Below, piece after piece: positions 1-64,000 of a DNA stretch of 64,000 bases (position 1 is the first letter of the stretch; every line of letters starts with the position of its first letter). The stretch lies in assembly GCA_947467605.1 (NCBI GenBank), contig CANIII010000001.1:56846-120845 (forward strand). Direction: 5' to 3'. The translations under genes and the position numbers were made by a program. Below the pieces are notes generated by a model, which did not search any database, had not been told where the DNA came from, and worked only from the letters and a program-made list of their open reading frames with translations. The DNA is from Acidobacteriota bacterium. GTDB taxonomy: Bacteria > Acidobacteriota > Vicinamibacteria > Vicinamibacterales > SCN-69-37.

Positions 1-99
1 CTCCTTGTACTTGTCGTGAAACGCGCGCGGGTTCCGGCCCGGATACCGCGGGCGCCGTGTGTGCACGCCGAATTCTACCGTGGCCGCGCCGCACGTCAT
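1..99 (-). CDS. 5' end of an unidentified CDS that continues past the left edge of the window
   Basis: Reverse-strand ATG at 99..97 opens a frame (MTCGAATVEFGVHTRRPRYPGRNPRAFHDKYKE...) that stays open to position 1. Third codon positions are mostly G/C. Too short to identify. Confidence 0.3.
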   Translation of the reverse strand, partial: MTCGAATVEFGVHTRRPRYPGRNPRAFHDKYKE

Positions 100-113
100 C
101 GTAAGCTGCACTC

Positions 114-1823
114 GTGCGCCTGACTCCTCGCTTCGTTGTCGTCCTTGTCATCCTGGTCGCCCTCGCTGGGACCGGCACGATCGTCTCGACCCAAACACCA
201 GCGATCGATCGCGGCATTCGCATCGCATCCGGCGCATCCGCGCTCGCGCCAGGCACGTCGGATCCCAGCGCGCTCGCGACGCTGCGCAGTTGGGATCAAC
301 GCATCACCGACATGGATCGGTCCGGCGACATGCAGCGCATCGCCTCGGTCGACGACGCCATCGTCGCCGGCCGCGTGCAGGAGCGATTCGTCCAACGTCA
401 TCGCGGCGTGCCGGTGTTTGGCGGCGACGTCACGCGTCAACTGAATCGCTTCGGCCAGGCCGAGTCAGTGTTTGGCGCGTTCTATCCCGACATCGCGATT
501 GACGTGACGCCGACCATCAGCGCAGACGACGCGCGCGCGCGCTTGGGCCGAGTGGGCAACGGCACACCGCATGGCCGCGGCGAGGTCGAGCTCATGGTGC
601 TGCCGTCGAGCGACGGGACCTACCGGCTCACGTGGACGGCGCGCGTGTTCTCGAGCGCAGACGCCTGGATTCGCCGCGTGTTCATCGACGCCCACACGGG
701 GGCGACCGTCCTGACCTACAACGACACGTGGACGCAGACCGCGTCGGTCGGCAGCGGCGCGGGCGTGCTCGGCGACAAGAAGAAAGTCATGACGAGTTTG
801 CAGAGCGGCAAGTACCTTGCCGTGGACCTCATGCGTCCGCCGGATCTGCGCACCTACGGATCGTTTCCCAAAGGGAGCATGCTCACGTTCGACCTGAAGA
901 ACAACATCAGCTACGCGGTCAAGATTTTCGACACGGCCTCGCCCGCCGTCTCGGACATCGCGACTGACGATGACAATCTGTGGACGGATCCGGGGTTGGT
1001 CGACGCGCACACGTATGCGGGATACACCTACGATTTCTACAACAAGCGTTTCTCGCGCAAGGGGCTCGACAACAACAATCTTCAGACGTGGACCTTCGTC
1101 AATCCCGTGCGCGCGCAGGACTACACGATCTACTACAACCAGTATTCGTCGCTCTTCCTCAATGCGGCGTATCTGGGCGGCGGCAACATCTATTACGGCG
1201 TCGGGCTGCCCTCCGGCGTCACGCTCGGCGGACAGCAGTGGTATCCGTTCTCCGGCGCGCTCGACGTGGTTGCGCATGAACTGACGCACGGCGTCACCGA
1301 CTACACATCGAAACTCATCTACTCCGGCGAGTCAGGCGCGCTCAACGAGTCGTTCTCCGACATGATGGGCATCGCGGTCGAGTTCTACTTTCAGTCGCAG
1401 GGCTCCGGCGTGGGACAAGCGGATTGGCTGATCGGTGAAGACATTGCGCGACCGGGCGGCCTGCGTTCGGCAGCGGCGCCTAACAGCTACGGCGACCCGG
1501 ATCATTACTCGCTGAAGTACACCGGCACCGGCGACAACGGCGGCGTGCACACGAACTCCAGCATCGTGAATCACATGTACTACCTCGCGATCATCGGTGG
1601 CACCAACCGCGTCTCTAAGCAGACGGTGACCGGCGTCGGGTTCGAGAATCGCACACAGATCGAGAACGTCATCTACCGCGCGTTCACGGTGTTGATGCCG
1701 GCCAATGCGACGTTTGCGGTCGCACGTGCCGCCACGATTCAGGCCGCGCGTGACCTCTACGGCGCCAACAGTGCCGCCGAACGTTCCATCACGCAAGCCT
1801 GGTCCGCCGTCGGAGTCAGCTAA
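114..1823 (+). CDS. Secreted M4 (thermolysin-like) zinc metalloprotease
   Basis: 569-aa ORF with an N-terminal hydrophobic anchor (MRLTPRFVVVLVILVALAG). Zinc motif VVAHELTHGV is followed by GALNESFSD, the HExxH...E arrangement of family M4. Confidence 0.9.
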   Translation: MRLTPRFVVVLVILVALAGTGTIVSTQTPAIDRGIRIASGASALAPGTSDPSALATLRSWDQRITDMDRSGDMQRIASVDDAIVAGRVQERFVQRHRGVPVFGGDVTRQLNRFGQAESVFGAFYPDIAIDVTPTISADDARARLGRVGNGTPHGRGEVELMVLPSSDGTYRLTWTARVFSSADAWIRRVFIDAHTGATVLTYNDTWTQTASVGSGAGVLGDKKKVMTSLQSGKYLAVDLMRPPDLRTYGSFPKGSMLTFDLKNNISYAVKIFDTASPAVSDIATDDDNLWTDPGLVDAHTYAGYTYDFYNKRFSRKGLDNNNLQTWTFVNPVRAQDYTIYYNQYSSLFLNAAYLGGGNIYYGVGLPSGVTLGGQQWYPFSGALDVVAHELTHGVTDYTSKLIYSGESGALNESFSDMMGIAVEFYFQSQGSGVGQADWLIGEDIARPGGLRSAAAPNSYGDPDHYSLKYTGTGDNGGVHTNSSIVNHMYYLAIIGGTNRVSKQTVTGVGFENRTQIENVIYRAFTVLMPANATFAVARAATIQAARDLYGANSAAERSITQAWSAVGVS

Positions 1824-1824
1824 C

Positions 1825-2562
1825 ATGCGCCGCTACTCGTTCATCGCCATCACGCTGGCCATCACCGCACTCCTGTCTGCGACGGCGGCGGCCGCGCAGA
1901 CCGGCGCGGTCATCAGCGTCAACGGCATCTATCAAGGCGGCACCGAGGCCGTGTCGAACACCGTCTCGTTCACGGCCAACGCTGAGACGGCCACATTCAC
2001 ATCGAACTTCCCGGTGAAATCGGGCCCCGGTTTCGACGCGGGCCTGCGCGTGGGTGTGCGTGGCGCGATCGGCGTGGCCATTGGCATCACGCGCTTCACG
2101 GCCACGGGAAACGCCGACGTGACCGCGAAGATCCCGCACCCGTTCTTCTTCAATCAGCCACGAAGCATTGCCGGCACCGCGAATCTGTCGCGTGAGGAGA
2201 CCACGACGCGCCTCGCGATCGTGTTCAGTTCAGCAGCCAACAAGCGCGTGCAGGTATCGGCGTTCGTCGGCCCGGCGTTCTTCTCCGTGAAACAGACCCT
2301 CGTGGACGCGGTGAGCTATACCGACAGCTACCCGTACGACACCGCCACGTTCGGCCAGGCGACGACCAAACAGGTCACCAAGTCGAAAACCGGCGTCACA
2401 GCGGGTGCCGAGGTCAGCTACTTCTTCGCCAAGCACGTCGGTATTGGCCTGACGGCGGCCGTGGCCAAGGCCACGATCCCCATCACCGCCGTGGACGGGT
2501 CATCGGTGAGCCTGAGCGCCGGGGGCACTCAGATCGGCGCCGGCCTCCGGTTCCGGTTCTAG
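1825..2562 (+). CDS. Outer-membrane beta-barrel protein (hypothetical)
   Basis: ATG at 1825, one nt after the M4 stop codon. Signal peptide MRRYSFIAITLAITALLSATAAAAQ, alternating beta-strand-like sequence, C-terminal GLRFRF. The track ORF start at 1705 lies inside the upstream gene and is rejected. Confidence 0.7.
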   Translation: MRRYSFIAITLAITALLSATAAAAQTGAVISVNGIYQGGTEAVSNTVSFTANAETATFTSNFPVKSGPGFDAGLRVGVRGAIGVAIGITRFTATGNADVTAKIPHPFFFNQPRSIAGTANLSREETTTRLAIVFSSAANKRVQVSAFVGPAFFSVKQTLVDAVSYTDSYPYDTATFGQATTKQVTKSKTGVTAGAEVSYFFAKHVGIGLTAAVAKATIPITAVDGSSVSLSAGGTQIGAGLRFRF

Positions 2563-2647
2563 GCGGCCGCCGCAGTTCTGCGTAGCGCCGAGTACGTATT
2601 TGTTCTACATTGTTCCTTCGGTTACTCTTTTTGCGGAGGCACTTGCT

Positions 2648-3034
2648 ATGAAGTCTGGAATGTTGCGTGCGGTAGGCGTGATGCTGCTGGTTGGCGCGGC
2701 CGCGTGCTCGACGGTCAACAAGCACGTCAGCAAGGGCTTTGAGGCGTACCAGAAGTTCGACTATGCCACGGCCTAAATTGAATTCAAGAAGGCACTCGAA
2801 GACGACAAGGACGATCCCTACGCGCAGCTGAACATGGGCGCGCTGTATCAGGCAACCGGCCGGCCGCAGCTCGCGATCGGGTTCTACAAGATCGTGCTTG
2901 AGAGCGGCAAGAACATCCGGCCGAATCGCAAGACGGCGAACGCCAAGACGCAGCAGGCCAGCCCCACGCTTGCCGAGATTGCACAAGCCAACCTCGCCGC
3001 ACTCGCTGCCGCGGCCACCCCGATCAAGAAATAA
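2648..3034 (+). pseudogene. TPR-repeat lipoprotein gene interrupted by one in-frame TAA (2774..2776)
   Basis: GGAGG lies 8 nt upstream of ATG 2648. Lipoprotein signal MKSGMLRAVGVMLLVGAAAC. The frame continues as ...FEAYQKFDYATA*IEFKKALEDDKDDPYAQLNMGALYQATGRPQLAIGFYKIVLE..., so the stop sits inside a TPR helix pair. The downstream 66-aa track ORF (2834..3034) is in the same frame (2834-2648=186). An intrinsic terminator follows. Confidence 0.6.
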
Positions 3035-3053
3035 GCACCCGTCAGAAACACCA

Positions 3054-3090
3054 ATGGCCGGACGGCAATCGCCGCCCGGCCATTTTTGTT
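3054..3090 (+). terminator. Rho-independent terminator after the TPR lipoprotein gene
   Basis: Hairpin TGGCCGGACGGC-AATC-GCCGCCCGGCCA followed by TTTTTGTT. Confidence 0.7.
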
Positions 3091-3091
3091 G

Positions 3092-4756
3092 CTATCTCTG
3101 TCCCGCTCCGCCCACACGTCCCGTGCCGGGCAATTGTGGCATCGTCGCCGGCGTGAAGCGCGGCAACATCTGATCGCGCATCGCGAGGTGATACACCGCC
3201 GAGGCCACCGCGATCGCTGAACGCTTCACGTCCGCTTCGACGATCCGCTCGAGCGTGTCGAGGTTGGTGTGCCACGTGTGGCTGTTGTATTCCATGCCGT
3301 CCTGGCCGAGGCCGATGCCTGGCAGACCCGCCGCATTGAACGACGTGCTGTCTGTGCCGCCGGCCGCGCGGCTCGTGGTCACCGTGGCGCCGTAGACGCC
3401 GATGTCTTCGAACGGCTTGAAGAACTGGCCGAGGACCTGTCCGGCCTCGGGCGGGCCGAACACCGAACCGCCGTGGATCTGTCCGGTGCCGCCATCCACG
3501 TTGAAGTAACCGTTGAACTTCGCGAACTCCGGCTTTGGCGCTTCCGCTGTGCCGAAGTGCTGCGCGACATACGCCTTCGAACCCAGCAGGCCTTCTTCCT
3601 CACCAGCCCAGAGCGCGACGCGAATCGTGCGGCGCGGCTTCACGCCGAGCGACTGCAGGATGCGCGCGGCTTCCATCATCACCGCGCAGCCGATGGCGTT
3701 GTCAGTCGCGCCGGTCGCCGAGTGCCACGAGTCGAGGTGCCCACCGAGCATCACCACTTCATCGGCTTTGTCGGTGCCCGGAATCTCCGCGATCGTGTTG
3801 TAGGTCGTCTTGCCGGCGGGATAGAGCTCGTTCGTAATCGCGAACTCGAGCCGCACCGGTGTACCGTCCGCGAGGATGCGCGTGATGCGGCCGTAGTCTT
3901 CGTTGCGCATGACGACGGTCGGCACGGTCTTGGCGGCATCGTAGCCGGCGAAGTTGAATGCGCGAATCTGGCCGTGCTCGCGCGCGGCGTCGTTCACGCG
4001 CACCGCAGCGGCGTTCTTGACCAGAAAGTCGTTCACCGCGGTCGCGACCTGCGCTGCAGTCAGTGTGCCCGCAGGCGGTGCCGCGGGTGGCGCGCCGGCG
4101 CCGCCGGGCCGTGCACCGCGACCCCCAGCGTTCGGATCCGCCGGCGCACCGCCGTACCGCGCGCGCGACTGCTCTTCGGTTTGGCGTTTCGCGGGCGGCA
4201 CTTCCTGAAACGGCACCCAGGTATGCGGCCCGACGAGCACGACAGCGCCCTTCACTTTGGTGGCCATCGAGTCGAGATACGTCTTGAGGGTCGCGTCGGT
4301 CGCGTTCGCGGGTGTCAGCAAGTTCACGGCGTTGGCCACGACCGTGCCCTTCGTCGACGGCGTCCACGCCAGCACTTCGAACACGAGGTTGTCCTGCACG
4401 GGTGCAATCAGATGTCCGGTGGCCTTCTTGTTGAGCCAACCACCGGCCGGCGTCACGGTCGCGGTCTTGAACTCGAACGGCTCCAGGTGACCATTCTTCA
4501 TGCCCCATTCGGTCATCTGCGTGATGGCCCACTTGGCGGCGTTCTCGTGATTCGGTGAACCGGTGACACGCGGCCCATACACATCCGTCAGAAAATGCAT
4601 CGTCCGCATGATCTGCGAATGATCCATGCCTTCGGTACGGATCCGTGCGTTCATGGCCGTGTCGATTTTTTCTGCGGGCGCTTGCTGGGCCTGCAGAGCG
4701 GGCAGGCCGGCGGCGAGACCGAAGGCCAGAACTGGGGCAATCCATTTGCGAAACAT
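3092..4756 (-). CDS. Secreted M28 family aminopeptidase with PA-domain insert
   Basis: Signal peptide MFRKWIAPVLAFGLAAGLPALQAQ. M28 metal-ligand regions GGHLDSWHSATGATDNAIG and RVALWAGEEEGLLGS. Paralogue of the gene at 40176..41786. Confidence 0.85.
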   Translation of the reverse strand: MFRKWIAPVLAFGLAAGLPALQAQQAPAEKIDTAMNARIRTEGMDHSQIMRTMHFLTDVYGPRVTGSPNHENAAKWAITQMTEWGMKNGHLEPFEFKTATVTPAGGWLNKKATGHLIAPVQDNLVFEVLAWTPSTKGTVVANAVNLLTPANATDATLKTYLDSMATKVKGAVVLVGPHTWVPFQEVPPAKRQTEEQSRARYGGAPADPNAGGRGARPGGAGAPPAAPPAGTLTAAQVATAVNDFLVKNAAAVRVNDAAREHGQIRAFNFAGYDAAKTVPTVVMRNEDYGRITRILADGTPVRLEFAITNELYPAGKTTYNTIAEIPGTDKADEVVMLGGHLDSWHSATGATDNAIGCAVMMEAARILQSLGVKPRRTIRVALWAGEEEGLLGSKAYVAQHFGTAEAPKPEFAKFNGYFNVDGGTGQIHGGSVFGPPEAGQVLGQFFKPFEDIGVYGATVTTSRAAGGTDSTSFNAAGLPGIGLGQDGMEYNSHTWHTNLDTLERIVEADVKRSAIAVASAVYHLAMRDQMLPRFTPATMPQLPGTGRVGGAGQR

Positions 4757-4777
4757 TGAGCGTTCCTCCGAGGAGGA

Positions 4778-5158
4778 TTATTTCATCGAGACGGCCGCGG
4801 CGTACCCGGCAAACACAGCGGCGAGGCCGACCCCGATTTGGAGCGCGATATTCCCAAACGCCTGTCCCATCCGGCCTTCCTGAACCAGCGTCAGCGTGTC
4901 GAGGCCGAGTGACGAAAACGTTGTGAAGCCGCCCATCACGCCCACGAAGATCAACGCGCGTCGGTCGGGACTCAGGATCATCTGCTGTGTGGCTACGAGT
5001 CCGGCCAGGAGGCCGATGATCGCGCAACCGAGAATATTGACGATGGCCGTGGCGTGCGGCAGCGTGGAGCCGAGCGTGCGATTTACGAGCACGTTGACGC
5101 CATGTCGTGCCATCGACCCAACGGCACCGCCGATCCCGACGAGCAGAAACGCGGCCAT
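4778..5158 (-). CDS. crcB: Fluoride ion channel CrcB/FluC
   Basis: 126-aa protein with four hydrophobic segments. Contains GIGGAVGSMARH and GVMGGFTTFSS, typical of CrcB. Confidence 0.85.
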   Translation of the reverse strand: MAAFLLVGIGGAVGSMARHGVNVLVNRTLGSTLPHATAIVNILGCAIIGLLAGLVATQQMILSPDRRALIFVGVMGGFTTFSSLGLDTLTLVQEGRMGQAFGNIALQIGVGLAAVFAGYAAAVSMK

Positions 5159-5164
5159 CTCAGC

Positions 5165-5530
5165 TCACCCGCCGAGCGGACCACGTGCGAAACAGAGGTC
5201 GTCGACGACGCGACCATTGATGATGTGCTCCTGCAACACCCGCTCGATGTTCTCCGGCGTGAGGTCTCGGTACCAGGTGCCTTCGGGATACACGACGCCA
5301 ACCGGGCCGCCCGTGCAAATGCGCAAGCAATTGCAGCGCGTGCGATAGGCCGGTCCATTGGGCCCGGTGAGACCGAGTTCCTTCGTGCGGCGTTTCAAGT
5401 AGTCCCATGACGCCATACCGGCCTCGCTGTCGACACAGTCGGGCCCTGCGCAGAGAAACATGTGGCGCGTGAGTTCGCCAATGCCGAAGAGTTCGGCAGC
5501 GGCTTCTGGTGTGGTGCGGTCTTTCGACAT
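5165..5530 (-). CDS. Thioredoxin-like [2Fe-2S] ferredoxin domain protein
   Basis: Cysteine pattern FLCAGPDC...RCNCLRICTGGPVGVVYPEGTWY, characteristic of (2Fe-2S) ferredoxin-domain proteins. Confidence 0.7.
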   Translation of the reverse strand: MSKDRTTPEAAAELFGIGELTRHMFLCAGPDCVDSEAGMASWDYLKRRTKELGLTGPNGPAYRTRCNCLRICTGGPVGVVYPEGTWYRDLTPENIERVLQEHIINGRVVDDLCFARGPLGG

Positions 5531-5537
5531 CGGTCCG

Positions 5538-6956
5538 TCAGTTCTCGACCGGCAGGCCGGCCTTGGCCCACGCGCCGAAACCGCCCGTGAGATTGATCAC
5601 GCGATCGAGGCCACGCGTCTTGAGTACGCTGGCGCCAATCATCGAGCGCGCGCCACCGGCACACTGCATCACGATCGGCTTGCCCTGTGGAATCTCCTCG
5701 AACCGCTCGGTCAACCGCCCGAGGGGAATATGCAGCGCGCCCTTGATGTGGCCGCCGGACCATTCATTGACGTTGCGCACATCCACCAGCGTGACGCCGC
5801 CGTTCTTGATCGACTCGGCGAGGTCCATGACGCCGATCTGCGGAATCTGCGACAGCGGATGCTGCGCGGACGACGACCAGGCGGCGACCGCGGAGGGATT
5901 GAACCACCCGCCAATCCGATCGAGTCCGATCATCGCCAGATCGCGCACGGCCGTGTCGACCAGAGCCGCGTCGCCAATCAGATAGAAGTCTTCGGTGTAG
6001 GGCACGAACCAGCCCATCCACGTCGTGAAGCTGCCGTTCATCGGCACGTTGATGGTGCCCGGCACGCCGCCCATCGCGAATTCTGCCGCTGGTCGCATGT
6101 CGACGACCCGCGCACCGGACGCCAGTACGGGCGCGAGATCTGCCGCAGGCGTTTCGGCCGGACGCGTGAAGCCACCGAGTACGCGCGGCCCGATCTTGTT
6201 CACGCGCTTCATCTCCGCGAAGTACTTCGGCGGGTCCGGCTGGCCTTCGAGCACCGCGTTGACGAATTCCTGCTCGGTCTTGCATTGAAACGCCCAGTTG
6301 AATCGCTTCTCGTAGCCAAGCGTGCTGTGTGGAATCGCACTGATGCCCTTGCCACAGGACGAGCCGGCACCATGTCCCGGCCAGATCTGCAGCCACTCGG
6401 GCCGCGCACGGAACGCTTCGATCGATTTCCAGAGCGTGCGCGCGCCGACTTCCATCGTGCCTTTGAGATTCGCGGCTTTCTCGAGCAGGTCCGGTCGACC
6501 CACATCGCCGACGAAGATGAAATCCCCTGTGGCCGCAGCGATCGGCTCGTCGGCGGCCGCGCGATCGGTAATCAGGAATGAAATGTGCTCCGGCGTGTGC
6601 CCCGGTGTGTGCACGACCTCGAGATCGATATTGCCAACCGTCAGGTGATCGCCGTGCTTCACGAGCACCGCGCCGTCGGCCGCGGCAAACGCGTACTTCC
6701 AGTCCGCGTCGCCTTCATCCGACAGATACAGCGTGCCGCCCGATCGCGCCGCCAATTCACGAGCGCCGGAACAGAAATCAGCGTGGATGTGCGTCTCCGT
6801 GATGTGCGTAACCGTCGCACCTTCCGCGGCGGCCGCCTGAATGTACTGATCCACGTCGCGGTTCGGGTCGATGACGACGGCCTGGCCCTTGCCTTGACAC
6901 ACGATGAGATAGCTCGCCTGCGCCAGCTTCGGTTCAAAAAAGCGCTTCACAAACAT
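5538..6956 (-). CDS. MBL-fold hydrolase (persulfide-dioxygenase-like) fused to rhodanese domains
   Basis: N-terminal metallo-beta-lactamase motif THITETHIHADF. C-terminal rhodanese-like segments (VDVRNVNEWSGGHIKGALHIP, IVMQCAGGARS). Confidence 0.8.
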   Translation of the reverse strand: MFVKRFFEPKLAQASYLIVCQGKGQAVVIDPNRDVDQYIQAAAAEGATVTHITETHIHADFCSGARELAARSGGTLYLSDEGDADWKYAFAAADGAVLVKHGDHLTVGNIDLEVVHTPGHTPEHISFLITDRAAADEPIAAATGDFIFVGDVGRPDLLEKAANLKGTMEVGARTLWKSIEAFRARPEWLQIWPGHGAGSSCGKGISAIPHSTLGYEKRFNWAFQCKTEQEFVNAVLEGQPDPPKYFAEMKRVNKIGPRVLGGFTRPAETPAADLAPVLASGARVVDMRPAAEFAMGGVPGTINVPMNGSFTTWMGWFVPYTEDFYLIGDAALVDTAVRDLAMIGLDRIGGWFNPSAVAAWSSSAQHPLSQIPQIGVMDLAESIKNGGVTLVDVRNVNEWSGGHIKGALHIPLGRLTERFEEIPQGKPIVMQCAGGARSMIGASVLKTRGLDRVINLTGGFGAWAKAGLPVEN

Positions 6957-6975
6957 GGCAGTATCTTAACCATAC

Positions 6976-7707
6976 ATGCCCCGCTACAAGTTGACTGTCG
7001 AATACGCCGGAACGCGCTACAGCGGATGGCAAATCCAGCAGAACGCCAAGACCGTGCAGGGCGAACTCGTCCGCGCCATCAAGGAAGGCACCGGCGCGAA
7101 GCACGTCGAGACCTACGGCTCCGGACGCACCGATGCCGGCGTGCACGCGCTCGGCCAGGTGATGCACGCGGACCTGCCGCTGAACCTGCCGCCGGCCACG
7201 CTCATCATGCGGATCAACGACGCGCTGCCGGCCGACATCAACGTGCTCGACGCCGAGCGCGTCTCGCCGCGGTTCCACGCGCGCCACAGCGCCGTGGCCC
7301 GTCACTATCGCTATCAGATCTCTACACGTCGCACTGCGTTCGAGAAACCTTTCGTGTGGTGGGTGCGTGAACCGCTCGACCTCGCACGGATGCAGGCCGC
7401 GGCCGACGCGCTCACCGGCTTCGGCGACTTCCGATCGTTTACCGACGATGACCCGGAGGAAAAATCGACGCAGGTCCTGCTGACGTCGCTGACGATCACC
7501 GACGAATCGCCGCTGATCGTGGTCCGCGTGACCGGCTCGCACTTTCTCTGGAAGATGGTGCGGCGTCTGGTCGGCGTCATTGTCGAGGTCGGCCGCGGCG
7601 GACTCTCGCCGCACGACATGACGCGCCTGCTCCGCTCAGACTCAGAACTGCCGGCGAAGCTCACCGCACCGGCATCAGGCCTCTTCCTCGAGCACGTCGA
7701 CTACTGA
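6976..7707 (+). CDS. truA: tRNA pseudouridine(38-40) synthase TruA
   Basis: YKLTVEYAGTRYSGWQIQ and the catalytic GSGRTDAGVHALGQV motif. Confidence 0.9.
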   Translation: MPRYKLTVEYAGTRYSGWQIQQNAKTVQGELVRAIKEGTGAKHVETYGSGRTDAGVHALGQVMHADLPLNLPPATLIMRINDALPADINVLDAERVSPRFHARHSAVARHYRYQISTRRTAFEKPFVWWVREPLDLARMQAAADALTGFGDFRSFTDDDPEEKSTQVLLTSLTITDESPLIVVRVTGSHFLWKMVRRLVGVIVEVGRGGLSPHDMTRLLRSDSELPAKLTAPASGLFLEHVDY

Positions 7708-9053
7708 TCTTTCCGATATTTGCCGAGCCGATAGCGAATCTGATCGCGATGCACGCCAAGCAGGGACGCGGCGCGCGTCTGGTTGCCGCCGCTTCGATCG
7801 AGCGCCTGCATGACGAGGCTCTTCTCAACGTCATCCAGCCGGCACCCCTCGTCGGGCAGGCGGAAGGGCGTGGAGGCATCCGGCGCGACTGGCAGACCAC
7901 CGAGGCAGCCGAGGTGCGAGGGCTCGATCACCCCCCCGGAGGCGAGCATCACGGCGCGGTCGATCACGGCGCGCAATTCGTCGACATTGCCCGGCCAGTC
8001 GTAGGCCGACAACGCCGCTTCAGCCGCCGGCGACAACTCGCGAATATCGAGGCGGCGCGCCCGGCGATTCTGATCCACGAAGTGCCGCGCCAGGACGACG
8101 ACGTCCTCGCGGTGGTTGGCGAGGGGCGGCATCTCGAAGCCCAGCACGTTCAAGCGATAGAACAAGTCGGACGGAAACGTGCCGCGCTCCACGAGCGCCT
8201 CGATCGAACGCGTGGACGCCGCCATGATGCGCACGTCGACGCGGATGTCGGTGCTGCCGCCGACACGGCGAAATTCGCGCGACTCGAGATATCTCAGCAA
8301 ACGCCCCTGCAGTGACGGCGACAGCGTGTCGACATCGTCGAGCAGGATGGTGCCTTCGTGCGCTTCGTCAAAGACGCCGCGCACGTGCGTGCCGACTTCG
8401 ACGCCCGGCTGCGGCTCCCGACCGAAGAGCTCGGCGTCGAGCGCCTCTTCGGACATGGCGGCGCACGGCACTTTCAGGAACGGTCGCATGGCGCGGCCGC
8501 CGCCGCAGTGGATGACGCGCGCCACGTGATCGCGGCCAGTCCCGCGACCGCCGACGAGCAACACCGGCGCGTCTTCGCTGGCCGCCACCTTGCGCGCCAG
8601 CGCGCGGGTGCGCTCCATGGCCGGGGACACGCCGAGGAGTGACGTCGGCGTGAACGGCCGCGCGAGGCGGTCGCGCAGCGTACGCAGTTCGCGTCGCAGG
8701 CGTGTCACTTCAAATGCGCGCACCATGCGACGCGCGATGTCGTCAGGATCAATCGGCTCGTACGCGTAGTCGAACGCGCCGCCGGCCAGCGCCGTGGTGA
8801 CCATAGCGGCGTCTTCACGACCAGCGAGCAGGATGATCGGCGGATCCGGATCTCGATCGTGCACGCCGGCCAGGACGGCCAGCGCAGCTTCATTCGGCAT
8901 ACGAGCGTCGAGGATGACGGCGTCAATGCCGGCGTCGGCGCGTTCGACCGCGTCCTCAGCCGTGTCGGCTTCCACCACCTCGTGACCATCCGCGCGCAGC
9001 CGTTCGGCCAGCGGCCAGCGCATCGGCACGATCAGCACGCGTTTCGCCGACAT
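7701..9053 (-). CDS. Sigma-54 activator (NtrC/Fis family) paralogue with degenerate receiver and AAA+ motifs
   Basis: Receiver-like N-terminus, AAA+ core and a C-terminal Fis-type HTH (GNQTRAASLLGVHRDQIRYRL). Walker A reads GGRGTGRD. The GAFTGA position reads GVEVGTHVRGVFDEA. The receiver lacks the DD pair and the conserved Lys (YAYEPID). Confidence 0.8.
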   Translation of the reverse strand: MSAKRVLIVPMRWPLAERLRADGHEVVEADTAEDAVERADAGIDAVILDARMPNEAALAVLAGVHDRDPDPPIILLAGREDAAMVTTALAGGAFDYAYEPIDPDDIARRMVRAFEVTRLRRELRTLRDRLARPFTPTSLLGVSPAMERTRALARKVAASEDAPVLLVGGRGTGRDHVARVIHCGGGRAMRPFLKVPCAAMSEEALDAELFGREPQPGVEVGTHVRGVFDEAHEGTILLDDVDTLSPSLQGRLLRYLESREFRRVGGSTDIRVDVRIMAASTRSIEALVERGTFPSDLFYRLNVLGFEMPPLANHREDVVVLARHFVDQNRRARRLDIRELSPAAEAALSAYDWPGNVDELRAVIDRAVMLASGGVIEPSHLGCLGGLPVAPDASTPFRLPDEGCRLDDVEKSLVMQALDRSGGNQTRAASLLGVHRDQIRYRLGKYRKDQ

Positions 9054-9107
9054 AGTGCCGTCATTGTGCCATCATCAGCAGGTCCGGGGGATACACGAGG
9101 GGGGCGC

Positions 9108-9521
9108 ATGAGTTCGCAGCGTTTTGCACAGGCCATCGGGGTGGGTCGCCAGGCGCACGTCGCCTCGACGAAAGTCAGCCACAGCCTGTTTCCCTCGTGG
9201 CGGCAACGGAATTTCCGACGCCACCTCGGGCGGTTCATCGTGGCGCTTCAGCAGGTTCCGCAGTCCGAAGCGGCCACGTTGTCTGCCGCCGACATCCGCT
9301 CGCTCACCGACATGGTCAATCAGGTCATCGCGGAAGCGGAGACATTCATGGCTGAGCGGCCGGAATCCACCACGAAAGAAGTGGAACAGGACCGGTTCGT
9401 GGTGACGGAGATCTATCAATTGCGCGCGATCGTGGAGTCATTGGCGCGCCGCGTCACGGCCGATCCGAACTTTACGGACCTGCGTTCGGAGATGCGGTCG
9501 GAGCGCCGGCCGCGGGAGTAA
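9108..9521 (+). CDS. Hypothetical protein
   Basis: ATG at 9108, preceded by the purine-rich ACGAGGGGGG. 137 codons (MSSQRFAQAIGVGRQ...). No motif recognised. The track ORF start at 8859 is antisense to the regulator gene and is rejected. Confidence 0.45.
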   Translation: MSSQRFAQAIGVGRQAHVASTKVSHSLFPSWRQRNFRRHLGRFIVALQQVPQSEAATLSAADIRSLTDMVNQVIAEAETFMAERPESTTKEVEQDRFVVTEIYQLRAIVESLARRVTADPNFTDLRSEMRSERRPRE

Positions 9522-10254
9522 TGCCCCGCTCGCCGAGCCATCGGCGTGGCTTCCGGCGTTTCAAGCCAAACGGCTCGAGGGTGTTGGCCTCGAGATATTT
9601 CATGGCGGCGTCGATGTCGTCGGTCACCATGATCAGCTTCATGTCGTCGGCGGCCACCGCGCCCTGCTGGATCATCTCGGTCAGCAACGCGACGAGTGGC
9701 GTCCAATACGCCACGCCAATCAGCACGACCGGAAATCCACGAATCTTCTTTGTTTGAATCAGCGTGAGCGCTTCGGACAGCTCGTCGAGTGTGCCGAGTC
9801 CACCGGGCATCGCGACAAACGCGTACGAGTACTTGAACAGCAGCACTTTGCGCACAAAGAAGTAGTGGCAACTGATCGAGCGGTCGAGATACGGATTGAC
9901 GTGTTGTTCGTGCGGCAGTTCGATGTTGCACGCGACCGACGGGCCGCCCGCGTCGCGCGCGCCACGATTGGCGGCTTCCATCAGGCCCGGCCCGCCGCCG
10001 GTCATCACCGTGAAGCCGAGCTGACTCACGCGCTTGCCGACTTCGCGCGTGCGCTCGTAGTACGGATGACCTTCATTGAAACGCGCGGATCCAAAGATGG
10101 TGACGCACGGCCCCACAAAGTGCAGGACGCGGAACCCTTTGATGAAGTCGCGCATGACTCGAAACAACAGCAGCATCTCGTGAAAACGAGAGTGCGGACC
10201 TTCGAGCATGACGCGATCGGAGGAGCCATTGGCCCCCCCGGTCGTTTCGCTCAT
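9472..10254 (-). CDS. LOG family (TIGR00730) nucleotide 5'-monophosphate nucleosidase / Rossmann-fold protein
   Basis: GGGPGLMEA and PGGLGTLDEL motifs. Confidence 0.85.
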   Translation of the reverse strand: MSETTGGANGSSDRVMLEGPHSRFHEMLLLFRVMRDFIKGFRVLHFVGPCVTIFGSARFNEGHPYYERTREVGKRVSQLGFTVMTGGGPGLMEAANRGARDAGGPSVACNIELPHEQHVNPYLDRSISCHYFFVRKVLLFKYSYAFVAMPGGLGTLDELSEALTLIQTKKIRGFPVVLIGVAYWTPLVALLTEMIQQGAVAADDMKLIMVTDDIDAAMKYLEANTLEPFGLKRRKPRRWLGERGITPAAGAPTASPNAGP

Positions 10255-10278
10255 AAGTAATTTTCTACTTTCAACTTT

Positions 10279-10821
10279 CTACTTCTTTTTCGCTCCGAGC
10301 GACTCGAGACGCGCCGCAAGGTTCGCGCCGGCCTTCGTGACGTCGTCCGCATTCACGTTCTTGTCGATGTAGACGATCTTGCCGTCCGGTCCGATGTAGA
10401 ACGTCCAGCGATTGGCAAATCCGCCGTTTGGCGGCAGTACGCCGTACGCCGTGGCCACCACTTTGGTGGGATCAGAGAGGAACGGAAAATTGACCTGCTC
10501 CTGATCCGCGAACTGCTTGTTCAACTCCGGCGTGTCGACGCTGGCCATGTAGTAGGCCACGTTGAACTGCTTCAGCACGTCTGAACTGTCGCGAATCGCG
10601 CGGCATTCCCTGGTGCAACCGCTGGTCATCGCCTTCGGATACCACGCCACGACCACGAACTTGCCTTTGCTCTCGGCGAGCGTGTGCGTCTTGCCGTCGG
10701 TGCCGGGCAGCGAGAACGCCGGCGCCGCATCACCCACCTTGAGCTCAACAGGTGCCTGTGCGCCAACGCCCGCCACCAGCGCCAGACCCACGACACCCAA
10801 AACCATTGCGAACTTCTTCAT
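10279..10821 (-). CDS. Exported thiol peroxidase / redoxin (AhpC-TSA/Bcp-like)
   Basis: Signal peptide [23 protein letters not shown] and active-site region [22 protein letters not shown] ribosome-binding site upstream. Confidence 0.8.
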
Positions 10822-10890
10822 CAGAGTCGAACCTCCCTCATCATTCTAAGGAAAACCTCCCCTAATGTCTTAATATCCCCCGGTCCGTCC

Positions 10891-13563
10891 ATGGCCAACT
10901 TCTACCAACTCTTCGCTGACGCCGCCCGGCAATTCCCCGATCGCCCGGCCATCGACGTCGTCCGCCAGACCGGGACCGACACGTGGACCTACGCCCAACT
11001 GAACGCCGACGCCATGCTCTGGGCCGAGTGGCTCGTGGCGCGGGGCGTTCGCCCCGGCGACCGGTGCGCAATCCTCGCCGACAACGACGCCCGCTGGATC
11101 GGCGCGTACTTTGGCGCCCTGCGGATCGGCGCCGTCGCCGTGCCGCTCGACACCAACTACGAGTACTCGCAGGTCCGCACCGTCGTCGACGACTGCGACG
11201 CCAAAGTGATCTTCACGACGGCGAAGTATCGCGAGACGGTCGACGCCGCCGCCCCGGCTCGGCTGCGTGTCGACCTCGGCACCGACGCCGCCGCACGCAC
11301 CAGCACGTCACCGCCGCCGGTCATCGACCGCACCGCAGACGACGCGGCCGTGCTGTTGTACACATCGGGCACGACGAGTGATCCGAAAGGCGTGATCCTG
11401 TCGCACGGCAATCTCGAAGCGGAGCGTGCTGCCGCGTTCAAGATCATCACGTTGTCCGAGACGGACGCGGTGCTCGGCGTGCTGCCGCTCTTCCACGCCC
11501 TCGCGCAGCTGGCGAACCTGTTGCTCCCACTCATCGTCGGTGGCCGCGTGGTGTTTCTTGAGCAGGTCAGCTCGAGCTCATTGCTCGGCGCGCTGCAGCA
11601 AAAACAGATCACCGTCTTCGCCTGCGTGCCGCAGTTTTTCTACCTGATCCACCAGCGCGTGACGGCCGAAGTCGCCAAACGCGGACGCGTGGGCCGCAGC
11701 CTCTTCGGCGCGATGCTTCGCACGAACGGCTGGCTGCGCGACCGCTTCGGATGGAATCCCGGCAAGCGCTGGTTTGCTCGAGTGCATCACACGCTCGGGA
11801 AACACATGCGGGTCCTGGTGACCGGCGGATCCAAGTTCGACCCGATCATCGGGCGACAGTTGTTTGAGATGGGCTTCACGCTGCAAAACGCGTACGGCCT
11901 GACCGAGTGCACAGGCGGCGCGACGATCATGCGGCCGAACGATGCCTTCTCCACATCCGTCGGCCAGGCGATCGATGGCGTCGACATTCGCATCCTCAAC
12001 GACGCGACCGACCGAGACCGCGAACATCCAGACGGCGAGATCCTGATTCGCGGCCCGATCGTGATGCAGGGCTACTTCAACCGCGCGGACGCAACCGCAC
12101 AGGTGTTGAAAGACGGCTGGCTCTACACGGGCGACCTTGGCTACCTCGACAACGAAGGCCGCCTGTTTGTCACCGGTCGCAAGAAAGAGATCATCGTCCT
12201 CAGCTCCGGCAAGAATCTGTATCCGGAGGAGATCGAAGCGCACTATCGGCAGTCGCCGCTGATCAAGGAACTCTGCATCCTCGGTTTGACCAAGCCCGGC
12301 GAGCCGTCCGCAGAGCGCCTGCACGCCGTGATTGTTCCTGACGAAGTCGTCATGCAGGAGCGCGGCATCACCAACGTGCGCGAACTGGTGCGCTTCGATA
12401 TCGAGAGTCTGTCGGTGTCGTTGCCCGCCCATAAGCGTGTGCTGAGCTATGACGTCTGGTTCGATGCGCTGCCGCGCACGAGCACCGGCAAAGTGAAGCG
12501 GCACGAAGTGGAGCGATTGGTGCGCGAGCGCGCGTCGGCCGTGGCGGCCGACACGGCGGCACACGAAGCGCGTCCGCTGTCTGACGCAGAGAAGGCCTGG
12601 CTCAACGACCCCGATCGTTCGGACGCACTCGCCGCCGTGGCTGAGCGTCTTCAGCGCCCCACCATCCACCCGGACGCCAACCTTGAGCTCGACCTCACGC
12701 TCGACTCGATGGAGCGCGTGGAGTTGCTCACGATGCTTGAGCAGCGCGCCGGCACGCGTGTCGCGCCGGAGAAACGCACATCAATTTTCACCGTGCGCGA
12801 ACTGGTCGACGCCGTGCTGTCGGCCAGCGCCGGCAGCGCGCAAGCCGGCTCAACAGCTGCACCGTGGGAGACGATCCTCGCGCAGGAACCCGGCGACGGC
12901 GTGGCCGATGACCTGCGGCGATCGCGGCCGTTCATCGCGCTGCTCTTCTTTGTCCCGTTGCGCGTGATCGGCTGGGTGCTGCGCCTCGTGCTGCGCTTCC
13001 GCGTGACCGGGCTCGAGCACGTGCCGGCGAACGGGCCGTTCATCATCTGCCCCAACCACCAGTCCTATCTCGACGCGTTTCTGGTGCTGTCAGTGCTCCC
13101 GTTCCGAGTCTTCCGTCAGTTGTTCTTCGTGGGCGCTGCGGAATATTTCGAAACACCGCGCATGCGCGCCTTCGCGCGCGCCACCAACATTGTCCCGGTC
13201 GATGCGAACGTCAATCTGATGAGCGCGATGCAGGCCGGCGCCACCGGCCTGCGGATGAAGCGAGTACTCGTGCTGTTCCCTGAGGGCGAGCGCTCCATCG
13301 ACGGCGAGCTGAAACCGTTCCGCAAAGGCGCGCCGATTCTGTCCGCGCAACTCGACGTGCCCATCGTCCCGGTGGCCATGAACGGCCTCTACCAGGTATG
13401 GCCGCGCGGCCGCAGCATCCAGTGGCGCGCATTGCTCCCATGGAACGTCACGCCGCTGCGCCTCACCTTTGGTGCGCCGATGACGATGGTCAAGGGTGAT
13501 GACGCCGGCGCAACCGAGCGGTTGCGCCGGGCCATCGAGGCGTTGTTCGCCGCGATCCGCTGA
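10891..13563 (+). CDS. Tri-domain fusion: acyl-AMP/CoA ligase, carrier (PP-binding) domain and PlsC-type lysophospholipid acyltransferase
   Basis: ATG at 10891 (MANFYQLFADAARQFPDRPA). Adenylation motifs LLYTSGTTSDPKGVILSHGNL and YTGDLGYLDNEGRLFVTGRKKE. Carrier motif LDLTLDSMERVELL. Acyltransferase motifs CPNHQSYLDAF (HX4D) and FPEGERS. Confidence 0.85.
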   Translation: MANFYQLFADAARQFPDRPAIDVVRQTGTDTWTYAQLNADAMLWAEWLVARGVRPGDRCAILADNDARWIGAYFGALRIGAVAVPLDTNYEYSQVRTVVDDCDAKVIFTTAKYRETVDAAAPARLRVDLGTDAAARTSTSPPPVIDRTADDAAVLLYTSGTTSDPKGVILSHGNLEAERAAAFKIITLSETDAVLGVLPLFHALAQLANLLLPLIVGGRVVFLEQVSSSSLLGALQQKQITVFACVPQFFYLIHQRVTAEVAKRGRVGRSLFGAMLRTNGWLRDRFGWNPGKRWFARVHHTLGKHMRVLVTGGSKFDPIIGRQLFEMGFTLQNAYGLTECTGGATIMRPNDAFSTSVGQAIDGVDIRILNDATDRDREHPDGEILIRGPIVMQGYFNRADATAQVLKDGWLYTGDLGYLDNEGRLFVTGRKKEIIVLSSGKNLYPEEIEAHYRQSPLIKELCILGLTKPGEPSAERLHAVIVPDEVVMQERGITNVRELVRFDIESLSVSLPAHKRVLSYDVWFDALPRTSTGKVKRHEVERLVRERASAVAADTAAHEARPLSDAEKAWLNDPDRSDALAAVAERLQRPTIHPDANLELDLTLDSMERVELLTMLEQRAGTRVAPEKRTSIFTVRELVDAVLSASAGSAQAGSTAAPWETILAQEPGDGVADDLRRSRPFIALLFFVPLRVIGWVLRLVLRFRVTGLEHVPANGPFIICPNHQSYLDAFLVLSVLPFRVFRQLFFVGAAEYFETPRMRAFARATNIVPVDANVNLMSAMQAGATGLRMKRVLVLFPEGERSIDGELKPFRKGAPILSAQLDVPIVPVAMNGLYQVWPRGRSIQWRALLPWNVTPLRLTFGAPMTMVKGDDAGATERLRRAIEALFAAIR

Positions 13564-13572
13564 GCGAATCGT

Positions 13573-14070
13573 TCACGCCTTCGGAATGATCTGCAACGCA
13601 TCCGGCGTCACGAACTCGTGCTCGGGGTGATGTACCGTCAACACCGGGCACGGCGCGAGCCGCACGACCTTTTCAGCAACGCTGCCAATCAACCAACGCG
13701 ACAGCCCTGAACGACCATGGGTGCCAATGACCACCAGATCGACCTTGTGGTCATTGGCATAGTGCGCAATCTCGCGCGCAGGCGACTCCGACGTGATCAT
13801 CACCGCGGTGGCGCCCAGTTCGCGGCGATCCTCTTCGGTCACGGCCTCGTCCAATTGCTTCCGCGCCGTCTCTTCCAGTCCCTGCATCATCGTGGTCAAG
13901 GCCACGCCGCCGCCGACGACGTCGGCGCTGGTGATCCAGAGCGGTTCGAAGACATGGAGTACATGAAGCGACGCGCCAAATGACCGCGCCATCGCGCGGG
14001 CATAGTTGAGCGCCGATAGAGACGGCGCACTGAAATCCGTAGCCACGAGAACCTTCTTGATCGCAATCAT
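13573..14070 (-). CDS. Universal stress protein (UspA family)
   Basis: MIAIKKVLVATDFS ... GTHGRSGLSRWLIGSVAEKVVRLAPCPVLTV. The ATG at 14070 overlaps the upstream stop codon (ATGA). Confidence 0.8.
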   Translation of the reverse strand: MIAIKKVLVATDFSAPSLSALNYARAMARSFGASLHVLHVFEPLWITSADVVGGGVALTTMMQGLEETARKQLDEAVTEEDRRELGATAVMITSESPAREIAHYANDHKVDLVVIGTHGRSGLSRWLIGSVAEKVVRLAPCPVLTVHHPEHEFVTPDALQIIPKA

Positions 14071-14639
14071 GACGTGCCTCCTTCGCCCTGCGGCTGTATC
14101 CACGACACCACCTCGGCCGGTTTCCGCGATGCCGGCAAGCAGGGTTCCGCTGGTCGTCCCACGATGATGGCGGCGACGACGGTCAGTGACTGTGCAATAT
14201 GTAACTCCTCGCGCACGGCAGGTGTGCTGAGCGCATCGATGGCCGAACCCACGCAGCAGGTGCCCAGCCCCATCGCGGTGGCCGCGAGCATCAGGTTCTC
14301 GGCGGCGAGCCAGCAGTCGGCGACGGCAAACGGACCAGAGGGTCGCGCGGCGATGACAATCAGGGTGCTGGCACCGTAGAAGATGTTGAAGTCTGTGCGC
14401 AGCAGTGCCGTTGCAAACTCACGGCCGCGCCATCCGGCCTTGGCCATTTCCGAGTACCGGTGGAGCCGGGCGATGTCCTGGACCACGGCGAACACCCACG
14501 GCTCACTGTGCATGGCCGTGGGCGCTCGCGTGGCGGCGTCGAGCAACGTCCGGATCGTGTCGGCGTCAACGAGATCGGGCGAATAGGCCCGGACCGAACA
14601 CCGCTGGCGAATCACCTGGAGGACGGGGTTCGACACCAT
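14067..14639 (-). CDS. Nitroreductase family protein
   Basis: 190 aa. N-terminal VIRQRCSVRAYSPDLVD and overall nitroreductase-fold pattern. Translationally coupled to the usp gene. Confidence 0.7.
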   Translation of the reverse strand: MVSNPVLQVIRQRCSVRAYSPDLVDADTIRTLLDAATRAPTAMHSEPWVFAVVQDIARLHRYSEMAKAGWRGREFATALLRTDFNIFYGASTLIVIAARPSGPFAVADCWLAAENLMLAATAMGLGTCCVGSAIDALSTPAVREELHIAQSLTVVAAIIVGRPAEPCLPASRKPAEVVSWIQPQGEGGTS

Positions 14640-14783
14640 ACGGTGGAGGACGACGCAAGGACCGTTCCACTGGGAAGTAGCGCGGGCAGTGCGGTTCGCA
14701 ATGTCGCGAGGAAAAAGACCCGCGGGAGTGGCGAAAATCTACCGCCGACCGCGAAATAGACGCGAAGCAGCTAAGATCTTTCC

Positions 14784-15562
14784 ATGAGAACAATCGCGGT
14801 CGCGGCAGCGTTGTGCGCAGTTCTGGCGACCGCCTCGCCGGCGCGGGCCCAGGCACCTGGACAGGGTTCGCCGGCGGCACGCAGGGCAAGCAGGCGTTCA
14901 CCGTCAAACACCACCTGATTGTGTGGGGCTCGATCGGCCTCGACCTCGATGTGATTGGCGATGTCACCGGCAGCGCGCTCGGGACGATCCGCGGCACGCA
15001 GATGTTGGTGAATCCGACCGCGTTCCCGGACGTCTATGTGAAGACACCGCGGCGACGCTACGTGGCGGTCGGCTACGGCCTCTTCGACAAGACGGAAGTG
15101 TTCGCGCGCTACACGGACGCAAACAACCCGGCCTCCACCGTGATCATCGGGTTGTATGGATCCAACTCGAACACGTTCGCGGTCGCCTTCGACAATTACA
15201 AAGACCGCATGGTGGAGTTCGGCCTGCGCAAGTACATCGCGACACCAAAATCGACGCGCGAGTACTTTGCGATCGTCGGCGGCATGAAGACGGTGGATCC
15301 CCTGAGCATCGACATGCAGGTGCCCGGCGGCACCGTCCGCACCGAGCTCTACAGCAAGTCGCGCATCCCGTCGATCGGCCTCGAGTTCGGCGTCAGCCTC
15401 GAGTGGCACAAGCTGGGCATTTTTCTCGAGTCCGGTATGCGCTACCAGAAGCGACTGACACGCAACGACAACGACCTCGTGCAGTACGGGCTCGAAGACC
15501 TCAACAACACCGGCATCCGGCTCTTCATGCCCGTGAACATGGGCCTGTTGCTCCGGTTCTAG
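14784..15562 (+). pseudogene. Outer-membrane beta-barrel protein gene with an apparent 1-nt frame disruption after the signal peptide
   Basis: ATG 14784 encodes MRTIAVAAALCAVLATASPARAQAPGQG and then stops at 14916..14918. The 249-aa barrel ORF (14813..15562, ending MGLLLRF) has no signal peptide of its own and lies in the -1 frame relative to it. Confidence 0.6.
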
Positions 15563-15583
15563 TCTTGGAACGGCGCTCGGCGC

Positions 15584-15784
15584 CTAGTTCGCCTCGACGT
15601 ATTTGCGCGCCGCAATCTGGGCGCGTCGTCGACGCAGATCCAACTGCCGGTACAAGTCCTTCACGAGCGGCTGCAGGCGCGGGCGTGGCTGCGGCCGGTC
15701 CCGTCGTACCACCATCGGCGTCGCCGAGTCGTCCACCAGAACCAACTGCCGTGCTGCGGTGCCGTCAAACATGTCCTGATCCAT
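15584..15784 (-). CDS. Small hypothetical protein (66 aa)
   Basis: ATG at 15784 preceded by AGGAGAA. Third positions are G/C-rich. Sequence MDQDMFDGTAARQLVLVDD...RRRRAQIAARKYVEAN. The longer 146-aa version in the track overlaps the TMEM175 gene and is rejected. Confidence 0.45.
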   Translation of the reverse strand: MDQDMFDGTAARQLVLVDDSATPMVVRRDRPQPRPRLQPLVKDLYRQLDLRRRRAQIAARKYVEAN

Positions 15785-15872
15785 TGCTGTTCTCCTGACA
15801 CCCAGCATCAGGGCGGGGTGTGACAGGGCAGGACCGCACGAATTTCGAGGGGACGGACTACAATCGGGCCGG

Positions 15873-16559
15873 ATGGAAAGACGCCACGAAGTCACACGGC
15901 TGGAAGGATTTAGCGATGCGGTCTTCGGCTTCGCGCTGACGCTGCTGGTGGTCTCACTGGAAGTGCCAAAAGACTTTGCGGGTCTCCTCAACCTGATGCG
16001 CGGTTTTCTGCCGTTCGCGCTCATGTTCGCGATGATTTGCTGGATCTGGTACGAGCATCAGCTCTTCTTCCGGCGATACGGACTGCACGACACCGCCACC
16101 ATCGCAATCAACTGCTGCCTCCTCTTCGTCGTGCTCTTCTACGTCTATCCGCTCAAATATCTGACGACGGGCCTGCTCGGTCCACTCCTGGGAATGGACA
16201 ACACGCCAGACATACGCGCGGGCAGCGATACGATCATGCTCATGTACAGTGGCGGCGTCGTCATGATCTTTGGCGCCTTCACCGCACTGTACGCTCGAGC
16301 CTGGCATCAACGCGCCGCATTGGAACTGACGCCCGCTGATGAGATCACGCTGCGGTTCGGACAGCGCGGCCATGTCATCAGCATGATGTTCGGTGTGGTG
16401 TCGATCGCGGTGGTCGGGATCGGGCGGTTGACCGGCCTTGGTACGCTGTCGTTCGTCGCGGGCATTCTCTATTCGCTGATGGGCCCTCTGCACGCGTGGA
16501 ACGGGTACGCCGGCGGCCGGGCTCACGACCACTTACGAAAGACGCTCACGCGCCCATGA
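15873..16559 (+). CDS. TMEM175-family (DUF1211) putative potassium channel
   Basis: N-terminal signature RLEGFSDAVFGFALTLLV followed by six hydrophobic helices. Confidence 0.8.
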   Translation: MERRHEVTRLEGFSDAVFGFALTLLVVSLEVPKDFAGLLNLMRGFLPFALMFAMICWIWYEHQLFFRRYGLHDTATIAINCCLLFVVLFYVYPLKYLTTGLLGPLLGMDNTPDIRAGSDTIMLMYSGGVVMIFGAFTALYARAWHQRAALELTPADEITLRFGQRGHVISMMFGVVSIAVVGIGRLTGLGTLSFVAGILYSLMGPLHAWNGYAGGRAHDHLRKTLTRP

Positions 16560-17539
16560 GAAACGCCGAAGTCATTCGTCAGTGGCAGATCCTCCGCGCG
16601 GTCGAGTCGGCGCGTGTCGGCATCACGATTCACGAACTCGCGCGCGAGACGAACGTCACCACGCGCACGATTCGACGCGACCTGACCGCGTTGCAGGAAG
16701 CGGGGTTTGCCCTCTTTGACGAAGGCGAGGGCAACGAAACGAAGAAATGGAAGCTTGACGCGCAGCCGTTTCGCGCCGTGCAGGATGGACTCTCGGTCGC
16801 CGACGTCGCCGCGCTCTACCTGAGCCGGTCGATCGTCGTGGCGCTCTCGGGCTGGCCGCTCGTCGATGAACTCGGCGCGGCTCTGGCCAAACTCGACTCC
16901 GCGCTGAACCCGAAGATGCGTGAGTTCCTGTCGACGCTGCCGCAAGTGGTCTCGACGAAGGCCGGGCCGCGCGCAGGTACCGCATCGGCGACGCACCTCG
17001 CGCCCCTCACACGCCGGCTCTTTGATGCCGTGCGCGACCGCCACATCATCGACATGGCCTATTTCTCGGCGCGCAGCAACCGCGCGAAGACCTACACCGC
17101 GCACCCCTATCGCATCGCGCTCGCGCAAGGTGGCGTGTATCTGGTGGCCTGGGTGCCGCAGTACGACGAGTTCCGCACCTTCGCCGTCGAGCGCATTCAA
17201 AAGCTCTCGATCTCGGACGAGACCTTCCGCAAGACCCGCGAGCTGCCCGCCGACCTCTTCGCGTCATCGATGGGCGTCTTCTGGGGTGAACCCGAACACG
17301 TCGTGATCGACTTCGCCGCGCGTCACGCTCCGTATGTGCAGGGCCGCCTCTGGCATCCGTCACAGCAGATCGACGCACACGCAGACGGCCACCTCACGCT
17401 CACGCTCGACGTCTCCACAGACTGGGCCCTTCGCAGCTGGATCCTCGGCTTCGGCGCTGGCGTGAAAGTTGTCGAGCCAAAGGCACTGGCGAAAGCACTG
17501 AAGGACGAACACCAGAAAGCCCTCGCCGAGTCGGACTGA
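16556..17539 (+). CDS. WYL-domain transcriptional regulator (YafY/PafBC-like HTH-WYL)
   Basis: ATG 16556 overlaps the upstream stop codon (ATGA). N-terminal HTH ITIHELARETNVTTRTIRRDLTALQEAGF. WYL-type core YRIALAQGGVYLVAWVPQYDEFRTFAVERI. Confidence 0.8.
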   Translation: MRNAEVIRQWQILRAVESARVGITIHELARETNVTTRTIRRDLTALQEAGFALFDEGEGNETKKWKLDAQPFRAVQDGLSVADVAALYLSRSIVVALSGWPLVDELGAALAKLDSALNPKMREFLSTLPQVVSTKAGPRAGTASATHLAPLTRRLFDAVRDRHIIDMAYFSARSNRAKTYTAHPYRIALAQGGVYLVAWVPQYDEFRTFAVERIQKLSISDETFRKTRELPADLFASSMGVFWGEPEHVVIDFAARHAPYVQGRLWHPSQQIDAHADGHLTLTLDVSTDWALRSWILGFGAGVKVVEPKALAKALKDEHQKALAESD

Positions 17540-17571
17540 CACACTGGCAGACCTGACACACTTCTTGAAGT

Positions 17572-17593
17572 GCGTCGGGCTAAAGCCCGACGC
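17572..17593. terminator. GC-rich hairpin between convergent genes (possible bidirectional terminator or dispersed hairpin repeat)
   Basis: GCGTCGGGC-TAAA-GCCCGACGC, a 9-bp stem with no T-run. Lies between the WYL gene stop (17539) and the tricorn gene stop (17618). Confidence 0.4.
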
Positions 17594-17617
17594 CTACGTC
17601 TGCCTTGGGGGTTTCAA

Positions 17618-20600
17618 TCACTCGGCGCGCCCCAATTTCGCCAGTAACGCCCTGATCGCCGTGTCGAGCTGCGTGTCTTTGTCGGTCATCGTCTCGCCGA
17701 TCGGGCGTGTGGCTTCAAGGTCGACGGGGCGGGAGTGGCGCTCCATGTCGGTGCCGTCCACCGCGGTGATGCGCATGCGTGGCAATCGCAGTGTGGTGCC
17801 ATCGACCAGCCGTGTGTTCCACGTATAGATGATCCAGCCGGCGGTCGGCTCGCCCACGATCGGACCGAGTTTGAGCGTGCGGTACCCTTCGGTGAAGTCT
17901 TCGGCATCCGACAACGAGTGTTGATTGATCACGAGCGCCGTCGGCTTCTCGAGCGCGCGCTGGCCGAGCACCGTGCGCGCAGGTGCCGTCGGCAGACCGC
18001 GCAATGACATCTTGAGGTACGGCTGACGCGCGAATGCGTCAATGGCATACGCGTTGACGAAGCCGCCGTTGTTGTTGCGGATGTCGACGATTACGCCGTC
18101 GCGCGCGTGGTTCTCGGTATCAAGGTCAATGAACAGCTGATCGAGTGAGCCCTGCCCCATGTCGATCATGTGGACGTAGCCAATCCGTCCGCCACTATGC
18201 TTCAACACATACGCGCGATTCGACTCGACCCACTGTCGATACAAGAGCCCCTTCTCAGTGCCCTGGTTCACTGGCTTGATCACGACAGTTCGCGTCGCAC
18301 CACGAGGCGCGGAGGCCAGCGTCAGCGTGACGCGCCGGTCGATCGTGTTGGCCAGCAGTTCGTCGAGGTTCACGCCGGCACCCGTGGCGCGGCCGTCGAC
18401 CGCGGTGAGGAAGTCGCCCACGTTGATGTCGCGTGCAATGGCCGCGGGCCCGAGCGGCGTGATGCCGGTCACTTTCAAGCGGCCGCTGGCTTCGTACTCC
18501 GCGCGGTCAAACGCGAGTCCGAGTCGACCAACCACCGGGCCGCCCGTGCCGGGACCGGAGAAGCCGAGATGCGACGCGTTCAGGTCGCCGATCATCAGCC
18601 GCACAATGCGCCGCATTTCTTCGGCCGTCGCGGCACCGGCGATGCGCGGCGCAAACTGCGCACGCTCAGCATCCCAGTTCACACCGTTGAATTTCGGATC
18701 GAAGAAGTTGTCGCGCAGCAGCGACCACGCCTGCTGAAACACTTCGCCCTTCTCCCGATCGAAGTCGAGCATGAACTCGGCCGTGACATTCACGCTGCGC
18801 ACATCACGCCGATCAACAGACACCGCGCTGATGCGCCCGGCATCAAGGAAATACACCTCTTTACCATCCGGCGAAAACTGCGCGTCCGACTTCCCCGTCG
18901 TCGTCGACGTCAACTGACGCGCGACGCCCGCATCGCGCGAGAGCTCATTGAGCGGCCAGGAATAGAGATTGGTCTGACCCGCCGCCACGCCAATCAGCAC
19001 CGCCAGCGTGCCGTCCGGACTGATCGTGACCGACTGCACGTCGAGTCCGGTCGGCAACAGCGAGAGGCGCTGGCGGACGTCGGCAAAGACCGGCGTCACG
19101 GTCGCCGGGGCAGGCGTGGCCGGGGTCGCCACCGGTGTGGCGGCAGCTGGTGCCGCCGTCGGCGCGGCCGGGGTGCGCACGGGCTGCGTAAAGAGATCGC
19201 GGAACTGATCCTCACGAAACTTCGGGGTGCGCAACGTGAGATCGACGCGCGCGAGTTGGCCCGCCTCGGTGCGCTGGCTGGTATCGAACAACAGATACGA
19301 ACCATCGCGACTCCACGCGATGGAATTCGCATAGACATTGGCGAGGAAGCTGACCGGCTGCGTGATGCGTGGCGTGGCATCGGCGGCCACCGGTGCCAGC
19401 GAGACATTCGTGAACTGCTTTTCGCCAATGGCGAAGAGCGCGACCCATCGACCATCCGGCGACCACATCGGCTGCGGCCGATCGATCGCGTCGCCGAAGG
19501 TTCCCGTCGATACGACGCGGTCGGCTTTGCTCTCGAGATCAATCACGTGCAGTTCGCGCCGATCGCGCAGATACAGGAGCGACGTGCCGTCGGGCGAGAA
19601 CGCCGGCGACAGATCGACTGCCGCGCCACTGGTCAGTGCCGTCTCGGTGGCCGCGGCGACATCGTAGAGATACACGTGTTGCGCGTTGTCACGCGCCGAC
19701 ACATAAGCGATCCGACGGCTGTCAGCGGACCACACCGGCTGCGACTCGATCGCCGCGGTGTTCGTGATCCGCATGGCGTCGCCGCCATCGGTGGCCGACG
19801 CAGCGAAGAGCTCGCCGCGCGCAATGAACGCGACCTTCTTTCCGTCCGGCGACACCGCGAGATCCTCAAACTGATTCGTCTGTCGCACACGCTCAGCCAC
19901 CGGCGTCGTCGGCGCACCGCGCCGGTTGATCTTCACCTCGTGCGACTGACCACTCGCCGTGTCGGCGACCCAAACGCCGAAGTTGCGCTCGAACGCGATC
20001 GTCTTTCCGTCATTGGTGATCGACGGCCACAGCACGCGTCCGTCCGTGAACTTCGTCAGCGCGCGATCTGCGCCCGCAGGCGTTGCCAGTCGCGACCACA
20101 GATTCTCCGCGCCGCCGCGATCGCTCACGTAGAACAGGCTCTTGCCATCGCCGCTCCACATGGGCCAGAGGCTGCGCGAATCGCGCTTGGTCAGCTGTTC
20201 ATAGGCACCCGTGGCGCTCGTCAGCATCCAGATCTCGCTCTGATCCAGATGGCTGCCGGCGCGGCGCCACCACTGCGACGATCCGTTACCGCGTGCCACA
20301 AACGCGAGACGCGCACCGTCCGGTGACGATGCGGCGTTGAATTCGTTCGTGTAGCGATCGGCACTGACCGGCATCGGCGTGCCGCCGTTGTCGGCGGCCA
20401 CCCGAAAGATGTCGTTCATCCCGGAAATGTCGCGGCTCGTGGAAGAGAAGTAGATCCAGTGGCCGTCCCGCGACCATCCTTCCAGCTGCTCCATCCCATC
20501 GTCGGCCGTGATGCGCCGGAGGACTCCGGTTTGAAACGAGAGCACGTAGATGTCGCCGCCGCCCGTGCGAGTGGAATTGAACGCGAGGGAGCGGCCATCG

Positions 20601-20848
20601 GGCGAGAAGAGCGGACGCGATTCGTTGGCATCGTGCGCGACCAGCAGATGCGCGTCGCCACCCGCCGCGGGGACGCTCCAGATGTCGCCGCCTGAAACAA
20701 ATGCGATCTCACGTCCGTCCGGGGAGATACCCGGTTCGGCAAACGACAGCTGCGGTGGTGTGGGGGACTGGCCCAAGACGGGCACGAGCACTCCAGCACA
20801 CACGACAAGACTCAGAGCCACACCACCGCGAATCCACGAGTACGACAT
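17618..20848 (-). CDS. Tricorn-protease-like S41 peptidase with TolB-type beta-propellers and a PDZ domain
   Basis: 1076 aa with a signal peptide. Repeated SPDG(R/K)xxAF propeller blades. C-terminal PDZ and S41 region (GITPLGPAA..., VVIKPVNQGTEKGLLYRQW..., VINQHSLSDAEDF). Confidence 0.8.
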   Translation of the reverse strand: MSYSWIRGGVALSLVVCAGVLVPVLGQSPTPPQLSFAEPGISPDGREIAFVSGGDIWSVPAAGGDAHLLVAHDANESRPLFSPDGRSLAFNSTRTGGGDIYVLSFQTGVLRRITADDGMEQLEGWSRDGHWIYFSSTSRDISGMNDIFRVAADNGGTPMPVSADRYTNEFNAASSPDGARLAFVARGNGSSQWWRRAGSHLDQSEIWMLTSATGAYEQLTKRDSRSLWPMWSGDGKSLFYVSDRGGAENLWSRLATPAGADRALTKFTDGRVLWPSITNDGKTIAFERNFGVWVADTASGQSHEVKINRRGAPTTPVAERVRQTNQFEDLAVSPDGKKVAFIARGELFAASATDGGDAMRITNTAAIESQPVWSADSRRIAYVSARDNAQHVYLYDVAAATETALTSGAAVDLSPAFSPDGTSLLYLRDRRELHVIDLESKADRVVSTGTFGDAIDRPQPMWSPDGRWVALFAIGEKQFTNVSLAPVAADATPRITQPVSFLANVYANSIAWSRDGSYLLFDTSQRTEAGQLARVDLTLRTPKFREDQFRDLFTQPVRTPAAPTAAPAAATPVATPATPAPATVTPVFADVRQRLSLLPTGLDVQSVTISPDGTLAVLIGVAAGQTNLYSWPLNELSRDAGVARQLTSTTTGKSDAQFSPDGKEVYFLDAGRISAVSVDRRDVRSVNVTAEFMLDFDREKGEVFQQAWSLLRDNFFDPKFNGVNWDAERAQFAPRIAGAATAEEMRRIVRLMIGDLNASHLGFSGPGTGGPVVGRLGLAFDRAEYEASGRLKVTGITPLGPAAIARDINVGDFLTAVDGRATGAGVNLDELLANTIDRRVTLTLASAPRGATRTVVIKPVNQGTEKGLLYRQWVESNRAYVLKHSGGRIGYVHMIDMGQGSLDQLFIDLDTENHARDGVIVDIRNNNGGFVNAYAIDAFARQPYLKMSLRGLPTAPARTVLGQRALEKPTALVINQHSLSDAEDFTEGYRTLKLGPIVGEPTAGWIIYTWNTRLVDGTTLRLPRMRITAVDGTDMERHSRPVDLEATRPIGETMTDKDTQLDTAIRALLAKLGRAE

Positions 20849-20897
20849 GCCGAAACTTTACCTGATGCCAACGTCTCGACCAGTTCCCTCGTCCAAC

Positions 20898-23483
20898 ATG
20901 CCGATGCGCCTACTGCACACCTCACTCTGCGCCCTGGTCACCCTCGGTGTTCTGTCCGGAAGTGAACGCGCGCTATTGGCGCGAGCGGACGATCCCACGG
21001 CGCCGAACTCGGCGCGCTCAGTTGCCGCCACGCCAATGCCTGCCGGCGCCACCGCCATCCTCATTGATGGTGAGCTGAACGAGGCCGCCTGGTTGAAGGC
21101 GCCGATGATTGCCGACTTCGTGCAGCGACGTCCTGCGGAAGGGGCGGCACCGACGTTCAAGACTGAAGCACGCGTGCTGTTCGACGCCGCCAATCTCTAC
21201 ATCGCCATCACCGCGACCGATCCGGATCCCTCGAAGATTGTCGGGCTGCTCAGCCGGCGGGATTCGATCACGCAATCTGATTGGCTGTCGGTCTACATCG
21301 ACTCGTATCACGATCGGCGGACGGCATATGAGTTCGGCGTGAATCCGGCCGGCGTGAAGTACGACCGCTACTGGTTCAACGACTCGAACAATGACACGAG
21401 CTGGGATGCGGTGTGGGAGGCGGCCGTGTCGAGGTCACCGAACGGCTGGCGCGCTGAGTTCCGCATTCCGTTCTCACAGCTGCGGTTCAATCCATCGACG
21501 ACGTCCACGTTTGGATTTGCGGTGGGCAGGATTCTGGCGCGCGCCGATGAAGCGTCCACCTGGCCGCTCCTGCCGCGCAGCGCCAGCGGCTTCGTGTCGT
21601 CGTTCGGCGAACTGACCGGGCTGACCTTCGCGCAACCGTTGAAGAAGCTGGAGATCACGCCGTACGCCGTGAGCCAGGTCACGACCAAGCCGGTGGAACG
21701 CGGCAATCCGCTCTCGAAGTCGCCGGACCCATCGGGCTCGGCTGGTGTGGACCTGAAATATGCCGTGGCGCCCGGGCTGACATTTACCGGCACGATGAAT
21801 CCTGACTTTGGGCAAGTCGAGGCCGATCCGGCCGTGGTCAACCTCAGCGGATTCGAGACATTCTTCCCGGAGAAGCGGCCGTTCTTCGTCGAGGGCTCGG
21901 GCACCTTTTCGTTCGACATCGATTGCAACGATGGCCAGTGCACAGGCCTGCTGTATTCACGGCGCATCGGCCGATCACCGCATCGCTATGCCGATGTGCC
22001 ATCTGGCGGCTACTCCACCGCGCCGTCCAACACCACGATCTACGGCGCAGGCAAACTGACCGGACGCATCGGGAACTTTTCCGTCGGCGCGTTGAACGCG
22101 ATCACGAGCCGTGAAGACGCCACGATCAGCGACAAGGGCGTGTCGACCGCGAGCCCGGTAGAGCCAGCCACGTCGTATTCAGTTGTGCGCGCGAACCGCG
22201 AGTTTGCCAATCAGTCGCGGATCGGCTTCATGGCCACCAGCACCAATCGCCGACTCACGAACGAGCTGAAGTTCCTGCCGAAGAACGCGTTTACCGGCGG
22301 GGCGGATTTCGATCTGCGCATGGGCAAGCGCTTTAGTCTCGGCGGCTACTGGGCCGGGAGCTCGGTCGAAGGCACCGCGGACGCGATCGCCGGCATCCAG
22401 CAGAACAACGTTCACGGCTTTCAGCGCCCCGACGCGACGTCGCTGAGCTACGACCCCACGCGCACGTCGCTCGGCGGCCACTCCGGTTCGCTGTCGCTGA
22501 ACAAGATCTCCGGCACCTACACGCGATTCAGTTCGAATGTCAGCTACAAGTCGCCCGGCTTCGACATCAACGACCTCGGGTTCCTCTCGCGCGCGGACGA
22601 GATCTCGCAGAGCAACTGGTTCCAGATCCGCAGCGACACGCCGAACTCGTGGCGCCGGAGCATCAACATCAACTTCAATCAGTGGTCGGGGTACAACTTC
22701 GATGGCGATCGACGGTTTGCCGGCGGCAACATCAACGCGCACACGACGCTGATCTCGAACTGGTCGATGGGCGCCGGCTACAACGCGCAGATCCGTGGCT
22801 TCGCCGATCGGTTGACCCGCGGCGGTCCGGGCGGCTACACCAACCCGAGCCGCAACCTCTGGGGCTACATCAACACCGATCAGCGCAAGCGCCTCGTCGG
22901 CAGCCTCTCGGTGTCGGGCTGGGGCGACGGCAAGGGTTCGAAGAACGGCAACATCAGCCCCAGCGTCACGTGGCTGCCGCGGTCGGGTCTCTCCATCAGC
23001 GCATCGATGGGTTTCAGCAGTAGCCAGTCGGACTCACAGTGGATCGAGAACCGGAGCACGGGCTCGAACACCCACTATGTGTTTGGGCGTCTGGAACAGA
23101 AGACGGTGAACCTCACCGCGCGTGTGAACTACACGCTACGACCGACGATCACATTGCAGATCTACGCGGCGCCGTTTGTGTCGGCCGGCGCGTATTCGAA
23201 GTTCAAGGAACTCAAGAACGGCCGCGCCGCCAACTATGAAGACCGGTACGCGCCCTACGCGTACACCGGGAGTCCGGACTTCAACTACCGCGCCTTCCGG
23301 TCGACGAGCGTCCTGCGCTGGGAATACCGCCCGGGCTCCGCGCTCTTCGTAGTGTGGCAGCACGGGCAGGAAGACTACGTCAATGACGGCCGCTTCCAGT
23401 TCGGGCAGAACCTCAGCGACCTCTTCGCCACACCGTCCACCAACACGGTGCTGGTGAAGTTCAGTCGCTGGTTGAACTTCTAG
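20898..23483 (+). CDS. CBM9-like / DUF5916 outer-membrane barrel protein
   Basis: Start at ATG 20898 or 20904 (MPMRLLHTSLCALVTLGVLSG). N-terminal module IDGELNEAAWLKAPMIADFVQRRP...WRAEFRIPFSQLRF. Long beta-rich C-terminus ending KFSRWLNF. The track start at 20550 is antisense to the tricorn gene and is rejected. Confidence 0.65.
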   Translation: MPMRLLHTSLCALVTLGVLSGSERALLARADDPTAPNSARSVAATPMPAGATAILIDGELNEAAWLKAPMIADFVQRRPAEGAAPTFKTEARVLFDAANLYIAITATDPDPSKIVGLLSRRDSITQSDWLSVYIDSYHDRRTAYEFGVNPAGVKYDRYWFNDSNNDTSWDAVWEAAVSRSPNGWRAEFRIPFSQLRFNPSTTSTFGFAVGRILARADEASTWPLLPRSASGFVSSFGELTGLTFAQPLKKLEITPYAVSQVTTKPVERGNPLSKSPDPSGSAGVDLKYAVAPGLTFTGTMNPDFGQVEADPAVVNLSGFETFFPEKRPFFVEGSGTFSFDIDCNDGQCTGLLYSRRIGRSPHRYADVPSGGYSTAPSNTTIYGAGKLTGRIGNFSVGALNAITSREDATISDKGVSTASPVEPATSYSVVRANREFANQSRIGFMATSTNRRLTNELKFLPKNAFTGGADFDLRMGKRFSLGGYWAGSSVEGTADAIAGIQQNNVHGFQRPDATSLSYDPTRTSLGGHSGSLSLNKISGTYTRFSSNVSYKSPGFDINDLGFLSRADEISQSNWFQIRSDTPNSWRRSININFNQWSGYNFDGDRRFAGGNINAHTTLISNWSMGAGYNAQIRGFADRLTRGGPGGYTNPSRNLWGYINTDQRKRLVGSLSVSGWGDGKGSKNGNISPSVTWLPRSGLSISASMGFSSSQSDSQWIENRSTGSNTHYVFGRLEQKTVNLTARVNYTLRPTITLQIYAAPFVSAGAYSKFKELKNGRAANYEDRYAPYAYTGSPDFNYRAFRSTSVLRWEYRPGSALFVVWQHGQEDYVNDGRFQFGQNLSDLFATPSTNTVLVKFSRWLNF

Positions 23484-23493
23484 TCTCCCGCCG

Positions 23494-24765
23494 ATGGCGG
23501 TGCGGCGGGTGCGCTATGCTCCCGCCATGCATCGCCGCCTCATCGGCTCTGCGCTGGTCGTGGCGGCGTGCGCCACCCTCGGCGCCGCCCGACCAGGCCA
23601 GGGCCCACAGCAACCACCGCGGTTTACCTCCGCGGTGAACATGCTGGCCGTGGATGTTCGCGTCGTGGATCGCAACGGCGAGCCGATTCTGGGATTGCTG
23701 CCGGAAGACTTCACGGTCTCGATCAACCGTCATCAACGACGGGTGGTCTCGGCCAGTCTGGTGCACTTTGGCAGTACGAGCGCGCCCCTCGTCAACATCG
23801 AACAACCACTCGCGAAGACGCCCGGCCGAATCCCCGACGACAGTCGCGTGTTTGTGATCGCGATCGACGCCAGCAGCTTCTCGACCGGCGGCATCACACC
23901 CGCAGTCAACGCGGCGCAGCGCTTTGTCGACAACCTCCGGCCGAGTGACATGGTCGGCGTCTACGTCTTCCCCTACGAGCGACCTGCTGTGGATGTGACG
24001 CACGACCGCCGAGCCGTGCGAGACGCGCTCGACCACGTGATCGGCCGACGCGAGGACCGGCACGGACAGTACCGTCTCAGCCCGTCGGAAATGATGGACA
24101 TCAACAACGGCGATCGCGAAGCGTTGCAACGTGTCGTCGACGCGGAGTGCAAGAAGCCCCTCGACGCACTGGCGGATCTCGGCTGCCCGGGGATCGTCAG
24201 CGCGGAAGCCAGCATGGCGGCGGCGTACTACGAGAGCGAGGCGGCGCAGCGAATGTACGGCCTCGGCCTGTTGCTGCACGACCTCGGTCGGGTCCCCGGC
24301 AGAAAGACGGTTGTCGTCGTCAGTGGCGGACTACTCTCATCCCCACGCGCAGGCGGACGTCCTGATGTGCACGGGTTCATGGTGCGTCTCGGCGAGCAGG
24401 CTGCGCGATCGAACGTCGGGACCTACGTGCTGCACCTCGACGACACGTTCCTCGACACGTTCTCCGCGTCTCGCCCGCCTTCATTGCGGGTCGCCAATCA
24501 AAATCGAGCTGCGATCGCGGACGAGTTCGCGAACGCCAGCGGCCTCGAACGACTCGCCACAGAAACCGGCGGCACCTACCTCAGCATCAAGGCCGGCAAC
24601 GGCGACCTCGCCTTCGGCCGCGTGCTGCGCGAAACCATGGCGTATTACCTGCTGGGTGTCGAGCCGTCCGTCGAGGATTCTGACGGACGCAAACTGGTTG
24701 TCCAGGTTTCAACGCGCGCCAAGGGTGCTATCGTCCGCGCGCTGAGAGAAGTGATCGCCAAATGA
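23494..24765 (+). CDS. VWA-domain protein (acidobacterial VWFA-related, TIGR03436-like)
   Basis: Signal-like MHRRLIGSALVVAACATLGA (alternative start at 23527). FTSAVNMLAVDVRVVDRNGEPILGLLPEDFTV, then a VWA-like core (VFVIAIDASS...). Confidence 0.7.
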   Translation: MAVRRVRYAPAMHRRLIGSALVVAACATLGAARPGQGPQQPPRFTSAVNMLAVDVRVVDRNGEPILGLLPEDFTVSINRHQRRVVSASLVHFGSTSAPLVNIEQPLAKTPGRIPDDSRVFVIAIDASSFSTGGITPAVNAAQRFVDNLRPSDMVGVYVFPYERPAVDVTHDRRAVRDALDHVIGRREDRHGQYRLSPSEMMDINNGDREALQRVVDAECKKPLDALADLGCPGIVSAEASMAAAYYESEAAQRMYGLGLLLHDLGRVPGRKTVVVVSGGLLSSPRAGGRPDVHGFMVRLGEQAARSNVGTYVLHLDDTFLDTFSASRPPSLRVANQNRAAIADEFANASGLERLATETGGTYLSIKAGNGDLAFGRVLRETMAYYLLGVEPSVEDSDGRKLVVQVSTRAKGAIVRALREVIAK

Positions 24766-24803
24766 CCAGATGCCCAGATAATGGATGATCAGATATCACT
24801 TAC

Positions 24804-24886
24804 GGGGCTGTGGCGGAATTGGCAGACGCGCGGGTCTTAGGAGCCCGTTCCCACAAGGAGTGTCGGTTCGACCCCGACCAGCCCCA
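24804..24886 (+). tRNA. tRNA-Leu (anticodon UAG), class II with long variable arm
   Basis: Hand-folded. Acceptor GGGGCTG/CAGCCCC with discriminator A. Anticodon stem CGGGT/GCCCG with loop CT-TAG-GA. T-arm GTCGG-TTCGACC-CCGAC. 14-nt variable arm. CCA is not encoded. Confidence 0.9.
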
Positions 24887-24887
24887 T

Positions 24888-26273
24888 TTAGTCTTTCTTC
24901 GCCGTCAGTCCGAATTTTTCGATCCGGTAGCGGATCTGATCGCGGTGCAGGCCGAGCAACGCGGCCGCGCGCGTTTGATTGCCGTTCGTGCGTTCGAGGG
25001 CCATCACGACGAGGCGGCGTTCCACATCTTCCAGATTGAGTCCGGCGGCGGGCAGCGCCACGCCGTCAGTGCCGTCGGCGGAGACGGCTGACGATGGCGC
25101 CGCGATGGGACGCATGCTTTCAAAATCCGACGGTTCCAGCGTGTCGCTTTCGGCGAGCAGAACGGCGCGTTCCACAAGATTGCGCATCTCGCGGACGTTG
25201 CCTGGCCAGGGGTAGGCCAGCAAGGCCGCTTCGGCCGAGCGGCTGATGCCACGCACCGGACGCTTGAACTCTTTCGCGAACTGCTCGACGAAGTGCTGCG
25301 CGAGCAAGACGATGTCGCGATCGCGGACACGGAGCGGCGGCATCTCGATGCGCAGCACGTTCAGGCGGTAGTAGAGATCCTCACGAAACTTCCCTTCGCG
25401 CACCGCGTCTTCGAGGTTGCGATTGGTCGCGGCGATGATGCGCACGTCCACCTGCAGGTCTGCCGTGCCGCCCAATCGCCGAAACCGCTTCTCTTCGAGG
25501 ACGCGCAAGAGCTTGGCTTGCAGCGCCGGTGGGATCTCGCCGATTTCGTCGAGGAACACCGTGCCTTCATCCGCCTGTTCGATCAGGCCACGCTTCTGCT
25601 GCCGCGCATCCGTGAAGGCACCGCGCTCGTGGCCGAACAACTCGGATTCCAGCAACGTTTCCGGCAACGCCGAGCTCGTGATGTTGACGAACGGCCGTGC
25701 CGCGCGCCCACTGCTGTAGTGCACGATCTTCGCGAGCAAATCCTTGCCCGTGCCGCTCTCGCCGGTGATGAGCACGGTCGACGCCGGGCTGGTGGCCATC
25801 TTGCGCGCCAGCGTCTTCACCTTCTGCATCGGCTCGGATTCACCGATCATCGAGGAGAACGTAAACGGGCGCGAAGCATCGTCACGCAGTCGGCGCAGTT
25901 CGCGTCGCAGCCGCGTGCTTTCCATCGCCCGTTCTACCCGCAGACTGATGTCATCGAGGTCGAACGGCTTGGTCGCGTAGTCGAACGCGCCGGCCTTCAT
26001 CGTCTCGACCACCAGATTGATGTCCTTGTGCGCAGTGAGCATGATCACCGGCACGTCGGGGTCGCGCTCGTGCAGCGCCTTGAGCACCGTCAAGCCGTCG
26101 CCGTCGGGCAACGTGAAATCCAGCAACACGGCGTCGGCCCCATCAGCGCGCTCGAGCGCCTCGGCCGCCGTGGAGGCTTCCACCACATCAAAATGTTCGC
26201 CTCGCAGGCGTTCCGCGAGCGACCAACGAACGAGTGCCTCGTCATCCACGACAAGAATGCAGCGTGCGGCCAT
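24888..26273 (-). CDS. Sigma-54-dependent response regulator (NtrC family)
   Basis: Canonical receiver (ILVVDDE, LLDFTLPDGDG, TKPFD). AAA+ core with GESGTGKD, ELFGHERGAFTDA and VFLDEIGE. Fis-type HTH at the C-terminus. Confidence 0.9.
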   Translation of the reverse strand: MAARCILVVDDEALVRWSLAERLRGEHFDVVEASTAAEALERADGADAVLLDFTLPDGDGLTVLKALHERDPDVPVIMLTAHKDINLVVETMKAGAFDYATKPFDLDDISLRVERAMESTRLRRELRRLRDDASRPFTFSSMIGESEPMQKVKTLARKMATSPASTVLITGESGTGKDLLAKIVHYSSGRAARPFVNITSSALPETLLESELFGHERGAFTDARQQKRGLIEQADEGTVFLDEIGEIPPALQAKLLRVLEEKRFRRLGGTADLQVDVRIIAATNRNLEDAVREGKFREDLYYRLNVLRIEMPPLRVRDRDIVLLAQHFVEQFAKEFKRPVRGISRSAEAALLAYPWPGNVREMRNLVERAVLLAESDTLEPSDFESMRPIAAPSSAVSADGTDGVALPAAGLNLEDVERRLVVMALERTNGNQTRAAALLGLHRDQIRYRIEKFGLTAKKD

Positions 26274-26303
26274 GAGGGTTTCAGAGAGGATACACGACCG
26301 CGA

Positions 26304-26690
26304 TCACCGATCACCCATTTTCGCGGCGGCTTCGCGCACCACCGCGGTCATCTCAGACAGATCAAACGGCTTCTGAATGAACTTGAAGACACCAGCAGCT
26401 TCCGCTTCCGCCTTGTCCTGCGCTGAACCATGGGCCGTCATCATGATCACCGAGGCGTCTGGTCGATCCGCGAGGATCTTGCGCGCCAGCGACAGGTCGC
26501 TCGAGTCGGGCAGCTTCAGGTCGAGCACGACTACGAGCGGCGACGCTTTCGCTGTGTCGAGGCACTGCACCGCCTGCGCGGCCGTATCGGCCTGGCGCAC
26601 CTCGTACCCGGCGGCGATCAGGCTCTCGGCCACGGCCCAGCGCAACAGCGCCTCATCGTCAACGACGACGATTACGACCGGCGCGGACAT
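26304..26690 (-). CDS. Single-domain response regulator (CheY-like)
   Basis: VVDDEALLRWAV, VVLDLKLPDSS, MMTAHGS and QKPFD receiver motifs. Confidence 0.85.
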   Translation of the reverse strand: MSAPVVIVVVDDEALLRWAVAESLIAAGYEVRQADTAAQAVQCLDTAKASPLVVVLDLKLPDSSDLSLARKILADRPDASVIMMTAHGSAQDKAEAEAAGVFKFIQKPFDLSEMTAVVREAAAKMGDR

Positions 26691-26775
26691 TTCCCCAATT
26701 CCGTGAAATTTCGCGACATAGAAGTGCCCTATCTACTCGGCCGCCCCTGAGGCATACTCACCGAGACTGGCTGAC

Positions 26776-28191
26776 GTGGTACCTATTCAAGAACCAGACC
26801 GCTTTTCGCCTGACGGGCAAACCCCACAGATTCAACTCACCGCGCTGACGCTGGCGCTGCTGGGCATCACCTTCGTCGCAGACGTCTGGCTGCCGGCGGA
26901 AGTGCCGGTGGGGCCCGTGTATGGCGCGCTGCTGCTGCTCGTGTTGTGGGAGCCCCGGCCGAACCGCGTGTTTCTCGTCGCGGGCGTCGCCACCCTGCTG
27001 GTGCTCACCGAGTTGGTTGTCTCTGAGCCTGGGCCGTTCAATGGGATTCGTGCCGTCAACGCCGTGGCCGGCATCGCCGGTGTGTGGCTCATCGCGTTCG
27101 GCATTCAACGGTACGGACATCGGTCCGCGGAACGACACCGCGCGTTGCGTGATGCTGAAGACCTGCGCTACGCCCTCGACCAATCGGCGATTCTCGCGAC
27201 CACGAACGTCAAGGGCGACATCACGTTTGTGAACGACACGTTCTGTGAGATTTCGAAATACCAGCGCGAAGAATTACTCGGTCAGAACCACCGCATTCTC
27301 AATTCCGGTCTGCATCCCAAGGACTTCTTCAAAGAGATGTGGCGCGCCATCGCGCACGGTCAGGTGTGGCGAGGGGAACTGCGTAACCGCGCGAAAGATG
27401 GATCGATCTACTGGGTCGACACCACGATCGTTCCGTTCCTCGATCAGAGCGGGAAGCCGTATCAGTACGTGTCGATTCGCTATGACATCACCGAGCGGAA
27501 GGCCACCGAAGCGCGGCTGCGCGATCAGGCCTCCCTCGCGCAGCTCGGTCGCATGGCCGCGGTCGTGGCCCACGAAGTGCGCAATCCGCTGGCGGGCATT
27601 CGCGGTGCACTGCAGGTAATCGGCCAGCGTATGGCGCCGGAAGCGACTGAGCGCGGGATCGTCACCGAGATCGTGAATCGCGTCGACACGCTCAATGCGA
27701 TCGTCGAGGATCTGCTGCTCTTTGCGCGTCCGCGTCCACCCGTCATTCGCGCCGTGACGTTCGACGAGCTGATCGCAAAACTGGGCACACAGCTCGCGAA
27801 TGATCCGGCGTTTGCGCACATCGATCTCGACATGGCGGCCGCGGATGCCCAGCTACACGTGGATCCGGAGATGTTCACGTTGGTCATGTTGAACCTCATG
27901 AACAACGCGGCGCAGGCCATGAAAGGGCACGGCCGCATCAGGGTCTCGCTCGATCGTGATGCCAAGTGGGTCAACGTGCGCGTGACGGACGCCGGCCCCG
28001 GGATGACACCCGAAATTCAGGCTCGGCTGTTTGAACCGTTCTTTACGACCAAGGCCCGAGGCACGGGGCTGGGCCTGGCGACCGCCCGCCGAATCATCGA
28101 ATCTCATGGCGGCACGCTCACATTAGATTGTCCGCCGACGGGCGGAACGGTGGCGAGCATCCGATTGCCCACCGTTCACACATACAATTGA
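26776..28191 (+). CDS. Membrane-bound PAS sensor histidine kinase
   Basis: GTG start. N-terminal hydrophobic segments, a PAS domain (FCEISKYQREELLGQNHRILNSG...), H-box AHEVRNPLAGI, N-box LMNNAAQAM, G-boxes DAGPGM and GTGLGLA. Confidence 0.85.
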   Translation: MVPIQEPDRFSPDGQTPQIQLTALTLALLGITFVADVWLPAEVPVGPVYGALLLLVLWEPRPNRVFLVAGVATLLVLTELVVSEPGPFNGIRAVNAVAGIAGVWLIAFGIQRYGHRSAERHRALRDAEDLRYALDQSAILATTNVKGDITFVNDTFCEISKYQREELLGQNHRILNSGLHPKDFFKEMWRAIAHGQVWRGELRNRAKDGSIYWVDTTIVPFLDQSGKPYQYVSIRYDITERKATEARLRDQASLAQLGRMAAVVAHEVRNPLAGIRGALQVIGQRMAPEATERGIVTEIVNRVDTLNAIVEDLLLFARPRPPVIRAVTFDELIAKLGTQLANDPAFAHIDLDMAAADAQLHVDPEMFTLVMLNLMNNAAQAMKGHGRIRVSLDRDAKWVNVRVTDAGPGMTPEIQARLFEPFFTTKARGTGLGLATARRIIESHGGTLTLDCPPTGGTVASIRLPTVHTYN

Positions 28192-28196
28192 TAGCG

Positions 28197-29507
28197 ATGA
28201 AGCACGAGTTCTCCGAGACCAGCGAAACCCAGAAGCAACTCACGTTCGAGATTCCCGCGGATGTCGTCGAGGCCGAAATCGGCCGTGTAGCGGCTGGCTA
28301 TGCCAAATCCGCGCGCGTCCCCGGCTTTCGGCAGGGCAAAGTGCCCACCACCGTCGTCCGGCAGCGCTACAAGGATCAGATCCTGTACGACGTGGCCCAC
28401 GACATGATTCCGCGGCTGGTGACGACCGCGCTCACCGAGCGCGCGTTGTCTCCTGTAGCGACCCCAGATATCCGGGACGTGGTGATTGAAGAGGGCAAGC
28501 CGATGACGTTTGCGGCCCACTTCGAGACCCTGCCGGCGATTGATCCGGGCACCTACACCGGCATCTCGCTGCGCAAGCCCGCGGCGGTGCTGGAAGTGGG
28601 CGCCATCGACAAGACGCTCGAGGAATTGCAGCTGCGCGCCGCCAAGTGGCACCCGGTCGAAGACCGTGCGTCGATGGCCGGTGATGCCGTGCTGATGGAC
28701 CTGACGCGGACCGTACGCGGATCACTGATTGTCGTCCCGGGAGAGACGTCGAATGACGCGGCGCCGGAAGTGATGCAGAACGTCTCGGTGGAGCTCGGCG
28801 CGGCGGCGAACCCGCCCGGATTTGACGAGCACCTCACGGGCCTGCGCGGTGGTGAAGAGAAGAACTTCACGGTGAACTACCCGGCCGACTATCAGATGCC
28901 CGAGCTCGCGGGTAAGACCGTGACCTACGACGCGGTGATCAAGGCGGTGCGCCGCAAAGAGCTGATGCCGATCGACGACAACTTCGCAAAGGAAGTGAGC
29001 GAGTTCGAGACGATCGAGGCGCTGCGCGAGCAGGTCAAGAAGGACCTCCAGCACCAGGCCGAACACGACGCCGACCACTCGATCCGCCACGATCTGCTGA
29101 AGACGCTGGCTGGCCGGCTGACCGCCGAAGTGCCAAACACGCTCGTTGAGCGTGAGACCGAACGTCGGCTCGAAGATCTCGTTCGCCGCTTGATGGATCA
29201 GGGCCTCGATCCGATGAAGGCCAACATCAACTGGCAGGAATTCCGCGAGCGCCAGAAAGTCGGCGCGGAAGAGAGCGTGCGCAGCACGCTCGTGCTCGAC
29301 GAGATCGCTCGGCGGGAGCAGATTGAAGCGACCGAGGACGATGTTGAGCAGGAGATTGCGAAATTCGCCGAACGCGCGGGCCGGGCACCGGCCGCCGTGC
29401 GCGCGCGTCTTGAGAAGGAAGACGGTCTCGAGAAAATCCGCGCCGGCATTCAGCGCGAAAAGACCATGACGTGGCTGCTCGACAAGGCCGCGATCGTCAA
29501 CGGATAG
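28197..29507 (+). CDS. tig: Trigger factor
   Basis: MKHEFSETSETQKQLTFEIPADVVEAEI... with FRQGKVP. Sits in the conserved tig-clpP-clpX-lon order. Confidence 0.9.
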   Translation: MKHEFSETSETQKQLTFEIPADVVEAEIGRVAAGYAKSARVPGFRQGKVPTTVVRQRYKDQILYDVAHDMIPRLVTTALTERALSPVATPDIRDVVIEEGKPMTFAAHFETLPAIDPGTYTGISLRKPAAVLEVGAIDKTLEELQLRAAKWHPVEDRASMAGDAVLMDLTRTVRGSLIVVPGETSNDAAPEVMQNVSVELGAAANPPGFDEHLTGLRGGEEKNFTVNYPADYQMPELAGKTVTYDAVIKAVRRKELMPIDDNFAKEVSEFETIEALREQVKKDLQHQAEHDADHSIRHDLLKTLAGRLTAEVPNTLVERETERRLEDLVRRLMDQGLDPMKANINWQEFRERQKVGAEESVRSTLVLDEIARREQIEATEDDVEQEIAKFAERAGRAPAAVRARLEKEDGLEKIRAGIQREKTMTWLLDKAAIVNG

Positions 29508-29522
29508 CGTTCAGGAGATACC

Positions 29523-30128
29523 GTGATGCCCGAGTCTCGCAATCAGTTGGTGCCGATGGTCGTCGAACAGACGAATCGCGGCGAACGCGCCTACGACATT
29601 TTTTCGCGGCTGCTCAAGGACCGCATTGTCTTCATCGGCACGGCCATTGACGATCAGGTCGCCAATCTGGCGATCGCACAGTTGCTGTTCCTCGAGGCCG
29701 AGGATCCGGACAGCGACATCCTGATGTACATCAACAGCCCGGGCGGTGTGATCACGGCCGGGTTCGCCATTTACGACACGATGCAGTTCATCAAGCCGGA
29801 CGTGCAGACCTACTGCATGGGTCAGGCGGCGTCGTTTGCGGCGGTGCTGCTGGCGGCCGGCGCGAAGGGCAAGCGCTTCTCGCTGCCCAACTCCCGGATC
29901 CTGATTCACCAGCCCTGGGCCTCGGGTTTGGGCGGTCAGGCGACAGATATCGACATCCACGCACGTGAAATTCTGCGCCAGCGTGAGCGATTGAATGAAA
30001 TTATGGCCGGCCACACCGGCCAGCAACTCTCAAAGATTCAGCAGGATACAGAGCGCGACTACATTCTGACCGCGTCTGAGGCTAAAGATTACGGGATTAT
30101 TGACGATGTCATCAGTAAGCGGGCGTAA
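29523..30128 (+). CDS. clpP: ATP-dependent Clp protease proteolytic subunit
   Basis: AGGAGA ribosome-binding site; GTG 29523 or ATG 29526. [40 protein letters not shown] (active-site Ser), ILIHQP. Confidence 0.95.
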
Positions 30129-30188
30129 GTGCGTCAGCCTGCGTGCTATCGTCGGGTCTAGGGCCCGCCGATAAACAGGCATCTCTGG

Positions 30189-31442
30189 ATGGCTTCCATG
30201 ACCAAAAAGACCGGCGACAACGAGACGCTCCGCTGCTCCTTCTGTAACAAGGATCAGAATGACGTCCGCAAACTCATAGCGGGACCGACGGTCTTCATCT
30301 GCGACGAGTGTGTCGATGTGTGCAACGACATCATCGCGGACGACAATAAATTCGATCGCACGGGGACGCGCACGACGCTGCCGACCCCGATGGAGATCAA
30401 GAAATTCCTCGACGAATACGTGATTGGCCAGGACGCGACCAAGAAGAAGCTGTCGGTGGCCGTCTATAACCACTACAAGCGGCTCGAGATTCAAAAACAG
30501 TCGCGCGGTCGTCACGACGTGGAACTGAGCAAGTCCAACATCCTGCTGATCGGACCGACCGGCACCGGCAAGACACTGCTCGCGCAGACGCTCGCGCGGC
30601 TCCTCTCCGTGCCGTTCACGATCGTGGATGCCACGACGCTGACCGAAGCCGGGTATGTCGGTGAGGACGTCGAGAACATTATTCTCAAGCTGTTGCAGGC
30701 CGCCGGTGGCGACATCGAGAAGGCGCAGCAGGGCATCATCTACATCGACGAAGTCGACAAGATCTGCCGCAAGGACGAAAACCCGTCGATTACACGCGAC
30801 GTGTCGGGTGAGGGCGTGCAACAGGCGCTCTTGAAGATCCTCGAAGGCACGGTGGCCAACGTCCCGCCGCAGGGCGGACGCAAGCATCCGCACCAGGAGT
30901 TCTTCCAGGTCGACACGGCGAACATCCTCTTCATTTGCGGTGGTGCGTTTGTCGGTCTCGACAAGTCCATCGCGCGCCGCAAGGGCAAGAAGACGCTCGG
31001 TTTCAAGGCAGACATCAAGTCGAATGTGAAGGAATCACACTCACTTGTTGAGCAGGCGGAACCGGAAGATCTGATCAAGTACGGCCTCATCCCGGAGTTC
31101 GTCGGCCGTCTGCCTGTCGTGGGCACGCTGCAGGAACTCGACAAGGCTGCGCTGGTGGAAATTCTCACCTCGCCAAAGAACGCGATTACCAAGCAGTATC
31201 AGCGTCTCTTTGACTACGAGGGTGTCAAGCTGCGCTTCACCGAAGATGCGCTCGAAGCGATCGCCGAAGCGGCGCTGGCCCGGAAGATCGGTGCGCGCGG
31301 CCTGCGGATGATCATCGAAGACATCATGCTCGACCTCATGTACACGCTGCCGGGTCAGAAGAAGATCAAGGAGTGCGTGATCACTCGTGAGGTGGTAGAG
31401 TCGAAAGAGAAGCCGATTACGGTCATCGAGAAAGCCGGTTAG
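30189..31442 (+). CDS. clpX: ATP-dependent Clp protease ATP-binding subunit ClpX
   Basis: Zinc-finger [26 protein letters not shown]. Walker [19 protein letters not shown]. Confidence 0.95.
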
Positions 31443-31472
31443 CACCGGCTCGACGCACCACCGAATTCACCT

Positions 31473-33851
<2,379 letters not shown>

Positions 33852-33915
33852 AGAGGGTCGACCGCCGGCCGGCCGGGCACGTAGGCCGGCCTGCTCTTGA
33901 AGGCCGGCGTTCCTG

Positions 33916-34506
33916 GTGAGTGTCACCGAAGCGGAATTCGTTCTGAGTGCGGCGATGGCCAGTCAGTTGCCGCAGGATGCGATTCCCCACATCGCACTCG
34001 TGGGGCGGTCGAACGTCGGGAAATCCACGCTGATTAACGCACTGGTGCGCCGCAAGATGGCGCGCACCAGCGCCAAGCCGGGCAAGACCAGGCTGCTGAA
34101 CGCGTATCGCATCCGCCTCTCGAGCGGGGAGCGCTTCCTGCTCGTGGACTTGCCGGGTTACGGGTACGCCGGGCGCGAAGAGAACGATTTCGACGCGCTG
34201 GTCAGTGGCTACTTCGCGGCACGCCGCGCACGGCCCGAACCCACCCTGGCGCTGATGGCGGTGGACGCGAGACACCCCGGACTCAAGTCGGATGCGGCGA
34301 CGCGGGTGTGGCTCGATGAGGCCGGCGTCACAACAGCGACGGTGGTGACGAAGCTCGACAAGTTGAAAGGTGTCGAACGCGTGCGGCATCTCCGCGAATT
34401 TTCCGCGGCTATTGAAGGCCCGCTGGTCGCCGTCTCGGCCGAGCGGGGTGAAGGTCTGGATACCCTGTGGACAACGATCAGAAAGCACCTCCTCTTCCCC
34501 CAGTAG
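33916..34506 (+). CDS. engB: Ribosome-biogenesis GTPase EngB/YihA
   Basis: GTG start. G1 motif [14 protein letters not shown], then DLPGYGYA and TKLDK. Confidence 0.85.
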
Positions 34507-35777
34507 CGCCGCCACCGGCGCCGCCCGTCATCGAACTCTCGGCGCTGAAAGACATGGGCGTCGCGGAACTGACCAAGGTCGCCCAGAGCCTCGACCTGCC
34601 TGGTGCCACGGGCCTGCGCAAACAGGACCTGATCTTCCAGATCCTGCGGGCGCGCGCTGAGAAGAGCGGACTGCTCTTCTCCGAGGGCGTGCTCGAAGTG
34701 CTGCCAGACGGCTACGGCTTCCTCCGCGCACCCGCCTACAACTACCTGGCCGGGCCTGACGACGTCTATGTGTCGCCGTCGCAGATCCGACGGTTTGACC
34801 TGCACACCGGCGACACGGTCAGCGGACAGGTCCGCACGCCGAAGGAGGGCGAACGCTACTTCGCGCTCGTCAAAGTTGAGGCGGTCAACTTCGAGCCGCC
34901 GGAGAACACGCGCGGCCGCGTCTTCTTCGAAAATCTCACGCCGCTCTATCCGGACCGCCGCATCAAGCTCGAAACCTCCGGCGACAACGTCTCGGGTCGC
35001 GTCATGGACCTCATGACCCCCATCGGCATGGGCCAGCGCGGCCTGATCGTCGCGCCACCGCGCACGGGCAAGACGATGCTGCTGCAGAGTCTGGCGAACA
35101 GCATCGCGACCAATCATCCGGAGATTTATCTGATCGTGCTGCTGATCGACGAGCGGCCGGAAGAAGTCACCGACATGCAGCGGTCGGTGAAGGGCGAGGT
35201 CATCTCATCGACGTTTGACGAACCGGCACAGCGACACGTGCAGGTCGCGGAGATGGTCATCGAAAAGGCGAAGCGTCTCGTCGAGTACAAGAAGGATGTC
35301 GTCATCCTGCTCGACTCGGTGACGCGTCTCGCTCGCGCCTACAACACCATCGTGCCGACCTCAGGCAAAGTGCTGTCAGGTGGTGTGGACTCGAACGCGC
35401 TGCAGCGGCCCAAGCGGTTCTTCGGTTCGGCGCGCAACATCGAGCGCGGCGGATCACTGACCATCATCGCCACAGCACTCATTGACACTGGTTCGCGCAT
35501 GGACGACGTGATCTTCGAAGAGTTCAAGGGCACGGGCAACATGGAAATCCACCTCGACCGAAAACTCACCGAGCGCCGCGTGTTCCCGTCGATCGACATC
35601 CTCAAGAGCGGCACCCGCAAAGAAGAGCTGCTGATCCCGAAGGACGATCTGAACCGTGTGTACGTGCTCCGCAAGGTGCTCTCGTCGCTGTCTCCGATCG
35701 AAGCGATGGAGCTCATGCTGGGGCGATTGTCCAAGACCAAAGACAACGCCGAGTTCCTCAGCAGCATGGGCAAGTAG
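34467..35777 (+). CDS. rho: Transcription termination factor Rho
   Basis: GTG 34467 overlaps the 3' end of engB. Rho N-terminal domain [22 protein letters not shown]-binding core FGFLR-like GYGFLRAP. Walker A APPRTGKT. Confidence 0.9.
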
Positions 35778-35804
35778 AGGATTTGACGCTGTGACCGGGG
35801 GGCG

Positions 35805-37781
35805 TCACTTGACGCCCATGGCCATGAGCGTCGCAGTGTTCCCGCTCCCGGTCGCGATCACAATGAACTGCTTGCCCGCCTTTGTGCGATACGTCATCGG
35901 TGTCGCGGTCGCGCGCCGAGGCAGTTCCTTCCGCAACAGTTCCTTCCCTGTCTTCGCGTCGTAGACGCTCAGCGCCGTGTCGCCGCCGCCGACGATGACG
36001 AGGCCGCCCTTGGTCACAATCGTACCGGGCGCGCCGGCAACGCCCAGGCGCTCTGGGAGTTTCACGCCGACGAGTGCGGGGTGATTGCGAATGTTCGGTG
36101 AGTCGCCTTGCGGCACACGCCAGGCAATCGCGCCGGTGTTGAGGTTGATGGCGACCAGTTCGCCGTACGGTGGCTTGAACATCGGCAGCGGCGGCACTCG
36201 ACCACCCCGGCCTCCAGCGGATGCCGGCGGCGTCGCGCCGACCGGCATCGACGGCGTGAATTCGGCCGCCGCACCAACGTCACCAACAAAATCTGCGTCC
36301 ACCTCACTGGCGCGTGCATTCGCCGCCGACCGATCGGCTGGACGAATTTTCGCAATGGCGGGCTGGTGACTGGTCTTTACGTACAGCATTCCTGTCGCCG
36401 CATCGAACGCGCCCCCACCCCAGTTGGCACCGCCGATGATGCCGGGCCGCATGATGGTGCCTTGCACGGACGGCGGCGTGAAGAGGGGCCCGATGCGGTA
36501 CTTCTTCATCTCGGCCTGCGCGGCTGCCTGGAGCGCCGGCGTGAAGTCGAGCGCCTCTTCAAGTTGCGCGCCCTGCGGGCTGATCGCCGACGGCTTGGTG
36601 GGAAATGGCTGCGTCGGCCACGCTCGCTCGCCATCGACATCGCTGGCCGGCACGGCGCGCTCTTCGATGGGCCATACGGGTTTCCCACTCACGCGATCGA
36701 ACACGAAGGCAAAACCCTGCTTGGTGAGCAGTACGACCGCGTCGATGCGGCGCCCCGCCACAGTGATCGTCGTCAGGATTGGCGCGGACGGTGGATCGTA
36801 GTCCCACAGCCCGTGATGCGCGACCTGGAAATGCCACTTGCGCGCGCCAGTGTTCGCGTCAAGGCAGACAATCGATTCAGCGAACAGATTCGCGCCGGGG
36901 CGCCGAGCGCCATAGAAGTCATTGCTCGGCGTTGTCACCGGCAGATAGACGAGGCCGCGCGCGTCATCGACGGAGAACGGCGCCCAGACGTTCGTGTGAC
37001 CGGTCGTCTTCCACGACTCGTTCTCCCAGGTGTCGACGCCAGTCTCTCCCGCGCCGGGCACGGTATTGAATCGCCACACTTGCTTGCCCGTCCGCGCATC
37101 GAACGCGCGGACATCTCCGGGCGGATCCTGCTTGTACGTGATGCGGTCCCCGACGCCATTGCCGAGGATGATGAGGTTCTTGTAGACAACCGGTGGCGAG
37201 GTATTCGTATAGCGCGCGGGATCGACGTCCCACCGCAGTCCCTTGGTCAGATCGACAACACCGTGGTCGCCGAACGTGTCGACCACGACACCCGTCGCCG
37301 CGTCGAGACAGATGAGCTTTGCGCGGCTGTTGATGAAGATGCGCAGACGCGTGCCGTCGCGCCACGCGTCCACCCCGCGATGGACGAAGCCGGTACCATT
37401 CGGCGGCTGGCCGAGCTCGTACGCCTTCGGATCAAACGACCATCGCTCCTTCCCCGTCGCCGCGTCGAGTGCGACCACGCGGTTGTATGGCGTGCTCAGA
37501 TACAACACGTCGTCGATCATCAGCGGAGTGGCCTGAAAGTTTGCTGGGCGCGTGCCAAACTGCGGCATCGCGTCTTCGCCGGTTTTCCACTCCCAGGCCG
37601 TGTCGAGTGTCTGGACGTTGGCTGGGGTGATGTCGCTCAGCGGCGAGTAGTGCGTCGCGGCGTTGTCGCCCGCGTACACCGGCCAGTCCTGGATGGCCGG
37701 AGCGGCGGGGCCATCCACAGCGGCAACCACGACGGTGATGGCAATAGCGAGACTCAGTCGGCGCATGGGCGCATTCTGCAC
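35805..37781 (-). CDS. Exported PQQ-dependent dehydrogenase (glucose/quinate family beta-propeller)
   Basis: Signal peptide. DWPVYAGDNAATHYSPL and repeated W-docking propeller motifs. 658 aa. Confidence 0.8.
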   Translation of the reverse strand: MQNAPMRRLSLAIAITVVVAAVDGPAAPAIQDWPVYAGDNAATHYSPLSDITPANVQTLDTAWEWKTGEDAMPQFGTRPANFQATPLMIDDVLYLSTPYNRVVALDAATGKERWSFDPKAYELGQPPNGTGFVHRGVDAWRDGTRLRIFINSRAKLICLDAATGVVVDTFGDHGVVDLTKGLRWDVDPARYTNTSPPVVYKNLIILGNGVGDRITYKQDPPGDVRAFDARTGKQVWRFNTVPGAGETGVDTWENESWKTTGHTNVWAPFSVDDARGLVYLPVTTPSNDFYGARRPGANLFAESIVCLDANTGARKWHFQVAHHGLWDYDPPSAPILTTITVAGRRIDAVVLLTKQGFAFVFDRVSGKPVWPIEERAVPASDVDGERAWPTQPFPTKPSAISPQGAQLEEALDFTPALQAAAQAEMKKYRIGPLFTPPSVQGTIMRPGIIGGANWGGGAFDAATGMLYVKTSHQPAIAKIRPADRSAANARASEVDADFVGDVGAAAEFTPSMPVGATPPASAGGRGGRVPPLPMFKPPYGELVAINLNTGAIAWRVPQGDSPNIRNHPALVGVKLPERLGVAGAPGTIVTKGGLVIVGGGDTALSVYDAKTGKELLRKELPRRATATPMTYRTKAGKQFIVIATGSGNTATLMAMGVK

Positions 37782-37795
37782 TAATGAGGTAGGAT

Positions 37796-39364
37796 TTGCC
37801 GCCGATGTTGCTGCACCACCAGTTTTTTGCGACCGCTCGTCGCTGCTCGAGTCAGTTGGCGATGGCCGACAGCACGGGAATGAAATTGACGTACGGGCAG
37901 GCGTTGATCGCGACGCTCGCCTTTGCGCGCGCGATTCACCGACGCACCGTCGGTCAGGAGATGGTCGGCTTGATGCTGCCGGCGTCGGTCGGTGGCGCGC
38001 TCGCCAACATCGCGGCGCTCGCCGCGGGTCGGATCCCCGTTAATTTGAACTTCACAGCCGGCGGCGATTCCATCGCCATCGCCATCGAACGCTGCAAGAT
38101 CAAGACGATCATCACGTCCAGAACATTTCTCGACAAATCGGGCATCGCTGCGACACCGGCCATGGTGTTTCTCGAGGACATCCGCAAGTCCGTCACGCGC
38201 ACCGATAAGGTGACGGCGCTGCTCCACGCGAAGCTGGCGCCGATGGCCCTGCTGCGGCGCGCCTACGGACCGTCGGACGACGCTGATGCGCTCGCGACGG
38301 TGGTCTTCTCGAGCGGCAGCACGGGTGTTCCGAAGGGCGTCATGCTCACGCATCGGAACATCCTCAGCAACATCGAGGGTTTCGCCGACTTGTTTCCGAT
38401 GACGCCGCAGGACTGCTTCATCGGCGTGCTGCCCTTCTTCCACTCGTTCGGGCTGACAGGCACACTGTGGTTTCCGTTGATCAGTGGCTGCGCCGTCGCG
38501 TTCCATCCAAATCCGATGGACTCGAAGGTCGTTGGCGAGCTCGCGTCGACCTACAAAGGGACGATGCTGATCGCGACGCCGACGTTCGCCAATGCCTACA
38601 TGCGTCGGTGCACACGCGAACAGTTTCAGCACATGCGGCACGTCGTCGTTGGCGCAGAGAAGCTGCGCCAGCCGCTGGCCGAGGCGTTCGCGCAGCACTT
38701 CGGCGTCGAGTTGATGGAGGGCTACGGGTGCACGGAGATGTCGCCGGTGATCTCGGTCAACTTCGCGCACGTGGGCACGGCGAATCCGAGCAAGCCCGGT
38801 TCGGTGGGACGCCCGATCAAGGGCGTGTCGGCAAAAGTTGTCGATCAGCATACCGGCGAAGGGCCGATCGTGGGGCGTGAGGGCCTGCTGCTGGTGAAGG
38901 GCGACTGCCTGATGCGTGGCTATCTCGGCGAACCTGAGCGCAGTGCGGAAGTCTTGCGCGACGGCTGGTACGTGACGGGCGATATCGGATCGATCGATGC
39001 GGACGGCTTCATCACGATCACCGACCGGCTGTCACGCTTCAGCAAGATCGGCGGCGAGATGGTGCCCCACCTGCGGATCGAGGACGCGATCAACGAGGTG
39101 CTCGGCGAGGTCTGCGCAGCGGTGACGGCGGTACCGGACGACACGCGTGGTGAACGGTTGGTGGCGTTCTACACAAAACAGGACGTGCCGCCTGGCCATG
39201 TGTGGGAGCAGTTGAATCAGACTGCCCTGCCGCGCCTCTGGCTGCCGCGCAAAGACCACATCTTTGTGACCGATGCCATTCCGACGCTGGGCTCAGGAAA
39301 GGTCAACCTGCAGGCGCTCCGGCAACTTGCGCAAGGGGCACTCACTGAAAACATCGGGAGTTAA
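37796..39364 (+). CDS. AMP-binding enzyme, Aas-like acyl-ACP/acyl-CoA synthetase module (no acyltransferase domain)
   Basis: VVFSSGSTGVPKGVMLTHRNI, GYGCTEMSP, WYVTGDIGSIDADGFITITDRLSRFSKIGGEMV. The last five codons and the stop (ENIGS*) lie inside the REP palindrome. Confidence 0.8.
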   Translation: MPPMLLHHQFFATARRCSSQLAMADSTGMKLTYGQALIATLAFARAIHRRTVGQEMVGLMLPASVGGALANIAALAAGRIPVNLNFTAGGDSIAIAIERCKIKTIITSRTFLDKSGIAATPAMVFLEDIRKSVTRTDKVTALLHAKLAPMALLRRAYGPSDDADALATVVFSSGSTGVPKGVMLTHRNILSNIEGFADLFPMTPQDCFIGVLPFFHSFGLTGTLWFPLISGCAVAFHPNPMDSKVVGELASTYKGTMLIATPTFANAYMRRCTREQFQHMRHVVVGAEKLRQPLAEAFAQHFGVELMEGYGCTEMSPVISVNFAHVGTANPSKPGSVGRPIKGVSAKVVDQHTGEGPIVGREGLLLVKGDCLMRGYLGEPERSAEVLRDGWYVTGDIGSIDADGFITITDRLSRFSKIGGEMVPHLRIEDAINEVLGEVCAAVTAVPDDTRGERLVAFYTKQDVPPGHVWEQLNQTALPRLWLPRKDHIFVTDAIPTLGSGKVNLQALRQLAQGALTENIGS

Positions 39365-39390
39365 TTCAGCGAATTAACTCCCGATGTTTT
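39348..39390. repeat. REP palindrome, copy 1
   Basis: AAAACATCGGGAGTTAATTC-AGC-GAATTAACTCCCGATGTTTT, with perfect 20-bp arms. Confidence 0.9.
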
Positions 39391-40052
39391 GGTTGCGACC
39401 GTGGTCCCGGCCTTCGAAGCCCACGAGTTGTTCCGAAAAGGCTTGCCATCGCGTGGCTCCAAGCCTCGGCGCCGAACGGCAGGTTCGAGTGGGCGCACCT
39501 GCGCAGGGCGCACACCTCGCGCTGGTTCTGCGGGTCGTTGACGAGGTCAATCCAGTGGTCGGGCCGCAAGACCGGCCACGGCTCCAGTCTGGGCGTGTCG
39601 AAACCTTCTTCGCGGCATCGAAGGCTTGACCACGGCCAGTCCTGGGCATGGCCGACTAGATTTGCTCGGAGAGGATTCGCCTCGACGTAGCGGCAGGCTG
39701 CGTAGAAGTAGTGCTCGGTCTGGATTGGAAAGGCCCGAAATCTCCCCTGGTAAACCGCTCCCCCGCCTTTGGATTTACGGCGGCGATGCCATCGCTTACT
39801 GTGTCGGATCGTCATGAGTCTCATGAATCGAGTGAGAGCCAGATCTTCCGCAGGGCGGACAATCAGGTGGAAGTGATTGGGCATCACGCAGAAGGCAAAA
39901 AGAGCCACCGGAGCAAGTTCAAGTGCCTCGGCCAAGCACCCGACAAGAGTCAGGTAATCGTCGACATCGTCGAATAACTGCATGCGCCGCACACCACGGT
40001 TCATGACGTGAAAAGTCAGTCCGGCGGATCCGGTTTGGGGGCGGTGCGGCAT
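39366..40052 (-). CDS. REP-associated tyrosine transposase (RAYT, IS200/IS605-like Y1 transposase)
   Basis: TFHVMNRGVRRMQLF, HUH motif CVMPNHFHLIVRP, and GRFRAFPIQTEHYFYAACRYVEANPLRANLV with the catalytic Tyr region. The ATG at 40052 is preferred over the TTG at 40109. The last eight codons and stop lie in REP copy 1. Confidence 0.8.
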   Translation of the reverse strand: MPHRPQTGSAGLTFHVMNRGVRRMQLFDDVDDYLTLVGCLAEALELAPVALFAFCVMPNHFHLIVRPAEDLALTRFMRLMTIRHSKRWHRRRKSKGGGAVYQGRFRAFPIQTEHYFYAACRYVEANPLRANLVGHAQDWPWSSLRCREEGFDTPRLEPWPVLRPDHWIDLVNDPQNQREVCALRRCAHSNLPFGAEAWSHAMASLFGTTRGLRRPGPRSQPKHRELIR

Positions 40053-40114
40053 GGTGTCCGCAAATACAAGGTTCCTGCCAAGTCTAGGCGTCCGATCACG
40101 TTCGCCCAAACTGC

Positions 40115-40160
40115 AGAAACATCGGGAGTTAATTCATTGAATTAACTCCCGATGTCTTCT
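40115..40160. repeat. REP palindrome, copy 2
   Basis: AGAAACATCGGGAGTTAATTC-ATT-GAATTAACTCCCGATGTCTTCT, with a one-base indel between the arms. Confidence 0.9.
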
Positions 40161-40175
40161 GCCTCGCCAGTGCTT

Positions 40176-41786
40176 CTACTTCCGCGGCAACATTTGCTCC
40201 CGCGTGGCTGCGTGCCAGGCGTACACCGCAACCACAGTTGCGGCCTGCTTCACGTCTTCCATCTGGACACGGTCGAGGAAGTCCATGTTCGTGTGATGCG
40301 TGCGCGAGTTGTATTCGAGGCGCTCCTGCACGAACTGGAACGCGGGAATGCCGACTGAATCAAATGACGAGTGGTCGGTGGACGCGACGTTGCGCGGACC
40401 AAAGATGGTCACGCCCAGGTCCTTCAATGGTGCAGACCACGCTTCGAAGATGGGCTTCACCGCCAAGTTGCTCTGCAGCCACATGCCCCGGATCTTGCCA
40501 GTGCCGTTGTCGAGGTTGAAGTAGGCCGACAACTTCGCCATCTCTGGCTTCGGCGCGTCCTTGGTGCCGAGGTGCTCGGTGACGTAGGTGCGCGATCCAA
40601 TCAACCCGCCCTCTTCGGCGCCCCACAGTGCGACGCGGATGGTGCGGCGTGGCTGCAGGCCCGCCGCTTTGATGATGCGCAGGGCTTCCATCATCTCTGT
40701 GGATCCAGTCGCATTGTCGGTCGCACCGGTCGCGCTTGCCCATGAATCGAAGTGCGCGCCGAGTAAGACAATCTGATCCTTCAGGTCCGTGCCGGGGATT
40801 TCGCCGACCACATTGAAGCCGCTCATGTTCGCGGTCTCTTCGTTGAACTTCACCGACACATTCAGCTCCACCTTCACCGGCTGGTTGTGTTCGATGAGGC
40901 GCACCATGCGGTTGTAGTGCTCCACCGCGAGGACGATCTGCGGCGGCGCGGCGTCGGTGGTCGCCGACGTCGCGCTGACGCCCGCGGCCGACTGCACCGC
41001 ATACGTGCCGCCGTCGGGATGCTGCTGCTGCCACGTCAGATCAGAGCCAGCCGCTGCCATGTCGCTGTTGGCGCCGCGGTCGAAGAGGGCGACGACGCCT
41101 TCGGCTTTGTAGAACTCGTTGACGTTGAAGCCCGCGCCGCGGCCACCGCGCCCTGCCCCGCCACCGCCCGCGCCGGCGACCCCGCCGGCACCACCGCCTC
41201 GCGCAGCCGGGGGAGGCGGCATCGTCAGCGCTTCCTTCTCCCACTTCTTGTCTTTGTCGTCGTAGCGCAGCACCATGCCGTCGCCCTGATCGAGCATGCG
41301 CACCGCGCGCGCCGGCTGCGTCAGCACGATCTTGCCCTTGAGCTGGCCCTTGTATTTCGCCGCGCTTGCTTCATCCGTGATGTCGGCACGCACAACGTCT
41401 GCGACGATGGTGCCGCTCGTGCCCGGCGACCACGCCTTCACCGCGCCGTTGATCGGCATCACGCGCGGCTCGGTCATCGTCGCGTGGAAGTTGGTGAGCG
41501 TCCAGCCGCGACCGTACTTCCATCGCTCTTTGTGGACGTTCTGCACGCCGTACTTCTGCAGCTCTTTGACCGCCCAGTCGCCGGCCTCTTCGAAATAGGG
41601 CGAGCCTGTAAGGCGCGGACCATAGCGGTCGGTCAGCCAGAACATCGTCTCGGCGACCTGCGAATGCTCGAGGCCTTCCGTGCGGATCTTGGCGATCGCG
41701 GCCGCGTCAACTCTTTCGGTGGATTGGGCGGCGAGCGAACCGACGGTGACGCTCGCAAGCAGGACGGCAACAGCGCGAAATCTCAT
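40176..41786 (-). CDS. Secreted M28 family aminopeptidase with PA-domain insert (paralogue of 3092..4756)
   Basis: Internal ATG at 41786 gives the signal peptide MRFRAVAVLLASVTVGSLAAQ. GAHFDSWASATGATDNATG and RVALWGAEEGGLIGS. The track ORF continues in frame upstream to 42242. Confidence 0.8.
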   Translation of the reverse strand: MRFRAVAVLLASVTVGSLAAQSTERVDAAAIAKIRTEGLEHSQVAETMFWLTDRYGPRLTGSPYFEEAGDWAVKELQKYGVQNVHKERWKYGRGWTLTNFHATMTEPRVMPINGAVKAWSPGTSGTIVADVVRADITDEASAAKYKGQLKGKIVLTQPARAVRMLDQGDGMVLRYDDKDKKWEKEALTMPPPPAARGGGAGGVAGAGGGGAGRGGRGAGFNVNEFYKAEGVVALFDRGANSDMAAAGSDLTWQQQHPDGGTYAVQSAAGVSATSATTDAAPPQIVLAVEHYNRMVRLIEHNQPVKVELNVSVKFNEETANMSGFNVVGEIPGTDLKDQIVLLGAHFDSWASATGATDNATGSTEMMEALRIIKAAGLQPRRTIRVALWGAEEGGLIGSRTYVTEHLGTKDAPKPEMAKLSAYFNLDNGTGKIRGMWLQSNLAVKPIFEAWSAPLKDLGVTIFGPRNVASTDHSSFDSVGIPAFQFVQERLEYNSRTHHTNMDFLDRVQMEDVKQAATVVAVYAWHAATREQMLPRK

Positions 41787-42242
41787 GGGCGAATAGTAGC
41801 CCAGCGGAGACCCGTACGGCACGCGAGCCGCGTTCAGGTTTGCCTGGTGGCTTGGATACCGGGACGACGAGTCACGATCCACACAAGAATCACGACGGCG
41901 ACAATCGATACGGCGAGCGGACCGTGAGAAGAGATGATTCAGGGCTCGGTATGAAAACAGAGCGCCAGTCGCCAGCAGGCTGAGTCGCGCAGTCGTTGGT
42001 CCTAGCTTCCCAGCGATGAATAGCCACGGTGTCAGGCCGATCACCGCAAACGCCAGAATGACGATCCACTGCTGCTGCACATCCTGCCACTGGCCGATCG
42101 GCAGTTGCCCGATGGCGACGACGATGGGAGGTGGTGTGATCACAACCGCGACACACATCGCGCACAACTGCCAGCGCGTCAGTCGTCGTGATCCGCTCAG
42201 CAGGTCACTCAGACGTTCACGCAGGAGCGTCGATGGTTTCAT
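41787..42242 (-). CDS. PadR-operon membrane protein, third paralogue (no stop of its own; reads in frame into the M28 gene)
   Basis: Starts MKPSTLLRERLSDLL 3 nt after the upstream stop codon. Two or three hydrophobic helices, then an atypical Arg/Ser/Asp-rich stretch with low third-position G/C. Confidence 0.35.
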
Positions 42243-42245
42243 GTT

Positions 42246-42779
42246 TCAGCCAAGCTCCGTCGGCACTTGGCGCAACAACGACTGCACGCGCTGCTCCCAC
42301 AAGATCCAAGCCCAGAAGAACGTGGCATTTGGCGGAACGAATCCTCTGAGACTGCGTTGGTGAGGCTGGTCTGTCCACACGCTGATGACGCCTACCGCAA
42401 CGGTCAGTGTGAGCCCGACAATAATGTGACGACGGCCGGTGAACGGCGTGCGCTCGAACAACCACTCGTTCAATCGCCACAAGAGGTACCCGATTGGGAT
42501 GACCGCAAGAAACGGAATCGCCTGAGCGATCAGCTGCGGTGGCGGTACTGCCGTTCCTCGCAGCAGGTGACCTGCGGCGGAGCTAACGATTCCGCAAACG
42601 CTGGCGACGATGAAAGGCCCCATCTTCGGCTGAAGCGTCCACTCAGCGAGGCACGCGTGAGCCACATCGAGGCCCTGACGGACGGTCACCTCGCGGCCAT
42701 CGAACATCGCAAGGCACTCCGCGCCGTATCGTTTGCGCCACGCACGCGGATAGAGACGAAGCAGCGTCGCGGGCTTCAT
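42246..42779 (-). CDS. PadR-associated membrane protein, paralogue 2
   Basis: MKPATLLRLYPRAWRKRYGAECLAMF, then hydrophobic helices. Its ATG overlaps the upstream stop codon (ATGA). Confidence 0.6.
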   Translation of the reverse strand: MKPATLLRLYPRAWRKRYGAECLAMFDGREVTVRQGLDVAHACLAEWTLQPKMGPFIVASVCGIVSSAAGHLLRGTAVPPPQLIAQAIPFLAVIPIGYLLWRLNEWLFERTPFTGRRHIIVGLTLTVAVGVISVWTDQPHQRSLRGFVPPNATFFWAWILWEQRVQSLLRQVPTELG

Positions 42780-43405
42780 GGGAAGGCACCCGGTCCGAGC
42801 CCCAGAAACGAGCCGGGCTGCGAATTGCGGCCAAGCATGCGCGCAATCGAGGGTGGCTTCGTGCGAAGTGAGAGTTCATCAGGGACGATCGCGCCGACGA
42901 TTGTTACGAAGCATGAGAGCAACGGCGAATGCGACCCAAAAACAGCATGCAGACTTGCGGACAGGCTCGACGCGATCAAGCATGCCGTGATGGACGCCAG
43001 CATCACAAACCCCTGCGCCCACAGTTTGTCTGGAATTGATCGCGGAAGGGTCGATGGTCTCCACACTAACCAGATCTGACTGAAGATATGAATTGACAGA
43101 TAGACGAACGAGAATGCGACAAACAGGTTGCCCACACCAATGCGCATTGGATCAAGCGCAAGGTCATGGCGCACCCAGTTGATCGCAAAGACAACCGCGA
43201 GGGCCAATCCAAAATATCCAACGAGCCGCGGCACCCACGAGAGCATCGCAGGAACTTCTCGAATCTGTTCGCGGGCGGCGGCGATGATGATGTCGAACAC
43301 CACCTGCGACGACAGACCGCTCGACTCGATCAGCGCGAGAAACTCCTCGCCGTACTTCTCCCGCCAATCGCGCGGATACAGCCGCAGCAGTGTCTCCGGC
43401 CTCAT
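42776..43405 (-). CDS. PadR-associated membrane protein, paralogue 1
   Basis: MRPETLLRLYPRDWREKYGEEFLALI, then four or five hydrophobic helices. Its ATG overlaps the padR stop codon (ATGA). Confidence 0.6.
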   Translation of the reverse strand: MRPETLLRLYPRDWREKYGEEFLALIESSGLSSQVVFDIIIAAAREQIREVPAMLSWVPRLVGYFGLALAVVFAINWVRHDLALDPMRIGVGNLFVAFSFVYLSIHIFSQIWLVWRPSTLPRSIPDKLWAQGFVMLASITACLIASSLSASLHAVFGSHSPLLSCFVTIVGAIVPDELSLRTKPPSIARMLGRNSQPGSFLGLGPGAFP

Positions 43406-43731
43406 GCGTCCGCCAGTCTCGACGTCGCGATCTTCGCCATCGTCTTGATGGCCGCGAGTCGGTGCTTGAGGACTTTGTGTCCTGATGTCGTGAGCTTGTA
43501 GGGACGACGACGGTCGTCGGAGGGGAGCGGCTCGATCCAGCCGCGCGCTTCGAGGCGGGTGATGCCGCCGTAGAGCGTGCCAGGGCCGAGGCGCTGGCCC
43601 GAGATCTGCTCGATGTCTTCCGTCATCGCGTAGCCATGCTTCGGGCCATCTGCGAGAGAAATCATGATGAGCAGCGCCGGTTCAGAGAATCGGCCGAGGT
43701 CGTTGAGTTCGTCGGTGGGCTTGGACATCAC
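43402..43731 (-). CDS. padR: PadR family transcriptional regulator
   Basis: PALLIMISLADGPKHGYAMTEDIEQISGQRLGPGTLYGGITRLEARGWIE, a winged-helix PadR signature. Confidence 0.85.
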   Translation of the reverse strand: MMSKPTDELNDLGRFSEPALLIMISLADGPKHGYAMTEDIEQISGQRLGPGTLYGGITRLEARGWIEPLPSDDRRRPYKLTTSGHKVLKHRLAAIKTMAKIATSRLADA

Positions 43732-43742
43732 TACTACGCCAT

Positions 43743-43756
43743 ACGTAATACTACGT
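43743..43756. promoter_or_regulatory. AT-rich palindrome upstream of padR (candidate operator)
   Basis: ACGTA-ATAC-TACGT, with a second CGTAATA copy at 43761..43767. It lies 12 nt upstream of the padR start, in the only AT-rich stretch of this intergenic region. Confidence 0.25.
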
Positions 43757-43817
43757 GCAGCGTAATAGTGTCAACCCCGGCGTGGGGGCGTAAACGATTT
43801 CTCGGAGCGTGTCAGGT

Positions 43818-43839
43818 CCCCGGGGCTAAAGCCCCGGGG
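43818..43839. terminator. GC-rich hairpin downstream of the peroxiredoxin gene
   Basis: CCCCGGGGC-TAAA-GCCCCGGGG. It has the same 9-bp stem and GGGC-TAAA-GCCC architecture as 17572..17593, and no T-run. Confidence 0.4.
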
Positions 43840-43850
43840 CTCCATCAAAT

Positions 43851-44480
43851 TCACTTGGGCTGCGGCGTGACGCGCAGGTACGGCTTCTTCGTGACGTAGC
43901 CAGGGAAACGCGTCGCCGCGTCGGCGTCGGACACCGCGCCCGTGATGATCACGTCATCGCCCTGCTTCCAATCGGCCGGCGTCGCCACCTGATGTTTTGC
44001 GGTCAGCTGCAGCGAATCGAGCACACGCAGCAACTCGATGAAGTTGCGGCCGGTGCTCGCCGGATACGTGAGCGTCATCTTGACCTTGTTGTCGGGCCCG
44101 ATGACGAACACCGAGCGCACCGTCATTGTGTCGCTCGCATTCGGATGAATCATGTCGTAGAGATTCGACACGTGCTTGTCAGCGTCGCCGATCATCGGAA
44201 AGTTCACGGCGTGACCGGTCACGTCCTTGATGTCACCTTCCCACTTCATGTGCGACTCGACCGGATCCACGCTGAGGCCGATCACCTTGCAGTTGCGCTT
44301 GTCGAACTCGCCCTTCAGTCCCGCCGCCATACCGAGCTCGGTTGTGCACACGGGCGTGAAGTCTTTCGGATGCGAGAAGAGAATGGCCCAGTGGCTGCCC
44401 TTCCACTCGTGGAACTTGATGGTGCCCTGTGTGGTTGCTGCTTCGAAATCCGGTGCGATGTCGCCGAGACGAACTGCCAT
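43851..44480 (-). CDS. 1-Cys peroxiredoxin (Prx6-like)
   Basis: ATG at 44480 with AGGAGG 8 nt upstream. MAVRLGDIAPDF and HPKDFTPVCTTE. Confidence 0.9.
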   Translation of the reverse strand: MAVRLGDIAPDFEAATTQGTIKFHEWKGSHWAILFSHPKDFTPVCTTELGMAAGLKGEFDKRNCKVIGLSVDPVESHMKWEGDIKDVTGHAVNFPMIGDADKHVSNLYDMIHPNASDTMTVRSVFVIGPDNKVKMTLTYPASTGRNFIELLRVLDSLQLTAKHQVATPADWKQGDDVIITGAVSDADAATRFPGYVTKKPYLRVTPQPK

Positions 44481-44524
44481 AACCGAGGCCTCCTGAGGAT
44501 TGGACTCCACTATTATCTACACGA

Positions 44525-46465
44525 ATGCCGCGCCTCCTAGCTGCCTTCGCGATCGTGGTCGCAGGCATGATCACCTACGCGAATAGCTTCACCGGCGTAT
44601 TCGTCTTCGACGATCGCCCGTCGATCATCGACAACCCCTACGTGCGTGAACCTGCGCCGTGGGCGCATCCACTGAATGCGATGACGGCACCACGCAACAT
44701 CACGGTGTCTGGCCGGCCGGTCGCCAGCTTCAGCTTCGCCCTCAACTACGCCCTCGCGCCGATCGATGCGCGGAACACGTTCGATCCGCCGTCGCCCGGC
44801 AGCCTCAGTTCCGCCGACGCGTTTCTCCGCAATGTGTGGGGGTATCACGCGTTCAATCTGCTGATTCATCTGATCGCGGCGCTCACACTGTTCGGCATCG
44901 TGCGTCGCACACTCGAAACAGCTGCGTTACGGCCGATGGTCGGCGATGCGTCGACCACGCTGGCGTGCCTCATCGGGCTCGCCTGGGTCGTGCACCCACT
45001 GCACACCGACGCGGTCACCTACATCGTGCAGCGCGTGGAATCGATGATGGGCATGTTCCTGTTGCTGACGCTGTATTGCGCGATTCGCATGGAGGATGCA
45101 CGCCGCTCGACGAAGCGTTCCCTTGTCTGGATGCTCGCGGCACACGTGTCGTGTCTGCTCGGCATGGGCACGAAGGAAGTCATGGTCGGCGCACCGCTGA
45201 TCGTGCTGCTCTGGGACTGGACGTTTCTGTCGGGATCGATGCGCGACATCGTCCGCCGACGCTGGCCACTCTATCTGGGGCTCGCCTCGACGTGGATTTT
45301 GCTCGGCCTGCTCGTCACCATGGACGCACGCCCGCTGTCGTCCGGCTTCCACTTCGCCGAATGGCCATGGTGGCGCTACCTGATGACGCAGACCGGCGTC
45401 ATCGTGCACTACCTGAGACTGGTCTTCGTCCCGGCCTCACTCGTGCTCGACTACGACTGGCGCGCGGCGAAGAGCCTCGCTGACATATGGCTGCCGGCCA
45501 CGGTCGTACTGACGCTGGGCGTCGGCACACTGTGGCAACTCGCGCGACGGACGCCGCTGGGCTTCGCGGGCGCGTGGTTCTTCGTGATCCTTGCGCCCTC
45601 GTCGAGCATCCTGCCGATCATCACAGAGATTGCTGCAGAGCATCGCATGTATCTGCCGCTCGTCGCCGTGCTCGCCGTCGTCATCGTCGGGACCCACACA
45701 CTCATGAAGCGCGCGGCCGTGAAGCCGTTCGTGCGCGAAGCCGCGTTCTGGTTCGCGCTCGTGCTGATCGGCGCCCTGTCGTTCACGACGTACGCTCGCA
45801 ACGACGACTATGTCAGTGACGAGCGCATCTGGGCCGACACTGTGCAGAAGCAGCCGCTCAACGCACGCGCGCGGAACAACTACGCGTCTGATTTGCTAAA
45901 GACGGGACAAGCAAAGGTCGCGGTCGAACACCTGCAAGTCGCCGTGCGCGAGATCCCCGATTACGCGGAAGCCCACGCGAACCTCGGTGTAGCGCTGGCC
46001 ACACTCCAGCAGTACGCCGACGCCACGACACACTTCGAACGCGCCGTGGCGATCAACCCGTTCTACACCGCCGCCTACGACAACATGGCCGAAGCCTACG
46101 GCGCGCAGAATCAACTCGCCAACGCCGTGAAGTATTTCCTGAAGGCGCTCGATCAGAAGCCCGACGATGTCGCGCTCCTCAACAAGGCGGCGTGGATTCT
46201 CGCAACGGCGATCGACCCGATCGCGCGCGACGGCTCGCGCGCCGTCATCCTGGCGCAGCACGCGGTCGATCTCACCGAACGCCGCGACGCCAGCTCGCTC
46301 GATACGCTGGCAGCGTCCCTTGCCGAATCCGGACGCTTCGACGACGCAACCAGAGTTGGCACCGAGGCGCTCAGCCTGGCCCGCGCCCGTGGCGACCGAC
46401 AGTTCAATCTCGATCTCGAACAGCGGCTGGCGGCGTATCTGGCCAGGAAGCCGATCCGGCAATAG
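44525..46465 (+). CDS. Polytopic membrane protein with C-terminal TPR repeats (TMTC/PMT-like putative glycosyltransferase)
   Basis: About 400 aa containing roughly ten hydrophobic helices, then TPR repeats (AEAHANLGVALATLQQYADATTHFERAVAINPFYTAAYDNMAEAY...). Confidence 0.6.
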   Translation: MPRLLAAFAIVVAGMITYANSFTGVFVFDDRPSIIDNPYVREPAPWAHPLNAMTAPRNITVSGRPVASFSFALNYALAPIDARNTFDPPSPGSLSSADAFLRNVWGYHAFNLLIHLIAALTLFGIVRRTLETAALRPMVGDASTTLACLIGLAWVVHPLHTDAVTYIVQRVESMMGMFLLLTLYCAIRMEDARRSTKRSLVWMLAAHVSCLLGMGTKEVMVGAPLIVLLWDWTFLSGSMRDIVRRRWPLYLGLASTWILLGLLVTMDARPLSSGFHFAEWPWWRYLMTQTGVIVHYLRLVFVPASLVLDYDWRAAKSLADIWLPATVVLTLGVGTLWQLARRTPLGFAGAWFFVILAPSSSILPIITEIAAEHRMYLPLVAVLAVVIVGTHTLMKRAAVKPFVREAAFWFALVLIGALSFTTYARNDDYVSDERIWADTVQKQPLNARARNNYASDLLKTGQAKVAVEHLQVAVREIPDYAEAHANLGVALATLQQYADATTHFERAVAINPFYTAAYDNMAEAYGAQNQLANAVKYFLKALDQKPDDVALLNKAAWILATAIDPIARDGSRAVILAQHAVDLTERRDASSLDTLAASLAESGRFDDATRVGTEALSLARARGDRQFNLDLEQRLAAYLARKPIRQ

Positions 46466-46473
46466 CCAACGAG

Positions 46474-46518
46474 AAAAACATCGGGAGTTAATTCGATGAA
46501 TTAACTCCCGATGTTTTT
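46474..46518. repeat. REP palindrome, copy 3
   Basis: AAAAACATCGGGAGTTAATTC-GAT-GAATTAACTCCCGATGTTTTT, with perfect 21-bp arms. Intergenic. Confidence 0.9.
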
Positions 46519-46544
46519 GTGGCTTTTTGTGGACAATTGATCTC

Positions 46545-47510
46545 ATGCGCACACGGACATTCGGGCGGGTCGGCTGGCAGGTGTCGGAAGTGGGTCACGG
46601 CCTATGGGGCGCCGGCGGGTGGACCGGGTCAGACGATGACGAGTCGATCGCGTCGATGCTGCGATCGATGCAGCTCGGGTGCACGTTCTATGACACCGCG
46701 CTGGCCTATGGCAATGGCAAGAGCGAACAGCTCCTCGCGCGCGCGTTGAAGGCGAGCGGCGGCGCGCAAGTACGGATCGCGACCAAGATCCCGCCGAAGA
46801 ATCTGCAATGGCCCGCATCGCCAACGTCGACACTCGACGAGGTCTTCCCCGCGGACCACATCCGCGCATGCACCGAGACGAGTCTCCGGAATCTCGACCT
46901 CGAGTGCGTTGACCTGCAGCAGTTTCATGTCTGGTCCGACACATGGGCGACCGACGACCGCTGGCAGCGTGCGGCAGACGACCTGAAGCGCGAGGGGCTC
47001 GTGCGCGCCATCCGTATCAGCATCAATCGCTTCGAGCCCACCAACGTCGTCCAGGCGCTCCATACGGGTGTCGTGGACAGCGTGCAGGTGGTCTACAACG
47101 TGTTCGACGCTGGCGCGGCCGACGAACTGTTTTCCATCTGCCGGGATCTTGGCGTGGCGGTGATCGTCCGGGTGCCATTTGACGAGGGCAGCCTGACCGG
47201 GACGCTCACGCCCGACATGACCTGGCCGGAGGGTGACTTTCGGAATTCCTATTTCGCCCCGGACCGGCTGCGCGAGACCTGTCGCCGCGTGGATCTGCTT
47301 CGCGAGGACCTGCCGCCCGGCATGTCCATGCCTGAGCTAGCCATGAGGTTTATCCTTTCGAATCAAGACGTTACGACGATTATTCCGGGAATGCGGCGCG
47401 TCAGAAACGTCGAGTCCAACCTCGCAACGGCGGACGGCGCCGGCCTCCCACCGGCTCTCTTGGCCCGTTTGAAGCGTCACAGATGGGAGAGGATCTCGAC
47501 GGTCGCTTAG
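46545..47510 (+). CDS. Aldo/keto reductase
   Basis: MRTRTFGRVGWQVSEVGHGLWG and GCTFYDTALAYGNGKSEQLL. The ATG at 46545 is preferred over 46527. Confidence 0.85.
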   Translation: MRTRTFGRVGWQVSEVGHGLWGAGGWTGSDDDESIASMLRSMQLGCTFYDTALAYGNGKSEQLLARALKASGGAQVRIATKIPPKNLQWPASPTSTLDEVFPADHIRACTETSLRNLDLECVDLQQFHVWSDTWATDDRWQRAADDLKREGLVRAIRISINRFEPTNVVQALHTGVVDSVQVVYNVFDAGAADELFSICRDLGVAVIVRVPFDEGSLTGTLTPDMTWPEGDFRNSYFAPDRLRETCRRVDLLREDLPPGMSMPELAMRFILSNQDVTTIIPGMRRVRNVESNLATADGAGLPPALLARLKRHRWERISTVA

Positions 47511-47569
47511 GGCGACCGGACCCACGTACGTTATGATTACCTTTTGGCCAATGCGCCAGGGAGCTCGCT

Positions 47570-47854
47570 GTGAAGCCTGGGATTCATCCGAAGTACGCTG
47601 AAGTTGAAGTTCGCTGCGCCTGCGGCAACAAGTTCACCACCAAGTCGACCAAGCCGGAGCTGCATCTCGAAATCTGCAGCAACTGCCACCCGTTCTTCAC
47701 GGGCCGTCAGAAGCTGATCGACACGGAAGGCCGCGTTGAGCGCTTCACGAAGCGCTTCGGCACCGTGACGGCGGCGGATCGCAAGAAGATGGACAAGGAC
47801 AACAAGGCTGCCAAGGCCGCGAAGTCCCCGAAGAAAGCCGCCGCACAGGCGTAA
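47570..47854 (+). CDS. rpmE: 50S ribosomal protein L31 (Cys-containing form) with Lys/Ala-rich C-terminal tail
   Basis: GTG start. [22 protein letters not shown]...[10 protein letters not shown]. Confidence 0.9.
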
Positions 47855-47862
47855 AGATTTCG

Positions 47863-49182
47863 TTATTCCAACAATGGGGCGGTCTTCGGACCGCCCTTTT
47901 TCTTTTCCTCAGATAACTTCCGCTCGAGCCGCGCGATCCGATGTGATGCATCGGCCGCGGCGCGACCGCCGGACTGCGCCTTCATGGTCTCCGCGTATTT
48001 CTTCGCCGCGTCGAGATCATTCGCGCGGTGTTCGTGATGAATCGCGAGCGCTTCCGTGGCGGCCCGTTCGAGCGGAAACAATGACCGGCGTCCGCCCGCC
48101 GCTTCGAGCACACCTTGCCACGCGCGCGCGGCGTCGTCATGGCGCGCGTCGCGACGATGCATGAGGCCGAGGCGGCTGAAGGCATTCGCGCGGACGTAGC
48201 GGTCGGACGAACGGGAGGCGCGATCGAACGCCTCACGCGCACGATCGTCGAGGCCCGCGCGTTCATAGATGCGACCGAGCGCGACGACTTCGTTGTCATC
48301 GCGGCACATATCGGGTCCGTCCTTCGCGAGTTGCAGCGCGTAGGACATCAACACGGCCAGCGAGACGATGTCGTGACGATGATGATCGAGGACACCGTCG
48401 AGCAAGTGATGATCGCCCGTGCGGAGAAACTGAAAGTAGCGCGCCGGGATCTCGAAGCCGGGGACGTCGCCGATGCGATGGAATCCCAGGACGTCACGTT
48501 CGAGCGTTGAAAGGCTACAACTCGATTCGCCACCCGGATCCGACACATTCTCACGGCTCTTCCAGAGTTTTCGCGCCGAGGGCAACATGTCGAAGTGCGG
48601 CATATCGTCGAACGGGCTCGGTTGGCGATGGTACGCGCAGCGCATGTCCATGAGCGGCACGTCGAAGGTGCGACCGTTGTAGCTCACGAGCAGCGAGGAC
48701 TCGTCCAGGCACGCGCCGAGTTCTTTCAATAGCAGACGTTCGCCGGCCTGGCTGGTGAGCAGCCACTGACGCACACGGAAGCCACCGCCTTCAAACCAGC
48801 CGCATCCGGCGAGAAACGCGATCGTGCCGGCGCCACCACTGAGGCCTGTGGTCTCGGTATCGAAGTACACCGGCCGCGACCACCACTCCGGCGCCTTCGC
48901 GGCCTTCGCATCGAAGATGTCGAGCGGCGCGCTCGCGGAGGGCGTGCACGTTTCGATGCGCCATCGCCCATGCGACTGGGTCGATTCATAGACGCGATCG
49001 ATCACGACGAGACTCGCCGCACCATCGGTGATCGCCGTGCCGCCGAAGGCCGCAGCGATGCCCTCCAGATCGTGTGGCGACGTCGCCTGAACGTCGGGTT
49101 CGTAGGTCAGGTCGCGCGCGGCCGGCCGGTACGGCGACTGGCGAACGATGGCACGAAGGCGGTCCGAGAGATCTTTACGCAC
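47863..49182 (-). CDS. mrfB: MrfB/YprB-like DEDD (RNase H-fold) exonuclease with C-terminal TPR region
   Basis: Exonuclease motifs VYFDTETTGL, SYNGRTFDVPLM and HHRHDIVSLAVLM, then TPR-like helices. The proposed GTG start at 49182 overlaps the helicase stop by 8 nt. The track start at 49284 is less likely. Confidence 0.7.
   Translation of the reverse strand: MRKDLSDRLRAIVRQSPYRPAARDLTYEPDVQATSPHDLEGIAAAFGGTAITDGAASLVVIDRVYESTQSHGRWRIETCTPSASAPLDIFDAKAAKAPEWWSRPVYFDTETTGLSGGAGTIAFLAGCGWFEGGGFRVRQWLLTSQAGERLLLKELGACLDESSLLVSYNGRTFDVPLMDMRCAYHRQPSPFDDMPHFDMLPSARKLWKSRENVSDPGGESSCSLSTLERDVLGFHRIGDVPGFEIPARYFQFLRTGDHHLLDGVLDHHRHDIVSLAVLMSYALQLAKDGPDMCRDDNEVVALGRIYERAGLDDRAREAFDRASRSSDRYVRANAFSRLGLMHRRDARHDDAARAWQGVLEAAGGRRSLFPLERAATEALAIHHEHRANDLDAAKKYAETMKAQSGGRAAADASHRIARLERKLSEEKKKGGPKTAPLLE
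47877..47906 (+). terminator. Rho-independent terminator of rpmE
   Basis: GGGCGGTC-TTCG-GACCGCCC followed by TTTTTCTTTT. Confidence 0.85.
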
Positions 49183-51622
49183 TGAGTCTGGCGAGGAGTT
49201 CCTGCGCGACCTTCTTCGTGTGCGGCCCGGTCGAGCCTTCCGGCCCGACACACGACGGGCAGCCGGACTGACACGGGCACTCACCGATCAGCTCCCGTGT
49301 GCGCGCGAGCAATTCGTCGTGCATCGAGAACAGCGGTTCACTGAATCCGATGCCGCCCGGGTAGTTGTCGTAAAGAAAGATTGTCTCGCGGTCGATCGAC
49401 ACGCCGATGTCGCCCTGATCGCTCATCAACAGCAGCGGCGCGATGTTGTGCATCGCGAATGCAATACCGGTGATGCCATCGCGTCGATCGTCGGTGCTGA
49501 AGGGCAGCGCGGCCATGAGCTCCGCCGGAATCCGCAGCCAGTACGCCGTCGTGTGCATGTTCTGCTCGGGCAGATCCAGTTCGCCCGCGCCAAGATTCTC
49601 GTTCGTGTAGAACTTGATCTTCTTGAAGCCGACGACGCGCGACACGACGTGGACCTCCCCATGCGACCGCAACGCGGCGGCGTGCGACACACCGACCGCG
49701 ATGGGCTGCAGCGACGTGGGCAGCACCTCGATGTCCGCCGTCCTGGCTACTGCATCCGGCTCAAGCCCGGCGGCGGCCAGTGCGATCGATGCTGAATTTT
49801 CCACCTCAGGCTGGGGCATGGCGTCGCCGGCGAAGATCTCAAGGATCGTCACCTTTGTGTAGTCAATCGCATCGGTGTAGTAGTCGCACTCCACGTGCCG
49901 CACGAACGCTTTGCGATTCTCGAAATCGAGCTTTTCCACCTGGAACAACTGGCCCTCCAGGATGTAGATGGCCTTCTCGTGCAACACCGAGGCCCCGCTC
50001 GTGAAGTCCGTCTCGCCGATGACGCGCTCGCCATTGGTCAGGTCCACAATCACGAAGTTGTCGGACGTCACCGATCGCAAACTGACCGCGTCGGCCGGAT
50101 ACGACTCGTGCGTCCACTGCCACTGCCCTTCCGTGTGGTGCACGAAGCCTTCTTCACCGAGCACCGCCAGCACCTCATCGACGTTGATCGAGCCAAACAC
50201 ATCGCCGTCGTTGAACGGCATCTCGAACGCCGCGCACTTCACGTGATCGAGGAGGATGTGCAGATTGTCGGGATTGACGAGTGCATGCTCTGGTGACGCG
50301 CCGAAGAAATAGTCCGGATGCCTCGCCACAAACTGATCGATCGGCGCACTCGATGCGACCAGCACCGCCGCCGACCGTCCGGAGCGTCGACCCGCGCGGC
50401 CCGCGCGCTGCCACGTTGACGCGATCGTGCCGGGATAGCCGGCCATCACGGCGACATCGAGCGCGCCGATGTCGATGCCCAACTCAAGCGCATTCGTCGA
50501 AACGACACAGCGCACATCGCCATCGCGCAGGCCGCGCTCAATTTCGCGACGACGAATCGGCAGATACCCGCCGCGATAGCCGCGAATCACATCCGCCGCA
50601 CCAGGCGGCCCCGCAAAGGCATCCTTCATGTACGTGGTCAGAATCTCGGTCGAGAGTCGACTCTGCGCAAACACGATCAGCTGCAGTCCGCGCTTCAGAA
50701 ACTCGATCGCCACACGCCGTGTCTCAGACAGATACGAGCGCCGGATCCCCAGCTCGGCATTGACGACGGGCGGATTCACGAAGAGAAAGAACTTCTCTCC
50801 GCGCGGCGCGCCGCTTTTGTCCACGATCTCAAACGGCTGCTCGGTGAGCTTCTCCGCCAGCTCCTTCGGATTCGCAATCGTCGCCGATGAACAGATGAAC
50901 GTAGGATTCGAACCGTAGTGCTGACAGATGCGGCGCAGCCGGCGAAGGATGTTTGCCAGATGGCTGCCGAACACACCGCGATACGTGTGCAGCTCGTCGA
51001 TGACGATGTACTTCAGATTCTCGAAGAGCTTCGCCCAGCGCGGATGATGCGGCAAGATGCCCGCATGCACCATGTCGGGGTTGCTCAACACGACATGCGC
51101 TTTGCCACGAATCGCGCGACGTGCGTCTTGCGGTGTGTCGCCGTCGTAGGTGAAGACACCGATCTCGCCGCCGCCTTGACCGCTCACCACCTGCACCATC
51201 TGATGCAGTTCCGCGAGCTGATCCTGTGCGAGCGCCTTGGTGGGAAACAGATACAGCGCGCGAGATGCCGCGTCTTTGAGAATCGCGTCGAGGACTGGGA
51301 CGTTGTAACAGAGCGTCTTGCCCGATGCGGTGGGCGTAACGACCACAACGTTGCGACCGTGTAGCGCGTGGTCGATCGCCTCGGCCTGGTGCGAGTAGAG
51401 CTGGTCAATGCCGCGCGCCGCGTAGGCCGCGTGGACGCGCGGATCGAGCGAGTCGGGAAACGGCGCGTAAACCGCCGACTGTGGCGCCAACCGCCGCACC
51501 GCCGTCACATGCGGGTCGTCGTCGCCCGACGTGACCGCTCGCTCGTGCGACGACAGCATCCGCTGCAGCGCCTGCTGCAGAGACTCGTCCTTGTTGGCGG
51601 TGATCGCGGGCAGTGTTTCCAT
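49175..51622 (-). CDS. mrfA: MrfA/YprA-like DExH helicase with C-terminal DUF1998 zinc module
   Basis: ATG at 51622 (METLPAITANKDESL). TPTASGKT, VIDELHTYRG, SSATI. C-terminal four-Cys cluster ECPCQSGCPSCV. Confidence 0.8.
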   Translation of the reverse strand: METLPAITANKDESLQQALQRMLSSHERAVTSGDDDPHVTAVRRLAPQSAVYAPFPDSLDPRVHAAYAARGIDQLYSHQAEAIDHALHGRNVVVVTPTASGKTLCYNVPVLDAILKDAASRALYLFPTKALAQDQLAELHQMVQVVSGQGGGEIGVFTYDGDTPQDARRAIRGKAHVVLSNPDMVHAGILPHHPRWAKLFENLKYIVIDELHTYRGVFGSHLANILRRLRRICQHYGSNPTFICSSATIANPKELAEKLTEQPFEIVDKSGAPRGEKFFLFVNPPVVNAELGIRRSYLSETRRVAIEFLKRGLQLIVFAQSRLSTEILTTYMKDAFAGPPGAADVIRGYRGGYLPIRRREIERGLRDGDVRCVVSTNALELGIDIGALDVAVMAGYPGTIASTWQRAGRAGRRSGRSAAVLVASSAPIDQFVARHPDYFFGASPEHALVNPDNLHILLDHVKCAAFEMPFNDGDVFGSINVDEVLAVLGEEGFVHHTEGQWQWTHESYPADAVSLRSVTSDNFVIVDLTNGERVIGETDFTSGASVLHEKAIYILEGQLFQVEKLDFENRKAFVRHVECDYYTDAIDYTKVTILEIFAGDAMPQPEVENSASIALAAAGLEPDAVARTADIEVLPTSLQPIAVGVSHAAALRSHGEVHVVSRVVGFKKIKFYTNENLGAGELDLPEQNMHTTAYWLRIPAELMAALPFSTDDRRDGITGIAFAMHNIAPLLLMSDQGDIGVSIDRETIFLYDNYPGGIGFSEPLFSMHDELLARTRELIGECPCQSGCPSCVGPEGSTGPHTKKVAQELLARLSA

Positions 51623-51685
51623 CGGCGCGGCTTCGATCTTAACTGGATCGAGAAGGGCGATCAAAGGGCGAAGCCGTGGCACTCG

Positions 51686-51704
51686 GTATTGACCTAAGTA
51701 TTGA
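51686..51704 (+). promoter_or_regulatory. Direct repeat GTATTGA x2 upstream of vapB (candidate operator/promoter)
   Basis: GTATTGA at 51686..51692 and 51698..51704, 12 bp apart. TTGACC at 51689 could serve as a -35 element. Confidence 0.25.
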
Positions 51705-51724
51705 TTTACGACATGATGGTCGAC

Positions 51725-51949
51725 ATGACAAAACGGATTACTGCCAATCTGCCGGCAGGATTGCTGGAGGAAGCCATCACGATCAGTGGCAAGGGCATCA
51801 CCGACACTCTGATCGCCGGTTTGGAGCTGGTCAAACGCTCGCGCGCGTTCGCCAAGGCTCAGGCATTGCGCGGAAAGATTCATCTGGATCTGGACATGGA
51901 CGAACTGCGCGAACGATCTCCGGAAACGCGCGGCCGTTACCAGCCGTGA
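51725..51949 (+). CDS. vapB: Type II antitoxin (VapB-like)
   Basis: MTKRITANLPAGLLEEAITISGKG.... Its stop overlaps the GTG start of the PIN toxin (GTGA). Starts at 51713 or 51716 are also possible. Confidence 0.6.
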   Translation: MTKRITANLPAGLLEEAITISGKGITDTLIAGLELVKRSRAFAKAQALRGKIHLDLDMDELRERSPETRGRYQP

Positions 51950-52335
51950 AAGGGCTCGTCGCCGACACGTCTGAATGGATTGAACATCTGGCGGGTCGTC
52001 CTGCCCCTGTCTTCGAGCAGTGCCTTGAAACAGGTGGGATCGTGGTTCCGCCCGTCACCATCACGGAGCTCACGAGCGGCGCGCGGACACGCGAGGAATT
52101 CATGGTGATCGAAGATCTTTTAATGGAGCTTCCGCTCCACACGCCAACGTTCCACCACTTCGCGCGAGCCGGTGACCTGCGGCGGCAGATGCGCGAGAAG
52201 GGTCTGTCGATCTCTCCCGCTGATGCTCAAGTGGCGCAGTGCGCGCTCGATCTCGACGCGCCCCTGCTCACACGCGACGCCGTGTTCTGGAAGATTGCGG
52301 CGCTGACGAAGCTGAAGCTCGCCGCGATTACGTAG
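51946..52335 (+). CDS. vapC: PIN-domain toxin (VapC-like ribonuclease)
   Basis: GTG start. LVADTSEWIEHL (first acidic residue) and LLTRDAVF near the C-terminus. 129 aa. Confidence 0.7.
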   Translation: MKGLVADTSEWIEHLAGRPAPVFEQCLETGGIVVPPVTITELTSGARTREEFMVIEDLLMELPLHTPTFHHFARAGDLRRQMREKGLSISPADAQVAQCALDLDAPLLTRDAVFWKIAALTKLKLAAIT

Positions 52336-53680
52336 ACGACGCGCTGGTCTTCCGCGCGTACCCCGCCACGATCCCGCTGAGCACGACCAGACCAATCATG
52401 TTGGGAAACACCTGCAGGCAGTTCATCAGGTCGCCCCAGGCCCACACGACGTCGGGCTTCGCGATCGCGCCAAACGGAATCAGCAGGCAGTAGATCCAGC
52501 GATACGGCATCGTCACGCTGCGGCCGAGGATGTACTCGAGGAACTGTTCACCGTAGTACGCCCAGCCAATCAACGTGGTGTAGCCGAAGAGAAACGCGCA
52601 GATGGCGACGATGTAGCCACCGACGTGCGGAATGGCCATGTTGAATGCGGAGGCGACCGCGGCACTGCTCGTCGGGCCCATGTGCCACACGCCCGTGAGC
52701 AGAATCGTCATGGCGCTGATGGTGGCCGTGACGAACGAGACGATAAACACTTCCATCACCGCCTGCATGCCCTGCATCGACGGATCCGTGCTCTTCGCGG
52801 TACCGTACGCCACCGCCGCGGTGCCATAGCCTGCTTCGTTCGCGTAGACGCCGCGGGCGATGCCGTAGCGCATCGCCATGAACATGCCGAAGCCAAGACC
52901 CGAGCGCATCGAGAAGGCTTCAGTCACGACCAACTTCAACACATGCGGGATCTGTCCGGCGAAGCTGACGATGACGATGATTCCGCCGATCAGATACAGC
53001 CCCACTTTCAGCGGCGCCAGCGTCTCTGCCGCGGCGCCAATCGACTTCACGCCGCGGATGATGACCGCCCACGTGAGTACCGCGACCGCAAGGCCGGCGA
53101 AGAGCGATGTCCGTTGCACATCGCCGAGCACCGGCACGTTGATCGTGCCGCTCGGAAACACGAAGTTCATCGCGACGCCGATCGAATTCGGCTGCGTAAA
53201 CGGCGTCGTCGTCAGTGCAGCGACACCGGCGACGAACGCGTAGATCCACGCGAGCGCGGGACCAGCCGACTTCACCTGCAGCAGGTAGTACATCGGGCCG
53301 CATTTGACGTCTTCACCGTTGGCAATGCGGAACTTGATGCCGAGCACCGCCTCCGCAAACTTGATCGACGTGGCGAGGAAACCGTAGACCCAGATCCAGA
53401 AAAGCGCGCCGGGACCACCAGACACAATCGCGGTGGCGACGCCGGCAATGTTGCCGGTGCCGATCGATGCGGCGAGCGCCGTCATGAATGACTGGAACGG
53501 TGTCAGCGCGCCGCTGGCGCCCTTCGACTGTGGCGCAACCATCGCGCGCAGACCATCGCCGAAACGGCGGATCTGCACGAAGCCCGTACGGATCGACAGG
53601 AACAGGCCGCCGCCGAGGAGCAGGACGATGATGTACGGGCGAAAGAGCCAGTCGGCGATTGCCTGAATTGCGTCTGCCAT
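52328..53680 (-). CDS. Alanine/glycine:cation symporter (AGCS family)
   Basis: 450 aa, about 11 TM segments. N-terminal WLFRPYIIVLLLGGGLFLSIRTGFVQIRRF and ANEAGYGTAAVAY. Confidence 0.85.
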   Translation of the reverse strand: MADAIQAIADWLFRPYIIVLLLGGGLFLSIRTGFVQIRRFGDGLRAMVAPQSKGASGALTPFQSFMTALAASIGTGNIAGVATAIVSGGPGALFWIWVYGFLATSIKFAEAVLGIKFRIANGEDVKCGPMYYLLQVKSAGPALAWIYAFVAGVAALTTTPFTQPNSIGVAMNFVFPSGTINVPVLGDVQRTSLFAGLAVAVLTWAVIIRGVKSIGAAAETLAPLKVGLYLIGGIIVIVSFAGQIPHVLKLVVTEAFSMRSGLGFGMFMAMRYGIARGVYANEAGYGTAAVAYGTAKSTDPSMQGMQAVMEVFIVSFVTATISAMTILLTGVWHMGPTSSAAVASAFNMAIPHVGGYIVAICAFLFGYTTLIGWAYYGEQFLEYILGRSVTMPYRWIYCLLIPFGAIAKPDVVWAWGDLMNCLQVFPNMIGLVVLSGIVAGYARKTSASST

Positions 53681-53704
53681 AGGGGGCAGATGTTACTTCG
53701 TTTT

Positions 53705-54484
53705 CTAGATGTTGCTTCGGCTCTGGCCGCCGTCAACGGTGATCGTCGAGCCTGTGATCCAGCTGGCCTTCGGCGACGCGAGGAAGGCGACCAGTGCGCC
53801 CACTTCTTCAGGCGTGCCGAAGCGGCCAAACGGAATTTCCCTCTTCACGAACTCGGCCATGCCCTTCGGATCATCCTGCGTGCGCTTCCACCACGTGCCG
53901 CCTTCGAAGGAGATCGATCCCGGCGCGACGCTGTTGACGCGGATGTGGTCCTTCGCGAGTTGTTGCGCCATGGCTTTAGCGAGGCTGATCTCAGCGGCCT
54001 TCACCGCGTTGTAGGTCATGCGGCCGCCGCTCTCGCGTCCCCAGATCGACGCGATCATGAGCACGACGCCCGCGCCCTGCTTGCGCATTTCCGGGACGAC
54101 GAGCCGCGACATGCGCACGGCCGGAAAGAACGTCTGGTCGAGCGCGGCGCTCCATTCTTCGTCGGTGGTGCTGACGATGTCGGTGCCGCCGGCCTTGCCG
54201 ACGTTGTTGACGAGGATGTCGATGCGCCCGAAGTGCGCGACGGTGTCGGCAACGACGCGCGCAGCGCCATCGAGGGCAGAGACGTCGGCGGTGATGGCGA
54301 GCACACGGTCGTCATGCCCTGCGATTCTGCGCAGCTCGGCGGCGGCGGTGTTGAGCGCCTCGACGCCTCGGGCGCAGATGGTGACGCGGGCGCCTTCCTC
54401 AACGAGTGCGCGCGCAGAGGCAAGGCCGAGCCCCTGGCTCGAGCCGGTGATGATCGCGACCTTGTCGGTCAGTTGCAGATTCAA
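53705..54484 (-). CDS. SDR family oxidoreductase (FabG-like)
   Basis: TGSSQGLGLA cofactor motif, NNVG, and the Y..xK region (YNAVKAAE). Confidence 0.85.
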   Translation of the reverse strand: MNLQLTDKVAIITGSSQGLGLASARALVEEGARVTICARGVEALNTAAAELRRIAGHDDRVLAITADVSALDGAARVVADTVAHFGRIDILVNNVGKAGGTDIVSTTDEEWSAALDQTFFPAVRMSRLVVPEMRKQGAGVVLMIASIWGRESGGRMTYNAVKAAEISLAKAMAQQLAKDHIRVNSVAPGSISFEGGTWWKRTQDDPKGMAEFVKREIPFGRFGTPEEVGALVAFLASPKASWITGSTITVDGGQSRSNI

Positions 54485-55311
54485 TTGGGAACGCCTCCGG
54501 TCAAATCGTTCAGCCGCCAGTCGAACACGCCGTATCGCAGCTGAAAGGTATTTTGCAGCAGGAAGTCGCGTTCACTGGAGAAGAGTTTGGGCGCGGCCAT
54601 GGCCATGAGTGCCCGCTCGATCGGACTGCGATCAGGCCACCGCTCACCCGCCGTCGCGAACGAGGCGATGAACGCGTCTTGACGCCAACCAAACAGCGGC
54701 GAAATGGTGAGGATGTGTTGCGCCTTGTCGAGTTTGAATCCGGCCGCACGCGCGACAAATTCTTTCACGGCCTCTTCGAGCTGCTCGTCCAATCGATCGG
54801 CGCGATAGACCTCACTGCGGAGTCGTCCACTGCCGATGGCGCCGCGGCCGAGCGCAATCAGCGCGCGCGCGTCGCCCATCGGCACGATGACATCCTTCTC
54901 GATCGCATCGAGCGTCAGTGTTCGGCCGGCCACCTGATGCGGCAACTGCTCGAACGAGCCCGGAATCTGACGAATGCTCGCGGCGGGATAGTCAGCCACG
55001 GTGCCTTTGATGGGATACCGGTCGATGACCGTCTTCATCACCAGCGCGTTGTAGGCGTTGATCCAGAACGCGAGTTGCTCGGGCTTCGACCAGGACGCGA
55101 CCTGCGTGGCCGGCAGGTTCAGTGACGCGACATATTCATCGAGCGGCTTTCGCTCGGTTTTGAGCGCGCGGTAGTAGACGTTGCCATCGCGGACGTAGGT
55201 ATCCAGGATCCGATCGAGCGGTGCATGCAGATCGCGCGTCGATTGCGCCGCGGGTGCTGTCGGCGCGCCCAGCAGGAGGAGCGCAACCAGGAGGCTGGCC
55301 CAACGTGTCAT
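54481..55311 (-). CDS. DUF547 domain protein (exported)
   Basis: ATG at 55311 overlaps the upstream stop codon (ATGA). Signal peptide MTRWASLLVALLLLGAPTAPAAQ. AFWINAYNALV motif. The track start at 55467 is rejected. Confidence 0.65.
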   Translation of the reverse strand: MTRWASLLVALLLLGAPTAPAAQSTRDLHAPLDRILDTYVRDGNVYYRALKTERKPLDEYVASLNLPATQVASWSKPEQLAFWINAYNALVMKTVIDRYPIKGTVADYPAASIRQIPGSFEQLPHQVAGRTLTLDAIEKDVIVPMGDARALIALGRGAIGSGRLRSEVYRADRLDEQLEEAVKEFVARAAGFKLDKAQHILTISPLFGWRQDAFIASFATAGERWPDRSPIERALMAMAAPKLFSSERDFLLQNTFQLRYGVFDWRLNDLTGGVPN

Positions 55312-56147
55312 CGCAGGAACGCCTGGAGTGCGGCGTTGAAGAGGAGCGGCTGCTCGAGATTCGACAGATGGCCGCACTGCGGAATCGCGGTCAGTGTGGC
55401 GCCTGGAATCGTCTCGGCCATGGCGCGGCTGTCGGCGATCGGCGTGAGCGCGTCCTCCTCGCCGCACATGATCAGCGACGGCACGCGGACCGCGGCGAGC
55501 GCCGCGGTGCGATCGGGTCGGGATTTCAGCGCGCCGATCGCACCGGCGATCGATTCGGTGCGATTCACTTCGATCAGCCGTCGGACCGCGATCTCCAGGT
55601 CCGGCTGATCGCGATGCGCAGTGGCACCAAGCAGTTTCGGCAACATCGCCGTGGCGATCGCCGCCGGCCCTTCCGCGTCAACAAGTGCACGCATCTTGTC
55701 TCGACCGGCGCGGCCGTCGTCGGTGTCGGCGGTCATCTTCGTGTCGGCGAGGACGAGGTGCGTCACCCGCTGCGGCGCACGCGCGACCATGGCCATCGCG
55801 ACGTAGCCGCCCATCGACAGCCCGCAGATCGCGGCCTTGCCTACGTCGAGGTGGTCCATGAGCTCAAGCACATCACCGGCGTAGTCGTCCATCGTCGCGC
55901 CGCCGAGTTGCGCGTCTTCGAAGGCCGGCCCCATCCCGCGAAAGCCGCGAATGTCTGGCGCAATGAACTGCCACCCGACCGGCACACGCGCGAGCTGCGG
56001 GAGCCACTGATCCGCGCTGAGCGGAAACGCGTGCAGGAGGATCAAGGTGCGAGTCCCCCTGAGCATCTCCTCCCCGCGCCCGCCCGGCGACACCAGATAG
56101 CGCACGGAGCGATGCAGCAGATTGGCGACGTTGGAAAGCACAGGCAA
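55308..56147 (-). CDS. Alpha/beta hydrolase
   Basis: LILLHAFPLSADQW and the nucleophile elbow GLSMGGYVA. An alternative start at 56066 (MLRGTRTLILLH) is possible. Confidence 0.8.
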   Translation of the reverse strand: MPVLSNVANLLHRSVRYLVSPGGRGEEMLRGTRTLILLHAFPLSADQWLPQLARVPVGWQFIAPDIRGFRGMGPAFEDAQLGGATMDDYAGDVLELMDHLDVGKAAICGLSMGGYVAMAMVARAPQRVTHLVLADTKMTADTDDGRAGRDKMRALVDAEGPAAIATAMLPKLLGATAHRDQPDLEIAVRRLIEVNRTESIAGAIGALKSRPDRTAALAAVRVPSLIMCGEEDALTPIADSRAMAETIPGATLTAIPQCGHLSNLEQPLLFNAALQAFLR

Positions 56148-56152
56148 ATTCT

Positions 56153-56272
56153 AAGGGGTCAGAGCCCTTTTCCACAGGCTTCCACAGAAAAGGGACAGAG
56201 CTCGGCCAGCACCGCGTGGCCGAGCTCTGTCCCTAAATTGTGGAAACCTGTGGAAAAGGGCTCTGACCCCTT
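56153..56272. repeat. 120-bp nested imperfect palindrome filling a divergent intergenic region
   Basis: Outer arms 56153..56178 and 56247..56272 pair at 26/26 bp. Inner arms 56179..56208 and 56217..56246 pair at 25/30 bp. The 8-nt centre is GCACCGCG. Confidence 0.9.
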
Positions 56273-56283
56273 ATGCTCTTTGC

Positions 56284-56772
56284 ATGCACTTTTCGCGAGT
56301 TCTGACTCTGATCGTTCTTGTCGCCAGCGCTGCTGCATGCACCAAGTCGGCATCTGAAACACCCGCGGCCGCGGTCGCTGCGCCGCCACCCGCGGCGCCG
56401 GCCATGATCCCGGCACCGGCGGATGTCGCCAAACCACCTGCCGATGCGGTCAAGACCGCTTCAGGTCTCTACTCGAAAGTGCTCAAGGCCGGCACGGGCT
56501 CAATTCACCCGCTCGTGACCTCCACGTTCGTCGTGCAGTACACGGGCTGGACAACCGACGGACAGATGTTCGACAGCTCTGTCGCTCGGGGCGGCCAGCC
56601 ACTCGAAATGGCAATGACGCGTGTCATCGCCGGCTGGACCGAAGGCCTGCAGCTGATGGTGATCGGCGAGAAACGCCGGTTCTGGATTCCGGAGAATCTC
56701 GCCTATCAGGGTCAGCCCGGCTCACCGGCCGGCATGCTCGTGTTCGACATCGAGCTGCTCGATATCAAGTAG
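56284..56772 (+). CDS. FKBP-type peptidyl-prolyl isomerase lipoprotein
   Basis: Lipobox LVASAAAC. YTGWTTDGQMFDSS and GWTEGLQLMVIGEKRRFWIP. Confidence 0.85.
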   Translation: MHFSRVLTLIVLVASAAACTKSASETPAAAVAAPPPAAPAMIPAPADVAKPPADAVKTASGLYSKVLKAGTGSIHPLVTSTFVVQYTGWTTDGQMFDSSVARGGQPLEMAMTRVIAGWTEGLQLMVIGEKRRFWIPENLAYQGQPGSPAGMLVFDIELLDIK

Positions 56773-56787
56773 CGTCCGAACGATCGC

Positions 56788-57441
56788 TCAGTACTTCGCC
56801 AGCGTCGCCATCAGCTCTTTGGCGGCGGCTGGCGCCGCGACCGTGCCGCGGACGACTTCGCGCGCCGAGAGGTCCTTCCCGTACAGCTCCTTGTTCTCGG
56901 AGCCGTCCGTGCGCAGCGTCGATCCCTGCAGCGACACGCCCGCAAACACACCACGCGAACGCGACCACGCCAGCATCTCTGCATGCATCGTGGCATCCGT
57001 CTGCGCCGAGGCCTGACGACCCAGTGGGCCCGCGGCGACCGCCGCGTCCGCGCCAATCGTGAACTTGCTGCCGAGCAACTTGTCGGCGCCGCGCTCATTC
57101 ATGACCAGCAGAATGACGTCGGTCGACGATCCGCCAATCTGAAATCCGACGCTGCCACCCTCAATGCGCATACCCGACGGCGCAGACCAGCCGCCCTTGG
57201 TTCGACACGCCATGTAGCCGCGACCGTACTGGCCGCCAAATCCGATCGCCCCCTTCTTGACGCCGGGAATCACCACGACGCACTCGGCCTTGCTGAACAG
57301 ATCCTTCGGGATGCTCGAATCGAAGCTCCCGGCCATTTCATTCAGGACGGCGGTCGCATCTTTCAAACGGTCGTCATCGGCGCGGACCACCGCGGGAACC
57401 ACGAGTGACAACGAAAACAGAGTGATGGCAAGTGTGCGCAT
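56788..57441 (-). CDS. SYLF (DUF500/Ysc84-like) lipid-binding domain protein, exported
   Basis: Signal peptide MRTLAITLFSLSLVVPAVVRA. GFGGQYGRGYMACR and GADAAVAAGPLGR repeats, typical of SYLF domains. Confidence 0.65.
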   Translation of the reverse strand: MRTLAITLFSLSLVVPAVVRADDDRLKDATAVLNEMAGSFDSSIPKDLFSKAECVVVIPGVKKGAIGFGGQYGRGYMACRTKGGWSAPSGMRIEGGSVGFQIGGSSTDVILLVMNERGADKLLGSKFTIGADAAVAAGPLGRQASAQTDATMHAEMLAWSRSRGVFAGVSLQGSTLRTDGSENKELYGKDLSAREVVRGTVAAPAAAKELMATLAKY

Positions 57442-57461
57442 TGTTCTCCTATCCTACCTGT

Positions 57462-58925
57462 GTGAAAACGCTGTTGAAGGCCGTGCTGCTGTTGGTCCTG
57501 TTCGTCGGCGTCATCATGGTCGTCAACGTCCTGCGCCTGACCACTCGCCAAGTTGCGCCGGGACCAGCATCTGACCTGACGATCGATCAGACGTCGGCCG
57601 TCAAACATCTGGCCGGCGCCATCCGATTCCGAACAATCACCTCAGACAGTGAAGCAAAAACCGCGCCGGATGTCTGGCCCCTATTGCACACCTACCTCGG
57701 CGGCATCTTCCCGCTCGTCGAGAAGAATTTACAGAGAGAGACGGTCGAAAACGACTCGCTGCTCTACACCTGGCCCGGCCGTCGTGCCGACCTGCCTCCC
57801 CTCATCCTCACCGCACACCTGGACGTCGTCCCCGCCGCCGACGACACGCTCGCACAATGGACGCACCCGCCATTTGATGGCGTGGTCGCAGACGGCGCCA
57901 TCTGGGGCCGCGGATCGCTCGACGACAAGAATGCGGCGATCGGCCTGCTTGAAGCCGTTGAGGCGCTCCTCGCGCGCGGCTTCACGCCAGAGCGCACGAT
58001 CTATCTCGGCTTCGGTCACAACGAAGAAACCGATAGCGCCTTGAGCGGCGCCGCTGCCATTGCGGCGCTGCTAAAGCGCCGCGGTGTGCAGAACGCCGTG
58101 TTGCTCGACGAGGGCGGATGGATCTACGAGAAGGTTCCCGGCGTGGCGCAGCACGTCGCCCTCATCGGCGTTGCCGAGAAGGGCTATGCCTCTATCGAGC
58201 TCACTGTGGAGACAGACGGCGGCCACTCGTCGATGCCGCCGAAGGAAACGGCCGTCGGCATTCTCGCGCGCGCGATCGATCGTGCCGAAACCCAGCAGAT
58301 GCCAGGACGCCTCGATGGCGCGAGCGCTGCGCTCTTTGATGCACTGGCGCCTGAGATGTCCTTCGGACTCAAAGTGCTGTTCGCGAATCGCTGGCTCACA
58401 CGCCCGCTGCTGCTCAGCCAACTCTCGAAGCAACCCGGCACCAACGCGGCCATTCGCACGACGACGGCGGCGACGATGCTGCGCGCGAGCGCGAAGGAGA
58501 ACGTGCTCGCATCGACGGCGGCGGCGGTCTTGAACTTTCGGTTGCTGCCCGGCGACACGCAGGCGACGGTGATGACGCATCTTCGCGACGTCATCGCAGA
58601 TCCGCGCGTCACCGTGACGCCGTACCACGGCCAGCCTGGCCACGACGCCTCGGGCGCGTCACGGACCGATGGACCTGAGTTCGCGGCGCTCGCCGCCGCG
58701 ATTCGATCGGTGTATCCCGACGTGCTCGTCGCGCCGTATCTCACCGTCGGCGCCACCGACGCTCGCCACTACAGCGAGGTTGCACCGAATCGCTATCGCT
58801 TTGTGCCGTTGGATCAACCCGGCGGGACGGAACTGCTCCATGCGCCGAACGAGCACATCCAGATTGACGCCTACATAAAGATGATCCGGGCGTACGCCGC
58901 GTTCGTTGTCGCGCTGGGCTCGTAA
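57462..58925 (+). CDS. M20 family peptidase (PM20D1/carboxypeptidase-like), membrane-anchored
   Basis: The GTG at 57462 gives MKTLLKAVLLLVLFVGVIMVV. LILTAHLDVVPA, WGRGSLDDKNAAIG, GFGHNEE. Confidence 0.8.
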   Translation: MKTLLKAVLLLVLFVGVIMVVNVLRLTTRQVAPGPASDLTIDQTSAVKHLAGAIRFRTITSDSEAKTAPDVWPLLHTYLGGIFPLVEKNLQRETVENDSLLYTWPGRRADLPPLILTAHLDVVPAADDTLAQWTHPPFDGVVADGAIWGRGSLDDKNAAIGLLEAVEALLARGFTPERTIYLGFGHNEETDSALSGAAAIAALLKRRGVQNAVLLDEGGWIYEKVPGVAQHVALIGVAEKGYASIELTVETDGGHSSMPPKETAVGILARAIDRAETQQMPGRLDGASAALFDALAPEMSFGLKVLFANRWLTRPLLLSQLSKQPGTNAAIRTTTAATMLRASAKENVLASTAAAVLNFRLLPGDTQATVMTHLRDVIADPRVTVTPYHGQPGHDASGASRTDGPEFAALAAAIRSVYPDVLVAPYLTVGATDARHYSEVAPNRYRFVPLDQPGGTELLHAPNEHIQIDAYIKMIRAYAAFVVALGS

Positions 58926-58926
58926 C

Positions 58927-60096
58927 CTACGACTTCAGGGCGTGCTCGAAATCATCGGGATGAATCGCGCGCCCGAGCGCTTCCGCCTTGTCGATGATGC
59001 CGGTCCGCACGAGCCGCGCAAGACACTCTTCAAGTGACAGTGAGCCGTTCTTGCGCGTGAGCGTGATTTCCTGATGGAGATGCTGCAGCGCGTTGCGGCG
59101 GATATGCTGCCGCGCGCCGTAGCCCACCATCAGCAGTTCCGCAGCCGGCACACGTCCGCCTGCGACGCGCGGCACGAGCGTTTGCACAAACACCGCTGAC
59201 AAGGCCGCGGCAATTTCCTGCCGAATCGTGTTCTGACGTTCGGCAGGAAACGAATCGGCGATACGCGCAATTGTCGAGGCGGTATCGGTGGTGTGCAGCG
59301 TCGAGAACACGAGGTGCCCGGTCTCACCCGCGGCCATCGCGATCTTCATCGTCTCGGCATCGCGCATTTCGCCGACGACGAGGATGTCGGGGGCCTGGCG
59401 AAGGGCCGAGCGCAGCGCGGTCGGAAAGTCGGGCGCGTCGATGCCGATTTCGATCTGCTGAATGATGCTCTTCTGATTCGTGTGTTCGAACTCGATCGGG
59501 TCTTCAACCGTGATGATGTGCCTGGCCTCGCGACGATTGATGTCATCGACGATGGCCGCCAGCGTCGTGGATTTGCCTGACCCGGTCGAGCCGCCGATCA
59601 GCACGAGACCCCGCATGAGTTTGGCCAGCGCGTCCGTGCCCGGCGGCAGATCGAGGGACGCGAGCGACGGCACGCGCCGTGGCAGGGCGCGGATCACCGC
59701 GGCGGCGCGTCCGCGCTCACGATGCAGATTGATGCGAAACCGGCCCGCACCAGCGACGGCGCGCGAGGCATCGGCGATCCCCCGCTCGCGAAAATCCTTC
59801 TGTGCATGCAGCGGCAACACGGGCACCACGAGGTCTTCGATCTCGAGACCGTCGAGCGGTCCAGACTCGCTGCGTTGCAGGATGCCGTTGATCCGAATCG
59901 TCGGCGGTTCACCGGCGACGAGGAGCAAATCGCTCCCGCGACGCTCACTGAGCAGTCGCAACCAGCCATCGAGCTTTGACTCCGCGCCGCCGCTGCCACC
60001 GCCAGTTGGCGCATCGAGCCGCGCGTGGCGGGCCTTGCCATCGCCGAGGCCATCGAGCGCCTCTGCGAGCGCGTCGAGGTCGTCCAGATCACTCAC
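58927..60096 (-). CDS. pilT: PilT-family type IV pilus retraction ATPase
   Basis: Walker A GGSTGSGKSTTL, ITVEDPIEF, ILVGEMRD, and the His box FSTLHT. Acidic N-terminal extension of about 50 aa. Confidence 0.8.
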   Translation of the reverse strand: MSDLDDLDALAEALDGLGDGKARHARLDAPTGGGSGGAESKLDGWLRLLSERRGSDLLLVAGEPPTIRINGILQRSESGPLDGLEIEDLVVPVLPLHAQKDFRERGIADASRAVAGAGRFRINLHRERGRAAAVIRALPRRVPSLASLDLPPGTDALAKLMRGLVLIGGSTGSGKSTTLAAIVDDINRREARHIITVEDPIEFEHTNQKSIIQQIEIGIDAPDFPTALRSALRQAPDILVVGEMRDAETMKIAMAAGETGHLVFSTLHTTDTASTIARIADSFPAERQNTIRQEIAAALSAVFVQTLVPRVAGGRVPAAELLMVGYGARQHIRRNALQHLHQEITLTRKNGSLSLEECLARLVRTGIIDKAEALGRAIHPDDFEHALKS

Positions 60097-60695
60097 GCGG
60101 GTCCGTCCATCGTGACGCCGAGGTCACGGATGACGCCGTCGTGCAGGTCGTAGATCCAGCCATGGATCGTCACGGATTGCCCGCGCGCCCAGGCCTCGCG
60201 CAACGTTGGCGTGTCGGCCACATTGCGCACCTGCGCCTTCACGTTCATCTCGCAGAGACGGCTCCAGCGGTCGTCCTCGGCGAGCACGTCGAGCTCCGAC
60301 GACTCGTGGTTGCGTAGCACGCGCAGTGGCGCGAGCCACGACTCGAGCGGCTGACCGACCGGCGCGCCCAGTGCCGCCAGCACACCGCCGCACTGATAGT
60401 GGCCCGTCACGATGATGTGCTTCACGCGCAGCGTGTCCACGGCATATTGGACGACCGACAGGCAATTCGGGTCGTAAGGGTGAACGATATTCGCGACGTT
60501 GCGGTGCACAAACAGCTCGCCCGGGCGCAAGCCAACGATCTGATTGGCAGGGACGCGGCTGTCCGAACAACCGATCCACAGGTAATCCGGCCGCTGAATC
60601 TCCGTGAGCTTCGAAAAGAAGCCCGGCTCCTCACGGCGATGCCGCTCGGCCCACGTCTTGTTATTCGCTAGCAGTTCAGAAAGCTGGTCAACCAT
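60093..60695 (-). CDS. Beta-class carbonic anhydrase
   Basis: IGCSDSRVPANQI and VTGHYQCGGV zinc-ligand motifs. Its stop overlaps the pilT start (ATGA). Confidence 0.85.
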   Translation of the reverse strand: MVDQLSELLANNKTWAERHRREEPGFFSKLTEIQRPDYLWIGCSDSRVPANQIVGLRPGELFVHRNVANIVHPYDPNCLSVVQYAVDTLRVKHIIVTGHYQCGGVLAALGAPVGQPLESWLAPLRVLRNHESSELDVLAEDDRWSRLCEMNVKAQVRNVADTPTLREAWARGQSVTIHGWIYDLHDGVIRDLGVTMDGPA

Positions 60696-60724
60696 TCCTG
60701 CGATTCTGACACCGATTCCTGCGA
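60694..60724 (-). promoter_or_regulatory. 10-bp direct repeat (TCGCAGGAAT x2, 21-bp period) at the start of the carbonic anhydrase-pilT operon
   Basis: On the plus strand, ATTCCTGCGA occurs at 60694..60703 and 60715..60724. The proximal copy contains two bases of the start codon (60695..60693). Confidence 0.25.
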
Positions 60725-60740
60725 CTGCCGCACCGAGGCA

Positions 60741-62084
60741 CTATCTGAGTGCGGCGATCCACGCCGCGATATCGGTGATCACCTCGACGGGCACATGACC
60801 GGCGACGTCGTACTCGGCCGGCAAGCTCTTGCCGGCACCGGGCAAGAAGAGGTGATTCAGTGCGGGATAGGTGTGAAACGTCACCCCGGCTTTGCCTGAG
60901 AGCGCGGCCTTCCACTTCGCGAAGTCATCGGCCATCGTCACTTGATAGTCGCGCTCGCCCTGGAGAATCAGCATTGGTTGCTTGAGCGACTTGGCTGATG
61001 TCGGCGGATCATATCCGCGCAGATCGAACCAGTAGGACGCCGGCGCGCCCTGAATCATCCTGCCGCTCACCGCATCGGCCGGTGTCAACGCGGCCACGGC
61101 CTTCACAAGTCCTTCCGCGTCGTCGATGGCCTTTTGTTCGTCAGCGGTCACGCGCCCATCAGCTTCAGCGAAATATCGATTCTGCCGAACGATTGTTTCC
61201 GGCAAGCCGTTCGTCGCGCCGGCCATGGAGATCAGTCCAGCGATGTTCGCGTCCGCGGAGCCGATGCGCGGAATCAGCATTCCGCCAAGGCTGTGGCCAA
61301 TCACGACGATCCGCGCCGGATTGACCTTCGGCGTTTTGCGCAACAGTGCCACCGCCATCAACGCATCGTCCACCGACTCGTCCTTGACGGTCATGTTTGG
61401 AAGGGCCGCCATCTTCGCGCCAAACACTTTGCTGCGCTTCTCATAGCGCAACACCGCGACGCCCCGAGATGCGAGACCCAGCGCCAGGTCTTTGAACGTC
61501 TTGTTCGGACCGAACGACTCATCACGATCGTTGGGTCCGGAACCATGCACCAGCACCACGGCCGCAAACGGTCCAGCCCCTGTCGGCATCGTCAATGTGC
61601 CAGGCAGTGGCCAGCCGGGACCACCAACGATCACGTCAGACTCGGTGTATTTCGTGGGATCCACGTAGGCCGGCGGCGCCCACGGCGCGGCCGGGGGTGC
61701 GTAGGGTCGCACGTTGAACCCACCAATCAACCCCGCGGGGTTGTACGCCACGATGATATCGAGCGCGGCACGCTCGAAATCACACGTGACGATCGCGCGA
61801 CGCATGTCGCCGACCACTTCCACCCGTGCGCCACGCTGGCTCTTGAACGCACCGGCCTGCATCGCGAGTGTTGCCCATGTGGCTCTCAACTTGTCCTCGG
61901 GCAGCGCGGCCTTCATCTGATCGGTGAAGAGCGCTTCGGCCGCCGCGAACTGTTGCTTTTCCAACATCTCGACAAACGCCCGTGCTTGCGGCGACACATC
62001 GGCCGCTTGCGGAGTCTGCACCGCCGCCACGCTCGCAGCCAGACACACAGTGACGATCACCGCCAACCCGATGACTCTTTGCAT
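60741..62084 (-). CDS. Exported alpha/beta hydrolase (S33/S9-like) with N-terminal DUF3887-like domain
   Basis: Signal peptide. Nucleophile elbow VIGHSLGG. VLVHGSGPNDRDE. Confidence 0.75.
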   Translation of the reverse strand: MQRVIGLAVIVTVCLAASVAAVQTPQAADVSPQARAFVEMLEKQQFAAAEALFTDQMKAALPEDKLRATWATLAMQAGAFKSQRGARVEVVGDMRRAIVTCDFERAALDIIVAYNPAGLIGGFNVRPYAPPAAPWAPPAYVDPTKYTESDVIVGGPGWPLPGTLTMPTGAGPFAAVVLVHGSGPNDRDESFGPNKTFKDLALGLASRGVAVLRYEKRSKVFGAKMAALPNMTVKDESVDDALMAVALLRKTPKVNPARIVVIGHSLGGMLIPRIGSADANIAGLISMAGATNGLPETIVRQNRYFAEADGRVTADEQKAIDDAEGLVKAVAALTPADAVSGRMIQGAPASYWFDLRGYDPPTSAKSLKQPMLILQGERDYQVTMADDFAKWKAALSGKAGVTFHTYPALNHLFLPGAGKSLPAEYDVAGHVPVEVITDIAAWIAALR

Positions 62085-62127
62085 TTCGGTAGTGTGCCAC
62101 AGGGGGCCAACCCGTTAGAGTTCAGGT

Positions 62128-63559
62128 ATGAAGCGCACACTCCTTCTGCTGCTGGCCCTCGCGACGCCCCTCGGTGCACAGGCGCCGTCGACCGGTTACG
62201 TCGCCGGAAAGCTCACACCTCACCAGTTGCTGTCGCGCGACATTTACAAACAGCTGATCGAGATCAACAGCGCAGACAAAACTGGCAAGGTCACGCCGGC
62301 GGCCGAGGCCATGGCCGCGCGCGTGCGAGACGCCGGCTTCGCGGCGAGCGACATCTTCGTCGGCGGCGCGCGACCCGAGAAAACACAACCTCGTCGTGCG
62401 CCTCCACGGCCGCGCAGGCACGACGCGCAAGCCACTGCTGCTGCTGGCGCACATCGACGTGGTCGAAGCCCTGAAGGCCGACTGGTCCGACAACCTGGAT
62501 CCCTTCGTCTTCACCGAGCGCGATGGCTACTACTACGGCCGCGGCACGGCTGACGACAAGGCGATGGCGGCGATCTTCATCGCGAACATCATTCGTCTCA
62601 AGCAGGAAGCCTACGTTCCCGACCGCGACATCATCGTTGCGCTGACCGCCGACGAAGAAGGCGGCACGGCGAACGGGGTCGACTGGCTGCTCAAGAATCA
62701 TCGCGCACTCGTCGATGCGGGCCTCGTCTTCAACGAGGGCGGCGGCGGCACCACGCGGGAGGGCAAGCCGCTGTTCAACGCGGTGCAGGCCACCGAAAAG
62801 GTGTTCGCAAACATCACGGTGCGGACCACAAACAAGGGCGGGCATTCATCGGTGCCACGCCCCGATAACGCCATCACGCAGTTGTCCGACGCGCTCGCCA
62901 AAGTGGGCCGCTACAACTTTCCGATCCAGTTCAACGACGTGACGCGCGGGTTCTTCACCGAGACGGCGAAGGTCGAGATGCCTGCGATGAGCAAGGCCAT
63001 GCTGGCGCTCGTCGCCAATCCGAAAGACTCCGCGGCCGCAGCGATCGTCACGAAGGACGCCCGCTACAACTCGATGCTGCGAACGACCTGCGTCGCCACG
63101 CTGCTCAAGGGCGGCCATGCAGAGAACGCGTTGCCGCAACTGGCCGAGGCGAACGTCAATTGCCGTATGTTCCCGGGCGACACCGCAGAAGGCACGCGGG
63201 CGGCGCTCGCCGCAGCCATCGGCGATCCGGGCGTCGAGGTCTCGGCTTCGTTTGAAAAGCGTCCGCCCGAGCCGCCATCGCCGCTGCTGCCTGAGTTGTT
63301 CGAACCGGTCACGCGCATCACCCACGAGATGTTCGGCAACATCCCGGTCATCCCGCTCATGGGCACGGGCGCGACTGACTCGCGCTACTTCCGGCAGATC
63401 AACATTCCGGCGTTCGGCGTCTCGGGGCTCTTCTCGGATCCAACCGTCGATGCGCGCGCCCACGGCCGCGATGAACGGATGCGCGTGCAGTCGTTGTTCG
63501 AAGGTCAAGAGTTTCTGTATCGACTGACCAAGGCGGTCAGCCAAAAAGCCGGGAGTTAA
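62128..63559 (+). pseudogene. Exported M20 family peptidase split by a +1 frame change in an A-run (62380..62383)
   Basis: Frame 1 reads MKRTLLLLLALATPLGAQA...DIFVGGARPEK and then becomes Arg/Pro-rich nonsense. Frame 2 (track ORF 62396..63559) continues ...NLVVRLHGRAGTTRKPLLLLAHIDVVEA...GRGTADDKAMAA. Removing one A from GAGAAAACAC gives the contiguous reading PEKHNLVVRLHG. Confidence 0.7.
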
Positions 63560-63581
63560 TTGGCAATTAACTCCCGGCTTT
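63545..63581. repeat. REP palindrome, diverged copy 4
   Basis: AAAGCCGGGAGTTAATTG-G-CAATTAACTCCCGGCTTT. It shares the core CGGGAGTTAATT with copies 1-3. Confidence 0.8.
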
Positions 63582-64000
63582 AATTACCTCGAGCACGGCC
63601 TCGCCGAGGTCGTTGACCTTTTTCTCGCCGAAGCCATAGATGTGGCGCATCGCGTCCATGTCGGCCGGCTTGAGGCGGGCGAGTTCGCGCAGCGTGGTGT
63701 CGTGGAAGATGACATACGGCGGCACACCGCGCTCGCGTGCGACGCGCAGGCGCAACGCACGTAGTTCCTCGAACAGATCCTTGTCGACGCCGCTCCACGA
63801 CTCGGTCTCGGTCTTCGACCGCTTCGGCAGCTTGCCCTTCTCCACCTTGCGCTGACGTGCGAGGACCAGACCAGGCGCCGCGCCGGCATCCTTCAGCAAG
63901 GCCACACCCTCGGCGGTCATCATCAGGATGGGATACTCGCCGTCGGTCTGCACGAGAAAGCCTTCGGCGATCAGCTGCTCGATGTAGCCGCGGACTTCGT
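63567..64000 (-). CDS. recQ: ATP-dependent DNA helicase RecQ, C-terminal part (gene continues past the right edge)
   Basis: HRDC domain DLFEELRALRLRVARERGVPPYVIFHDTTLRELARLKPADMDAMRHIYGFGEKKV. The frame stays open to position 64000 (EVRGYIEQLIAEGFLVQTDGEY, an RQC-like region). Confidence 0.8.
   Translation of the reverse strand, partial: EVRGYIEQLIAEGFLVQTDGEYPILMMTAEGVALLKDAGAAPGLVLARQRKVEKGKLPKRSKTETESWSGVDKDLFEELRALRLRVARERGVPPYVIFHDTTLRELARLKPADMDAMRHIYGFGEKKVNDLGEAVLEVIKAGS

Follow-up and report, generated by a model that had tools for sequence, protein, structure and literature searches.

A REP hairpin overlaps the stop codons of two convergent genes, one of them its cognate RAYT gene, in an Acidobacteriota genome

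That REPs supply stop codons to genes is already known from published work. GTAG REPs frequently supply, with their ends, a stop codon for flanking ORFs, GTAG and CGTC REPs lie mostly between tandem and convergent ORFs, and about 10% of the intragenic REP units are found at ORF ends, with some units being read in frame (Di Nocera, De Gregorio and Rocco 2013, PMC3733652). REPs have also been described directly downstream of rayt stop codons, and a RAYT gene between two REPs is the defining layout of the REP/RAYT unit, or 'REPtron' (Nunvar et al. 2010, PMC2817692).

The REPs described here were analysed in a 64-kb window, i.e. the whole stretch of DNA under study. Like GTAG/CGTC REPs, they are short palindromic repeats located at ORF ends and inside ORFs, with a matching bias for 3' ends; they differ in being untagged and perfectly palindromic, with an AT-rich centre and an Acidobacteriota host. 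The GTAG/CGTC REPs provide a stop through their terminal TAG, whereas the window family does so through a mid-arm GAGT-TAA, and because this stop lies in the middle of the arm, one hairpin can stop genes from both sides. With described REP/RAYT units the locus shares a single-copy PF01797 gene, two cognate REPs, covariation and synteny. In the clade of the window, however, most rayt ORFs run into the 3' REP and take their stop from it, the REPs neither carry a GT(A/G)G head nor form GC-rich imperfect palindromes, and the RAYT carries an extension of ~85 aa. The REPIN/RAYT work of Bertels and Rainey reportedly deals with the same class of REP/RAYT units.

Other systems are comparable in part. 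Rickettsia palindromic elements (RPE) are in-frame insertions in protein genes, and in this they resemble the REP copies that are read through in frame at loci L045, L020 and L028; the window REPs are, however, far shorter (~40 nt) and tied to a RAYT, and the main finding in the window concerns gene ends, not internal insertions. In E. coli, REPs at most ~15 nt from a stop codon are said to stall ribosomes and to lower expression (trans-translation), as reportedly described by Liang, Rudd and Deutscher in 2015; the likeness is a stable hairpin at or near the stop, but there the REP reportedly lies downstream and here the stop lies in the stem. Bidirectional intrinsic terminators likewise are symmetric hairpins between convergent genes, flanked by an A-run at one end and a T-run at the other, from which the window element differs in being repeated and mobile-element-like, in its AT-rich upper stem and in its overlap with coding sequence.

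Table 1. Genes and REP copies of the window discussed in the text.
Feature	Position	Strand	Remarks
AMP-binding (acyl-ACP synthetase-like) gene	37805..39364	+	519 aa; alternative ORF start 37796
REP copy 1	39348..39390	no strand	20+3+20 palindrome; 3'-side cognate REP of RAYT
RAYT (REP-associated tyrosine transposase-like) gene	39366..40052	-	228 aa; HFHLIV (HUH) and YVEANPLRA (Tyr) motifs
REP copy 2	40119..40155	no strand	5'-side cognate REP, 66 nt upstream of RAYT start codon
Peptidase_M28 gene	40176-42242	-	stop 20 nt from REP copy 2
REP copy 3	46474..46518	no strand	intergenic; TPR gene stop 8 nt before, aldo-keto reductase start 26 nt after
Peptidase_M20 gene, 3' part	62396..63559	+	...AVSQKAGS-TAA in left arm of REP copy 4
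REP copy 4	63545..63581	no strand	subfamily AAAGCCGGGAGTTAATTG-G-CAATT...; both stops of convergent pair
RecQ-like gene (RQC/HRDC), 3' part	63567..64000	-	...LEVIKAGS-TAA in right arm of REP copy 4

REP copy 1 reads AAAACATCGGGAGTTAATTC-AGC-GAATTAACTCCCGATGTTTT and has 43 bases, with 20-nt arms that are 100% complementary and a 3-nt loop; the folding energy of the RNA form is -38.5 kcal/mol (z = -5.68 vs shuffles). Its arm sequence occurs six times in the window, in three palindromes, against an expectation of 0.01, and therefore the palindrome belongs to a repeat family and is not a product of chance. As the original prediction had it, two stop codons 1 nt apart lie in this one palindrome (TAA at 39362-64, TGA at 39366-68), and the element offers a TAA in both orientations, with GGGAGTTAA read by each arm on its own strand. 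The position of the RAYT stop had to be corrected: it had been assigned to the loop and right arm, and really takes 2 nt from the end of the left arm (39366-67) and one from the beginning of the loop (39368), so that the RAYT ORF crosses the entire right arm and the loop. Apart from the non-coding base 39365, REP copy 1 is wholly covered by ORFs, and all three phases of both strands are closed inside the palindrome or at its edge. In a search of the whole window against Rfam, one tRNA alone passed the gathering thresholds, and no known RNA family was found at the REPs.

The window contains four REP copies, the fourth of which was recovered with a shorter core; further copies are present in related MAGs (n=3) and in metagenomes, with 15 exact-core copies in one fragmentary MAG. 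Family members have perfect stems that rise from A-run/T-run feet of 3-7 nt to an AT-rich centre (GAGTTAATT...AATTAACTC), and a GTAG or CGTC tag (GT(A/G)G head) is absent at all copies inspected. Owing to the TTAATT at its centre, each copy offers a TAA in two of the phases whichever way it is read, and a TGA that depends on the loop frequently shuts the remaining phase; third codon positions in the host genes have about 80-90% GC. REP copies 1 and 2 bracket the RAYT gene, with their orientation undefined, both being perfect palindromes. Bracketing of the RAYT on both sides by the lineage's own REP was found in the window and at loci L007, L009, L010, L029, L046, L051 and L053. The variant is CATCGGGAGTTAATTC in the window and at L009, AATCGGGAATCAATTC at L007 and L010, and GCCGGGAGTTAATTC at L029, and among the distant loci it is CACCGGGAGTCGTTTC at L051 and GACCGGGACTCTTTT at L053. 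Since the RAYT of each related locus is bracketed by the hairpin variant of its lineage, REP sequence covaries with RAYT lineage.

The RAYT ORF matches Pfam Y1_Tnp (PF01797) at 1e-10 and NCBIfam REP_Tyr_transpos at 80.4 bits, barely over the cut-off of 80. Past the Y1_Tnp domain, its extension leads to a basic RRPGPRP / RGRPKK motif located directly ahead of the REP. The gene ends with ...PKHRELIR-TGA (...GPRSQPKHRELIR-TGA; stop at 39366-39368, minus strand), its final 7 codons (K-H-R-E-L-I-R) being taken from the right arm and loop of the REP, with the TGA lying over loop and left arm. In homologues, conservation extends to ...LRRPGPR[PS], or in distant ones to ...RGRPKK, after which REP-coded peptides follow in all three phases of the REP: ...NIGS, ...KAGS or ...NVGS in one, ...KTSGVNSTN or ...KSGINSSN in another, and ...KHRELIR or ...KSRELIR in the remaining one. 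The strings ...KTSGV[VIN]S and ...KKRPGLISEK were considered as a protein motif of distant RAYTs and rejected, the DNA being the first arm of the REP in lineage-dependent phases; such apparent C-terminal 'motifs' of RAYTs reflect conservation of DNA, not of protein.

The claim that the REP had replaced native C-termini holds for the RAYT insofar as the REP codes for its end, but not as a recent event, since 19 of the 25 closest RAYT homologues likewise stop inside their own REP (a count that takes in two proteins, at L007 and L010, with a TGA in the outer stem). The RAYT of L008 uses a TAA of its own and not a REP stop. At 50-55% identity (n=3), the TGA of the homologues falls within the loop at L051 and L052 and where the second arm starts at L053, in hairpins that are quite unlike the window REP and have a CCGGGA[GC]T core in common. 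A RAYT stop inside the 3' REP is the rule for the clade and no recent replacement. The gene is syntenic in relatives, where it adjoins the AMP-binding gene or sits in a lon-engB-rho neighbourhood, and the identical RAYT protein was found in one context only, on 24 contigs. The layout of IS200/IS605 elements, with several mobile copies in varying contexts, was not encountered among these 24 contigs and the syntenic orthologues, and the RAYT behaves as a resident single-copy gene, not as an IS.

On the opposite strand, the AMP-binding ORF matches Pfam AMP-binding (1.5e-70) plus AMP-binding_C, and in NCBIfam it comes closest to acyl-ACP/phospholipid acyltransferase-type ligases. Between the end of the AMP-binding_C domain and the stop lie 20 residues, and the gene closes with ...TENIGS-TAA (...LRQLAQGALTENIGS-TAA; stop at 39362-39364), of which the final 4 2/3 codons (E-N-I-G-S) and the TAA are supplied by the left arm of the REP. 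In homologues (n=120), conservation reaches ...GSGK[VI]DLxxLRxLA and is followed by hypervariable, unrelated tails of ~5-30 residues. The syntenic orthologue at L009 (82% identity, same REP sequence) has a stop of its own, ...QTVG-TGA, 8 nt ahead of the REP, and at the syntenic locus L010 the AMP-binding gene with its own TGA is followed by 1.5 REP copies. At L011 (89%), ...ITRVG-TGA is followed by 20 nt, a REP variant, 5 nt and the stop of a convergent M28 peptidase gene, and no RAYT is present at this syntenic locus. The orthologues at L007 (91%) and L008 (88%) pass directly from ...LRQLA or ...MAEELAI into a different REP variant, GGGAATCAATT, and end with ...VKSGINSPN-stop and ...VKSGIN-stop, respectively. 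Homologues P0009 and P0012 also enter a different REP variant, with ends of the ...KSGINSxN-stop type. In P0009, which reads ...LAVTRVG-VGRAEQTSGG-LKSGINSMN-stop, an internal ...VTRVG is followed by read-on into its own REP; the tail looks like a presumed native end with a stop-loss extension into the REP, and among the AMP-binding cases compared it is the sole clear picture of stop loss. The DNA that joins ...LRQLA to the REP varies too much for alignment across five syntenic loci, and does not separate insertion from stop loss there.

Replacement of the AMP-binding C-terminus, as originally predicted, is borne out by these orthologues, whose tails diverge and end either at stops of their own (...[RT]VG-TGA) or in other REP variants, never in ...NIGS. 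More generally, orthologues that end outside this REP have neither ...NIGS nor ...HRELIR, the termini whose presence in relatives lacking the REP would have spoken against a REP origin. A lineage-specific, REP-derived AMP-binding tail in the window is supported by these comparisons.

The double stop was found twice in 64 kb, at REP copies 1 and 4, and at the locus orthologous to the latter (L035) it is also present, with a RecQ-like orthologue of 655 codons. Among homologues of the M20 gene, conservation ends with ...EFLYRLTKA[LV], beyond which the tails measure 4-9 residues (...TQPATP-stop, ...AAGK-stop); the ...QKAGS-stop tail is confined to the closest relatives of the gene. In the RecQ-like gene the HRDC domain ends 4 residues ahead of the stop.

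For a survey of REP copies at gene ends, exact-pattern scans yielded 22 genome and 17 metagenome stretches, and low-GC chance matches were dropped, which left 39 copies. Genes were called heuristically from ORF length and codon-position GC, and some entries are mutual orthologues. Across the 39 copies, 14 of the 44 incoming coding-like ORFs end inside the REP, 27 before it, and 3 read through it in frame. The 27 ORFs ending ahead of a REP do so at a median of about 10 nt, with 17 of them within 0-20 nt. By context, ~13 copies are convergent, 15 tandem and 4 divergent, with 7 left unresolved; these counts are approximate, as the classifier errs on the RAYT-facing side (window copy 2, L029 copy 2). 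The REPs read through in frame lie in an amidohydrolase gene at L045 and L020 and, at L028, in the gene for a shikimate dehydrogenase. For the REP in the L045 amidohydrolase, simple insertion was rejected, since its 15 REP-coded residues align to 2imr (PDB) with no change in length.

The phase in which host genes enter the REP is biased. Host genes ending in the REP core number 8 when counted independently, and every one of them stops at the first-arm TAA (...[NKT][IAV]GS-stop); the TAA of the second arm and the TGA of the loop are absent among the 8 and serve RAYTs alone. Host genes with a stop of their own at most 40 nt ahead of a REP, by comparison, are distributed 7:7:9 over the phases relative to the first-arm TAA. 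Given equal phases, the probability of 8 out of 8 in the same phase is about (1/3)^8, in a small sample. These ends suggest that host genes tolerate only the shortest run-in into the REP, and the bias in phase speaks against simple neutrality of the run-ins.

The explanation we favour, at a probability of roughly 0.72, is that the hairpin of the cognate RAYT abuts gene ends, and that its overlap with them is largely an expected by-product of an AT-rich, stop-laden element. The REP would be one of two cognate hairpins beside a single-copy, vertically inherited RAYT in a genome that is Vicinamibacterales-like to judge by the names of database matches, and REPs sit tight on the 3' ends of genes, often filling the gaps between convergent ones. 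Where a REP lands in a short, unconserved tail, or where a small deletion, an indel or a stop loss occurs, an ORF may come to enter the hairpin and would be stopped there, the gene gaining a few REP-coded residues and the REP stop. In a genome with few chance stops an adjacent REP would act as a catch-all stop, beside which loss or displacement of the native stop may be near-harmless and be fixed now and then. Because the lost tails are short, unconserved and past the last Pfam domain, no functional part has apparently been truncated. Host run-ins that translate through the loop would be pruned by selection and early stops in the first arm tolerated, and the REP-coded tails themselves are probably functionless. 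The hairpin would serve as the substrate of the RAYT and plausibly also as a bidirectional transcript-end hairpin or mRNA-end stabiliser, as judged from knowledge of the family and from its anatomy.

Against these readings of the gene ends stands the possibility of an artefact, with assembly or sequencing errors or wrong frames hiding real stops upstream. The window is not error-proof, as the M20 gene is frameshifted around 62380 relative to a 99% identical database protein. For the AMP-binding and RAYT genes, however, the same ends (519 aa and 228 aa, 1 nt apart) recur on at least 24 contigs, assembled independently and drawn from several samples, homologue alignments back both frames to within a few residues of the REP, and neither ORF has an in-frame stop upstream; on the agreement of the contigs we reject upstream stops created by sequence error, and an artefact is almost certainly not the explanation. 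Conserved bidirectional intrinsic terminators, with an incidental link to the RAYT and an overlap due to compact packing, would account for copies at 3' ends and their enrichment between convergent genes, as well as for a stem with a T-run on both strands. A simple terminator scan flagged copy 3 and not copy 1. Near-identical sequences of 37-51 nt at unrelated loci are, however, unexpected for terminators that evolved independently, an unrelated canonical GC-rich terminator is found nearby (47876-47897), some REP copies lie inside ORFs and in frame, each RAYT has its own variant on both sides, and orthologous sites switch variant with lineage. This reading we consider very doubtful.

Selection may also have made the overlap a dual-purpose module, in which the terminating ribosome melts the hairpin and thereby couples translation to transcript end or mRNA stability, with autoregulation of the RAYT. 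The bias of host genes towards the earliest stop fits such a module, as do the retention of the overlap between RAYT stop and 3' REP down to ~50% identity in spite of shifting REP sequence and phase, the A-run/T-run feet like those of bidirectional terminators together with the terminator-like flag of copy 3, and the ribosome stalling that E. coli REPs near stop codons reportedly cause. Yet at 27 of the 44 gene ends the stop is not overlapped, RAYT tails occur in all three phases and L008 has its own stop, which leaves no fixed geometry, and purifying selection against longer junk tails explains the phase bias equally well; we regard the module as unlikely. Also unlikely is a symmetric 'gene-end cassette', i.e. 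a two-way stop combined with a bidirectional transcript-end hairpin, in which host genes would be fused solely in the proximal-arm phase and the RAYT would receive feedback through folding or occupancy of its substrate hairpin.

New relative to the described systems are the REP type, untagged and hosted by Acidobacteriota, the stop given to two genes by one hairpin, the biased phase of host genes and the overlap found across RAYTs. The locus is a concrete case, from a phylum that has received little study, of a small mobile hairpin reshaping gene ends and the C-termini of proteins, and extends REP/RAYT biology past the GTAG-type REPs of Proteobacteria to untagged, AT-centred hairpins. It also holds a warning for annotation, in that recurrent C-terminal peptides of metagenomic proteins, such as ...NIGS, ...KAGS, ...SGVNSxN and ...HRELIR, are encoded by the repeat and are no conserved motifs. 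Two testable handles on the distinction between neutral and regulatory overlaps are provided by the phase bias and by the overlap of RAYT and REP throughout the clade.

Among the window copies and loci L013-L050 (related DNA from relatives' MAGs or metagenomes), the TAA of the first REP arm (..xGS*) serves as the stop in 8/8 independent host genes ending in the REP core, and the other REP phases are used by RAYTs only. In the same set, host genes with their own stop shortly upstream of the REP are spread evenly across the three phases. The ..QKAGS* end of the M20 peptidase gene is common to the intact orthologues P0241, P0242 and P0245 (database proteins) and L035 (a related locus). The window gene itself is frameshifted relative to the 99% identical P0241, with residues 1-85 in one frame and the remainder in another; it is thus a pseudogene or else the product of an assembly error.

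Based on the window RAYT C-terminus (39391-39420) and the homologues P0139-P0199, the RAYT clade carries an extension of ~85 aa beyond the Y1_Tnp domain, whose end, immediately ahead of the REP, is a basic motif that is conserved as ..LRRPGPRP among close relatives and as the AT-hook-like ..RGRPKK among distant homologues. The lysines owe part of their coding sequence to the A-run foot of the REP hairpin.

Coordinates of further hairpins, REP-bearing reading frames and the frameshifted M20 gene
Feature	Location	ORF (strand)	Detail
Lone inverted repeat	window 56152-56273		122 nt; 57-nt arms, 91% complementary; TAAGGGGTCAGAGCCCTTTTCCACAGG...
Canonical GC-rich intrinsic terminator	window 47876-47897		GGGGCGGTC-TTCG-GACCGCCC, then T-run
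REP within amidohydrolase ORF	L045 2946-2990	2254..3468 (minus)	second locus L020 2533-2577
Short-loop REP variant within shikimate dehydrogenase ORF	L028 7796-7840	7350..7976 (minus)	
M20 peptidase gene	window 62132-63559		frameshift at ~62380

The 122-nt inverted repeat does not belong with the REP family, to which it has no relation, and the core of its arms has no second occurrence within the window. As the intrinsic terminator shows, ordinary terminators that have nothing to do with the REP are used by this organism as well.

REPs are also read through inside genes. In the amidohydrolase of L045 and L020 (aminofutalosine-deaminase-like, Pfam Amidohydro_1), the REP is read in its stop-free phase (..AAAEKHRELIQRINSRCFFSVVAH..). 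As the protein aligns to the PDB homologue 2imr without length change, a simple insertion does not fit as its origin. At the corresponding site in the orthologue of another MAG, the REP belongs to that genome's own subfamily. The short-loop variant of L028 is likewise read in frame (..RQLKSGVNWQLTPDFNSPRG..), directly ahead of the NAD-binding Shikimate_DH domain.

In L011, a close relative with an AMP-binding protein 89% identical to that of the window, the order is AMP-binding - REP - Peptidase_M28 without RAYT (2120-2340), compared to AMP-binding - REP - RAYT - REP - M28 in the window. Such a layout would fit the loss of a RAYT when the REPs on its two sides recombined, or else the state preceding RAYT arrival. 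At L010 3690-3764, an additional half REP (GTAAAATCGGGAATCAATTGAGG) sits directly upstream of the full palindrome, between the RAYT end and the AMP-binding stop.

Comparing window 39348-39390 with the L007, L008, L010 and L011 junctions, orthologous REPs differ between lineages in both arms simultaneously (GAGTTAATT / GAATCAATT / GACTCAATT), as do those of L045 and L020 (CATCGGG / GCCGGG), with a perfect palindrome retained in every variant. REPs at fixed sites thus vary together with the RAYT of their lineage.
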